From NCBI GenBank assembly GCA_046050965.1, contig JBJOPC010000025.1, forward strand, positions 1 through 35,889: 35,889 nucleotides of DNA, given 5' to 3'. Made by a program: the position numbers and the translations under genes. Shown here piece after piece: positions 1 through 35,889 of the stretch. How positions within the stretch are numbered: position 1 is the stretch's first letter; every line of letters starts with the position of its first letter. Origin of the DNA: Verrucomicrobiota bacterium (GTDB lineage Bacteria > Verrucomicrobiota > Verrucomicrobiia > Limisphaerales > JAFMIX01). The notes under the pieces were generated by a model. The model was not told the origin of the DNA, searched no databases, and was given only the letters and a program-made list of their open reading frames with translations.

Positions 1-75
1 AGCCTGTTTGGCGAGCTTGCCGGATTCGATGGTGATTTGTTTGTCGCCGATGGCGGCGGAGATTTTAGCTGACAT
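1..75 (-). CDS. pnp: polynucleotide phosphorylase, N-terminal fragment (runs off window)
   Basis: The reverse complement of 1..75 reads MSAKISAAIGDKQITIESGKLAKQA. The ATG is at 73..75 and GKLAKQA is the typical PNPase N-terminus. It lies directly downstream of rpsO, the classical rpsO-pnp arrangement. Confidence 0.6.
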   Translation of the reverse strand, partial: MSAKISAAIGDKQITIESGKLAKQA

Positions 76-194
76 AATTTCTTTCTTGGCCTCCGTTGCC
101 ATGAGGAACTTCAGTGAACCCCGAAAAGTTTTCGGAGCTGAATGAAACTACTCGACGGCAACGGAGATTTTTCAATGCGCTGGTTTTAGTTGAA

Positions 195-227
195 GGCCAG
201 AGCCTGCCGCGCGAGCAAACTCTGGCC
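195..227 (-). promoter_or_regulatory. stem-loop in the rpsO-pnp intergenic region (possible attenuator or processing hairpin)
   Basis: GGCCAGAG (195-202) pairs with CTCTGGCC (220-227), giving an 8-bp stem and a 17-nt GC-rich loop. It starts 27 nt after the rpsO stop. No clear U-tract follows, so it is not called a terminator. Confidence 0.3.
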
Positions 228-253
228 GAAATTGGGGACAGAAAAGGCCGCGC

Positions 254-511
254 TTACTTGCGCAGCTTGAGCTTCTTGGTCACGGTCTGGTAACGCGTGG
301 TGTCCGTGCTGTGCAAATAGTCAAGCAACTTGCGGCGTTGGCTGACCATAATTAAAAGGCCACGGCGCGAGCTGTGGTCTTTCTTATTGGTCTGCAAATG
401 GCCGGTGAGATGGTTGATGCGTTCCGTGAGGAGCGCGATTTGCACATCGGCGGAGCCGGTGTCTTTGGCGTGAAGTTTGAAACCTTCGATCGTTTTCGCT
501 GTATCTGACAT
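254..511 (-). CDS. rpsO: 30S ribosomal protein S15
   Basis: An internal ATG at 509..511 of ORF 254..625 gives 85 aa: [66 protein letters not shown]. This looks like full-length S15. Confidence 0.95.
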
Positions 512-672
512 ATATCTGATTCTTTGTGTTAAAAAATGACGCGACAAGCTAGATACCGACACGCCGGGTGTAAAGTTCAAATTCCCGGTTTCTGGGTTGT
601 GTCGCTGATTTTGTGGAATTTCCACGGGGATTTCATCGCGTCTTTTGCGTTCTTCGCGTGCGGCAAGTCGTC

Positions 673-1113
673 TTAACCCCGCTTCCGCACCAATAATATA
701 TGCTCACACGCCAGCACCACTTCGCCACGCTGGTTCGTCACCTCCAGAATTTCCGGCACGATGCCCATGCCCGGCTTCTTGTGCTCACGTTTTTCGCCAA
801 TCGTCACCTTCACGCGAATCGTGTCGCCGATGAACACCGGTTTGATGAACCGCAACCGATCATAGCCATACGAAAACGCCACTGGGTTTATTTCATTCGC
901 CGTCATGCCCACCGCCACGCTGAAAATCAAAGTGCCGTGCGCAATGCGTTGCTTGAACTCCTGTGTCTGGCACCACTCCGCGTCCATGTGGTGCGGGAAA
1001 AAATCCCCCGTCTGCCCCGCGTGGATGACGATGTCCGTCTCCGTGATGGTGCGACCGAGCGTTGCGCGCACTGCGCCGACCGTGTAGTCCTCGAAAAAAG
1101 TTTCTTTGATCAT
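673..1113 (-). CDS. MaoC-like (R)-specific enoyl-CoA hydratase / hot-dog fold dehydratase
   Basis: The 146-aa ORF has a typical MaoC dehydratase layout ([11 protein letters not shown]..., [19 protein letters not shown]). Confidence 0.8.
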
Positions 1114-1293
1114 GGTGGGATAAGTTGCGTGCAGCGTTGGACGGCGATGGTGATTGAGCGACAGAATGGTCGTTAATCAAGTTTATGGCTGCGGACGGTA
1201 GAGATTGGTTTGAGCCTTGTCTAGCAGGGATTATCTGAAGGCTGGCAGTTCATGGTTGAAATGCGAATTACGACCTTTGCTGGCTCCGTTTAG

Positions 1294-2208
1294 CTACGGC
1301 CAGTGGACGCGGTAGAAGCGGGTATTGTTCGTGGCGGGCGTGGTGAAACGATACGAGACGCCCGGCGTGTTGGTGGTGAGCGTGGCGGCGGTTTGGTTTG
1401 TCCACGGCCCGCCGGGCAGCGCGGCTTCTTGCAGCGTGAAGCCAAGTGGCAAACCTGACGTGAGCGCAAAGTCGGCGACGCTGGTTTGATTCGTGACGGC
1501 GAAGGTGTCCACGCGGGTGCGCGGGACGCAGAGAAATTCATTCGTTGCGAGCACGCGCGGCGTGAAACGCAACGCTAGCACTGCGCCTTGGAAAAAATTA
1601 TTCGTGTTCGCTCGCATGCCGATGGACGCGACGCCGTTGGTCAAGCCGCCGGAAGCAATGTTGGTGGACAGTTCAAACGTGGTGTTGACGTATTGCTTGA
1701 AGAACGTGCCGTCGTAAGTCACGGCGAGTTGTTGCCAGTCGCCAAGCGGATGGGTTTTAGAGGTGTCAATGAGCGTATTGTTGCTCGCTTGTGCGGAGGC
1801 GTAGCGGAGGAAGGTGTCGGCATACCAGACGGTGTTCGAGATGCGGCCTTCGAGGGTGAGGCGGTGGTCGGGGGCGACTTGGTTGGCGTTGGGCGCGGCG
1901 ATGTGAAAGATGCGCGGCGCGCCTGCCGTGGCGACGTTTGTGAGGTCGGGGCGGAAAATCATTTCCACGGTGAAGTTGGTCCAGCCAGCGATGGGATTGT
2001 TGGAGACGGTGAGGCCTTGGTTGACGCCATTGAAGAGGACGGCGTTGCCGTAAGGCGTGGCGATGACGGTGGGGCTACCGTATTTCAACACGCCGTAGCC
2101 GCCGATGTTCGTGGTGTTGTTGACGAGCCAAGTAGTCTGCGCGCGGGCGGAGCAGGGCAGGACGAGAGCGGCGCAAATCAAAATGACACGAACGGAGCAG
2201 GGAAACAT
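1294..2208 (-). CDS. secreted LamG/concanavalin-like domain protein
   Basis: An internal ATG at 2206..2208 gives the signal peptide MFPCSVRVILICAALVLPCSARAQ. The body is beta-rich and resembles a LamG/laminin-G lectin fold. The C-terminus ends ...NNTRFYRVHWP. The upstream part of ORF 1294..2415 has no signal-peptide logic. Confidence 0.55.
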   Translation of the reverse strand: MFPCSVRVILICAALVLPCSARAQTTWLVNNTTNIGGYGVLKYGSPTVIATPYGNAVLFNGVNQGLTVSNNPIAGWTNFTVEMIFRPDLTNVATAGAPRIFHIAAPNANQVAPDHRLTLEGRISNTVWYADTFLRYASAQASNNTLIDTSKTHPLGDWQQLAVTYDGTFFKQYVNTTFELSTNIASGGLTNGVASIGMRANTNNFFQGAVLALRFTPRVLATNEFLCVPRTRVDTFAVTNQTSVADFALTSGLPLGFTLQEAALPGGPWTNQTAATLTTNTPGVSYRFTTPATNNTRFYRVHWP

Positions 2209-2311
2209 CGGTGGGACAATACTTTTAACGCGCGGGAATTCCAGTGCGAAGTCATGAGGCGTGGAATTTTGTTCGAGCCATGTGGGAAATTGAATTGCCC
2301 GAAGGAGTTTT

Positions 2312-4888
2312 ATGAATACCGTTGCCGTCCGATATTTTGCAATGACCACCACCGAAATTCCCTCCCTCCCGCCCGGCGTCAAGCTGACGCGGCTGACCAA
2401 CGGCCTCACCATCATCGTGCGCGAAGATCACAGCGCGCCCGTCGTCAGCGCGCAGGCGTGGTGCGCCACGGGCAGCATTGACGAAGGTAAGTGGCTCGGC
2501 GCAGGTTTGTCGCATGTCTTGGAGCACATGTTGTTCAAAGGCACGAAGACGCGCGGCTCCGGGCGCATTGATCAGGAAGTGCAGGAAGCCGGCGGCTACA
2601 TGAACGCCTACACTTCATTCGACCGCACCGTTTATTACATCAACGTCCCGAACACCGGCGCGCGGGTGGCGATTGATATTCTCGCGGACATCATGCAACA
2701 CGCCGCGCTCCCGCCGGACGAACTCGCCAAGGAACTCGACGTCATCCGCCGCGAGATGGACATGGGGCAGGACGACCCCGGTTCGCGCGCGAGCCGCCGC
2801 CTGTTTGAAGTCGCCTACACGAAAAGTCCGTATCGCTGCACCATCATCGGCTACCTCGACATTTTTAATCAGCTCAAGCCCGCAGACATCCGCGAGTATT
2901 ACGAAGCGCGTTACGCGCCGAACAATATTTTCTTCGTCGTCACCGGCGACGTGAAGGAGGCCGACGTTATCGCGCAGTTGAAAACTGCGTTTGCCGACGC
3001 CAAGGAAAAACCGTTGCCACCCGTCGTGCTGCCGGAAGAACCCAAGCAAGTCGCGCCGCGTGCGGTCATCGAGGAAGCGGCGATTGAACTGGGACATATG
3101 CATTTCAGTTGGCACATCCCCGACGTGCGCCACGCCGACGTGCCGTTGCTCGACGTGCTAGCGGTGTTGCTCGGTAGCGGACGCAGCTCGCGCTTGTTCC
3201 GCGAGGTGCGCGAGAAGCAAGGCGTCGTGCATCATGTGGATGCGTGGACTTACAACCCCGGTCGCCCCGGCGTGTTCGGCATGAGCGCGGTAGTGGACGG
3301 CGAACAATTCTCCGCCGCCCGCGACGCCATGCTCGCGGAAATCGAGCGCATGAAAACCACGTTGGTTTCCGCCGACGAACTCACCAAGGCGATGAAGCAA
3401 TTCATCTCCGGCACGCTTGCGTCGCGCAAGACGATGCAGGGGCAAGCGCAAGACCTCGGCGGCAATTGGCTCGCCGCGAATGACCTCAACTTTTCTGCGC
3501 GCTACCTCGCCGCTGTGCAACGCATCACGTCTGCCGATTTGCAACGCGTCGCTCGCCATTATCTCACGCCGGAAAACCGCACGCTTTACGCGCTCTTGCC
3601 CGAAGGCACGGCGCCCAAGGAAACCACGCACGTCGAAAGCTCTACGGACAACGCCGTGCAGAAATTTACTTTGCCCAACGGTCTGCGTCTGCTCGTGAAG
3701 GAAGACCATCGCCTGCCGTTCGTGGAATTTCGCGCGGTGTTGCGCGGCGGCTTGCTCGCGGAAACAGCGGTGGATAACGGCGTCACCCAACTCATGTCCA
3801 AGATGCTGCTGCAAGGCACGACCACGCGCAGCGCGGAGCAGATTGCCGAAGAGAGCGAGAGCGTGGGCGGCCACCTTGATTCGTTCGGCGGCAACAACAG
3901 CTTTGGCTTGAACGCCGAAGTGATGCGCGAAGATTTTGCGCTCGGCTTGAATCTCGTCGCGGATGTTTTGCTCAACCCAACTTTCCCCGCCGACGCGCTT
4001 GAGCGCGAGCGCGAGATTCAACTTGCCGCCATCAAAGGACGCCGCGACGAATTGTTGCGCCTGTGCGGTCAACTCATGCGTCGCACGTTGTTCGGCGAGC
4101 AAGGTTACGGCCTCGACTCGCTCGGCTCCGAAGCGAGCGTCGACAAACTCTCGACGAGCGACCTAAAAAACTTTCACGCGAAGCTCACCGTGCCGAGCAA
4201 CTGTGTGCTCGCCATCTACGGCGACGTGAAAGCGAGCGAAGTCAAAGCGGCGGTGGAACGCGCGTTTGGGAGATGGGAGATGGGAGATGGGAGATGGTCT
4301 TCCCCCAACTTCCAACTTCCAACTTCCAACTCCCATCTCCCAGCCCGCGTGAGCGAAGTTTGCGACAAGAAACAAGCCGTGCTCGTCGTCGGCTTCACAG
4401 GCACGACCATGTTTGCCGAAGATCGTTACGCGCTGGAGTTGTTGCAGGAAGCGTGCAGTGATTTAGGTTCGCGATTGTTTCTCCGCATCCGCGAGAAACT
4501 CGGCCTCGCCTACTACGTCGGCGCGCAGCAGATGCCCGGCGTGGTTCCCGGCTACTTCGCGTTCTACGCCGGGACGGAGCCGGAGAAAGCGCAACTCGTC
4601 GAAGACGAAATGCTGTCCGAAGCGCGCCAACTCTGCGACGACGGGTTGAGCGACGAAGAATTGAAACGCGCCAAAGCTAAAATCATCGGTCAGAAAAAAA
4701 TTGCGCGCCAAGAACTCGGCGGTCTCGCCATGGCCACCGCGCTCGACGAGCTTTACGGCCTTGGTTATCAACACGCCGCGACCGACGACGCCAAATACGA
4801 AGCCGTCACGCGCGAGCAAGTCCGTGCCGCCGCGCAAAAATACCTGCGCCCCGAAGCCGCCGTCATCGCGTGGGTGCGCCCGACGTGA
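2312..4888 (+). CDS. two-module M16 (pitrilysin/insulinase) family zinc peptidase
   Basis: 858 aa with the HxxEH zinc motif (GLSHVLEHMLFKGT) in the first module and a second, inactive-type M16 module. AAGGAG lies 4 nt upstream of the ATG at 2312; 2342 is an alternative start. Confidence 0.9.
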   Translation: MNTVAVRYFAMTTTEIPSLPPGVKLTRLTNGLTIIVREDHSAPVVSAQAWCATGSIDEGKWLGAGLSHVLEHMLFKGTKTRGSGRIDQEVQEAGGYMNAYTSFDRTVYYINVPNTGARVAIDILADIMQHAALPPDELAKELDVIRREMDMGQDDPGSRASRRLFEVAYTKSPYRCTIIGYLDIFNQLKPADIREYYEARYAPNNIFFVVTGDVKEADVIAQLKTAFADAKEKPLPPVVLPEEPKQVAPRAVIEEAAIELGHMHFSWHIPDVRHADVPLLDVLAVLLGSGRSSRLFREVREKQGVVHHVDAWTYNPGRPGVFGMSAVVDGEQFSAARDAMLAEIERMKTTLVSADELTKAMKQFISGTLASRKTMQGQAQDLGGNWLAANDLNFSARYLAAVQRITSADLQRVARHYLTPENRTLYALLPEGTAPKETTHVESSTDNAVQKFTLPNGLRLLVKEDHRLPFVEFRAVLRGGLLAETAVDNGVTQLMSKMLLQGTTTRSAEQIAEESESVGGHLDSFGGNNSFGLNAEVMREDFALGLNLVADVLLNPTFPADALEREREIQLAAIKGRRDELLRLCGQLMRRTLFGEQGYGLDSLGSEASVDKLSTSDLKNFHAKLTVPSNCVLAIYGDVKASEVKAAVERAFGRWEMGDGRWSSPNFQLPTSNSHLPARVSEVCDKKQAVLVVGFTGTTMFAEDRYALELLQEACSDLGSRLFLRIREKLGLAYYVGAQQMPGVVPGYFAFYAGTEPEKAQLVEDEMLSEARQLCDDGLSDEELKRAKAKIIGQKKIARQELGGLAMATALDELYGLGYQHAATDDAKYEAVTREQVRAAAQKYLRPEAAVIAWVRPT
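4267..4342. repeat. heptamer-built imperfect palindrome inside the M16 peptidase CDS
   Basis: The left arm is (TGGGAGA)x4+TGG at 4267-4297. The loop is TCTTC. The right arm is CCCC(AACTTCC)x3 AACTCCCATCTCCCA at 4303-4342. The outer 12 bp (GGGAGATGGGAG / CTCCCATCTCCC) pair perfectly. It is translated in frame as WEMGDGRWSSPNFQLPTSNSHLP. Confidence 0.85.
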
Positions 4889-4944
4889 AGTAAATTCAAG
4901 ATTGGAAAACGTCCGTTTAAATTTACCCTCTGCCGCGATTCGAC

Positions 4945-6366
4945 ATGGCTGTAAAATTCTTCAACTCACTTTCGCGCTCCGTGCAGGAGTTTGCGCCCAT
5001 CCACGGCAACAAGGTCGGAATGTATTGCTGCGGGCCGACGGTCTATGACTTTGCGCACATCGGCAATTGGCGCACGTTTGTCTTCGGCGATCTCGTGCGG
5101 CGTTACTTGGAGTTTCGCGGCTACGCGGTGCAGCACGTCATGAACATCACCGACGTGGAGGACAAAATCATCCGCCGCGTCCGTGAAAATAAAACCACGC
5201 TGCGCGAATTCACCGGCCAATACACCGCCGCGTTCCTCGCCGATCTGCAAGCGCTCGGCTGCCATTTGCCGCACCAGCAACCGCTCGCCACCGATTACAT
5301 CGCCGCGATGATTGAGCTGATCGAGAAACTCATCGCTCGCGGCGTGGCGTATCGTGCGGGCGACGGTTCGGTTTATTTTTCCATCGAGAAATATCGCGGC
5401 TGCGGCTGCCACTACGGCCAGCTCGTGAAACTCAATTTTGAAGAGATGCGCGTGGGCGAACGCGTGAGCAGCGACGAATATGCCAAAGAATCCGTCGCGG
5501 ATTTCGCGCTCTGGAAAGCACGCGTGCTGGACGACGGTGACGTGTTCTGGCCGAGTCCGTGGGGCGAAGGTCGTCCCGGCTGGCACATCGAGTGTTCGGC
5601 GATGAGTTGGAAAATTCTCGGCGGCAGTTTTGATTTGCACCTCGGCGGCGAGGACTTGGCGTTCCCGCATCACGAAGACGAAATCGCGCAGAGCGAAGGC
5701 GCGGGCGTGAACGCGCCCGGCCAGCCGTTCGTGAAATACTGGCTGCACGGCGCGCACTTGCTGGTTGAGGGCAAGAAGATGAGCAAGTCGCTGGGGAATT
5801 ATTTCACGCTGCGTGATTTGGTGGCGAAGGGTTTCACGGGACGCGAGGTGCGGTTTCTTCTGTTGAGCGCGCACTACCGCGAGACGTTTAATTTCACGAT
5901 GGACGGACTTGCGGGCGCGCGCACGGCGTTGGGGCGCATTGACGAATGCGTGGCGAAGTTGCGGGCGTCGGCGAGTCCAAAGTCCGATGTCCAAAGTCCA
6001 AAGTCGGACGACGCGCTCGTCGCGAACATCACTGCCGCGCTCGATGATGATCTGAATATTTCCGGCGCGTGGGCGGTGGTGTTTGACTGGGTGCGCGACA
6101 CGAACAAGCGGCTCGCGGATAATTCCCTCACGCCCACACAAGCGGCAGAAGCACTCTTGGCTTGGGAGCAGGTGAACCTGATTTTCGCTGTCGGAGCCGC
6201 TGCTGCCGCTGAAGCTCCGGCAGAAATCGTGGCGCTCGCCGAAGCGCGCGTGGCCGCCAAGAAAGCCAAGGACTTCAAGCAGGCCGACGCGCTGCGTGAC
6301 GAACTCAAAGCCAAAGGCTGGCTGGTCGAAGACACCGCCAAAGGCCCGAAGCTCAAACGTCTGTAG
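4945..6366 (+). CDS. cysS: cysteine--tRNA ligase
   Basis: 473 aa with CGPTVYDFAHIGN (HIGH-type motif), KMSKS, and the C..C / WHIEC zinc-site context typical of CysRS. Confidence 0.95.
   Translation: MAVKFFNSLSRSVQEFAPIHGNKVGMYCCGPTVYDFAHIGNWRTFVFGDLVRRYLEFRGYAVQHVMNITDVEDKIIRRVRENKTTLREFTGQYTAAFLADLQALGCHLPHQQPLATDYIAAMIELIEKLIARGVAYRAGDGSVYFSIEKYRGCGCHYGQLVKLNFEEMRVGERVSSDEYAKESVADFALWKARVLDDGDVFWPSPWGEGRPGWHIECSAMSWKILGGSFDLHLGGEDLAFPHHEDEIAQSEGAGVNAPGQPFVKYWLHGAHLLVEGKKMSKSLGNYFTLRDLVAKGFTGREVRFLLLSAHYRETFNFTMDGLAGARTALGRIDECVAKLRASASPKSDVQSPKSDDALVANITAALDDDLNISGAWAVVFDWVRDTNKRLADNSLTPTQAAEALLAWEQVNLIFAVGAAAAAEAPAEIVALAEARVAAKKAKDFKQADALRDELKAKGWLVEDTAKGPKLKRL
5975..6009. repeat. 5 x 7-nt tandem tract inside cysS
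   Basis: The tract is GTCCAAA GTCCGAT GTCCAAA GTCCAAA GTCGGAC, translated as SPKSDVQSPKSD. Confidence 0.8.
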
Positions 6367-6410
6367 GGTGTTTCTAAAAGGTCGGCGCGGCTTTTAACAT
6401 TTGAGCCATT

Positions 6411-6565
6411 CTCCCTCACCCCGGCCCTCTCCCGCTGGGAGAGGGAGAAACGTGCGCCGCGGCTTGGCAAAATGAGTGTGGTCAACGGCTCGGAAGATTT
6501 TCGCAGAACCGAACGAGAACCAAGGCGGTTCCCTCTCCCAGCGGGAGAGGGTTAGGGTGAGGGAG
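6411..6565. repeat. inverted pair of 35-nt REP-like units downstream of cysS
   Basis: Unit 1 (6411-6445) is CTCCCTCACCCCGGCCCTCTCCCGCTGGGAGAGGG. Unit 2 (6531-6565) is its reverse complement at 32/35 positions. Each unit holds its own 9-bp hairpin, CCCTCTCCC-NNN-GGGAGAGGG. The units are 85 nt apart. Confidence 0.85.
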
Positions 6566-6696
6566 GACGGGCTGTTATTTTCATCACGGTTATAATTTAA
6601 AAAACCACCCTCGCCAATTTTTTTACACACCGCGCACCATCCCGATTTTTGATTGCGACTTGAAACTTCCACCTCGTCTCTGGAAACTCCGCCCGC

Positions 6697-7494
6697 ATGA
6701 ACCGCATCGAAGCAAAATTTTCCGCGTTAAAATCCGCCGGGCAGAAGGCGTTTGTCGTCTACATCGGCGCGGGCGATCCGCATCTGGAAGCCACGCGGCA
6801 ACTCGCGCTGGAATTTTCTAAAATCGGCGTGGATGTGCTGGAACTCGGCGTGCCGTTCAGCGATCCACTCGCGGACGGCCTTGTGAACCAGCTCGCCGCG
6901 CAGCGCGGTCTCGAAGCGGGTGCGACGCCACCGAAAGTTTTGGCGACGGTGAAAGCTATCCGCCAGCACTCGCAAATTCCCATCGTGCTTTACGTTTATT
7001 TCAACCTCCTGCACAAGCGCGGCGTGAAAGAATTTATCGCGGACGCGGCGGCGGCGGGCGTGGATGGGCTGTTGGTTTTAGATTTGCCGCCGGAAGAATC
7101 GGAGCACTACGAGTCGCTCATGGCGGCGGCGGGCTTGTGCAATATTTACCTTATCGCACCCACGACCACGGAGGCGCGCATGGGCGTCATCGCACCGCGC
7201 GCACGCGGGTTCATCTACTACGTTTCGCGTGAGGGCGTGACGGGGATGCAATCCAAGATTTCCGACACCATCGCGGCGATGACGGCGAAAATCCGCGCGC
7301 ACACGCAGCTACCCATCGCAGTCGGCTTCGGCGTTTCCACGCCGGAACAAGCACGGACGGTCGCGAGCTTCGGCGACGGCGTGGTAGTGGGCAGTGCTAT
7401 CGTGAACCAGATTGCCGAACACGGGAAATCGCCGGAGCTAATCCCGCGCGTGACGGCGTTCGTGAAGTCGCTGGCGGATGCGGTGAAAAGTTGA
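6697..7494 (+). CDS. trpA: tryptophan synthase alpha chain
   Basis: 265 aa with LELGVPFSDPLADG and a C-terminal GVVVGSAIV motif, both characteristic of TrpA. No trpB is adjacent. Confidence 0.93.
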   Translation: MNRIEAKFSALKSAGQKAFVVYIGAGDPHLEATRQLALEFSKIGVDVLELGVPFSDPLADGLVNQLAAQRGLEAGATPPKVLATVKAIRQHSQIPIVLYVYFNLLHKRGVKEFIADAAAAGVDGLLVLDLPPEESEHYESLMAAAGLCNIYLIAPTTTEARMGVIAPRARGFIYYVSREGVTGMQSKISDTIAAMTAKIRAHTQLPIAVGFGVSTPEQARTVASFGDGVVVGSAIVNQIAEHGKSPELIPRVTAFVKSLADAVKS

Positions 7495-7527
7495 CTTCAA
7501 TCCAGGTCGAATCTAAACGGGAGCGAA

Positions 7528-8219
7528 TCAGCCAGCTTGTGAGAAGAGGAAGGATTGATCGTAAGAGTAGAATACAGACGTATGGCCATTGAAGGTAACG
7601 TAACCCGACCAGGGTGTTAAAAAGTTAAATTCAAAATTTCCAAAGTTTGAAATATAGCAGCGACCTGTGTTCAGTCCGGTGTTTCGGTAGGTGAAAGGGT
7701 TTTCTCCAACAAATGGAGACCAAGCTGTAGAATCCGAAAACGAAAAGGATAAACCTGTTTCAAAAATCAATACGTTTCTCCCCGATAAAAAATACGGCGC
7801 GTTTCCAAGCGGACGAAACAGAATTGTAGTCGTGTTAAGGTTTGAACCTTTTACGGTGAAGATGACGATACTGCCGAATACTCGACCAACAATGTTGCCG
7901 CTTGCTGCAACAGGAGTTCCGGGCGACAAAAGAAATTGCAGCGGATCATAAAAAAGCCCGAAAAGTTCCCCTGTGAGTCCGTGATAGTCCCTAAAAAATA
8001 GAGGAAGGTGTAGCTAGGAACTGCGCCGCGAATGAAAATGGTGCCGGATATAGCAGAGCCGTTCACATTCATTTCCAATTTTGTAAGCGGACTACCACTC
8101 ATTCCGAAACCATAAAACGAACCAGTGGTCGGAATATTATTGCCGGGGCTGGCTTTGACCGCCGAACTCGCAAAAAACAAAACAAGGAGAAGAATGATTG
8201 TTTGTCGGACTATTTTCAT
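7528..8219 (-). pseudogene. frameshifted (or mis-sequenced) secreted beta-rich protein in a low-GC patch
   Basis: ORF 7851..8219 carries the signal peptide MKIVRQTIILLLVLFFASSAVKA. ORF 7528..7929 continues in another frame, and both frames are open across 7851-8013. Adding one base in the A6/T6 run at 7950-7955 would join them (...GNFSGFF|YDPLQFLLSPGTP...) into a protein of about 229 aa. Local GC is ~35-45% against >60% in the flanks. Confidence 0.5.
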
Positions 8220-8228
8220 AAAAGCACT

Positions 8229-9503
8229 TCAATTCTTCTCCGGCAGTTTGCTTTTCATCAGGAGCGTGAGGGATTTCACGGCGAGTTCGATGGGCAAGAT
8301 GGGTTTCTGAATGATGTCGTCGCCGCGCGCGAGGAGTTCGTGGGCGCGCTGGCGGAAATCGGTGGCGCTGGTGACGAAGATGACGGGCGTGTTGGCGTAG
8401 CGCGGGATTTCACGGAGGCGCGTGTAGAGTTCGAGGCCGTCCATGCCGGGCATGAGGTAGTCGAGGAGCACGAGGTCGTAGTGATGCGCGCGGAAAAGTT
8501 CGAGGGCCTTTTCCGGCGTGTCGGCGCTGGTGGCTTTGACTTCGGCGCGGCTCAAGGCGTGGACGAGCGCGCGGTTGGAGAGCGGTTCGTCGTCCACCAC
8601 GAGCACGGCGAGGAGGTTGGTGGGGACGACGGGTTCGTCTTCGCCTTGACTGCTGCGGCGGACGAGTTCGCCGAGAAAATTCAACGCCGTCTCAATGGTT
8701 TGAATCGTGGAGGGATTGATGTGCTTGGGGCGTTCCTGCAATTCAAAGATAAGAGCTTCGAGCGCGGCGGCGAGGTGCGCGGCGCGCTGGCGTCCGGCGA
8801 GGTGCGCGAGGTCGGCGAAGAAATGAATTTGCCGGTGCAAATCTTTCAAGCGCACGAGGCGAAACTGCGGTTCGCTCGGCAACGCAAACGCGCGGGCGAC
8901 GCCGAGTAGCGCGGTGATGGCGGCGGGCGCTTGCTTGGCGAAATCGCGCGCGGCGCGTTCGCTGGCGGAGAGGTGGTCTTCGCTCGCAGGCAGACTGAAC
9001 GGACGCGCAAGATCGGTGGTGGAAATTTTTTCAAGCGCGGGCGGGGCAGCGGGCGGGGCGACGGGCGCGGATTTTTCAGGGAGCGCGAATTCTAGCGGCG
9101 CGGCCAGCGGCGTGGCGGCGCACGGCGTTGGCTCGGAATTTTCTAGGAGCGTGTGGACGAGCGCGATGAGTTGTGCGGGGGTGCAACTGGATTTCAAGAG
9201 CGAGGCGTCGGCTCCGGCTTTGGCGGCTTCGAGCGCAATCTCGGTCATGTAGGCGTTGGAGAAGATGACAACTTTGGCATGGCGGAGTTGGGCGTGCGCG
9301 CGGATAAATTTGAGCACGTCCGCGCCGTTGAACTTGGCGAGCATCAAATCAAGGATGACGAGGTCGGGGCGCGCGAGCGGCAGCAGGCGCATGGCGTCCA
9401 GCCCGTCGGTGGCGACCTCCACGGCAAAACCTTCGCGCAGGAATTTCTTCCGGTAAATCTCCACGACCACCGGATCGTCTTCGACTATGAAAATCTTTTT
9501 CAT
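8229..9503 (-). CDS. response regulator with REC-HPt-REC architecture
   Basis: The N-terminal receiver reads KIFIVEDD...DLVILDLML, the central HPt-like helix bundle reads LHRQIHFFADLAHLAG, and the C-terminal receiver reads VLVVDDEP...DLVLLDYLMPGMDG. The ATG at 9501..9503 is preferred over the TTG at 9539. Confidence 0.85.
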   Translation of the reverse strand: MKKIFIVEDDPVVVEIYRKKFLREGFAVEVATDGLDAMRLLPLARPDLVILDLMLAKFNGADVLKFIRAHAQLRHAKVVIFSNAYMTEIALEAAKAGADASLLKSSCTPAQLIALVHTLLENSEPTPCAATPLAAPLEFALPEKSAPVAPPAAPPALEKISTTDLARPFSLPASEDHLSASERAARDFAKQAPAAITALLGVARAFALPSEPQFRLVRLKDLHRQIHFFADLAHLAGRQRAAHLAAALEALIFELQERPKHINPSTIQTIETALNFLGELVRRSSQGEDEPVVPTNLLAVLVVDDEPLSNRALVHALSRAEVKATSADTPEKALELFRAHHYDLVLLDYLMPGMDGLELYTRLREIPRYANTPVIFVTSATDFRQRAHELLARGDDIIQKPILPIELAVKSLTLLMKSKLPEKN

Positions 9504-9573
9504 CTGCGCGGTGGAAATATGGCGGAACGGTTCGGGCAAGCAAGCTGGCAGAAGCTGCGATGCCTAGCGGTTA

Positions 9574-10209
9574 TCACACCACGGACGCGCGCGCTTTCGG
9601 AAATTTGCCGAGATGAAAAATCAGGAAGCCGTGCAGGAATTGCCGCACGGCCACGGCTTGCGCGGCGGTGGCGCGCAGCGCGGCGAGTTCGGCGAACGGC
9701 GCTTCGGTGAGCGCGGTGAGGAGTTGTTGCGTAGCGGGCGGCAACTGCGTTTCGCTCGCGTCGGGTTCAAGGCCGAGTTCGCGCAGCAGTTTTAATTCAA
9801 ACGCAAAAATGCAGCGCGGCTTGGGCAGTTGCGCGGGAACATGCGCGAGAAATTCGGCGAACAGCGCGTAAATTTCCGGCAGCGGCGTGCCGGTTTCGGT
9901 CGTCTGTTCGATGAGCGCGCTGGCGTAGGCGACTTGTTGCAGCCAGCCGAGTTCGCGCCGCAGTGCCGGGTGCGTGTCGCGCAAACCGACTTCGCGCAAC
10001 GTGTGCAGATCGGAGCGGCGGCTGGGCTGGAATTGGAAATCGGCGGCGTAAAATAAATCCAGCTTGCCCGCGAACGCGGACTTAGGACGGCGCGCGCCTT
10101 TTGCCACCGTGGCGATGCGTCCATGCGCCGCCGTGAGCCAATGCACGATTAGGCTCGTCTCCGTGAGCGCGCGGGTGCGGAGGATGATGCCGGTGGCGGA
10201 TTCGGTCAT
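9574..10209 (-). CDS. recO: DNA repair protein RecO
   Basis: The 211 aa from the ATG at 10207..10209 read MTESATGIILRTRALTETSLIVHWLTAAHGRIATVAKGARRPKS..., a typical RecO OB-fold N-terminus. The longer track ORF (to 10500) runs through intergenic repeats. Confidence 0.88.
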   Translation of the reverse strand: MTESATGIILRTRALTETSLIVHWLTAAHGRIATVAKGARRPKSAFAGKLDLFYAADFQFQPSRRSDLHTLREVGLRDTHPALRRELGWLQQVAYASALIEQTTETGTPLPEIYALFAEFLAHVPAQLPKPRCIFAFELKLLRELGLEPDASETQLPPATQQLLTALTEAPFAELAALRATAAQAVAVRQFLHGFLIFHLGKFPKARASVV

Positions 10210-10218
10210 GCGAGGGCA

Positions 10219-10249
10219 GGAGTTGGAAGTTGGAAGCTGGGAGTTGGGG
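10219..10249. repeat. single-arm copy of the TGGGAGT/TGGAAGT heptamer element
   Basis: GGAGTTGGAAGTTGGAAGCTGGGAGTTGGGG lies immediately upstream of the recO start. I found no inverted partner nearby. Confidence 0.75.
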
Positions 10250-10263
10250 TAGGGCTTCCTAAA

Positions 10264-10326
10264 CTTAATCCTACTCGTAATCCTAATCCGCAAAACCGGC
10301 TGATTACGATTACGAGTAAGATTACG
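10264..10326. repeat. hexamer-built hairpin between the DUF502 gene and recO
   Basis: The left arm CTTAATCCTACTCGTAATCCTAATC (10264-10288) pairs with the right arm GATTACGATTACGAGTAAGATTACG (10302-10326) with about 3 mismatches. The loop is 13 nt. The arms are built from TAATCC/GATTAC-type 6-mers. Confidence 0.8.
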
Positions 10327-10346
10327 TTTATGAACATAGTCGGCGG

Positions 10347-11009
10347 CTAATCCTTTTTCTCTGCTGGCGCAATAGAACCGAGACTCACGATGTATTTCAC
10401 GCCGTCGGCTACGGACATTTCTAGCCGCTGCACCTGCGCGTCCGGCACGAGAATCAAAAAGCCCGACGTGGGATTCGGCGTGGTGGGGATGAACACGCAC
10501 ACGAGTTTTTCGCCGGTCTTCGCGTGAGCTTCCGACGCGGTTTCGCTCGTCAAAAAACCCAGCGAATAAACTCCCGCGCGCGGATATTCCACCAGCACGA
10601 CCGTCTTGAACGAGTTCGCGCCGCCCACCGTGAAGGCATCGTTGACCTGTTTGATGGAGCCGTAAATTTTGTTGAAGAGCGGAATCCGCATCATCACGTT
10701 CTCAACCCACTCGATGGTTTTTTTGCCGACGTAATTGCGCGCCAGCCGACCGACCGCACTGATGAGCAGCACGCCCACGACGAGCGCGGCGAGGCTCCAA
10801 TACCAATACATCGGCCCCGCGCCGATTTCGCCGTTGAGCGGCGCGTGCGTGTATTGGTGCGGCACAAAAAACAGCAGCAAGTCCGTCACGGCGGAGATCG
10901 TGCCGAACAGCCACTTGATGACCGCGAGCGAAATCACAGCGGGCAGCACGAGGAAAAGTCCGGCGAAAAAGTTTTTGCGCCAGCGGATTGGTAAGGATTG
11001 GTCAGTCAT
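10347..11009 (-). CDS. DUF502 family membrane protein
   Basis: 220 aa with two N-terminal TM helices and the hallmark TTPNPTSGFLILVP motif. Confidence 0.85.
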   Translation of the reverse strand: MTDQSLPIRWRKNFFAGLFLVLPAVISLAVIKWLFGTISAVTDLLLFFVPHQYTHAPLNGEIGAGPMYWYWSLAALVVGVLLISAVGRLARNYVGKKTIEWVENVMMRIPLFNKIYGSIKQVNDAFTVGGANSFKTVVLVEYPRAGVYSLGFLTSETASEAHAKTGEKLVCVFIPTTPNPTSGFLILVPDAQVQRLEMSVADGVKYIVSLGSIAPAEKKD

Positions 11010-11021
11010 GAAAATAGAAAA

Positions 11022-11639
11022 TTAACGGCAGAGTCCGGCGAAATTTTTCAGCAGCTTCAGGCCGATGCGCTGGCTTTTCTCCGGGTGAAATTGCGTGGCG
11101 AACACGTTGTCGCGCCACACGGACGACGCGAACGCGCCGCCGTAATCCGTGCGCGTGGCCACCACGCCCGCGTCCGTCGGTTGCGGATAAAAACTGTGCA
11201 CAAAATAAACGTGGCTGCCGCTCGCGATGCCGCGATACAGCGGGCAATCCGCGCGCACGATTTCGATTTGGTTCCAGCCGATTTGCGGAATCTTCAAGCC
11301 GGGTTGCGCCGCGAACCGCACGACTTTGCCGCCGAAAATTCCCAAGCCCGCCGCGCACGAATTAAATTCTTCGCTCTTCTCGAACAGCGCTTGGTAGCCC
11401 ACGCAGATGCCGAGAAACGGCTTGCCGGTCTGGATGAATTCCTTGGCCGCGCCGAGCAGTTCCTGCCGTTGCAACGCCGCGATGCAATCGTCAAACGCGC
11501 CGACGCCGGGCAACACCACGCCCGCCGCACCTTGCACCTCTTCGGCGCGCGACACCACGCGCACGTTCGCGCCGACCTTGAGCAAAGCGCGGTGGACGCT
11601 GCGGAGATTTCCTGAACCGTAATCGAGCAAAGCAATCAC
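11022..11639 (-). CDS. hisH: imidazole glycerol phosphate synthase, glutamine amidotransferase subunit
   Basis: The GTG at 11637..11639 gives VIALLDYGSGNLRSV..., with GVGAF, GICVGYQAL (catalytic Cys) and FHPEKS present. The longer track ORF (to 11870) overlaps the upstream gene. Confidence 0.9.
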   Translation of the reverse strand: MIALLDYGSGNLRSVHRALLKVGANVRVVSRAEEVQGAAGVVLPGVGAFDDCIAALQRQELLGAAKEFIQTGKPFLGICVGYQALFEKSEEFNSCAAGLGIFGGKVVRFAAQPGLKIPQIGWNQIEIVRADCPLYRGIASGSHVYFVHSFYPQPTDAGVVATRTDYGGAFASSVWRDNVFATQFHPEKSQRIGLKLLKNFAGLCR

Positions 11640-11763
11640 GGTGCTGATTAAACTTTGAACAGCTGAAAAAGTAAAATGCGGAGTCCGCGACGCTGCCGGA
11701 ATTTGGAGTGCGGCGACGTGTCTCCCAGTTCCAAAGCGCGGTCTTGCCCGCGCACTCCAAACA

Positions 11764-14619
11764 CTATTTCTTGTCCGTGCGCTTGCTGGCGCGCTCGCGG
11801 GCTTTGCGGAGGGCGTCAAGTTGGGAATCGTCGCTCGCAGCGGGCGCGGGTTTGGTGGACGGGGTGGCAACTGGCGGCGGCGCGCTCACGGGCGCGGACT
11901 GGGGCGGCGCAGATTTTTTCCGCAGCCACGGAAGCGATTGCGGTTTGCTCAGACTGCGCGCGCTGGGGCGCGAACTCGCGGAAGTTTTTGCCGCAACTTT
12001 TTCTTCGCGTTCATCTGCCGTGTCAGCCGGCGTAGACAATTTCTTCTTGCCGAGCGCGCGTGAACACCAGCCAGTGCGGCGTTCAAGAACTTCGAGGAGA
12101 AATAAAATCGTCGCGGCGATGTAGAGCCACGGCGCGAGCGGGACGAAGCGCGATTTCTCCGGCAGCGCGTCCCAGATTTTCGGCAACTCACCGCGCTCCA
12201 CGCCGCCGGTGGTCGCGGCGATTTGTGCGAGCGCGCTGACGCCGCGTCCGGTTTGCTCCGGCACGAACTCCGGCGAGTAGGGCAGGCACACGGGTGGCAG
12301 CGTCACGGGTTGTTGACCGGAAATTTCCACCGTGTTCAGCACCGTCTCGCGTCCGCCCATCGGGACGACGGCTTCGAGCAAATCGGCGTTGCGCCATTGC
12401 AGCGCGATAGTTTCTTTCGCGGGCGCGGTGCCGGGAATGCCGTGCAGCATTTTCACACGCGGCAACGTCGTGAACGGATCGGCCTTGCGCGCGGGGTCGA
12501 GGTGGAGTTGCACGAAACACGCGCCGTCGCGGACTTCTTGCGTGAGCAACATTTCGTCGGGCAACGGCTGGCGTTTGCCCTGCGCCCAGCGCGCGAGCGT
12601 GGCGTAAAATTCTCCGGCCTGATTCCATTTCGCAAAGTCGCCGGAAAATTTCCCGTCCGCTTCGCCGCTGAAGCAGAGGACGCGCCCGTTGCCCGCGTTC
12701 CACGACGCGACGACCGGCGCTTTGTATTCGTCGCCCGTCACGGCGGCGAGATTCGCTTCGGGGCGCGCGTAGCAAAGATTGTAGCCGCCGAGCGTGGGCG
12801 GGTTGCCCGCGAGCGCGCCGCCGAGCAACGACCAACCGGGCGTGAAGCTGAACGGCGTCGGCTGATCCACGAACGTGCTGCGCGCGACGGTGAACGTGTC
12901 TTGCGCGAATAGGCGCGGAATCTCCTCGGCGTTCGCGGTGAAGTAGCAATCGCCGCCGCCACGCAGCGCGATGTCTTTGAGGAGATTCGCGTCCACGTCG
13001 TTCTCTGTGCCGAGGCCGATGACGCTCACGGTCACCTCGGACTCGCGGCATTTTTCGAGAATGGTTTTGTAATCGGCGGATTGCTCGGAGTCGGCGGCGT
13101 CGGCAAATAAAATAATGTGTTTCGTGCCGGCTTTGGCGGAGGAAACCTGCTGCGCGGCAGCGACGAGCGCCTCGTAGATGTAGATGCCGCCGCCCATCGA
13201 ATTAATGCCGAGAATCCGGCTGCGTTGCGCCTGATTTTTTTCCACCGTGTCCATCGGCACGATTTCGTGCGCGGTCGTGTCCACAGCCAACACACCGATT
13301 TCATCCATCGGCGACAACAAATCGAGCACTTGCACCGTGCCTAAATCCGCGAGGTCAATTTTCTTGCGCCCCCCGCCCACGGAAACCGCCATGCTGCCGG
13401 AGCGATCGAGCGCGACGGAAATCGCCAGCGACATTTTGCGATGCTCGCGGCGCATCTCCATCGAGATGGGCAATACGCGTTCGAGTGGCGATTTGAAATA
13501 ACCGCCCGGCCCGTAGCTCTTCTGCCCACCGCACAGCACAAGGCCGCTGCCGGTTTCTTCGACCCACGACGCCAGCGTTTCCATGCCGCCCGTGCCGATG
13601 GAATTTGCCGGGACGTTTTCCAAAACCACCGCCGAAAATTGCGACAGCTCCTCCAGCGACCAACGACACGCGCCGGGTTTCTTGCCGACGACTTCGATGC
13701 CGCCCGCGCGCAGTAACTTCACCAGGCCCGACTCGTCGCCTGCCGACGACACCACAAGCGCGGGACGAGAACCATCCACGCCCACGAGTGCGCGCGCGGA
13801 ATTGTTTTCGGGAATCGGATCGTCCTGCGAGCCTTCGATGCTCACGGTGTAATCGCTCACGCCCGCCGCGCCCGCGCGATCGCGGAACATCAGGCGAGAG
13901 AGACCGGCGGGAATACTTTTCTTGCCGGATGACACGATGAACTCGCCGCGCTTGAGCTGGTAAGAAATTTCCTGTTCGAGCGGCGCCTGCACCCACGCGC
14001 TCAAGACGAACGCCTGACCGGGCAACACCGACGACGGCGTGAGAAAACTTTGCACCGCTACGTCGCGGGTTTGCGGACGTGCGAGCGCGCGATAATCAAT
14101 CGCCACGCCGCGACCGGCGGCGCGCGCGGCGGCGGCAGCGGGATCTTTGCCCGTCCATTTGCCGTCGGACAAAACCAAGATGCGCCCACCCGCGTCGCTG
14201 GGGATGAGGCCGAGCGCGGCTTCGATGGCGTCGTTGAGACTCGAATGGTCGCTGCCGACTTGTGCGGTGAAACCGGCGAACTCCCCGCGCTGCGGCGAGC
14301 GTTCCACCACCGCGTGTTGGCCGAATGCTACCACGCCGAGCAGGTCGCGCGGCTGGGCGGACTTGTTGAGCAATGTGATGATTTCTTTTTCCGACGCGGC
14401 GGCTTTGTCCGGCATGGAATCGCTGCGGTCAGCCACGACTACGATTACGCCCGCGCGGTCGGGCAGTTTGATGGCCAACCCGGCGAGCGCGAGCACGGTG
14501 AACAGGAACACCGCCGCGCGCAACGCCCGCAGCCCGCGATGGGGCAACGGCCACGCGAACCACGCCGCCGCGAGCGGAATCAGCAGCAGCAGCCAGATGG
14601 GTTGGAACAGCGTGGGCAT
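11764..14619 (-). CDS. BatA-like N-terminal double-TM / von Willebrand factor A multidomain membrane protein
   Basis: 951 aa. The N-terminus MPTLFQPIWLLLLIPLAAAWF is the aerotolerance-regulator N-terminal type. There are two vWA MIDAS-like motifs (VVADRSDSM and VALDRSGSM), a C-terminal TM helix and a basic Pro/Ser-rich tail. Confidence 0.8.
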   Translation of the reverse strand: MPTLFQPIWLLLLIPLAAAWFAWPLPHRGLRALRAAVFLFTVLALAGLAIKLPDRAGVIVVVADRSDSMPDKAAASEKEIITLLNKSAQPRDLLGVVAFGQHAVVERSPQRGEFAGFTAQVGSDHSSLNDAIEAALGLIPSDAGGRILVLSDGKWTGKDPAAAAARAAGRGVAIDYRALARPQTRDVAVQSFLTPSSVLPGQAFVLSAWVQAPLEQEISYQLKRGEFIVSSGKKSIPAGLSRLMFRDRAGAAGVSDYTVSIEGSQDDPIPENNSARALVGVDGSRPALVVSSAGDESGLVKLLRAGGIEVVGKKPGACRWSLEELSQFSAVVLENVPANSIGTGGMETLASWVEETGSGLVLCGGQKSYGPGGYFKSPLERVLPISMEMRREHRKMSLAISVALDRSGSMAVSVGGGRKKIDLADLGTVQVLDLLSPMDEIGVLAVDTTAHEIVPMDTVEKNQAQRSRILGINSMGGGIYIYEALVAAAQQVSSAKAGTKHIILFADAADSEQSADYKTILEKCRESEVTVSVIGLGTENDVDANLLKDIALRGGGDCYFTANAEEIPRLFAQDTFTVARSTFVDQPTPFSFTPGWSLLGGALAGNPPTLGGYNLCYARPEANLAAVTGDEYKAPVVASWNAGNGRVLCFSGEADGKFSGDFAKWNQAGEFYATLARWAQGKRQPLPDEMLLTQEVRDGACFVQLHLDPARKADPFTTLPRVKMLHGIPGTAPAKETIALQWRNADLLEAVVPMGGRETVLNTVEISGQQPVTLPPVCLPYSPEFVPEQTGRGVSALAQIAATTGGVERGELPKIWDALPEKSRFVPLAPWLYIAATILFLLEVLERRTGWCSRALGKKKLSTPADTADEREEKVAAKTSASSRPSARSLSKPQSLPWLRKKSAPPQSAPVSAPPPVATPSTKPAPAASDDSQLDALRKARERASKRTDKK
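14550..14619. repeat. 70-bp perfect direct repeat, copy A (first 70 nt of the BatA-like CDS)
   Basis: Identical base for base to 15016..15085. The identity stops exactly at the A of the start codon. Confidence 0.95.
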
Positions 14620-14636
14620 GGTTAAAAACGATTTCG

Positions 14637-14951
14637 CTATTTTACCACCGCAAGGGTCGAGGTGATTAGCCAGCTGAAAACAAAAGTCATCACCGTCCAG
14701 AGTGCCATGACGCTAAACTCTGTTCGCTTTCTAGCCCAGGCATAACTAACTGAAGCTGCGGCAAAAACTGGAAACGCGACAACGAAGCCAACTAATATCC
14801 AGCGCAGTTCCTCCGATATGTTGATTGCCCCGCGAGCCAACGGCGAGCCGGGGAAAAAGCCGAACCAAGTTTGGACGGCGAAAAAAGCAATGACCACATA
14901 CGCCTTTAGCGAGAATAAGCAGAAGTCCCAGATTTTCTTTGTGGTTTTCAC
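14637..14951 (-). CDS. small hypothetical 3-TM membrane protein (cassette ORF)
   Basis: The GTG at 14949..14951 overlaps the TGA of the upstream 45-aa ORF (GTGA). The 104 aa contain three hydrophobic helices. Local GC is ~38-50% against ~65% in the flanks. I recognise no family. Confidence 0.4.
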   Translation of the reverse strand: MKTTKKIWDFCLFSLKAYVVIAFFAVQTWFGFFPGSPLARGAINISEELRWILVGFVVAFPVFAAASVSYAWARKRTEFSVMALWTVMTFVFSWLITSTLAVVK

Positions 14952-15085
14952 CGCGCGCCTCCTTTTGCTCTCGTAATCAGCCACAGATGCGCCACGAGCA
15001 GCGCGAGCGCGAACAGCCACGCGAACCACGCCGCCGCGAGCGGAATCAGCAGCAGCAGCCAGATGGGTTGGAACAGCGTGGGCAT
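14948..15085 (-). CDS. 45-aa ORF: duplicated BatA-like N-terminus fused to novel sequence
   Basis: The ATG at 15083..15085 gives MPTLFQPIWLLLLIPLAAAWFAW (identical to the 951-aa protein), followed by LFALALLVAHLWLITRAKGGAR and a stop. Whether it is expressed is unknown. Confidence 0.35.
   Translation of the reverse strand: MPTLFQPIWLLLLIPLAAAWFAWLFALALLVAHLWLITRAKGGAR
15016..15085. repeat. 70-bp perfect direct repeat, copy B
   Basis: Identical to 14550..14619, offset by 466 bp. Confidence 0.95.
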
Positions 15086-15092
15086 TTCAGGG

Positions 15093-15120
15093 AAGCTCCA
15101 ATATTCAAGCTTCAAGCTCC
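15093..15120. repeat. 4 x 7-nt tandem tract in the addB 3' flank
   Basis: AAGCTCC AATATTC AAGCTTC AAGCTCC lies between the addB stop (15155) and the 45-aa ORF start (15085). Confidence 0.7.
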
Positions 15121-15154
15121 AGAGAAATTCCAAACTTCAGTTTAGTTGGTTCGC

Positions 15155-18100
15155 TCATTTGGCTTTCAAAATTCGGAACGGTTGCGTCCAGGCGTCGAAG
15201 CGACAGACGCTGGCGTAGTCGCAGAAATCGCAGGCGGTCTCGCTGCCTTTGCGGAAGGGCGTGACGGAAATTTTTCCGGCAAAAATTTCCGTGCCGAACT
15301 GTTTCAAGTTGGCGACAGCGTCGTCGAGCAGCGCGCGGAATTCGGGCGCGGGCAAGCGGTCGTGGCTGGTTTTGCCGGTCTTGAATTGTTCCTTGGTTTC
15401 GGCGGGGTCGAGTTTGGCGAGTTGTGCTTCGTCGTAGCGACCGACGTGCTGAAAACTTTCGCGGACGGTAGTCGCGGCGTGAGTGGCGTCGGTGTCGCGG
15501 GTTTTGCTGGTGGAAAATTCGCCGCGTAAGTTGACGTAGAAAACGCCGGCGGCGGAAATTTTTTCCACGCCGAGCGTGGCGCAGGATTCGGGAATGTTTT
15601 CGAGTGCAGCAAGGTAAGCGGGGAGTTGCAACTGCACTCCGTGAGCGAGCTTGAGTTGGTCAGGTTTGCGCGCGCTAGATTTGTAGTCCACGACGACAGC
15701 GAGCGCGGCACCGGTGGTGGGATCGCGCCATAAATCCACGCGGTCAATGCGTCCGCGCAGCGAAAGTTGGTGCGTGGCGTCGAGCGGAATTGTCCAAGCG
15801 GGCCAAGGAGAATCTTCGGGCAGACCGAAGCCGACTTCGACGAGCGCGGGGTCGAATTGATAGTCGCGCGCCCAGCCGATGAGGACGCCGAGGAGCGTTT
15901 CGAGCGCGGCGAGGAGTGTCTCACCAGCGAAGCGGCTGGCGGCGTCGCGCGTGAATAGGCCGCGCTCGTAGGCGGGCAGGAGTTCGTGGCCGAGGCGACG
16001 CACGCGGGCGCGCGCGGTGTCGGGCGTGAGGTCGCGCCACTTCAAATTTTCGGTGAGCAGTTCGTTGTGGAAAATTTTCAGAAGCTCGTGTTGGAACGAA
16101 CCGCGTTGGCGGGCGTCGAGTTCAAATTCTTTACGCTCTTGCGCGCGGAGGCCGCGACCGACGAAGAACTTAAACGGACACGCGCCGAAATCTTCGAGCG
16201 CGCTGACGGAAGTTTTGAACTCACTGCCGTAGAGCGCGTCGGCGTGGGCGGGCGTGATTAACTGGGGCGCGTGGGCGGCGGCGATTTGCTGCGCGTGAGC
16301 CAGCACGTCGGTGAGTTGGGGCAGTGCGAGCAGTGGAGTTTGCACGCCGCGCGACTGGAGTTGGAGGGCGGCGGGAATGATTTCGTGCGGGTGAACGAGC
16401 GCGTCGAACGGCGCGGGCGCGGGCGCGTCGGTGAGTTTTATTTCAGGGAAAATTTTTTCGAGTTGATCGAAAAAGGGCGAGCGGTTCAGCGCTTTGCCCC
16501 GCGCGTCAGTCTGGGCGCAGGTGAGCACGAGGCGTTCGCTGGCGCGCGTGACGGCGACGTAGCCGAAATATCTTTCGTGACCGAGGCGACGGCGCAAATC
16601 AGGGCTGGGCGCGGCGTGGTGCAAGGAGAGTTCGTCGCGTTCGAGTTCGTTGAGGAGTGAGTTTTCGCGGGGTGGCGCGGGGAAAATGCCTTCGTTCAAG
16701 CCGAGCACGACGGCGAGTTTCAGTTCGGGTGTGCGCGAACGGTCGAGCGCGCCGATGACGACTTGATCCAGCGCGGGTGGGATGACGCCGACGGTCAGCG
16801 TGGCGAGGCCGGACTCAACGATGGGCAGCCAGTCGCGGACGGTGAGTGTGGTGTCGGGGAACGCGCGGGCGAGATTGCCGAGCCATTTTTGGAGCTGTTC
16901 CCAGACGGTGGCGTGGATTGGCGATTGGCAATTGGCAATTGAGGACTGGGGAAATTCTTGTGCGCTCCACGTCTCAAAAGTTTTTTGCACGTCGAGTTCG
17001 TGCCAGAGATTTTGCAGGGCGGTGGCGAGTTGTTCGCCGGTGGCGGCGGTGGCGAGCGTGGTCGAAAAAGTTTTGAACGGCGGAACGATTTGTTGGCGCA
17101 AGTTTTCGGCGGTTGCGGAATCGGCGATGGGGTTCAACCAGAATTTTCCATCCCAGCCGAATTGTAGCGCGGCGTTTTCGAGGGAATCAATTTCCGTTTC
17201 CGCGACGGGGACGAGGCCGGTTTTGAGCGCGCCGAACCAGTCGTCGTGCCGCCAGCCGTAGGCGGCGAGGCGCAGGGCGTAACGCGTGAGTTCGGCGAGC
17301 GGATGGTGGGCGACGGGTTCGCGGCGGTCGAGGTAGCAGGGGATTTCGTAGCGCGCGAACACGCGGCGAAGCGTGTCGGCGTAACCATCGAGCGAGCGGA
17401 CGAGCACGGCAGTTTCGCGGAAACGTCCGCCGCGCTGAACGTGTGCGAGGATTTCGCGCGCGGCGTGGACGGCTTCGGCATCGGGCGTCGAAAGCCGGAA
17501 AAGTTGAAGCGCAGAAGGCGTAGGGCGTGGGGCGTGGGGCGCGGGCTGGCCGCTTGCCCAGCTTTTTTCTAGGTGCGCGAGTGTGGGATTTCTGGCGAAC
17601 CGGGTTGACGGCGCGGTGTTGGACAGAACTTCCGTGATGAGTTGCACGGTGGAAATTTTTTCCAAGCGTTCGCGACAACGGAGAAAAGTCTGGCCGACAA
17701 TCGCCCACGGCGAGAGCCAGCCGGGGTCGGTTTTAATTTCGGCGTCGAGGCAGAACGCGAGCGTTGCGCGCTGGCATTGGGGGACGAGCGCGGCGAGCAG
17801 GTCGAGTTCCTGCGCGGTCATTTCGGCGAAGCCATCGAGCCATAGTTGCGCGAGCGGCATCGTCCACGCGCCGGATTTCAACTGCTCGGCGGCGAGGGTG
17901 ATGAGCGTGGAGGCGTCGTGCAGCGCGTAGTCGGCGAGCCACGTTTGGTAGGCGCGCAGGAGCAGGGCGAAGTCGTGGAGTTTGTCGCGGAGCTGCGACG
18001 GGAGAGTTTTTTTCCCGGCGAGGTCGAAAAGTTTTTGCGGCGAGATTTGCTGGCGTTGAAATTCCTGGAGCAGCGCGCTCAAGCGTTTGGCGAAACCGGG

Positions 18101-18448
18101 CAGGCGCGCGGTGGCGTGGAAGAGACGGAGTTCGCCGCGATGCCGCGCGAGCAGGGCGCGGAGAATCATCACGCGGCCTTCGTCAGCGAGCCAGCCGGGC
18201 AGGGCGGGGGAAAATTCGGCGACGATGAATTCCGCGAGGCGCTCGAAGGAAACAATCTGGAGGCGCGTGTAACCGGCGAGCGAACCGTCGGCGAGGAGGT
18301 CGCGCTCGATTTGAAACGTGGCTTGCTTGGGCGCGAGGAGAATCAGCGGCGGGCCGTTGGGCGCGCGGAGGAGTTCGGCGCGAATCTCGGCGAGGCAGCG
18401 GAATGTTTTGCCGCTGCCAGCGGGGCCGAGGAGGAAGCGCGTTTGCAC
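15155..18448 (-). CDS. addB: AddB-type helicase-nuclease subunit (PD-(D/E)XK nuclease with Fe-S cysteines)
   Basis: 1097 aa from a GTG start. It has an N-terminal P-loop (LLGPAGSGKT), the nuclease motif VVVDYKSS, and the C-terminal cysteine cluster CDFCDYASVCRF typical of AddB. Confidence 0.85.
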   Translation of the reverse strand: MQTRFLLGPAGSGKTFRCLAEIRAELLRAPNGPPLILLAPKQATFQIERDLLADGSLAGYTRLQIVSFERLAEFIVAEFSPALPGWLADEGRVMILRALLARHRGELRLFHATARLPGFAKRLSALLQEFQRQQISPQKLFDLAGKKTLPSQLRDKLHDFALLLRAYQTWLADYALHDASTLITLAAEQLKSGAWTMPLAQLWLDGFAEMTAQELDLLAALVPQCQRATLAFCLDAEIKTDPGWLSPWAIVGQTFLRCRERLEKISTVQLITEVLSNTAPSTRFARNPTLAHLEKSWASGQPAPHAPRPTPSALQLFRLSTPDAEAVHAAREILAHVQRGGRFRETAVLVRSLDGYADTLRRVFARYEIPCYLDRREPVAHHPLAELTRYALRLAAYGWRHDDWFGALKTGLVPVAETEIDSLENAALQFGWDGKFWLNPIADSATAENLRQQIVPPFKTFSTTLATAATGEQLATALQNLWHELDVQKTFETWSAQEFPQSSIANCQSPIHATVWEQLQKWLGNLARAFPDTTLTVRDWLPIVESGLATLTVGVIPPALDQVVIGALDRSRTPELKLAVVLGLNEGIFPAPPRENSLLNELERDELSLHHAAPSPDLRRRLGHERYFGYVAVTRASERLVLTCAQTDARGKALNRSPFFDQLEKIFPEIKLTDAPAPAPFDALVHPHEIIPAALQLQSRGVQTPLLALPQLTDVLAHAQQIAAAHAPQLITPAHADALYGSEFKTSVSALEDFGACPFKFFVGRGLRAQERKEFELDARQRGSFQHELLKIFHNELLTENLKWRDLTPDTARARVRRLGHELLPAYERGLFTRDAASRFAGETLLAALETLLGVLIGWARDYQFDPALVEVGFGLPEDSPWPAWTIPLDATHQLSLRGRIDRVDLWRDPTTGAALAVVVDYKSSARKPDQLKLAHGVQLQLPAYLAALENIPESCATLGVEKISAAGVFYVNLRGEFSTSKTRDTDATHAATTVRESFQHVGRYDEAQLAKLDPAETKEQFKTGKTSHDRLPAPEFRALLDDAVANLKQFGTEIFAGKISVTPFRKGSETACDFCDYASVCRFDAWTQPFRILKAK
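16916..16951. repeat. 7-nt tandem tract inside addB
   Basis: GATTGGC GATTGGC AATTGGC AATTGAG GACTGGG is translated on the minus strand as ...PQSSIANCQSPIH... Confidence 0.75.
17518..17545. repeat. 7-nt tandem tract inside addB
   Basis: GCGTAGG GCGTGGG GCGTGGG GCGCGGG is translated on the minus strand as ...PHAPRPTPS... Confidence 0.7.
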
Positions 18449-18499
18449 GGCGGGGATTTTTCCGGCAACGGCGCGGGGTGGAAAGAAGTTTTCGCGGAA

Positions 18500-18952
18500 T
18501 TATTTTTGAAGCGGGAAGCTGACGGGAGCGACGGGCTGGTTTTGGAACTGGTCAAACAGGGTCGTGCCACCGGGCAGAGCGACGGCGGGGTTGGTGGCGG
18601 AGTTTTGTGGCGGCAAAACTTGGACGAACGTGGGATTATTTTTCTGCACGAAGTCGTCGGTGTCCGCCGGGTCTTGGACGAGGTAGATGCCGCCGAGCGC
18701 GAGGGCGCAGACGCCGATGCCGCAAGCGGTGGCGAGCGCAGGTTTGGCGGCGAGGGTCTTCCAGAAACGCTGCATCCATGAAGCTTCTTCGCCCATTTGT
18801 TGCCAGAGATCGGACTGGAGATGTTCGCCGCCGCGGAGGCGGGCGCGGATGTCGTTAGCGAGGTGGTCGAAGTAGCCGGGCGGCGGAACTTCATGCTTTT
18901 TTAGGGCGATCAGTTTCCGCAGTTTTTCAAATTCGTCCGGTTCCGCGCTCAT
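18500..18952 (-). CDS. putative anti-sigma factor (single-pass membrane protein)
   Basis: 150 aa from the ATG at 18950..18952, beginning 5 nt after the ECF sigma stop. It has one central TM helix (ALATACGIGVCALALGGIYLV). The call rests on position and topology only. Confidence 0.5.
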   Translation of the reverse strand: MSAEPDEFEKLRKLIALKKHEVPPPGYFDHLANDIRARLRGGEHLQSDLWQQMGEEASWMQRFWKTLAAKPALATACGIGVCALALGGIYLVQDPADTDDFVQKNNPTFVQVLPPQNSATNPAVALPGGTTLFDQFQNQPVAPVSFPLQK

Positions 18953-18957
18953 AAACT

Positions 18958-19557
18958 TTATTGGTCGAGATAACTTTTCAACAAACCTTGCAACTGTTGG
19001 CGGGCGTAAAACAACCGCGACCGCACGGTGCCGACGTTGCAATCCATGATTTCGGCAATCTCGTCGTGCGACATTCCTTGCACATCATGCAAGGTCACGA
19101 CGAGCCGATGTTGTTCCGACAGCTTGAGCAGGGCTTCGTTCAATTTTTTTTGCAGCTCGGACAATTGGGCGTCGCGCTGCGGCGTTTTCTCGGAGACGAA
19201 GGCGACGAGGTCGGGGTCGTGTTCGGCGTGAACGTCGAGGTCGTTCAAGCTGACGGAAATTCCTCTGCGTTTGCGGGACTTGAGAAAATTCAGCGTCTTG
19301 TTGACCGCAATCCGATAAACCCAGGTGTAAAAACTGGAACCGCCTTGGAAAGTTTTGAGCGCGGAATAGGCTTTGATGAACGCTTCTTGCGCGAGGTCGT
19401 TGGCGTCCTCGTGGTTGGCGGTCATGTGGTAAAGCGTGGCGTAGATGCGCTGCTGATGGCCGCGGACGAGTTCGTCGTAGGCGGACAAATCGCCGCGCCG
19501 CGAGCGTTTGAGCAAGTCCAACTCGTCGTAATTGTCCGGCGTCACTTCCGCGCTCAC
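18958..19557 (-). CDS. ECF-type RNA polymerase sigma factor (sigma-70 family, group 4)
   Basis: The GTG at 19555..19557 overlaps the upstream gene's TGA (GTGA). Region 2 reads DLAQEAFIKAY...FYTWVYRIAVN and region 4 reads HDEIAEIMDCNVGTVRSRLFYARQQL. Confidence 0.9.
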   Translation of the reverse strand: MSAEVTPDNYDELDLLKRSRRGDLSAYDELVRGHQQRIYATLYHMTANHEDANDLAQEAFIKAYSALKTFQGGSSFYTWVYRIAVNKTLNFLKSRKRRGISVSLNDLDVHAEHDPDLVAFVSEKTPQRDAQLSELQKKLNEALLKLSEQHRLVVTLHDVQGMSHDEIAEIMDCNVGTVRSRLFYARQQLQGLLKSYLDQ

Positions 19558-20594
19558 GCGAACATCTCCTCGGTCTGGTGCGCTAGAAAATCCGTGAGCG
19601 CGAGCAACCCGGCGGGCTGCGCGGATGCTTGGCGGGCGGCGGCGCGCGCGGTGTCCAGCCAGCGGTGGATCGCGCGCAGGGACGCGGGCAAAATCTCGTG
19701 CTGCGCGAGCGCGGCGCGCAGTTGGGGCAGTGCTTCTGGCTGCCAACTGCGAATCATTTTTTCCAACGGCGCGCGGTCGGCGGCGGAAACTTTTTCGCGC
19801 AGGAGCAGCACGGGCAAAGTTAATTTCCCTTTGGCCAAGTCGGTGCCGAGCGATTTGCCCGCGCGCGATTCGCAGCCGAAAATGTCCACGCAGTCGTCGT
19901 AAAGTTGGTAGGCCGTGCCGAGCGCGTGACCGAACTCGCGCAACGCCGCGCGTTGCGCCGTCGTGCCGCCCGCGAGTAAGCCGCCGAGATCGCAGGCGAG
20001 CGCGAAGAGTTCGGCGGTTTTCATTTCCAGCATTTTCAGATACGCGGCCTCGGCGAGGTTGAAATCACCGCGTGCTTTCGTCTGCAAAATTTCTCCGGCG
20101 CAAACGGTGTTCGTGGCGGACGCGACGGCGCGGCAAATTTCTGGCGTGGGAAAGCTGGCGGACAATTTCAGCGCGTGGGCGAACAGACAATCGCCGAGCA
20201 GCACGGCGAGTTCGTTGCCCCAATTGGCGGCGAGGGTGCGGCGTCCGCGCCGCAATTCTGCTTCGTCCATCACGTCGTCATGGACGAGCGTGGCGAGGTG
20301 AACCATCTCGATGATGACGGCGACGGTCGTGTGATCGTCGTTCAGTTTGCCGGTGGCGTTGGCGGAGAGGGCGACGAGGAGCGGACGGAGCTGTTTGCCT
20401 TGGCCGACGAGCGCGTATTCCGCGTAGCCTTCCACGCCGGGGTCGAAGGCGGAGATTTGCTGACGCAGGCGCGCGGCGACGGCGGCTAAAAAGGGTTCGG
20501 CCGGCTCAACGATATGCTTCCACGCGAAGGGCGGATGGCTGTTGGCCGGGTCAGAGGTGGGGGCGACCGAGTTGAATGTTTCCGCTGCGACCAT
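19554..20594 (-). CDS. polyprenyl diphosphate synthase (trans-IPPS, IspB-like)
   Basis: 346 aa with the two Asp-rich motifs LVHDDVMDEAELRRGRRT and YQLYDDCVD. Confidence 0.9.
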   Translation of the reverse strand: MVAAETFNSVAPTSDPANSHPPFAWKHIVEPAEPFLAAVAARLRQQISAFDPGVEGYAEYALVGQGKQLRPLLVALSANATGKLNDDHTTVAVIIEMVHLATLVHDDVMDEAELRRGRRTLAANWGNELAVLLGDCLFAHALKLSASFPTPEICRAVASATNTVCAGEILQTKARGDFNLAEAAYLKMLEMKTAELFALACDLGGLLAGGTTAQRAALREFGHALGTAYQLYDDCVDIFGCESRAGKSLGTDLAKGKLTLPVLLLREKVSAADRAPLEKMIRSWQPEALPQLRAALAQHEILPASLRAIHRWLDTARAAARQASAQPAGLLALTDFLAHQTEEMFA

Positions 20595-20602
20595 GCGCGC
20601 GC

Positions 20603-20631
20603 AGTCTAGGTGCGGGCAAAGTCCAAGTCAA
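20603..20631 (-). promoter_or_regulatory. sigma-70-like promoter candidate for the polyprenyl synthase / sigma operon
   Basis: The minus strand reads TTGACT (20631-20626), 17 nt, then TAGACT (20608-20603). The -10 ends only 8 nt before the ATG at 20594. If real, the transcript would be leaderless or nearly so. Confidence 0.3.
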
Positions 20632-20743
20632 AATTTTACTCGGCGCGCGTGAATTAAGTGAACGGTTGTAACCTTTGCCTGCCGGTTCTCCGTCTCCTCT
20701 GCCATCGTCGGTAATAACAACCAACAAAATTGCTCCATCATTT

Positions 20744-21058
20744 ATGAAAAAATTATCCATCCTCGCGCTCACCATGCTTTGCGCCACCGCGGTCACCACC
20801 CACGCCGGTGATGCCGCCAAGAAAGAATCCAAAGGCAAAGGCCCCAAGAAAGAACTGACCGCTGAACAGAAAGCCGTCAACGACGAAATCCTCGCCAAAT
20901 ACGACGCGAACAAAGACGGCAAGCTCGACGCGGCTGAAAAAGCCAAGATCAGTGCCGAAGACAAAGCCAAAATGGAAAAGGCCGGCTTGAGCCACGGCAA
21001 AAAGAAAGCCGCCGACGCTGCCAAGACGGAAGCCCCCAAGGCTGACGCGGCGAAGTAA
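20744..21058 (+). CDS. small secreted Lys-rich protein with one EF-hand-type loop
   Basis: The signal peptide is MKKLSILALTMLCATAVTTHA. The canonical 12-residue loop DANKDGKLDAAE fits D-x-N-x-D-G-x-L-D-x-x-E. Confidence 0.6.
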   Translation: MKKLSILALTMLCATAVTTHAGDAAKKESKGKGPKKELTAEQKAVNDEILAKYDANKDGKLDAAEKAKISAEDKAKMEKAGLSHGKKKAADAAKTEAPKADAAK

Positions 21059-21077
21059 GTTGCCCAGTCAATTCTCC

Positions 21078-21111
21078 AAACGCCCCGCTGATTTCAGCGG
21101 GGCGTTTTTTT
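21078..21111 (+). terminator. rho-independent terminator
   Basis: AAACGCCCCGCTG - ATTTC - CAGCGGGGCGTTT is followed by a T-run, 20 nt after the stop at 21058. Confidence 0.75.
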
Positions 21112-21175
21112 ATCGATTCCTCGGCGCGGGTGTTTTTGTTTGCGTTGGATTTTCGCGGGCAATACCTTTGCGCGC

Positions 21176-22249
21176 ATGAATCGTCTTGGCCGTTTTACTT
21201 TCGTCGTTGCGTTCGGGTTGCTCGCGTTTGCGTTTCGTTCCCCCGCGCCGCTGACGTATCAGCCGGGCGAAGGCTGGACTTATGAAACCGCCGGCAAGGA
21301 AACCGGCAAATGGCAACGCGCCCGCGCCAAAGATCAACTCGACGTCGCGCAAGAAGCGTTCGATAAAAAAGATTTCGACACCGCGCGCAAAGCCGCTCTC
21401 CGCTGTGAACGCCTCTGGCCGCTCTCCGATTACACGCCCAAGGCGCAATATCTCGTGGGTCGTTGCTACGAGGAACAGAAGAACGATGAGAAGGCGTTCA
21501 AGGCTTACCAACGCTTAATCGAACACAGCCCGAAGGCGGATAACTATCAGGAAATTCTCCAGCGCCAAATCGGTATTGCTAATCGCTACCTCGACGGCCA
21601 ATGGTTCAAGGCCTTCAACTACATCCCGTTTTTTCCGAACATGGACAAGACCGCTGGGATGTATGAAAAAATTATCAAGAGCGGTCCCTACAGCGACGTA
21701 GCCGCGCAGGCGCAAATCAAACTCGGCGAGGCGCGCGAGAAACAAGCCGAACCTAAAGCCGCCGTGAAAGCCTATCAAACCGCCGCCGACCGTTTCAGTG
21801 ACCGCCCGGCCATCGCCGCCGACGCGCTTTGGAAAACCGGCCTCGCCTACAAGAAACAATGCAAGTCCGCCGAGTATGATTCCAATCTCGCGAACCAAGC
21901 CATCGCGTCGTTCACCGATTTCATCACGCTGTTTCCGCAAGACACGCGCGTGACCGACGCGCAGAAATTCATCGGCGAACTCAAGACCGAAGCCGCGCGT
22001 GGCAATATCGGCATCGCTCAATACTACGAAAAGAACCACAAGTGGGCGGCAGCGCGCGTCTACTACAACGAAGCCGTCACGCAAGACCCGAGTTCTGAAC
22101 TCGCGAACCAAGCCCGTGCGCGCATCGCCCAATTGAACGCCAAACTTGGCGACCAAGCCGAAGCCCCCGCGCCTGCCGTCGCACCCGCTGCGACTGAACC
22201 CGCGCCCGCACCCGTTGCCGAAAAGACTGAAACGCCCGTTGCTAAATAA
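21176..22249 (+). CDS. TPR-repeat outer-membrane assembly (BamD/YfiO-like) protein
   Basis: The signal-like N-terminus is MNRLGRFTFVVAFGLLAFAF. TPR-like helical repeats resemble BamD, and the tail is Ala/Pro-rich. There is no lipobox Cys, so the call is tentative. Confidence 0.5.
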   Translation: MNRLGRFTFVVAFGLLAFAFRSPAPLTYQPGEGWTYETAGKETGKWQRARAKDQLDVAQEAFDKKDFDTARKAALRCERLWPLSDYTPKAQYLVGRCYEEQKNDEKAFKAYQRLIEHSPKADNYQEILQRQIGIANRYLDGQWFKAFNYIPFFPNMDKTAGMYEKIIKSGPYSDVAAQAQIKLGEAREKQAEPKAAVKAYQTAADRFSDRPAIAADALWKTGLAYKKQCKSAEYDSNLANQAIASFTDFITLFPQDTRVTDAQKFIGELKTEAARGNIGIAQYYEKNHKWAAARVYYNEAVTQDPSSELANQARARIAQLNAKLGDQAEAPAPAVAPAATEPAPAPVAEKTETPVAK

Positions 22250-22253
22250 TTTT

Positions 22254-22766
22254 ATGCGTCGCCTCCACACCCTTGCCCTCGCGTTGCTCACCGTCGTTGC
22301 CGCCGGTTGCGCCGGTTACAAACTTGGCCCCACCAACGGTGACCACGCCGGTGACCAGTCCGTGCAAATCGTCCCGTTCCAAAACCAAACCTTGGAGCCG
22401 CACCTCACCGACGCCGTCACCACCGAACTCCGCGACCGCCTCCAACGCGACGCCACTTACAAACTTTCCACGCACGGCGACGCCGACATCGTCGTCAGCG
22501 GCGTCCTCACCAGCTACGGACGCAGTGCCATGAGTTTTCAGCCCGGCGACACGTTCACCGCGCGCGATTACAAACTCGCGCTCACCGCCCAAGTCACCGC
22601 GCGCCACCGCAGCACCGGCGCCGTCATCTTCGAGAAGCCCATCAAAGGCTACACCACCATGCGCACCGGCGCGGATCTCGTGAGCGACGAACGGCAGGCC
22701 TTGCCGCTGCTCGCCGCCGACCTCGCCAAGAACATCATCAGCCAACTCGCCGACGGCAGTTGGTAA
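22254..22766 (+). CDS. LptE-like lipoprotein
   Basis: It has a lipobox (LLTVVAAGC), is 170 aa, and its sequence style resembles the LPS-assembly lipoprotein LptE (VQIVPFQNQT...LTDAVTTELRDRL). Confidence 0.5.
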   Translation: MRRLHTLALALLTVVAAGCAGYKLGPTNGDHAGDQSVQIVPFQNQTLEPHLTDAVTTELRDRLQRDATYKLSTHGDADIVVSGVLTSYGRSAMSFQPGDTFTARDYKLALTAQVTARHRSTGAVIFEKPIKGYTTMRTGADLVSDERQALPLLAADLAKNIISQLADGSW

Positions 22767-22778
22767 CTCCGCCGCGCG

Positions 22779-23948
22779 ATGTCGCCGGTGATTTTTCTTT
22801 TGCCAGCGTTGGCTGCCGCGCTCGCCGTCCACCTCCTCTGGCGCAGCAAGTCGCGGCGTGAACGTGCCGTGTGGACGTTGGAAAATTCCCGCCGCAATTC
22901 CGCCGAAGCCTCCGTCGCTGCCGAAACCCTCGCCCGGCAAGACGCTCTGTTCGACAGCATGGTCGAAGGCGTATTAGTCCTCGACGAACACGACCGCGTG
23001 CGCTTCGCCAACCGCGCCTTCGCCGCCATGTTTGCCACCACCGGCGCGCTGCGCGGCAAGACCCTGCTCGAAGCCCTGCGCGAACACGCCGTTTCAGAAA
23101 TCGCCGCCCGCGCCAAAATTGAGCGCGTCGCCGAACACGAACTGAAACTCGCCGGCGAACCCGAACGCTGGCTCCAAATCTCCGCCGCCGCCGTCACCAG
23201 CGCCGACCGTCGCGCGCTGGGAACCATCCTTGTCTTCCACGACCTCACTCGTCTCAAACAACTCGAACGCACCCGCCAAGAATTCGTCGCCAACGTCAGC
23301 CACGAACTCCGCACCCCGCTCACGATGATTGGCGGCTACGTCGAAACCCTGCTCGCCGGTGCGAAGGACGATCCGGCGAACGCGGAAAAGTTTTTGCAAA
23401 TCGTCGGCCGCCACACGCAACGGCTCACCTTGCTCATCGAAGATTTACTCGCGCTGTCGTCGCTGGAATCCGGGCAGATGCAGTTGCGGCTGGAAAATAT
23501 TTCGCTGGCTGACGCGGTGGACAAAGTCTTCGCTGACTTGCGCCCCCGCGCCGACGCCCGAAAAGTTTCCCTGCAAAATGAAATCACCAACCTCACCGCG
23601 CAGGCCGACCCCCACCGACTGCACCAAGTCTTGAGCAACCTCATCGACAACGCTATTAAGTATGGTCGCCCCGACGGCGCGGTGACCGTGAGCGCGCGCG
23701 TGAACGGCGACCGCGCCGCCGAAATCTCCGTGCGCGACGACGGCCCCGGTATTCCCGCCGAAGCGTTGGAACGCGTCTTCGAGCGTTTCTACCGCGTGGA
23801 CAAAGCCCGCGCCCGCGAACAAGGCGGAACCGGCCTCGGCCTCGCCATCGCCAAACACATCGTGCAAGCGCACGGCGGCAAAATCTGGGCGCACAGCGCG
23901 CCGGGGCAGGGCGCGGTGTTTGTTTTCACGCTGGCGACTGTCGTTTAG
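22779..23948 (+). CDS. sensor histidine kinase (TM-PAS-HisKA-HATPase)
   Basis: The H-box is FVANVSHELRTPL, the N-box is LSNLIDNAIKY, and the G-boxes are DDGPGI and GTGLGLAI. Confidence 0.9.
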   Translation: MSPVIFLLPALAAALAVHLLWRSKSRRERAVWTLENSRRNSAEASVAAETLARQDALFDSMVEGVLVLDEHDRVRFANRAFAAMFATTGALRGKTLLEALREHAVSEIAARAKIERVAEHELKLAGEPERWLQISAAAVTSADRRALGTILVFHDLTRLKQLERTRQEFVANVSHELRTPLTMIGGYVETLLAGAKDDPANAEKFLQIVGRHTQRLTLLIEDLLALSSLESGQMQLRLENISLADAVDKVFADLRPRADARKVSLQNEITNLTAQADPHRLHQVLSNLIDNAIKYGRPDGAVTVSARVNGDRAAEISVRDDGPGIPAEALERVFERFYRVDKARAREQGGTGLGLAIAKHIVQAHGGKIWAHSAPGQGAVFVFTLATVV

Positions 23949-24007
23949 CGGGCAGTTTGCGATTGCACGGCGGGCGCACTTCCCGCAAGCTGGCGTGGTT
24001 CAATTTT

Positions 24008-24313
24008 ATGAATTCCCTTTTGAGCCGGTTTAGTTTTGATAGCAGTAAGCTGGATTGGAAAATCTGGCTGGTGTGCGCTTTGTGCTGGCTCACCATCACC
24101 GCTTGCGGCGTGGGCAGCGTGTTCAGCCATCAATCGTCGTTCACGTCGAAGCAGCGGTTTAACTGGATTTTGCTGATTGTGCTGTTGCCGTTGGTGGGAC
24201 TGGCGTTTTACCTGCCGAAATCGTTGAAGCGTGAAGGGCCGAGTGTCCTGCGCATCGGTGATAAAAAGAAAAAGCCCAAAGGCGGCGAAGGTCGGTCAAC
24301 CGTGTCGGTTTAG
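24008..24313 (+). CDS. small membrane protein with PLD-nuclease-N-terminal-like (PLDc_N) helix pair
   Basis: 101 aa. The motif KQRFNWILLIVLLPLVGLAFYL resembles the cardiolipin-synthase N-terminal domain family. Confidence 0.5.
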   Translation: MNSLLSRFSFDSSKLDWKIWLVCALCWLTITACGVGSVFSHQSSFTSKQRFNWILLIVLLPLVGLAFYLPKSLKREGPSVLRIGDKKKKPKGGEGRSTVSV

Positions 24314-24329
24314 GTCTAACTATTTTCTC

Positions 24330-25976
24330 ATGGGTCGGCGCGCAAAATTTTCCCTCGAACTGTTGCTCACGAGTGTGTGCATGGTCGGGGTGGCGTCCGG
24401 CCAGACGGCGGTGCAACCGCTGGATGATCAGCAGCACTTGCAACCGGATGACGACCCGCTCGCGCAGCTAACGGACAAGCCGGAGTTGCCGGTGCGCCAA
24501 ATTTCTCGCCAGCCGCATACGGCGTGGCAAAATACTTTTTACAACATTGGTTCGGCCGGGCGTTTGGAGCCACAGGTCGGACATGTGCGGTTGACGCTGC
24601 CGGACATTGCGAACGCAGGATTCAACTTCCACGCGCCGTTCCTCGGCAATCACGGGGCTCCGACTAATGCCGAGGTGCAGCTCGGGCGTTTCTATTACGA
24701 CCTGACTTCGTTGTCCGTCTCGCTGCTCTACAGCGACAATGTGGAGCGCGACAATACCCAGAAACGCGGCGCGGTGCTGGGCATCATCAACCTGCGCGGG
24801 ATGGCGTATATTCAATTGCTGGAGAATTTACGGTTGTCCGCGAACCTCGGCTTTGTGGTGTTGCCGTTCAAAGGCAAGGCGGGCATCGAGGGCTTCTTGA
24901 ATGACACGGCGTCGGGCCGGTTGTTCTTCGGCGAGAGCGATCGGATGCACGCGCAACTCGCTTACGATTTGGAATTGGGCAATTGGAACTGGCTCGTTTA
25001 TGACGACCTGTCCGCGCGCCAATCCTTGTTGGGCGACCAGTTCAACGTGCAACTCGGCGATACTTTTTCTGACGAAGACCGGCAGGGACGCTACGTCATC
25101 CGCAGTCCGTTCGGCAGCGGCAATAACTATCGCGTGAACGAAACTTCCCGGCGCTATGCCGACGCCTTCGTCTATGCGGTGAACCGTGCCGGCGTCACCG
25201 CCAGCCGGATGTTGCCCACGGTCACGCGCTTGAGTGTGGGCGTGTATCGCGATGATTTTCTGTATGCCGGCGGCGACACGGCGTTCCTGCCGCGTTCGCG
25301 CGACACGGGTTTTGTCACGCTGCGGTCGGAGCGGGAAAACCTGCGGTTCAAACCGTTCGCCAGCTATCACGTCTACCGCGAAAACACCCAGGCGTGGGAC
25401 CAAGAAGCCCGCGTGGGCGTTACCGGGCCGCTCACGGAAAATATTTCGGCGACCGGCAGCGTCGGTTGGTTCATCGGCGGGCGGGTGAAGCGCGATCGCT
25501 TCCTCGTCCACGCCAGCATCCAGCACGACATCAACCCGCATCTGCGGCACGCGTTTATTTACCGGCGCGACGTGACCACGCCCGAACAGGATCTCGAAGA
25601 ATCCTACACCTACAATATTCACGGCATTCTTGGCCCCTACTTGCGCGCGGATTTATTCGTCTCCAAATTGGATTTCCAAGATTTGAACGGCAACAACACC
25701 GGCACGGACGAATGGCGCGCGGGTCTGCTGTTCACCAGTGATGTCACGTCAAAAACTTCTTTCCGTTTTGGCACGGTCTATTCGCGCATCAAATACGCGA
25801 ACTCGACCCAAGGCGAATGGGATCGCTGGACGGGCGTGGTCGAGGCACGGCACCATTTCACCGACACCTTCGAGGCGCGCGTCGGCTACCAATACCAGAC
25901 GCGCAAATCCACGCTGGTCGGCGACAGCTACGACGAGAATCTTGCCACGCTGACCATCACGAAATATTTCCATTAA
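24330..25976 (+). CDS. putative outer-membrane beta-barrel protein
   Basis: The signal peptide is MGRRAKFSLELLLTSVCMVGVASGQ. The 548 aa show alternating beta-strand character, and the aromatic C-terminus reads ...LTITKYFH. I recognise no family. Confidence 0.45.
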   Translation: MGRRAKFSLELLLTSVCMVGVASGQTAVQPLDDQQHLQPDDDPLAQLTDKPELPVRQISRQPHTAWQNTFYNIGSAGRLEPQVGHVRLTLPDIANAGFNFHAPFLGNHGAPTNAEVQLGRFYYDLTSLSVSLLYSDNVERDNTQKRGAVLGIINLRGMAYIQLLENLRLSANLGFVVLPFKGKAGIEGFLNDTASGRLFFGESDRMHAQLAYDLELGNWNWLVYDDLSARQSLLGDQFNVQLGDTFSDEDRQGRYVIRSPFGSGNNYRVNETSRRYADAFVYAVNRAGVTASRMLPTVTRLSVGVYRDDFLYAGGDTAFLPRSRDTGFVTLRSERENLRFKPFASYHVYRENTQAWDQEARVGVTGPLTENISATGSVGWFIGGRVKRDRFLVHASIQHDINPHLRHAFIYRRDVTTPEQDLEESYTYNIHGILGPYLRADLFVSKLDFQDLNGNNTGTDEWRAGLLFTSDVTSKTSFRFGTVYSRIKYANSTQGEWDRWTGVVEARHHFTDTFEARVGYQYQTRKSTLVGDSYDENLATLTITKYFH

Positions 25977-26003
25977 GCGCGGCGTCCCACCATTTCGCGC
26001 CAC

Positions 26004-26042
26004 AAAAAACGGCTGAACTTTCGTTCAGCCGTTTTGCATTTT
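26004..26042. terminator. bidirectional rho-independent terminator between convergent genes
   Basis: The stem is AACGGCTGAAC / GTTCAGCCGTT with loop TTTC. It is flanked by an A-run on the left and a T-rich run on the right, so it could serve both the + strand OMP gene and the - strand trxA. Confidence 0.7.
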
Positions 26043-26052
26043 AGAAAATGCC

Positions 26053-26391
26053 TTATAAAGCTGTATTGATGAATTCTTGGAGTGCTTTCTTTCCACCAGA
26101 AATCCCCATTTTTTGACCAATCGGTTTTCCACCTTTGAATAGGAGAAACATTGGAATTGAAGTAACGCGAAAATCTACAGCCAATTGTTGGTTTGAACCT
26201 TCGTCAATGTTCACTTTGCCGATGCGAACTTTGCCCGCGTATTCCGTAGCGAGTTCGTCCAGCACCGGCGCAATCATTTTGCACGGGCCGCACCATTCAG
26301 CCCAGAAATCCACCAGCACAGGTGCGGCGGACGAAACGACTTCCGAATTAAAATTGTCAGCAGTGAGCGTGACGACGTTGGGAGAGGCCAT
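26053..26391 (-). CDS. trxA: thioredoxin
   Basis: 112 aa with the WAEWCGPCK active site. Confidence 0.95.
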   Translation of the reverse strand: MASPNVVTLTADNFNSEVVSSAAPVLVDFWAEWCGPCKMIAPVLDELATEYAGKVRIGKVNIDEGSNQQLAVDFRVTSIPMFLLFKGGKPIGQKMGISGGKKALQEFINTAL

Positions 26392-26405
26392 AAAAAATCC
26401 GGAAA

Positions 26406-26843
26406 TTAATTCGAGCCGAACGGCAACAGAAACACGCTGCCCACCGCCGCGAGTCCGGCGAGGATGGCGACGATGGCGAGAATTTTGTCGAGTGTGCTGA
26501 CCGTGGCGGCAGCGGGCGCGGGGCGTTTGGCGGCGACGACGGGTGCGGCTCCGGGCTTGGCGGGTGCAGCGGGCGCAGCCGCCGGACGAGCGATGCTCGC
26601 GCCAGCGGGCGCGGCGGTGCTCAATGCCGGCGCGGGGCGCGCGGGCGCGGGCATTCCCGCCGGTCCACCAGCGGGACCGCCGGGCGGCAGCGCGGGTAAT
26701 TTGATGGTCGGCGCAGCGGTTGGCTTCGGCGGCAGGCTGATGCGGACGGTTTCTTTTTTTGGCTGCACCTTGCCGGTTTCTTTGCGCGGGGGCAAAGCAC
26801 CGCCGGGGCTGGAGGGAAGGCTGGGAATAGTTGGCTCGGACAT
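26406..26843 (-). CDS. Pro/Ala-rich tail-anchored membrane protein
   Basis: 145 aa of low-complexity P/A/G sequence, then a C-terminal TM helix (ILAIVAILAGLAAVGSVFLL). Function unknown. Confidence 0.45.
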   Translation of the reverse strand: MSEPTIPSLPSSPGGALPPRKETGKVQPKKETVRISLPPKPTAAPTIKLPALPPGGPAGGPAGMPAPARPAPALSTAAPAGASIARPAAAPAAPAKPGAAPVVAAKRPAPAAATVSTLDKILAIVAILAGLAAVGSVFLLPFGSN

Positions 26844-26929
26844 AAATTTTGTGGTCGGAAATTAAAGTTGCCTTGTGCGGGTGTCAAATTGTATTCCCGG
26901 AAAATGTGGACTGCGCGCAGTTACTTCAG

Positions 26930-28642
26930 CTACTTCAACAACGCTTCGGCGTGTTTGCGCGCGGCGTCACTTTGGCCGCCGAGCATTCGCGTGAGTTCGG
27001 CGACGCGAGACTTTTTATCGAGCAAGGTGATTTCCGAAGTCGTCCGTCCGTCGCGCACTTGCTTGGTCACGACGTAGTGCGCGTCGGCGGGCGCGGCGAC
27101 TTGCGGCAGGTGCGTGATGCAAATGACCTGACGTTTCGTCGCAAGCTGCTGCATCTTTTCGCCGACGGCATTGGCGGTTTCGCCGCCGACGTTCGCGTCC
27201 ACCTCATCAAAAACCAGCACGGGAATTTCGTCCTCTGCCGCGAGCACGGTTTTCAACGCCAACATCACGCGCGCCATCTCGCCGCTCGACGCAATCGCGC
27301 GCAGCGGCTTCAACGGCTCGCCGATGTTCGGGGAGAACTGGAATTCAACGGTGTCGAATCCAGAGTTGGAGGCGGAGGAGATGGGAGTTGGAAGTTGGGA
27401 GTTAGGGCTGTTGCTCCCCAACTTCCAACTCCCATCTCCTATCTCCTGTTTGATTTCAAAATGGCTTTGCTTGAAACCCAAATCCGCGAGTTGCAGCGCG
27501 GCGGCTTGGGCGAGTTTGGGAATGACCTTGGCGCGGGCGGCGGAAAGTTTCTTGCCCGCGCTCAACAGTTCGGCGTCGAGTTTTTTTAATGCGAGGTTGA
27601 GGCGCGCGAGTTCGGCGTCGCGGGATTCGAGCGCGCGGAGTTTTTCCTTGGCGTCGTCGCCGAACGCGGTGACTTCGGCTAGCGTCGCGCCGTATTTGCG
27701 CTTGAGTGTGTGGAGCAGATTCAGCCGCTCCTCCAACTCCGCGAGGCGCGCGGGATCCACGTCCACCTTGTCGGCGTAGCGGGAAATTTCCGTCTGCAAC
27801 TCGCGCAAAATTTCCGTGGCCTGCGCGTGCAGTTCGCCCAGCGGCGCCGCGCCCGCGTCCACGCGCTGCAACTCGTGCAAGGTGCGTCCGACCGCGCCGG
27901 CCTGCGTGAGCAACGAGGCGTCGGACTCGCTCAACACGTCGAGCGCGGCTTGGCTCAACTGGAGCAGCTTGGCGGCGTTGCTGGCGCGGCGAAATTCTTG
28001 TTCCACGATTTCGTCCTCGCCGGGTTGCAGGCGCGCGGTGGAAATTTCCTGCACTTGGAAACGCAGCAGATCGAGTTGTTGCGCGTAAGTTTTTTCGTCC
28101 ACGACGAGCGCGGACTTTTCGTTTTCCAACGCAGCGCGGCGGCGGACAAGTTCGCCGAATTCTTCGCGGGCTTTTTCCAACCCGCCGAACTTATCTAAAA
28201 TCAAAAGTTGTTTCGCCGGATGCAGCAGCGACTGATGGTCGTGCGGGCCGTGCATATCCACGAGCGATTCGCCGAGGCTGGCGAGGACGGCGAGCGTGGT
28301 GGCGGAGCCGTTGACGAACTGGCGATTCGTGCCGGCGGCGGTGAAGGTGCGTTTGAGCACCAGTTGATTTTCCTCGCACGGTTCGAGGCCGTTCTCGTCG
28401 AGAAAACTTTTCAACGGCGCGCGCAGTTTCGCCACCTCGAACACCGCCTCGACGCTGCAACTGTCCGCGCCGCTGCGGATAAGGGTGCGGTCGGCGCGTT
28501 GGCCGAGCACGAGGTTGAGCGCGCCGATGATGATGGATTTGCCCGCGCCGGTTTCGCCGGTGATGACGTTGCCGCCGGGCTGGAGTTCCAGCGTGAGGTC
28601 GGCCACGAGGGCGAGGTTTTTGATGCGAAGCGTCGTGAGCAT
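26930..28642 (-). CDS. recN: DNA repair protein RecN
   Basis: The ATG at 28640..28642 gives MLTTLRIKNLALVADL...ITGETGAGKSIIIGAL (Walker A). A long coiled coil follows, then the C-terminal signature ASSGEMARVMLAL and Walker B (VLVFDEVD). Confidence 0.92.
   Translation of the reverse strand: MLTTLRIKNLALVADLTLELQPGGNVITGETGAGKSIIIGALNLVLGQRADRTLIRSGADSCSVEAVFEVAKLRAPLKSFLDENGLEPCEENQLVLKRTFTAAGTNRQFVNGSATTLAVLASLGESLVDMHGPHDHQSLLHPAKQLLILDKFGGLEKAREEFGELVRRRAALENEKSALVVDEKTYAQQLDLLRFQVQEISTARLQPGEDEIVEQEFRRASNAAKLLQLSQAALDVLSESDASLLTQAGAVGRTLHELQRVDAGAAPLGELHAQATEILRELQTEISRYADKVDVDPARLAELEERLNLLHTLKRKYGATLAEVTAFGDDAKEKLRALESRDAELARLNLALKKLDAELLSAGKKLSAARAKVIPKLAQAAALQLADLGFKQSHFEIKQEIGDGSWKLGSNSPNSQLPTPISSASNSGFDTVEFQFSPNIGEPLKPLRAIASSGEMARVMLALKTVLAAEDEIPVLVFDEVDANVGGETANAVGEKMQQLATKRQVICITHLPQVAAPADAHYVVTKQVRDGRTTSEITLLDKKSRVAELTRMLGGQSDAARKHAEALLK
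27377..27446. repeat. strong hairpin element (heptamer family) inside the recN CDS
   Basis: The left arm GGAGATGGGAGTTGGAAGTTGGGAG (27377-27401) pairs with the right arm CTCCCCAACTTCCAACTCCCATCTCC (27414-27439), giving 25 bp with one bulged base. The loop is TTAGGGCTGTTG, and a trailing extra unit TATCTCC follows. It is translated in frame as GDGSWKLGSNSPNSQLPTPISS. Confidence 0.9.
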
Positions 28643-28726
28643 GAAAATGTCTGCGCGCAATCTGGCGACGCCACGCGACTTCGGCAAAAAGAAAATGCCG
28701 AGACCTATCTGATAACCGAACGGAAA

Positions 28727-29023
28727 CTAGCCTTTGATCAGAACCGCCTTGTGCTTCTTCATGAATTTCAAAAGCGTGGCGATGGAGGCGATAGCGGTGG
28801 GGGTGCGGATGGCGGTGGGCTTGGCGAGTTTGTAGTGGACGAGGAGTTTGCCGACCATCTCGACTTTGAGTTGTTCGTCGCCGAGTCGCCAGAGTTGGCC
28901 GTCGGCGAGCGTGACGGGTTTTGCGCGTGGCGCGGCGACGCGTTTGGCTGCCGCAGTGGCAGGACGGGCAGAAGATTTGACGACGCGACGCTTGGCAGGA
29001 CGAACCAATTTTTTCACAGGCAT
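28727..29023 (-). CDS. small basic hypothetical protein
   Basis: 98 aa from the ATG at 29021..29023. A Lys/Arg/Ala-rich N-terminus (MPVKKLVRPAKRRVVKSSARP...) is followed by a compact C-terminal domain. I recognise no family. Confidence 0.4.
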   Translation of the reverse strand: MPVKKLVRPAKRRVVKSSARPATAAAKRVAAPRAKPVTLADGQLWRLGDEQLKVEMVGKLLVHYKLAKPTAIRTPTAIASIATLLKFMKKHKAVLIKG

Positions 29024-29075
29024 GGCGCAGTGTGCCGAAGATACGGCAGGAAAGCGCGCTAAATCTTCAAGAGAA

Positions 29076-32000
29076 TTATGCTGGCTTGGCCGCGAGCAAC
29101 AGCCGGTTGGAACCGCGCCCGGTTTCACGGCGGATCTCCACATCCGCAAAACCAGCGGCGCACAGCAGCGCACGGTGCGTCGGCTCGTCGGTGAAATGCA
29201 GGCCGTGGTGCGTGCGGTTCTGGCCGAGACGCACGGCGATTTTTTCCCAGCGCGTCACGGTGCGGTGCGCGGAAGTTTCTTCGGCCATCGCGTCGCGCAA
29301 GACGAGCCGACCGCCGGGACGCAACGCGGCGAAAATTCTTTGCAGCAACTCCGCCTTCACGGCGTCGGGGAAATAATGCAGCACGTCGCCGAGCAGCGCG
29401 GTGTCGCACGGCGGGAATTCTGCGCCGTCGAGCAGGTCGCGGTGCGCGAAGGTCGTCTGCTGATTCGTGCGCGCGACGGCCTGGGCAACGCGGATTTTTT
29501 CCGCGTCGAAATCCACGCCGAGCACGCGCCGCTCCGGCGCGGCGAGCGTGAGCCATTGCGCCATGAGGCCGTAGCCGCAACCCACGTCAAGGATTTCACC
29601 GCGCATCGGAACCGCCGCGTCCACGGCCACGAAGAGCGGGTCGGTCTTCATTTTCCAGAACGCGAAGTGCGAGATATACGCGCCTTGCAAGCGGTAGCGG
29701 CGACTCACGGCACGGAGTTTTTCTGCGGGCGTCGGCGCGGTGAGTTGCGGTCGCTGTGAATATTTTTTCGCCAGCCAGCGCACGGATGGCGGCACCAGGA
29801 ACAGCGTGGCGAGTAGACTGAAACTGATGCCCAACAGCGCGGTCAGCCCCACGGAAAACAAAGCCGGATGCCGCGCGAGCACCAGCACGCCCGTGCCGAG
29901 CAGCGACGTCAGCGCGCAGAGCGTCACCGCGCCGCCAGTGGCCGCCGCGCGGTCAGGTTGGCCGCGCACCGCCTCCAGTTCGCTCAAGACCTGAAACAAA
30001 CTGTAATCACCGCCCACGCCTACGACGAAGATGACGAAAATAAAATTCGCCACGTCCACGCGCAGGCCGAGCAGACCGAGTGCGCCGAGCGTCCAAAAAA
30101 TTCCCGCCGCCATCGGCAGCAGCGTCACCAACACCAGTTCCCAGCGTCCGAGCAGCAGGAAAATCAGCAGCGCGTTCAACGCCGCCACGCCCACGGCGAA
30201 CCACGGCAACGCCCGGCGCGCGACCGCGGTGATCTCGTCGCCGAGCGCGACTTTATTCAGCAACCGCGCGCCGGGCACGGCGGCTTGCACCGCGTCGCGC
30301 GTCTGGTGAAACCGCGTTGTGTCGGTGGTCTTGACCAGCGTGGCGAGGTAAAATTTTCCGTCTGACGCGTTGCAAAATTCCCCCGTCAGCCGTGTCAACG
30401 CCGGGTTGGCCGGAGCCGCGCCGTCGTCAAAATGCCGGAGTCGTTCGAGCCACGGCGCGAATAATTCCGTGCGGAAACCCAGCCCGCTCGCGGTGGAATT
30501 CAGCGCGTCCGCCAACGCCGCGTCGCGCGTGGGCGTCCAGAACGCGCGCCAGGCATTTTGGTTCGCCGCGCGCGTCGCCGCCGACGGCAGCAACGGAGCG
30601 ACGGATGAAAATGTTTCGATGACTTTTTCTGCGCGCAGTTTTTCCAGCACGGCCGCCACACGTTCGTTGTCCGCGAGCGCCGCGTCGCGCGTCGCGCCGC
30701 TGACGACTACGGTGGTCAGCGCGAGCGAACGTCCCCACGCTTGCTTGAAGGTTTCGTCGTCGCGCCGCGTCGCGGGCGTCACGCCGTTCAACCGCGCGAT
30801 GTCGCCGTCAAATCCTACCCGCGCCACGCCCGCCGCGCAGATGAGGCTGAAGCCGAGCAGCGCGGGCAGCACGATTTTTTGCCGCCGTTCTCGCCACTGA
30901 AAAATTTTCCCCAGCAGCCCGGTCAGCGGCAGCGGGCGGGCGTGGGGAAAAGTTTTCACCGGGATGAACAACGGCAGCACGAGCAGCGCGAACACCGCCG
31001 CCGCACCCACGCCCACCGCACCGAACAGGCCAAGCTGCCGGTGGCCGCCCACGGGTGATGCGAACATGACGAAGAACGCCGCCATGGTCGTGAGCGCGCC
31101 GAAGGTGAGTGATGGAATCAGCCCGGCGACTTCGCGGGCGAGCGTGGCGCGGTCGCTCGGCGGCGTGTCGTCGAGCCGGTAGATTACGCAGATGCCGTAG
31201 TCCACCGTGACGCCGATGAGCATGCTGCCGCAGCCGAGCGCGACGGCGGAGACGAGGTCGCCGGTAATTTGCAGCGCCGCAAATCCCGCGAGCGCACCGA
31301 CCGCCGGTGGCAGCAAGCCGAGCAAGGCGAGCCAGCGCCGTCGCCACGAAGCGAACATGAGCGCGGCGATGGCGAGCGTGGCGATGGTGCTGGTGCGCGC
31401 AATGTCGGTGCGGATGATGTTGAGATTGTCGAGCGCGGCGCGGTGCGCACCGGCAATGGAAATTTTCACCGCGCCCGGCGGGAAATTTTTCTCCACGTCG
31501 CGCGCGGCGGCGAGCACGGCGGCGACGAGCGCGGTGCTACGCCCGGTGTCGGACGAGCGGAAATCTGGCGTGGCGTTGACGAGCACGTGGCAGCCGTCGG
31601 CGCTGGTCACGCGGCCCCCGACGAGTTGGGCATCGCCCGCGCCCGCCTGCAACGCGCGGAGTCGCGCGGCCACGGCGTCGCCAAGCCCGGCGGGGTCGGC
31701 GAGCGCGACGTTTTTGAAGGCGAGACCTTGCGGCTGTTGCATGGATTTTTTCAGCCACGCGAGCCGGGCGGTGAGGTTGGTGGCGGTGATTTTATTTTCG
31801 AGCGCGGCGAGTTCGGCAGAGTTGAGCAGCGAGGGGAGTTGCGCCTGCAATTCTTCGTAGGCCACGCCAACTTCGGCTAGGTCGAGTTCGCCGCGCACGT
31901 CGCCGAGGTGCGGAATTCCGCGCAGCGCGGCGGTCAACTGGTCGGCGGCGGCGGCGAGCGTGTCGGGCGCGGGTTGCGCGGTGGCGACGTCGAAATAAAT

Positions 32001-32207
32001 CCGCTCGGCCTGGCGCAGATGGCGGAGTGCCTCAAATTGTCCGGCAATTTCTGGCGCGGCCAGCGGCAGCACGTCGGTGAAATCTTCGTTCATGTGCAAG
32101 CGCGCGCCAAGCAGGCCAACGCCTGCGCCGCCGGCGAGCAGCAGCGCGAGGACGGTTCCGCGTCGATGCGCGAGCCAGAGATGGAGTTGGACGAAGCGCG
32201 CGGTCAT
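29076..32207 (-). CDS. MMPL/RND-like exporter fused to a C-terminal class I SAM-dependent methyltransferase
   Basis: 1043 aa. Two TM bundles carry RND/MMPL-type motifs (IGVTVDYGICVIY and VVGVGGDYSLF). The last ~250 aa have methyltransferase motif I (ILDVGCGYG) and a post-I acidic residue (VLGVDFD). The ATG overlaps the upstream stop (ATGA at 32204-32207). Confidence 0.8.
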   Translation of the reverse strand: MTARFVQLHLWLAHRRGTVLALLLAGGAGVGLLGARLHMNEDFTDVLPLAAPEIAGQFEALRHLRQAERIYFDVATAQPAPDTLAAAADQLTAALRGIPHLGDVRGELDLAEVGVAYEELQAQLPSLLNSAELAALENKITATNLTARLAWLKKSMQQPQGLAFKNVALADPAGLGDAVAARLRALQAGAGDAQLVGGRVTSADGCHVLVNATPDFRSSDTGRSTALVAAVLAAARDVEKNFPPGAVKISIAGAHRAALDNLNIIRTDIARTSTIATLAIAALMFASWRRRWLALLGLLPPAVGALAGFAALQITGDLVSAVALGCGSMLIGVTVDYGICVIYRLDDTPPSDRATLAREVAGLIPSLTFGALTTMAAFFVMFASPVGGHRQLGLFGAVGVGAAAVFALLVLPLFIPVKTFPHARPLPLTGLLGKIFQWRERRQKIVLPALLGFSLICAAGVARVGFDGDIARLNGVTPATRRDDETFKQAWGRSLALTTVVVSGATRDAALADNERVAAVLEKLRAEKVIETFSSVAPLLPSAATRAANQNAWRAFWTPTRDAALADALNSTASGLGFRTELFAPWLERLRHFDDGAAPANPALTRLTGEFCNASDGKFYLATLVKTTDTTRFHQTRDAVQAAVPGARLLNKVALGDEITAVARRALPWFAVGVAALNALLIFLLLGRWELVLVTLLPMAAGIFWTLGALGLLGLRVDVANFIFVIFVVGVGGDYSLFQVLSELEAVRGQPDRAAATGGAVTLCALTSLLGTGVLVLARHPALFSVGLTALLGISFSLLATLFLVPPSVRWLAKKYSQRPQLTAPTPAEKLRAVSRRYRLQGAYISHFAFWKMKTDPLFVAVDAAVPMRGEILDVGCGYGLMAQWLTLAAPERRVLGVDFDAEKIRVAQAVARTNQQTTFAHRDLLDGAEFPPCDTALLGDVLHYFPDAVKAELLQRIFAALRPGGRLVLRDAMAEETSAHRTVTRWEKIAVRLGQNRTHHGLHFTDEPTHRALLCAAGFADVEIRRETGRGSNRLLLAAKPA

Positions 32208-33382
32208 GCGGAGGAATTATTTTTTCGGAGCCAGAGTGAGCTGATGAGCCAAGTGAGCATTCCGCCGACGAGGCCGACGAGAATTCCCAGCGCGAAACTG
32301 CCGACGATCCACTCGGCAAGGCGCGCGGGGATTTCGTGCAGCAGCGTGGTGGCGTTGAACGGCAGCCGCGCGCCGGTGTGCAGCCAGTGGCCGAACAACA
32401 GCCCGGCGGCCATGAACAGCGGCGTGCCGGGCGGTGTGGAAATGTGCGCGGCGGTGAGGACGATGGCTTTGTTCAACCGCAGTTTGTGCGCGAGCGCGGC
32501 GCCGGTGACGATTTGAAAACCCCAGATGGGCGCGATTCCGCAAAACAATCCGAGGCTGACCGCGCTGGAAAGTTTTCCCGGCGTGTCCGCGTGTTCGGCG
32601 AACAGCAGGCGGCAAATCGTTTTCAGTTTTTCACCGAACGAAAGTGCCGCGAGCTGGCCGGTGACGGAAAGTTTCCGCACGAGCGCGGGGACAAAAAAAC
32701 TGACGACAGAGAGGTGCGCGTGGAGGAACGAAATCACCGCGACATCGCGCAGCGGGCGGAAATGCGAGAGGCGCGAGGTGGGCGCGGCGTAATCAGCGGA
32801 GACGGTTTGCGCGCGTAGCGGAATGCCCGCCCACGCGGCTTTGACCATGACTTCGAGTTCGTAGGCGTAGCGTTGCGTGCCGAGGCGCAGCTGACTGATG
32901 GCAGCGAGTGGATAGCAGCGATAGCCGCATTGCGTGTCGGTGAGCGCGACGCCGGTCTCAATCTTGAACCAGAACGTAGAAATATTATTTGTGACGCGAC
33001 GTGAGCGCGGGGCGTTTTCGCGGACGAGGTCGCGGACGCCGATGACGAAGGCGTGTGGCTCGCGGCGGCAGGCGGCGGCGAACAACGGAATTTCCTCTGG
33101 CGCGTGTTGGCCATCGGCGTCGAGCGTGATGGCGTGAGTGAAATTCATTTGCGCGGCGGCGGCAAAACCGGCGCGCAACGCGGCGCCTTTGCCAGAATTT
33201 TTTGCGAGCGTGAGAACGGTGACACTGTTTTCCGCCGCGAGAATTTTCGCGGTGTCGTCGGTGGAGCCATCGTTGACCACGAGGACAGGAAAATATTTTT
33301 GCGCCGCGCGCACGACGCGACCGACGGTGAGCGCGTGGTTGAACACGGGGATAAGGACGCAGATGTTCGGCGCGGCGGGCAT
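32204..33382 (-). CDS. family 2 glycosyltransferase fused to a DUF2062 membrane domain
   Basis: The N-terminal GT-A fold reads VLIPVFNH...VVNDGSTDDT...LDADGQH. The C-terminal TM region has a DUF2062-like stretch (GLFCGIAPIWGFQIVTGAALAHKLRLNK). Confidence 0.8.
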   Translation of the reverse strand: MPAAPNICVLIPVFNHALTVGRVVRAAQKYFPVLVVNDGSTDDTAKILAAENSVTVLTLAKNSGKGAALRAGFAAAAQMNFTHAITLDADGQHAPEEIPLFAAACRREPHAFVIGVRDLVRENAPRSRRVTNNISTFWFKIETGVALTDTQCGYRCYPLAAISQLRLGTQRYAYELEVMVKAAWAGIPLRAQTVSADYAAPTSRLSHFRPLRDVAVISFLHAHLSVVSFFVPALVRKLSVTGQLAALSFGEKLKTICRLLFAEHADTPGKLSSAVSLGLFCGIAPIWGFQIVTGAALAHKLRLNKAIVLTAAHISTPPGTPLFMAAGLLFGHWLHTGARLPFNATTLLHEIPARLAEWIVGSFALGILVGLVGGMLTWLISSLWLRKNNSSA

Positions 33383-33385
33383 GGG

Positions 33386-34750
33386 TCAATCGCGCAGGTC
33401 CACGAAGTAGCGTCGCTTGCGCGCGCCATCGGGGAGCTGCAGTTGCTCAAGCTCGGCGGGCACGGCGACGGTGAGTCGCGGGGTGACTTTGGCCGCGCCT
33501 TGAAAAAGTTCTTTGAGCGCGGAGATGATTTTGGCTTGGTCGCCGGTGCTGGAAAATTTTATTTCCACGTCGTCGGAAAGATTTTCGCCACGACGGGCGA
33601 GGATGGCGTAGCTAGAAATTTCTGGCAAGGAGTCGAGCACGGTTTTGAGCGCGGACGGGAAGACGGTTGTGCCTTTGATTTTTAGCCGCTGGTTTTTGCG
33701 CCCGACAATCGGCCCGACGCGCAAGGTGCGACGACCACACGCGCACGGCGCACGGTGCAACGCAGCAAAATCACCCGTGCGATAGCGGATGACCGGCATC
33801 GCCTCGACGCCGAAAGTCGTGGCGGTGAGTTCGCCGATTTCGCCGTCTGGCACGGCGCGGCCTTGCTCGTCGAGGGCTTCAAGGTGCAGGAGTTCCGGGT
33901 GCAGATGACCGCCGCGCCCGGCCTCGCATTCGCACAGCGACGCGGCAAGTTCGGTGACGCCGTAAGTGGAAAAAACTTTTGCGCCCCAGCTTTTTTCCAC
34001 GGCGAGTCCGGCGCGGTTGAGCGCAAAATTATTTTCGCGCACCGGCTCGCCGATGCAGACGGCTCGGCGAATGCCGCCAGCGGCGAGATTGAAATTTGTT
34101 TCTGCCGCTTTGTCCGCGAGGTGGCCGAGAAACGACGGGACGCTGACGATGGCGGTCGGTTTCAGTCGGCGAATCATGTCGAAGTGCATCGCGGGCGTAG
34201 CGGGGCCGACGCGGATGACGGCGCAGCCGAGTTTTCGCAAGCCGAGCCAATACGCCATGCCCGCCATGAAACAGCGATCCAGCGCGACGGCGAGCAGCAC
34301 GGTGTCGGCGGGCGTGAAGCCAGCGCAGGCGAAGGAAAGTTCCTCGTTGCGCGCGAGGCGGGCGAGGTCGCGTTCGGTGAGTTGCCAGACGAGCGGCGCA
34401 CCGGTGGAACCGCTGGTAGTGACAAGGTCCACAATGCGTTCGCGCGGGACGCAGAGAAATTTTTCTGGGTTCGCCGACACGTCAGCCTTGTCGGTGGTGG
34501 GAATTTTGGCGAGTTGGTCGAAGGAAACATTTTTACCGGGCAAAATTCCCGCGCGCGAAAAATGTTCGCGATAAAACGGCGAGTGCGCGGCGACGTGGGC
34601 AAAAGTTTTCGCCCACGCCGCAGTTTGGAGGGCATGAATCTGCTCGGTTGAAAGCGTGGCTTCGGTCATGGCGCGGAAAAGCTGCGCGCAATTCTCCGCG
34701 AAACATTTTCGGCAACCAAGCAGATTCAGTTGCGAAAAATCCGTGTCCAT
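33386..34750 (-). CDS. phenylacetate-CoA ligase / coenzyme F390 synthetase-like adenylate-forming enzyme
   Basis: The AMP-binding core reads VTTSGSTGAPL and YGVTE. The PaaK-like N-terminus reads ...HSPFYREHFSRAGI. An alternative start at 34669 (MTEATLST...) is plausible. Confidence 0.8.
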   Translation of the reverse strand: MDTDFSQLNLLGCRKCFAENCAQLFRAMTEATLSTEQIHALQTAAWAKTFAHVAAHSPFYREHFSRAGILPGKNVSFDQLAKIPTTDKADVSANPEKFLCVPRERIVDLVTTSGSTGAPLVWQLTERDLARLARNEELSFACAGFTPADTVLLAVALDRCFMAGMAYWLGLRKLGCAVIRVGPATPAMHFDMIRRLKPTAIVSVPSFLGHLADKAAETNFNLAAGGIRRAVCIGEPVRENNFALNRAGLAVEKSWGAKVFSTYGVTELAASLCECEAGRGGHLHPELLHLEALDEQGRAVPDGEIGELTATTFGVEAMPVIRYRTGDFAALHRAPCACGRRTLRVGPIVGRKNQRLKIKGTTVFPSALKTVLDSLPEISSYAILARRGENLSDDVEIKFSSTGDQAKIISALKELFQGAAKVTPRLTVAVPAELEQLQLPDGARKRRYFVDLRD

Positions 34751-34778
34751 CCGAGTCGTCCGTGGTTAAATCTCCGGC

Positions 34779-35021
34779 GTGAAAATTCGTCTCTTCATCA
34801 AACCCTATTGCGGCTGGTGCACCAAAGCCAGCCGCTGGCTCGACGCGCGCGGCGTTAAATACGAGACGCTCGATGTCATCGCCGACGCGGACGCGTTCAC
34901 GGAGATGGAGGAACTTTCCGGGCAGACGCTCGCGCCGGTGCTGGACGTGGACGGGGAAATTCTCGCGGACTTCGGGCCACCGGAGTTGGAAAAGTTTTGG
35001 GCGAAGTTGAGTCAGCCATGA
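34779..35021 (+). CDS. glutaredoxin-like small redox protein (CGWC)
   Basis: 80 aa from a GTG start: MKIRLFIKPYCGWC...PVLDVDGEILADFGP, a Grx/NrdH-like fold pattern. Confidence 0.75.
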   Translation: MKIRLFIKPYCGWCTKASRWLDARGVKYETLDVIADADAFTEMEELSGQTLAPVLDVDGEILADFGPPELEKFWAKLSQP

Positions 35022-35263
35022 AAATCCGTCTCTTCATCAAACCTACCTGTGGCTGGTGTCGGCTCGCGACGGACTGGCTGAACGCGCGCGGCATCCAGTA
35101 TGAATTGATTGACGTGTTCGCCCAGCGCGGCGCGTTGCAGGAGATGGTGAATCTCTCCGGCCAGCAAAAGTCGCCGGTCATCGAAGTGGATGGAAAAGTT
35201 TTGGCGGATTTTGGCCCGGAAGAACTTGAGGCTTTTTGGGAAACGAATTTCAACCACAGATAA
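35018..35263 (+). CDS. glutaredoxin-like small redox protein (CGWC), tandem paralog
   Basis: The ATG at 35018 overlaps the upstream TGA (ATGA). Its 81 aa are about 55-60% identical to the preceding protein. Its last three codons and TAA stop lie inside the downstream repeat's left arm. Confidence 0.75.
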   Translation: MKIRLFIKPTCGWCRLATDWLNARGIQYELIDVFAQRGALQEMVNLSGQQKSPVIEVDGKVLADFGPEELEAFWETNFNHR

Positions 35264-35328
35264 ACACAGATGCACACAGATTCTGAAACCAAATTGGCTT
35301 ATCTGTGTTTATCTGTGTCCATCTGTGG
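35254..35328. repeat. 10-nt-period inverted repeat between the grx-like gene and lipA
   Basis: The left arm is CCACAGATAA ACACAGATGC ACACAGAT (35254-35281) and the loop is 19 nt. The right arm is ATCTGTGTTT ATCTGTGTCC ATCTGTGG (35301-35328). The ATCTGTG/CACAGAT cores pair, while the 3-nt linkers are variable. Confidence 0.85.
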
Positions 35329-35339
35329 TTAATAAAATT

Positions 35340-35889
35340 GTGACGACGACAGAACTTAAACCTCGCCCGCGCTTGCCCGACTGGCTGCGCTTGCCATTGC
35401 CTACCGCGAACACCTTCGCGCGCACACGTTCGCTGCTCGACGAGTTGAAACTGCACACCGTCTGCGAGAGTGCCAAGTGCCCGAACCACTGGGAATGTTG
35501 GAGCAAAGGCACGGCGACCTTCATGATCGCGGGCGACCACTGCACGCGCGCCTGCGGTTTCTGCGCCGTCAGCACCGCCAAGCCGCTCGCGCTCGAATCC
35601 GACGAACCTGCGCGCGTCGCCGAAGCCACACGCCGCATGAAACTCAAGCACGTCGTCATCACCGCCGTGGCGCGTGACGATTTAGCCGACGGTGGCGCGG
35701 AACATTTTCGCCGCACGATTGAAAAAGTCCGTGAGCTGAATCCGGGAATTGTCATCGAAGTGCTCGTGCCGGATTTCAACGAGCGCGATGACGCCATCGA
35801 AATGGTCTTGCAGGCGCACCCGCACATCTTCAACCACAACCTCGAAACCGTCCGCCGCCTCACGCCGAGCGTGCGTCACCGCGCAACCT
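35340..35889 (+). CDS. lipA: lipoyl synthase, N-terminal part (runs off window)
   Basis: This frame is absent from the ORF track because no stop falls in the window. The GTG at 35340 gives VTTTELKPRPRLPDWLRLPLP...CESAKCPNHWECW...TFMIAGDHCTRACGFCAV, which contains both LipA cysteine clusters. Confidence 0.9.
   Translation, partial: MTTTELKPRPRLPDWLRLPLPTANTFARTRSLLDELKLHTVCESAKCPNHWECWSKGTATFMIAGDHCTRACGFCAVSTAKPLALESDEPARVAEATRRMKLKHVVITAVARDDLADGGAEHFRRTIEKVRELNPGIVIEVLVPDFNERDDAIEMVLQAHPHIFNHNLETVRRLTPSVRHRAT

Follow-up and report, generated by a model that had tools for sequence, protein, structure and literature searches.

A likely tolerated heptamer-repeat hairpin encodes the linker between domains 3 and 4 of a predicted M16 protease in Limisphaerales

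The heptamer tract within the gene of a predicted M16 protease is, in our opinion, likely to be a tolerated DNA-level repeat, one copy of a class of heptamer repeats found in Limisphaerales (Verrucomicrobia subdivision 3). The tract belongs to a dispersed family, it stands at the position of a hypervariable linker, and a like hairpin occurs in three clades. Since repeat modules of this class lie inside well over a hundred ordinary genes, the tract looks like tolerated repeat DNA and not like a protein adaptation.

Results

The features located in the analysed stretch of DNA (35,889 nt, referred to here as the window) are collected in Table 1. The source organism is a freshwater verrucomicrobium.

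Table 1. Coordinates of the predicted protease gene, the hairpin element with its parts, and related repeats in the window
Feature	Coordinates	Strand	Basis
Predicted intact 858-aa four-domain M16 (PqqL/IDE-like) zinc protease, HxxEH conserved	2312..4888	+	ORF, Pfam, orthologs, AF2
Whole hairpin element, 76 nt	4267..4342	+	fold z = -7.6
Left arm, (TGGGAGA)x4 + TGG, 31 nt, perfect period-7 array	4267..4297	+	sequence, TRF
Hairpin spacer TCTTCCC, 7 nt	4298..4304	+	sequence, fold
Right arm, CCAACTT x3, CCAACTC, CCATCTC, CCA	4305..4342	+	sequence, TRF
Solo 32-nt module of AGTC(CAAAGTC) type, one diverged unit, other unit family, in a long ORF	5974..6005	+	TRF, module comparison
Solo array GGAGTTGGAAGTTGGAAGCTGGGAGTTGG, TGGRAGW family	10221..10247		TRF, family scan
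Second TGGRAGW/CCAACTY hairpin (recN copy)	27373..27447		fold -58.6 kcal/mol

Sequence and fold of the element

The arrangement proposed in the sequence-only reading, (TGGGAGA)x4 facing AACTTCC-type units, is borne out by direct inspection. TRF reports period 7 for the element, with 4.4 copies at 100% match and a second array of 5.6 copies at 90%, and a 32-nt module, AACT-TCC-AACT-TCC-AACT-TCC-AACT-CCC-ATCT, occupies positions 4307-4338 within the right arm. The outer stem, TGGGAGATGGGAG / CTCCCATCTCCCA, was correctly described as pairing perfectly, although it extends over 13 bp and not 12; the inner heptamer units are paired at 6/7, with G:U pairs and A:A mismatches, which agrees with the imperfect inner pairing noted earlier. 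Folded as RNA, the element reaches -58.2 kcal/mol against -31.8 +/- 3.5 for shuffled sequences (z = -7.6), a value equalled by 0/200 shuffles. No direct duplication borders positions 4267 and 4342 in the sequence, and the arms themselves are the inverted repeats. A search of the whole window against Rfam returned zero families at the gathering score.

The earlier argument that a 7-nt unit cannot result from codon-level duplication is sound, and the assignment to the same DNA-level family as the recN copy is supported by an exact 22-mer of the right arm, CCAACTTCCAACTCCCATCTCC, which both copies contain at a distance of 23 kb. The 31-mer of the left arm, virtually identical, stands as a solo array on another contig (C291:9779-9809).

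Read in frame, the element gives WEMGDGRWSSPNFQLPTSNSHLP, which in the context of the ORF translates as ...FGRWEMGDGRWSSPNFQLPTSNSHLPARV... The left arm encodes G653-R654-W655-EMGDGRW, with the codon of the invariant Trp655 being the TGG at 4274-4276. This codon falls within heptamer unit 2, so that selection on the protein now constrains one part of the element.

Host protease and the linker between domains 3 and 4

The host protein matches Pfam Peptidase_M16 and Peptidase_M16_C over two stretches each, and its zinc-motif residues H68, E71, and H72 are unchanged across 50 orthologs. In Foldseek comparisons with 9ldy, PqqL, FusC, and IDE, the AF2 model reaches TM values up to 0.73. The host thus combines the HxxEH zinc motif with the four-domain clamshell fold of peptidase M16, and it is, as predicted from these features, a functional M16 protease.

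The element encodes nearly the whole linker that leads from helix 641-652 to strand 678-684. In the AF2 model, residues 653-677 form a coil (pLDDT 52-79), and the solved homologs 3hdi and 5hxk have, by sequence alignment, a linker of like length at the same position. The medium-confidence model (mean pLDDT 75) and the alignment to solved homologs suggest that the linker is exposed at the protein surface. The stretch from F to V measures 29 aa here, compared with a median of 26 (range 24-33) in repeat-free orthologs and with 25 in orthologs that carry solo heptamer arrays. The element fills the native helix-to-strand linker between domains 3 and 4, which is about 3 aa above its usual length; its in-frame translation and its location, with conserved blocks of the second M16 module on either side, stand as first described, whereas the word insertion, with a net gain of 23 aa, has to be given up. 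The structure prediction proposed as a check places the element in the coil. The peptide that it yields is of low complexity and shows no sign of a role in the enzyme.

The same site in orthologs and within the genus

Across 79 orthologs the linker is hypervariable, with W655 invariant; the segment as a whole is without protein-level conservation, in keeping with the earlier reading. Three separate clades (WIN with L001; L049; L005) have a comparable hairpin at this position, and their hairpin elements are 73-75% identical to one another, compared with 33-52% at the third positions of the flanks. The hairpin is absent from most orthologs, others having solo heptamer arrays or GC-rich REP-like hairpins at this site. 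With GC-rich hairpins the loop is longer, at a median of 33 aa, but heptamer arrays do not lengthen it, and a different mode of arrival is therefore indicated. Very close relatives are wholly different at the loop (L005/L013; L008/L014/L027).

Within the genus, the element is inherited and its arms have been remodelled independently. One congener (G401) retains a good hairpin with a compensatory change from TGG/CCA to TAG/CTA, a single instance that could hint at selection for the hairpin. A second congener (G403) has an identical 4-unit left arm and a right arm homogenised to CGAACTC, so that the hairpin is lost; a third (G404) is repeat-free at the M16 linker. The left arm consists of exactly 4 units + TGG in three species, and its unit follows, lineage by lineage, the local codon for x in FGxW (TGGGAGA, TGGAAGT, TGGCAGA, TGGAGGA). 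No near-identical pair of empty and filled sequences, by which copying from elsewhere could be told from growth in place, was found for the M16 site.

Loops of other enzymes show the same exchange of filler. In G000 and G406 the HemL loop is 11 aa longer, at one site but with differing units, and in the congener G402 it is empty. In the Hom loop the filler differs from congener to congener, with the exception of G402 and G404, which have one array type in common. The net change in length varies, being exactly +33 nt in HemL, nil in the PrmC and M16 loops, and 3-9 aa in Hom; a fixed net insertion size is contradicted as a general rule by these four loops.

Period-7 arrays in the genome and the order

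The genome contains 110 perfect period-7 arrays of at least 3 copies, compared with 1-25 arrays for each of the periods 5, 6, and 8-12. The excess is order-wide: 611 kb from 80 other genomes contain 18 period-7 arrays and 0-3 for the same other periods. The lengths of perfect runs peak at 31-33 nt (40/109), and just 4/109 reach at least 36 nt. The module of the class is about 32 nt long, corresponding to five 4-nt cores with four 3-nt spacers, or about 4.5 heptamers. Arrays within one family have a common phase and length, e.g., AACT(CAAAACT)x4, and identical 28-mers recur at up to 9 loci.

Roughly 40 unit classes are present among the perfect arrays and 80 among the arrays found by TRF, with the TGGRAGW family accounting for 22 loci in the genome. 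The CCAACTY family is found in 8/401 genomes across the phylum and in 2/4 other species of the genus. With so few genomes involved, unit families must be lineage-specific, and CCAACTY is a poor marker of the class. Most arrays are solo (222/278); where two are adjacent, 20/28 pairs are inverted and 0/28 direct. The polarity of the arms is not fixed, the A+C-rich arm coming second in just 13/20 hairpins.

Period-7 arrays barely avoid genes. Long high-GC3 ORFs hold 79/102 perfect arrays, compared with 77.7% of random windows; 168/261 looser arrays are intragenic, spread over 126 ORFs, and the intragenic share amounts to 64-77% of arrays and to 10/20 hairpins. The gene hosts include UvrA, a HemL-type aminotransferase, PrmC, RlmN, CstA, a class I tRNA synthetase domain protein, and homoserine dehydrogenase. 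The A+C-rich strand is the sense strand of 61 arrays, with 18 in the opposite orientation. Any one array gives an identical 7-aa peptide cycle in every frame. Freedom from stop codons in all six frames, considered as a special property, is weak, being observed in 73% compared with an expected 63.5% (random heptamers of equal base composition that are stop-free on both strands).

Representation of the element in independent metagenomes

Logan unitigs of three runs from three studies (X1, X2, X3) connect the unique left flank with the element as far as 4296, and the right flank with the element from 4306 on. A 65-nt unitig of X1 spans 4268-4332 with zero mismatches, and X3 represents a strain variant with SNPs in the flanks and identical arms. 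Both junctions are thus present in three independent metagenome studies, and the element is not an assembly artefact, the outcome that would have refuted the earlier reading. Microsatellite-like length polymorphism, for which a check had been proposed earlier, did not appear: no indel or length variant was seen at the element in four runs, at the level of assembler unitigs, and three species agree in a left arm of 4 units. Because unitigs rather than reads were compared, rare length variants would escape.

Discussion

Origin of the element

We propose that two modules of about 32 nt in inverted orientation make up the hairpin at 4267-4342. A templated event at the DNA level would place such modules in permissive stretches or overwrite these stretches with them; ectopic conversion and template switching from other arrays are candidates for the event. 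At the M16 site, the native FGxWK codons, TTYGGNAAYTGGAAR, may assist arrival because they already read TGG-4 nt-TGG and thus resemble the TGGRAGW unit. Misaligned pairing inside each array would then homogenise the units. The element presumably persists because it passes four filters: its heptamer units are free of stop codons in any frame, its total length preserves the reading frame, the resulting linker stays near its native length, and one TGG triplet of the element provides the invariant Trp655.

The coincidence of the left arm with the native FGxW codons also fits a purely local expansion, in which a TGGnnnnTGG proto-repeat in these codons would have grown by slippage and a fold-back would have given the inverted arm, with no import. 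Such a microsatellite would explain why the left arm begins exactly at the FGxW codons, why its unit matches each lineage's codon for x, and why it is 100% homogeneous, a homogeneity which does indicate that within-array homogenisation is active. We nevertheless consider this origin improbable in view of the exact 22-mer in the recN copy 23 kb away, the near-identical 31-mer on C291, array sizes that are quantised at about 32 nt with a fixed phase and no slippage-like tail, the identical 28-mers at up to 9 loci, and the one composite architecture in three clades. Lower still is the probability that the element is of the REP/REPIN or MITE type and was moved by a transposase, e.g., RAYT (IS200/IS605-type Y1). 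The genome does contain three Y1_Tnp genes, inverted doublets of a short module resemble REPINs (PMC3116915), and GC-rich REP-like hairpins fill the same loop in other orthologs. However, the three Y1_Tnp loci are bordered by ordinary GC-rich palindromes unrelated to heptamer arrays, so that the link to RAYT fails; a terminal inverted repeat accompanied by a target-site duplication is not visible at 4267 and 4342, and no parent element came to light; 222/278 arrays are solo; and the loop, at a median of 33 aa with GC-rich hairpins, is not lengthened by heptamer arrays.

A functional element is very unlikely, be it a contingency tract that switches the protease by one 7-nt unit or a hairpin in the mRNA by which translation would be slowed between domains 3 and 4 or the decay of the mRNA controlled. 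A change of one unit would indeed shift the frame, and the hairpin is highly stable. Against this, four runs (unitigs) contain no length variant, the left arm is fixed at 4 units + TGG in three species, G403 has only a decayed form of the hairpin, G404 and most orthologs have none, and Rfam gives no match. Stability on the sense strand is also inconsistent (WIN -47.8 against -40.9, G401 -33.0 against -39.4, L049 -37.3 against -46.3); selection at the mRNA level was rejected on the grounds that five homologous elements show no steady sense-strand advantage. An artefact of assembly or binning might be suspected from a fragmented MAG of 384 contigs and from unitigs that end within the repeat, yet its probability is negligible: both junctions and the centre are found in independent runs of three studies, MAGs of other groups hold homologous elements at identical codon positions, and the ORF is uninterrupted.

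Comparison with known repeat systems

The likely tolerated heptamer repeat has several partial parallels. Described STRR units of cyanobacteria include CCCCAGT, TTGGTCA, and CAACAGT, and two of the arrays can form an inverted pair where an essential gene product is variable and tolerant. These short tandemly repeated repetitive (STRR) heptanucleotide sequences were reportedly described by Mazel et al. in 1990 in heterocyst-forming cyanobacteria. Both systems consist of 7-nt units in tandem, with several families of units in one genome, numerous dispersed copies, and no known mechanism. Unlike STRRs, the element resides in a verrucomicrobium (59% G+C) and not in a cyanobacterium, its units are TGGGAGA and CCAACTT, and the arrays of its genome have a quantised length of about 32 nt and are located for the most part within protein-coding genes, near random expectation.

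RPEs are palindromic repeats that stand in frame in unrelated housekeeping genes and are translated as an additional peptide at fold-compatible positions (Ogata et al. 2000, reviewed in PMC10969869); they have been interpreted as selfish DNA tolerated by proteins (PMC10969869). The M16 element is likewise palindromic, in frame, and translated, and its family occurs in unrelated genes. However, RPEs measure about 100-150 bp, encode a family-specific conserved peptide, and lack 7-nt periodicity, whereas the M16 element is 76 nt long, built of heptamers, found in another phylum, and takes the place of a linker without forming a domain-sized insert. By analogy, the element may be called STRR-like in form and similar to Rickettsia RPEs in its in-frame residence.

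REP/REPIN elements are mobilised by RAYT transposases (Bertels and Rainey 2011, PMC3116915). The heptamer class shares with them a short module, single or in inverted-doublet hairpins, hundreds of copies, and a genome that encodes Y1 transposases. It differs in that its modules are internally repetitive and mostly solo, that another, GC-rich palindrome family borders the Y1 genes, and that 64-77% of the arrays are intragenic, while REPs are mainly extragenic. Simple-sequence contingency loci include phase-variable heptanucleotide tracts, e.g., in Haemophilus. The likeness lies in a tandem unit not divisible by 3 within an ORF, in which a one-unit change shifts the frame; in contrast, copy number at the M16 site (about 4.5 units) is conserved across species with no variant alleles seen in unitigs, and the hosts of heptamer arrays are housekeeping enzymes rather than surface antigens.

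We found no description of heptamer repeats in the literature on Verrucomicrobia, Planctomycetes, or PVC bacteria. A broader proposal, which we put forward tentatively and regard as somewhat unlikely, is that the heptamer modules of PVC bacteria are self-propagating DNA of a distinct class not yet described, whose mechanism may be that of STRRs. Stop-free modules would be written over permissive stretches by a dedicated process that has a 7-nt step and a fixed product of about 32 nt, and the stretches would mostly keep their length. The process would overwrite older arrays, be guided by microhomology (e.g., the FGxWK codons), and continually reshape the surface loops and linkers of a few percent of all proteins.

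Implications

Throughout an order, a non-triplet DNA repeat appears to be a routine constituent of the DNA that encodes protein loops and linkers, also in essential enzymes, and such a repeat can encode even an invariant tryptophan. Neither simple slippage nor known REP/MITE mobility would lead one to expect arrays that are quantised at 32 nt, keep a fixed phase, and hardly avoid genes. To our knowledge, the origin of heptanucleotide repeats has been unsolved since their discovery in cyanobacteria; size, phase, and gene tolerance offer concrete handles on it. In practice, heptamer tracts inflate the apparent divergence of loops and interrupt assemblies built from short reads; in the annotation of MAGs they are potential hot spots of frameshifts. 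A candidate 90-nt deletion allele of the M16 element, in which a joint seemed to skip 90 nt, turned out to be a cross-match to another locus on contig C200, which has a 29-nt look-alike at 1148-1176 and a CCAACTT array about 950 nt downstream, at 2100-2127.

The M16 hairpin element

The heptamer element in the M16 protease gene of this freshwater Limisphaerales (Verrucomicrobia subdivision 3) metagenome-assembled genome is real. Tandem Repeats Finder (TRF) reports period 7 twice, for 4.4 copies matching at 100% and for 5.6 matching at 90%, and the element is translated within its ORF as ...AFGRWEMGDGRWSSPNFQLPTSNSHLPARV.... The outermost 13 bp of the stem are fully complementary, and the inner heptamers are paired at 6 of 7 positions, with G:U pairs and A:A mismatches. 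The RNA fold of the 101-nt region has −58.2 kcal/mol vs −31.8 ± 3.5 for shuffled sequences (z = −7.6). Sequence, TRF, fold and ORF agree with the sequence-only reading that heptamer arms face each other and are read in frame in the M16 peptidase; its imperfect inner pairing, with G:T-type and A:A mismatches, also stands, and its perfect outer stem of 12 bp becomes 13 bp. The assembly artefact that it named as the opposing case is contradicted by unitigs of independent runs, in which both junctions and the centre are found. In three runs from three studies, unitigs extend from unique sequence to position 4296 on the left and from 4306 into unique sequence on the right, and a 65-nt unitig of one run spans 4268–4332 without mismatch. 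Unitigs are interrupted within the element because its repeat k-mers are common to other loci. The same arms are present in a strain variant (run X3) despite SNPs in the flanks. As to polymorphism of unit number, which was to be sought in reads, no indel was seen at the element among the unitigs, assembler-level data from which rare length variants could escape.

A joint with a "skip of 90" was rejected as a deletion allele, being a cross-match to the M16-like stretch of contig C200. This look-alike may belong to an M16 paralog that has a module downstream of it.

Table. Coordinates of features (window positions unless a contig or locus is named; C, contigs of this genome; L, loci of relatives)
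Feature	Position	Description
M16 protease gene	2312–4888 (+)	858 aa
Left arm	starts 4267	TGGGAGA x4 + TGG
Spacer	between arms	TCTTCCC
Right arm	ends 4342	CCAACTT x3, CCAACTC, CCATCTC, CCA
Trp655 codon	4274–4276	TGG, within heptamer unit 2
Module in right arm	4307–4338	
Second hairpin (recN copy)	27373–27447	TGGRAGW/CCAACTY
Gene-end cluster	10221–10330	TGGRAGW-type array, then two inverted hexamer arrays (TCCTAA-like, GATTAC-like) within 100 nt
Solo array	16917–16941	ATTGGCA x3.6, another unit family
Inverted pair, 10-nt period	35255–35331	CACAGATAAA x2.7 and TTATCTGTGT x3.3
M16-like stretch	C200:1148–1176	29 nt, 90% identical to M16 gene (4184–4212); source of false deletion joint
CCAACTT array	C200:2097–2129	~950 nt downstream of M16-like stretch; no ORF across
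GC-rich M16-linker hairpins, other Limisphaerales	L027:4921–5022, L040:4909–5007, L065:4933–5037, L045, L004	unrelated to the heptamer element
M16 ortholog match	L024:3001–5652	two in-frame stop codons, ~100 nt longer than others
HemL loop	C47:9406–9439; L088 (G406), L094 (G402), L110 (G401)	insertion hot spot
Hom loop	L125–L139	after GYTIKLLG
Y1_Tnp genes	C372:396–734, C168:5764–6099, C142:2807–3058 (L081–L083)	IS200/IS605 or RAYT-like

The protease linker and its variation

Pfam M16 and M16_C each occur twice in the host protein, and the HxxEH residues H68, E71 and H72 are invariant across 50 orthologs. The AlphaFold model (mean pLDDT 75) resembles four-domain M16 proteases (P. gingivalis zinc protease, PqqL, FusC, IDE; TM up to 0.73). 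In this model, residues 653–677 form a coil (pLDDT 52–79) that joins helix 641–652 to strand 678–684. In the N-terminal module, the corresponding residues 227–249 are likewise coil, and a linker of like length occupies the same position in the solved single-module homologs 3hdi and 5hxk. By model and homologs together, what the element encodes is therefore the natural domain 3–4 linker.

Among 79 orthologs, the stretch from FGxW to RVxExxDKKQAV is hypervariable, W655 being invariant. The F..V window has a median of 26 aa (range 24–33) in 52 orthologs with no evident repeat, 25 aa (24–28) in 11 with a solo heptamer array, 29 aa (28–29) in four with a heptamer hairpin, and 33 aa (28–35) in eight with a GC-rich REP-like hairpin. 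Therefore, the element does not add 23 aa; it replaces the linker with approximately three extra residues. Thus, the sequence-only reading was wrong to see a net insertion and right in essence to take the tract for a DNA-level element that the protein tolerates; the ortholog alignment it proposed reveals a segment that is not conserved as protein, and the structure prediction places the tract in a coil linker.

Solo arrays in the M16 loop of other lineages have the units CAACATC, CAACCTT, CTCAACT, TTTCAGA, GACTTTA or GGAATTC. The GC-rich hairpins found in this linker have stems of at least 20 bp (e.g., GGCACGGGCGTCCCGCCCGTGC) and are translated in frame, lengthening the loop by 5–9 aa. The M16 match of L024 may be an interrupted gene or carry a further insertion.

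In the M16 tree, computed with the loop columns removed, the gene studied here and L001 (genome G401) are sisters (support 99), each with a TGGRAGW/CCAACTY hairpin, and the next sister, L002 (G404), has a repeat-free loop. The same architecture recurs in L049 and L005, which fall in two other clades; hence the hairpin was gained three times or more, or else lost many times. All four hairpin elements are 72–75% identical, and third codon positions of the flanks just 33–57%. Turnover is rapid: the loop is entirely different between very close relatives (L005 vs L013; L008, L014 and L027 among themselves). Within the genus, the G401 hairpin is well paired, including one compensatory change (TGG/CCA to TAG/CTA); in congener G403, the left arm has the same four units, the right arm has been homogenised to CGAACTC x5, and pairing is gone. 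The left arm studied here is perfectly homogeneous, its match to the inner right arm lost. Therefore, each arm has been homogenised internally on its own, with no maintenance of the hairpin. Its stability did not consistently favour the sense strand.

A dispersed class of heptamer modules

The interest lies in the repeat class, of which the M16 locus is one ordinary member. The genome (2.94 Mb, 384 contigs, 59% G+C) contains 110 perfect arrays of at least three copies with period 7, and 1–25 for periods 5, 6 and 8–12; the period-7 excess also holds for 80 other genomes of the order, of which 611 kb were counted. About 40 unit classes are represented in perfect arrays and 80 in TRF arrays. The modules form a dispersed family and are quantised. 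Perfect runs peak at 31–33 nt (40/109), just four reaching 36 nt or more, and TRF arrays at 30–35 nt. Phase and size are common within a family, e.g., AACT(CAAAACT)x4, AGTC(CAAAGTC)x4 and AACT(CCCAACT)x4, a module comprising five cores of 4 nt with four spacers of 3 nt; one such module lies within the M16 right arm. The same 28-mer can be found at as many as 9 loci, virtually the same 31-mer as the left arm forms a solo array on contig C291, and the 22-mer CCAACTTCCAACTCCCATCTCC has an exact second occurrence at 27418, in the recN copy. Most arrays (222/278) are solo; neighbouring arrays form 28 pairs, 20 of which are inverted and none direct.

Long ORFs supported by GC3 hold 79 of the 102 perfect arrays, the same as for random windows (77.7%). 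Looser arrays lie within ORFs in 168 of 261 cases (126 ORFs in all), and genes hold 10 of the 20 hairpins. The genes include UvrA, HemL-type aminotransferase, PrmC, RlmN, CstA, a class I tRNA synthetase domain protein, a GT4 glycosyltransferase and homoserine dehydrogenase (Hom). Since a heptamer array passes all three frames per 21 nt, it encodes the same 7-aa cycle whatever the frame. The A+C-rich strand is sense in 61 arrays vs 18, giving polar, Pro-rich peptides (e.g., QLPTPNS, SPKSKVQ), and units stop-free on both strands are slightly enriched (73% vs 63.5% expected).

The modules reside in permissive loops. One HemL site has an 11-aa (33-nt) array in two genomes, built of AAAGTCC units here and of GAATTCA units in G406, and followed in both by the same TCAGAAAAYGCCTAC; the site is empty in congener G402, and others have different, longer fillers. 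The shared TCAGAA is in phase with the G406 unit only; a possible reading is that one array family has overwritten another at constant length. Gains in this surface loop are +11 aa for the arrays of the two genomes and +12 to +48 aa for the other fillers. Within a genus, modules are vertically inherited. In PrmC, the perfect array is aligned with a decayed copy of the same length in congener G402. Hom has four different fillers among five congeners, an AGTCCAA-type array being common to G402 (perfect) and G404 (decayed); the loop of repeat-free relatives has 14–16 aa.

In form, the heptamer element resembles the short tandemly repeated repetitive (STRR) heptanucleotides of cyanobacteria. The nearest known system in behaviour is that of the Rickettsia palindromic elements (RPE), selfish palindromes that sit in frame within housekeeping genes (PMC10969869). 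The heptamer element belongs neither to RPE nor to STRR, as its phylum is another one and its units, size and architecture are different. The literature searched contained no account of heptamer repeats for either Verrucomicrobia or Planctomycetes, and the class is unusual and apparently undescribed.

Possible mechanism of spread

Pure local slippage, which may well homogenise an array after its arrival, does not by itself explain the arrays, as it leaves the shared 22-mers, 28-mers and 31-mers and the size ceiling unaccounted for. Spread by a REP/RAYT route is unlikely, since the genome's three Y1 transposase genes are bordered by ordinary GC-rich palindromes, not heptamers, and the loop is lengthened by GC-rich hairpins, not by heptamer arrays. 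We favour putative templated copying or conversion, in which a module would be copied or converted at a new site with other arrays as template. Copying into the M16 site may be aided by its native FGxWK codons (TTYGGNAAYTGGAAR), because they already read TGG-4 nt-TGG, similar to the TGGRAGW unit; this resemblance would account for the three arrivals of the same family there.

Two of the three Y1_Tnp genes are bracketed by short GC-rich palindromes (e.g., CCCGGCGTTGAAACGCCGGG, CCAGACACTGCGTGTCTGG), which are a separate REP-like family of the same genome. A control pattern, made by reversing the CCAACTY array (TCAACC-type units), gave 5–12 hits in several relatives of the same order without CCAACTY arrays (G406, G407, G408, G415); the set of heptamer units in use seems to be particular to each lineage. 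As the 10-nt-period pair in the window shows, tandem arrays are also paired here at periods other than 7.

Follow-up and report, generated by a model that had tools for sequence, protein, structure and literature searches.

A translated heptamer-armed palindromic repeat in a RecN surface loop that is a hot spot for hairpin-forming repeats in Verrucomicrobia subdivision 3

The stretch of DNA analysed here (the window; 35,889 nt) carries recN on its minus strand at 26930..28642, with a likely start, MLTTLRIKN at 28642, chosen from the consensus start and invariant columns; the mechanical open reading frame (26930..28687, minus strand) reaches further, to a TTG at 28687. The gene was identified by its PF02463/PF13476 domains and by 94% identity to a protein named RecN by NCBI, and the host is verrucomicrobial, judged by the names of the RecN relatives. 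The Walker A motif (GETGAGKS), an SGGE-like signature motif and Walker B (VLVFDEVD) are all intact. A preliminary description of this DNA had claimed a palindromic element within the recN reading frame, and both the frame and the accompanying translation (...EIGDGSWKLGSNSPNSQLPTPISSASNSGFDTVEFQF) were reproduced. The whole heptamer-armed element spans 72 nt (27376..27447, minus strand) and is read in frame as approximately Q399–S423 of RecN, QEIGDGSWKLGSNSPNSQLPTPISS; a predicted peptide spanning the insert is, for example, LGSNSPNSQLPTPISSASNSGFDTVEFQFSPNIGEPLK.

The palindrome consists of two 24-nt arms with 100% complementarity, separated by a central loop, AGTTAGGGCTGTTGCTC (27400..27416). 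On the plus strand, arm 1 (27376..27399) is G-rich, AGGAGAT GGGAGTT GGAAGTT GGG, and becomes the 3′ C-rich arm of the recN mRNA. Arm 2 (27417..27440) is C-rich on the same strand, CCC AACTTCC AACTCCC ATCTCCT, and one extra imperfect unit (ATCTCCT) carries it on to 27447; an inverted-repeat search accordingly delimits the imperfect arm extension as 27376-27407 / 27416-27447. The arm units are tandem heptamers of the form GGNAGWT, or the complement AWCTNCC, and Tandem Repeats Finder reports a period of 7 in both arms (3.9 copies at 27377-27403 and 3.3 copies at 27417-27439). Folded in the mRNA sense with RNAfold, the element forms a 25-bp stem with a 15-nt loop at –52.8 kcal/mol (z = –6.7), a value that 0 of 200 shuffles equals, and as DNA its two strands fold at –31 and –32 kcal/mol (z –7.5 and –8.4). 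The near-perfect stem of ~25 bp, its heptameric units and the stability anticipated when a fold calculation was proposed as a check all held in this analysis, albeit with a loop somewhat longer than the 12 nt first given: the perfect arms lie 17 nt apart, and the fold adds one more base pair to leave 15 nt. The arms are devoid of stop codons in all six frames, such that any copy with a frame-keeping length would be translatable; across the entire element, three of the six frames are open, including the one used by recN. A terminator and promoter scan found the recN hairpin not to be terminator-like and to have no terminator-like tail, and an Rfam scan of the whole window matched no family. Readings as a CRISPR, tRNA or riboswitch were rejected, as none suits a translated 72-nt palindrome.

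The translated palindrome occupies the loop directly before the C-terminal ATPase lobe of RecN, as first described. The alignment to D. radiodurans RecN (4AD8) spans this site, with the gap falling exactly at the element, and 16 of 197 RecN relatives have a short loop of 12-14 residues there. On the evidence of these ortholog alignments, the element is extra sequence, as had been claimed, and specifically an insertion relative to the ancestral short loop. The insert comprises ~20 hydrophilic residues in a permissive surface loop, between two β-strands that open the C-terminal head lobe. Placement rests on the 4AD8 alignment, because the head of an AlphaFold2 model of RecN (45-sequence alignment; mean pLDDT 56.6, head domain <50) was too poor to position the insert.

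Searches of the window with the 25-mer at up to 3 mismatches gave six matches, compared to 0.00 expected from shuffles, located at 4269-4340, 10219-10243 and 27377-27439. Recurrence of the unit family at 4267 and 10219 had been noted previously; the former proved to be a second complete hairpin of the same heptamer family (4267..4342, plus strand), and the latter a single arm only (10219..10247, plus strand; GGAGTT GGAAGTT GGAAGCT GGGAGTT GG). The complete copy is translated in frame as GRWEMGDGRWSSPNFQLPTSNSHLP within an M16 peptidase gene (2312-4888) and has the layout (GGGAGAT)x4 GG-tctt-CCCCC (AACTTCC)x3 AACTCCC ATCTCCC. Its DNA folds at –28.9 kcal/mol (z –5.7), and Tandem Repeats Finder reports period 7 at 4267-4297 (4.4 copies, 100% matches). 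The single-arm array lies 9 nt upstream of the recO ATG (10209), its G-rich strand being antisense to recO, and is the exception to translation among the three copies in 35.9 kb. Arrays of other heptamer units occur inside CysRS and AddB in the window. No transposase or RAYT was found among the 20 window ORFs scanned with Pfam.

The architecture of the M16 copy recurs, likewise in frame, in RecG, a UvrD-like helicase and a GT2 glycosyltransferase of other genomes, such that the proposed membership in a repeat family is borne out both within and beyond the window. In this plan, three to four heptamers per arm flank a GGGG–short loop–CCCC centre, giving copies of 62-86 nt; arms and centre are the only features common to the copies, the loop sequences being unrelated. 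A GTAG or CGTC tag is present at neither end of 27363-27450, direct repeats of the kind expected from target-site duplication flank neither complete copy (recN, M16), and, the palindrome aside, these copies lack terminal inverted repeats. Around the RecN loop lies a short direct repeat, TTYGAC; short-loop alleles carry it too, so that it belongs to the gene. A contig search with (GGRAGWT)3 returned at least 120 loci across many phyla, with strict same-family hairpins rare among the matches listed (3 in about 150 arrays). A search of protein representatives with the 32-residue insert peptide of M16 gave 17 matches, mostly long repeat proteins or short ORFs, from which no list of host proteins was obtainable. 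Across 885 kb of these genomes, Tandem Repeats Finder detected 53 arrays of period 7, compared to 3-15 for periods 5, 6, 8 and 9.

We compared 197 RecN relatives from Verrucomicrobia subdivision 3; being the best matches to the window's protein, they do not form an unbiased sample. At least three extra residues follow residue 400 in 181 of these relatives, and this sequence can be sorted into ten or more unrelated families of repeats, most of which form hairpins. Several of the families other than the window's resemble REP dimers, one of which begins GTAGGAGACGAGGTGAC, and every insert family at the site also has copies elsewhere on the contigs examined. Fold z-scores below –2 were obtained for 41 of 60 distinct long loops, compared to 2 of 16 short loops. 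About a third of the long loops are decayed stems (z > –2), with several of heptamer type among them, and some are single-armed. The heptamer family of the window occupies the same site in relatives of 80-94% identity, and relatives also carry, at both the RecN and the M16 site, single-arm arrays made of different heptamers. Elsewhere in RecN a single further indel site was found, after residues 70-74, where the inserts also resemble translated palindromic repeats. The reading frame is kept in every allele among about 200 relatives. In Verrucomicrobia subdivision 3, the RecN loop is a hot spot for hairpin-forming repeats.

A neighbour-joining tree of the 197 RecN backbones was star-like, and loop types were therefore not mapped onto it; pairwise backbone identity was instead compared with loop similarity. 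The identities of two backbone segments correlate at r = 0.70, which indicates that the RecN backbone phylogeny is coherent. Loop type is common to 50% of pairs at 93-96% backbone identity, and to 18% at 90-93%. Identity within loop types is only 0.003-0.024 higher than identity between them, the excess being greatest adjoining the site. Loop type is nearly uncoupled from the backbone. Recombination is demonstrated in one pair of alleles, the sole pair above 93% DNA identity with differing loop types: L017, which has a short loop, and L001, which has a REP-like loop, are 98-100% identical across recN except for a tract of ~600 bp round the loop, where identity falls to 67-95%. The alignment of this pair demonstrates one loop swap within a ~600-bp recombination tract. 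No tracts are visible in the other pairs with different loops (L082/L027, L206/L207 and L208/L209), because their backgrounds are only 88-91% identical.

Relative to L081, which is 91% identical overall, one arm of the window's element is identical, and six differences in the other make the window's stem perfect; the rewritten side is arm 2 (27417..27440), the 5′ G-rich arm in the mRNA sense. That one arm is unchanged while the other has been rewritten to match it points to slippage or template switching, and we infer one or the other as the mechanism of rewriting. Template switching has been discussed as a keeper of coding palindromes (PMC6649704). At the M16 peptidase copy, (GGGAGAT)4 in the window corresponds to (GGAAGAT)5 in a 92%-identical relative.

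The explanation that we favour, and consider probable, is that the recN element is a dispersed, translatable palindromic repeat residing in a permissive RecN loop, where it is remodelled by slippage and template switching, shuffled by recombination, and tolerated as selfish DNA. New loop alleles would be seeded rarely, through insertion or nested insertion of dispersed repeats; heptamer arms would then be reshaped by 7-nt slippage, with complementarity regained via intrastrand template switching (quasipalindrome correction). Such correction would account for a perfect stem in the window alongside decayed stems in relatives. Homologous recombination through the conserved flanks would move loop alleles between lineages, and the RecN loop would serve as a parking bay for hairpin-forming repeats in Verrucomicrobia subdivision 3. 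The variety of hairpin repeats that this one loop accommodates in relatives argues for tolerated selfish DNA more than for a one-off invasion. For RecN, the insert most probably represents selfish DNA, neutral or slightly deleterious, and not an adaptation, although the occupancy of the loop in 181 of 197 relatives could alternatively mean that the presence of some hairpin is advantageous at this position.

Among published repeats, the nearest counterparts are REPs lying within repair genes (PMC3733652) and simple-sequence repeats with a heptanucleotide unit (PMC4692102). REPs are defined as imperfect palindromes of 20-40 nt with a GTAG or CGTC tetranucleotide at one end, and Di Nocera et al. 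(2013, PMC3733652) described intragenic GTAG/CGTC REPs in replication and repair genes, including uvrA and ligase of Opitutus terrae and recB of Xanthomonas. The same study reports the highest GTAG REP count in a verrucomicrobium, many REPs in DNA repair genes, and different REPs at about the same recB site in two Xanthomonas species, and its authors argue for placement of intragenic REPs in flexible loops. In-frame REPs in repair genes of Verrucomicrobia are thus already published. As with REPs, the window family comprises short dispersed palindromes that are read in frame, add 20-30 residues and occur in repair genes. The element in the window differs from REPs in having no GTAG/CGTC tag and in its arms, which are built of tandem heptamers and measure 24-32 nt, compared to usual REP stems of 6-9 bp. 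The main text of PMC3733652 contains no occurrence of recN among REP-bearing genes, and its relevant passages make no mention of near-saturation of one loop by at least ten families or of shuffling by recombination.

Heptanucleotide repeats are represented by the cyanobacterial STRR and the G-rich GGGNATC repeats of Xanthomonas and Nostoc (Rehm et al. 2015, PMC4692102), and by TAACTGA repeats (PMC4679880). The window family resembles them in its tandem, G-rich and dispersed 7-nt units, with about four units preferred (PMC4692102), and head-to-tail 7-nt units in at least three copies, as in STRR, were found by Tandem Repeats Finder in both recN arms and at 4267-4297. In addition, the recO-upstream copy, <50 bp upstream of an ORF and on the antisense strand, matches the published positional bias (PMC4692102), and the (GGGAGAT)4 of the M16 copy fits the canonical G-quadruplex motif (G3N4); the recN arm has only two GGG runs. 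The published repeats are described as single direct arrays under-represented in coding sequence (PMC4692102), whereas here two inverted arrays form a hairpin and are translated. The mainly intergenic location of such repeats is seen here in the recO-upstream copy only, two of the three window copies being translated. Perfect inverted repeats that are dynamically gained and lost have also been described in protein-coding genes of an animal organelle, with repeat conversion or template switching, and not function, suggested for their upkeep (2019, PMC6649704); in that case both arms encode conserved protein regions, whereas here the palindrome is extra loop sequence and many copies are decaying.

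The analogy to Rickettsia palindromic elements (RPEs) drawn in the preliminary description stands in part. RPEs are ~100-150 bp long, have family consensus sequences and a conserved encoded peptide, and reside in Rickettsia hosts (Ogata et al. 2000, 2002, summarised in PMC10969869). Both kinds of element are palindromic repeats in frame in unrelated housekeeping genes, tolerated at the protein surface, with arm identity that fades with time (PMC10969869). However, the window family (62-86 nt; 72 nt in recN) is built of simple heptamer units, with no family consensus or conserved peptide, no common core other than the arms and the GGGG–loop–CCCC centre, no terminal tags or target-site duplication, and arm composition that varies between 91%-identical genomes. 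The missing duplication at the window's complete copies also sets them apart from MITEs.

Beyond the favoured explanation, a more active process is conceivable, though doubtful. Specifically, hairpin-directed copy-and-replace might overwrite one hairpin repeat with another at a given site, either through ectopic template switches among dispersed hairpins when forks stall or through an unrecognised HUH/RAYT-like enzyme. Heptamer-armed palindromes would then constitute a previously undescribed REP-like class of mobile DNA, persisting preferentially in surface loops of repair and replication proteins (RecN, RecG, UvrD, AddB) and making hypervariable cassettes. A purely local origin is unlikely; here, a heptanucleotide microsatellite in the loop would have grown by polymerase slippage and acquired its inverted copy by fold-back or template switching, with no transfer between loci. 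No other tandem-repeat period approaches the heptamer in frequency, either in these genomes or among bacteria at large (Mrazek 2007, cited in PMC4679880 and PMC4692102), single-arm arrays of other heptamer units lie at the same RecN and M16 sites in relatives, and 7-nt indels can relate the window to L081. Nevertheless, GGRAGWT arrays are spread over many phyla, and the same unit family, in the same layout of 3-4 + 3-4 units about a GGGG–loop–CCCC centre, occupies five unrelated genes in several genomes, which would be unexpected had the copies arisen independently.

Quite unlikely, too, is a recent lineage-specific invasion, in which a transposase would have cut and pasted a discrete MITE- or RPE-like element into an empty recN site. 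Such an event would account for the extra sequence relative to short-loop relatives, for several copies with a recognisable common architecture, and for in-frame copies in several unrelated genes. However, the site is not the otherwise empty one that had been supposed: it holds the same family in relatives of 80-94% identity and at least ten other families in others, with loop type nearly independent of the backbone. The absence of target-site duplications, of terminal inverted repeats other than the palindrome and of any common core beyond the arms and centre likewise counts against invasion, as do the unit numbers and sequences that differ between 91-92%-identical genomes and the lack of a transposase in the 20 window ORFs scanned.

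We consider it very unlikely that the recN hairpin is a selected structure, useful in mRNA or single-stranded DNA whatever its sequence, for example by making ribosomes pause ahead of the C-terminal head lobe, by admitting RNase III and so limiting RecN levels, or as a DNA structure. The frequency of inserts among relatives, the significant folding of 41 of 60 distinct long loops, the window's perfect stem of >20 bp, and the published enrichment of intragenic REPs in replication and repair genes (PMC3733652) would all be consistent with selection. Yet a short loop suffices in sixteen relatives and in D. radiodurans, about a third of long loops have decayed (heptamer-type loops included) and some are one-armed, the same elements occur in unrelated proteins and between genes, and the hairpin has neither a terminator-like tail nor an Rfam family. 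Finally, a contingency locus, in which recN would be frameshifted off and on as single 7-nt units are gained or lost (phase variation), is scarcely credible, despite a unit length that is not a multiple of three, phase variation mediated by heptamer repeats in Haemophilus, and heptamer arrays in other repair genes of the window (AddB, recO leader), given that only 3-4 non-identical units per arm make a poor slippage substrate and that all alleles in about 200 relatives are in frame.

With the insert regarded as tolerated selfish DNA in a permissive loop, the locus offers a natural experiment in which selfish hairpin DNA and 7-nt microsatellites remodel essential proteins. Annotation and alignment call for caution, since stretches of 20-30 residues in the "proteins" of these genomes can be no more than translated repeats. 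The RecN loop is an insertion-tolerant site useful for protein tagging and engineering, and its fast evolution and shuffling by recombination make it usable for strain typing and for detecting recombination in uncultured Verrucomicrobia. Why inserts recur in genes for repair and replication, as observed for REPs in 2013, can now be tested at the RecN site, where one loop of an SMC-like repair ATPase took at least ten unrelated repeat families with its reading frame kept.

The palindrome at 27376-27447 is read in frame within recN (ORF 26930..28687, minus strand; SMC_N and AAA_23 domains), whose product is 94% identical to a protein named RecN by NCBI and matches D. radiodurans RecN (structure 4AD8) at E = 2e-66; translation likely starts at MLTTLRIKN (28642). 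A repeat search of the window located perfect arms at 27376-27399 and 27417-27440 (24 nt each, 100% complementary, 17 nt apart), with an imperfect extension to 27376-27407 and 27416-27447, and Tandem Repeats Finder assigned a period of 7 to both arms, which are built from GGAGAT, GGGAGTT and GGAAGTT units and their complements. The mRNA-sense strand is predicted to form a stem of 25 bp capped by a 15-nt loop (-52.8 kcal/mol, z = -6.7), a fold matched by 0 of 200 dinucleotide-preserving shuffles, while as single-stranded DNA the two strands give -31 and -32 kcal/mol (z -7.5 and -8.4). Arms, fold and periodicity together bear out the in-frame palindrome of the preliminary description, although its 12-nt loop is in fact 15-17 nt. 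The site has no terminator-like character in a terminator scan, and the hairpin matched no Rfam family. In the protein, the element corresponds to roughly residues Q399-S423, part of ...KQEIGDGSWKLGSNSPNSQLPTPISSASNSGFDTVEFQF.

Alignment with 4AD8 leaves the D. radiodurans chain (MEFALSALAEPAAYGLSDVLLRFSAN) gapped precisely across the element, and a short loop likewise occurs in 16 of 197 close relatives (e.g. FDVAISAAEMSSSGLDAIEFQF; 550-aa forms such as database protein P0021, and metagenome loci such as L030), confirming that the element is extra sequence relative to both. The loop anchors lie 48 residues apart in the window's RecN versus 28-29 in short-loop forms. The ATPase motifs are all invariant in the RecN alignment; the head domain of the AlphaFold RecN model was too poor to inform on the insert. 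In a comparison of 120 database relatives sharing 79-100% identity, plus 80 loci from metagenomes, the segment flanked by GFKQSKFD and G[FL]DxxEFQF is filled by a wide variety of unrelated sequences: the heptamer type seen in the window (MADGRWQMGNGSPNSQLPTPNS and its variants), VGDEVTSLKSK..QSLLTSAPT, VAADVSRL..QSRLTSAAT, GWGERPREP..APARGDARPT, RWGETPSSP..GSTESRPT, GSSRCDDRTAQRAVP, SAFRRP..PPEGGTPN, PLTRPAATLSPPxGERDGARG, RSCDA..RASQLR, FQISNFKPQI and single heptamer arrays. About 70 loops are of heptamer type, 44 and 15 fall in two REP-like types, further types number 14, 8, 6, 4, 4 and 3, and 13 others and the 16 short loops complete the set. Every insert family has more copies elsewhere on the fetched contigs, and these are therefore dispersed repeats. 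Fold z lies below -2 in 41 of 60 distinct long loops versus 2 of 16 short ones, the window's stem (z = -10.6 in this comparison) being among the most perfect. RecN length varies at two places only, with at least three extra residues after residue 400 in 181 of 197 sequences, so that the private, lineage-specific invasion first proposed gives way to a loop filled by many unrelated repeat families. The rarer site, after residues 70-74, carries inserts with the look of translated palindromes in about 14-17 sequences. This second site is in the N-terminal head lobe, with inserts of 5-48 residues (SERRAPSRP...GAPS and QSAQTSPVESQRGLTSAAT, for example) at loci including L038, L047, L058, L060, L068 and L075; the window's RecN has none there.

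On these sequence comparisons, loop type depends very little on the RecN backbone. Backbone history is itself coherent, because the identities of two separate RecN segments correlate (r = 0.70). Pairs whose loops are alike nevertheless become much scarcer as backbone identity falls, from 95% of pairs at 99-100% to 72-74% at 96-99%, 50% at 93-96%, 18% at 90-93% and 13% at 85-90%, and mean backbone identity within types exceeds that between types by just 0.003-0.024, most beside the loop site. Locus L017 (short loop) and locus L001 (REP-like loop) are 98-100% identical in recN outside a loop-centred tract of ~600 bp, where identity falls to 67-95%; this is the mark of a loop allele imported by homologous recombination, which explains how loop type can uncouple from backbone. 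As the sole pair with >93% DNA identity and differing loop types, it makes the generality of this route a matter of extrapolation. Nested loops, with an extra repeat within another hairpin's loop (L038; L015 versus L042), show that new insertions also occur.

Complete copies of the heptamer-hairpin family span 62-86 nt and share one layout: 3-4 NGNAGWT units, GGGG, a loop of 4-29 nt, CCCC and 3-5 AWCTNCC units. They are read in frame in RecN of several lineages, a RecG helicase (L188; GDGRWEMADGKRSPTPISHLPT), a UvrD-like helicase (L074), a GT2 glycosyltransferase (L197) and an M16 peptidase in the window (GRWEMGDGRWSSPNFQLPTSNSHLP). The last, at 4267-4342, is the window's second complete heptamer hairpin; of the two recurrences noted in the preliminary description, at 4267 and 10219, both contain related units, but the latter is a single arm only. 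An arm 25-mer occurs six times in the window at up to three mismatches, versus 0 expected. The L188 record is titled 'uncultured Bifidobacteriaceae', and its RecG carries a verrucomicrobial-type heptamer hairpin; the bin label may be wrong, because the contig resembles verrucomicrobial loci in sequence style. Heptamer arms are stop-free in all six frames, and the M16 and recN copies are open in six and three of six, respectively. A scan for (GGRAGWT)3 with one genome per species returned at least 120 loci, mostly single arrays among the matches listed, which were spread over Cyanobacteria, Bacteroidota, Acidobacteriota, Gemmatimonadota, Verrucomicrobiota, Planctomycetota and Chloroflexota. Contigs surrounding the recN relatives, 885 kb in all, contained 53 arrays of period 7 versus 3, 5, 15 and 4 for periods 5, 6, 8 and 9, and 17 of the 53 were in hairpin configuration.

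Known repeat classes accommodate the element only in part. The MITE class does not fit, as no target-site duplication was found at heptamer-hairpin copies; neither do their loops have any sequence in common, and the 20 window ORFs scanned include no transposase. The analogy with RPEs drawn at the outset does not hold for size or consensus, these classic in-frame palindromes being described as ~150 bp long with family consensus sequences (PMC10969869). REPs come closer. The GTAG/CGTC REPs of Di Nocera et al. 2013 (PMC3733652), whose main text does not mention recN, are reported inside genes, many for replication and repair (uvrA, recBCD, dnaE2, ligase), where they encode 20-30 residues, frequently as dimers; recB of two Xanthomonas species has different REPs at roughly one site, and the top GTAG count belongs to the verrucomicrobium Opitutus terrae. 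The heptamer hairpin, however, lacks a GTAG or CGTC tag. An unexplained excess of heptanucleotide repeats is known in bacteria, with G-rich GGGNATC arrays favouring four units, the antisense strand and positions ≤50 bp upstream of ORFs (PMC4692102). The single G-rich arm upstream of recO (10219-10247, antisense, 9 nt from the ATG) fits this positional preference exactly. The element combines a REP-like coding palindrome with heptamer-microsatellite arms.

Comparison of close relatives indicates how the arms change. Between the window and locus L081, recN is 91% identical and one arm is unchanged; the second has six differences that complete the window's perfect stem, L081 having GGGAGAT / AGGAGAT repeats, or alternatively one 7-nt loss and one 7-nt gain. 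The window's M16 gene carries (GGGAGAT)4, and that of a 92%-identical relative (GGAAGAT)5 facing an arm that has diverged; at the same linker, other relatives carry (CAACATC)5 or (GAATTCA)4, read as QHPTSNIQHPTSN or NSEFRIQNSE. The M16 linker, of ~20-25 residues, turns over like the RecN loop, and the left arm of its window copy fits the canonical G-quadruplex motif. The recN and M16 differences point to slippage that would homogenise the arms as tandem arrays, with occasional re-matching of the arms to each other, probably through intrastrand template switching (quasipalindrome correction), which has been discussed as a mechanism for coding palindromes (PMC6649704). Several heptamer-type RecN loops have a decayed stem or a lost arm (L004, L014, L020, L071, P0030), which makes it unlikely that the stem is under strong selection. 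On balance, and with moderate confidence, the recN hairpin is most likely repeat DNA, selfish or neutral, that is tolerated because it sits in a permissive loop of RecN.

Other repeats occur along the window. The cysteinyl-tRNA synthetase ORF (4945-6366) reads through an (AGTCCAA)x4.6 array at 5974-6005, between the catalytic and DALR domains, and downstream lies an intergenic 41-nt inverted pair (6406-6446 / 6530-6570; 88% complementary; core CCCTCTCCCGCTGGGAGAGGG) of a family translated inside the RecN loop of L064. AddB helicase-nuclease (15155-18448, minus strand) is another repair gene with translated 7-nt repeats (ATTGGCA x3.6, 16917-16941; GGCGTGG x4.1, 17517-17545). Directly after the recO-upstream arm comes a distinct hairpin with hexamer-repeat arms (10256-10334; TCCTAA / GATTAC), the 141 nt at 10205-10345 folding as DNA at -27.8 kcal/mol (z -6.5). 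An intergenic hairpin at 35252-35330, immediately upstream of the lipoyl synthase gene, has decamer-repeat arms (CACAGATAAA / TTATCTGTGT; 35240-35340, 101 nt, DNA fold -24.7 kcal/mol, z -7.0). This hairpin and the window's other repeats suggest a general tendency of the genome to carry hairpins whose arms are tandem repeats. More interesting than the recN hairpin itself is a result from outside the coordinates first described: throughout a whole verrucomicrobial group, the RecN loop is almost fully occupied by hairpin repeats that turn over fast, and similar turnover affects other proteins, some of them repair proteins.
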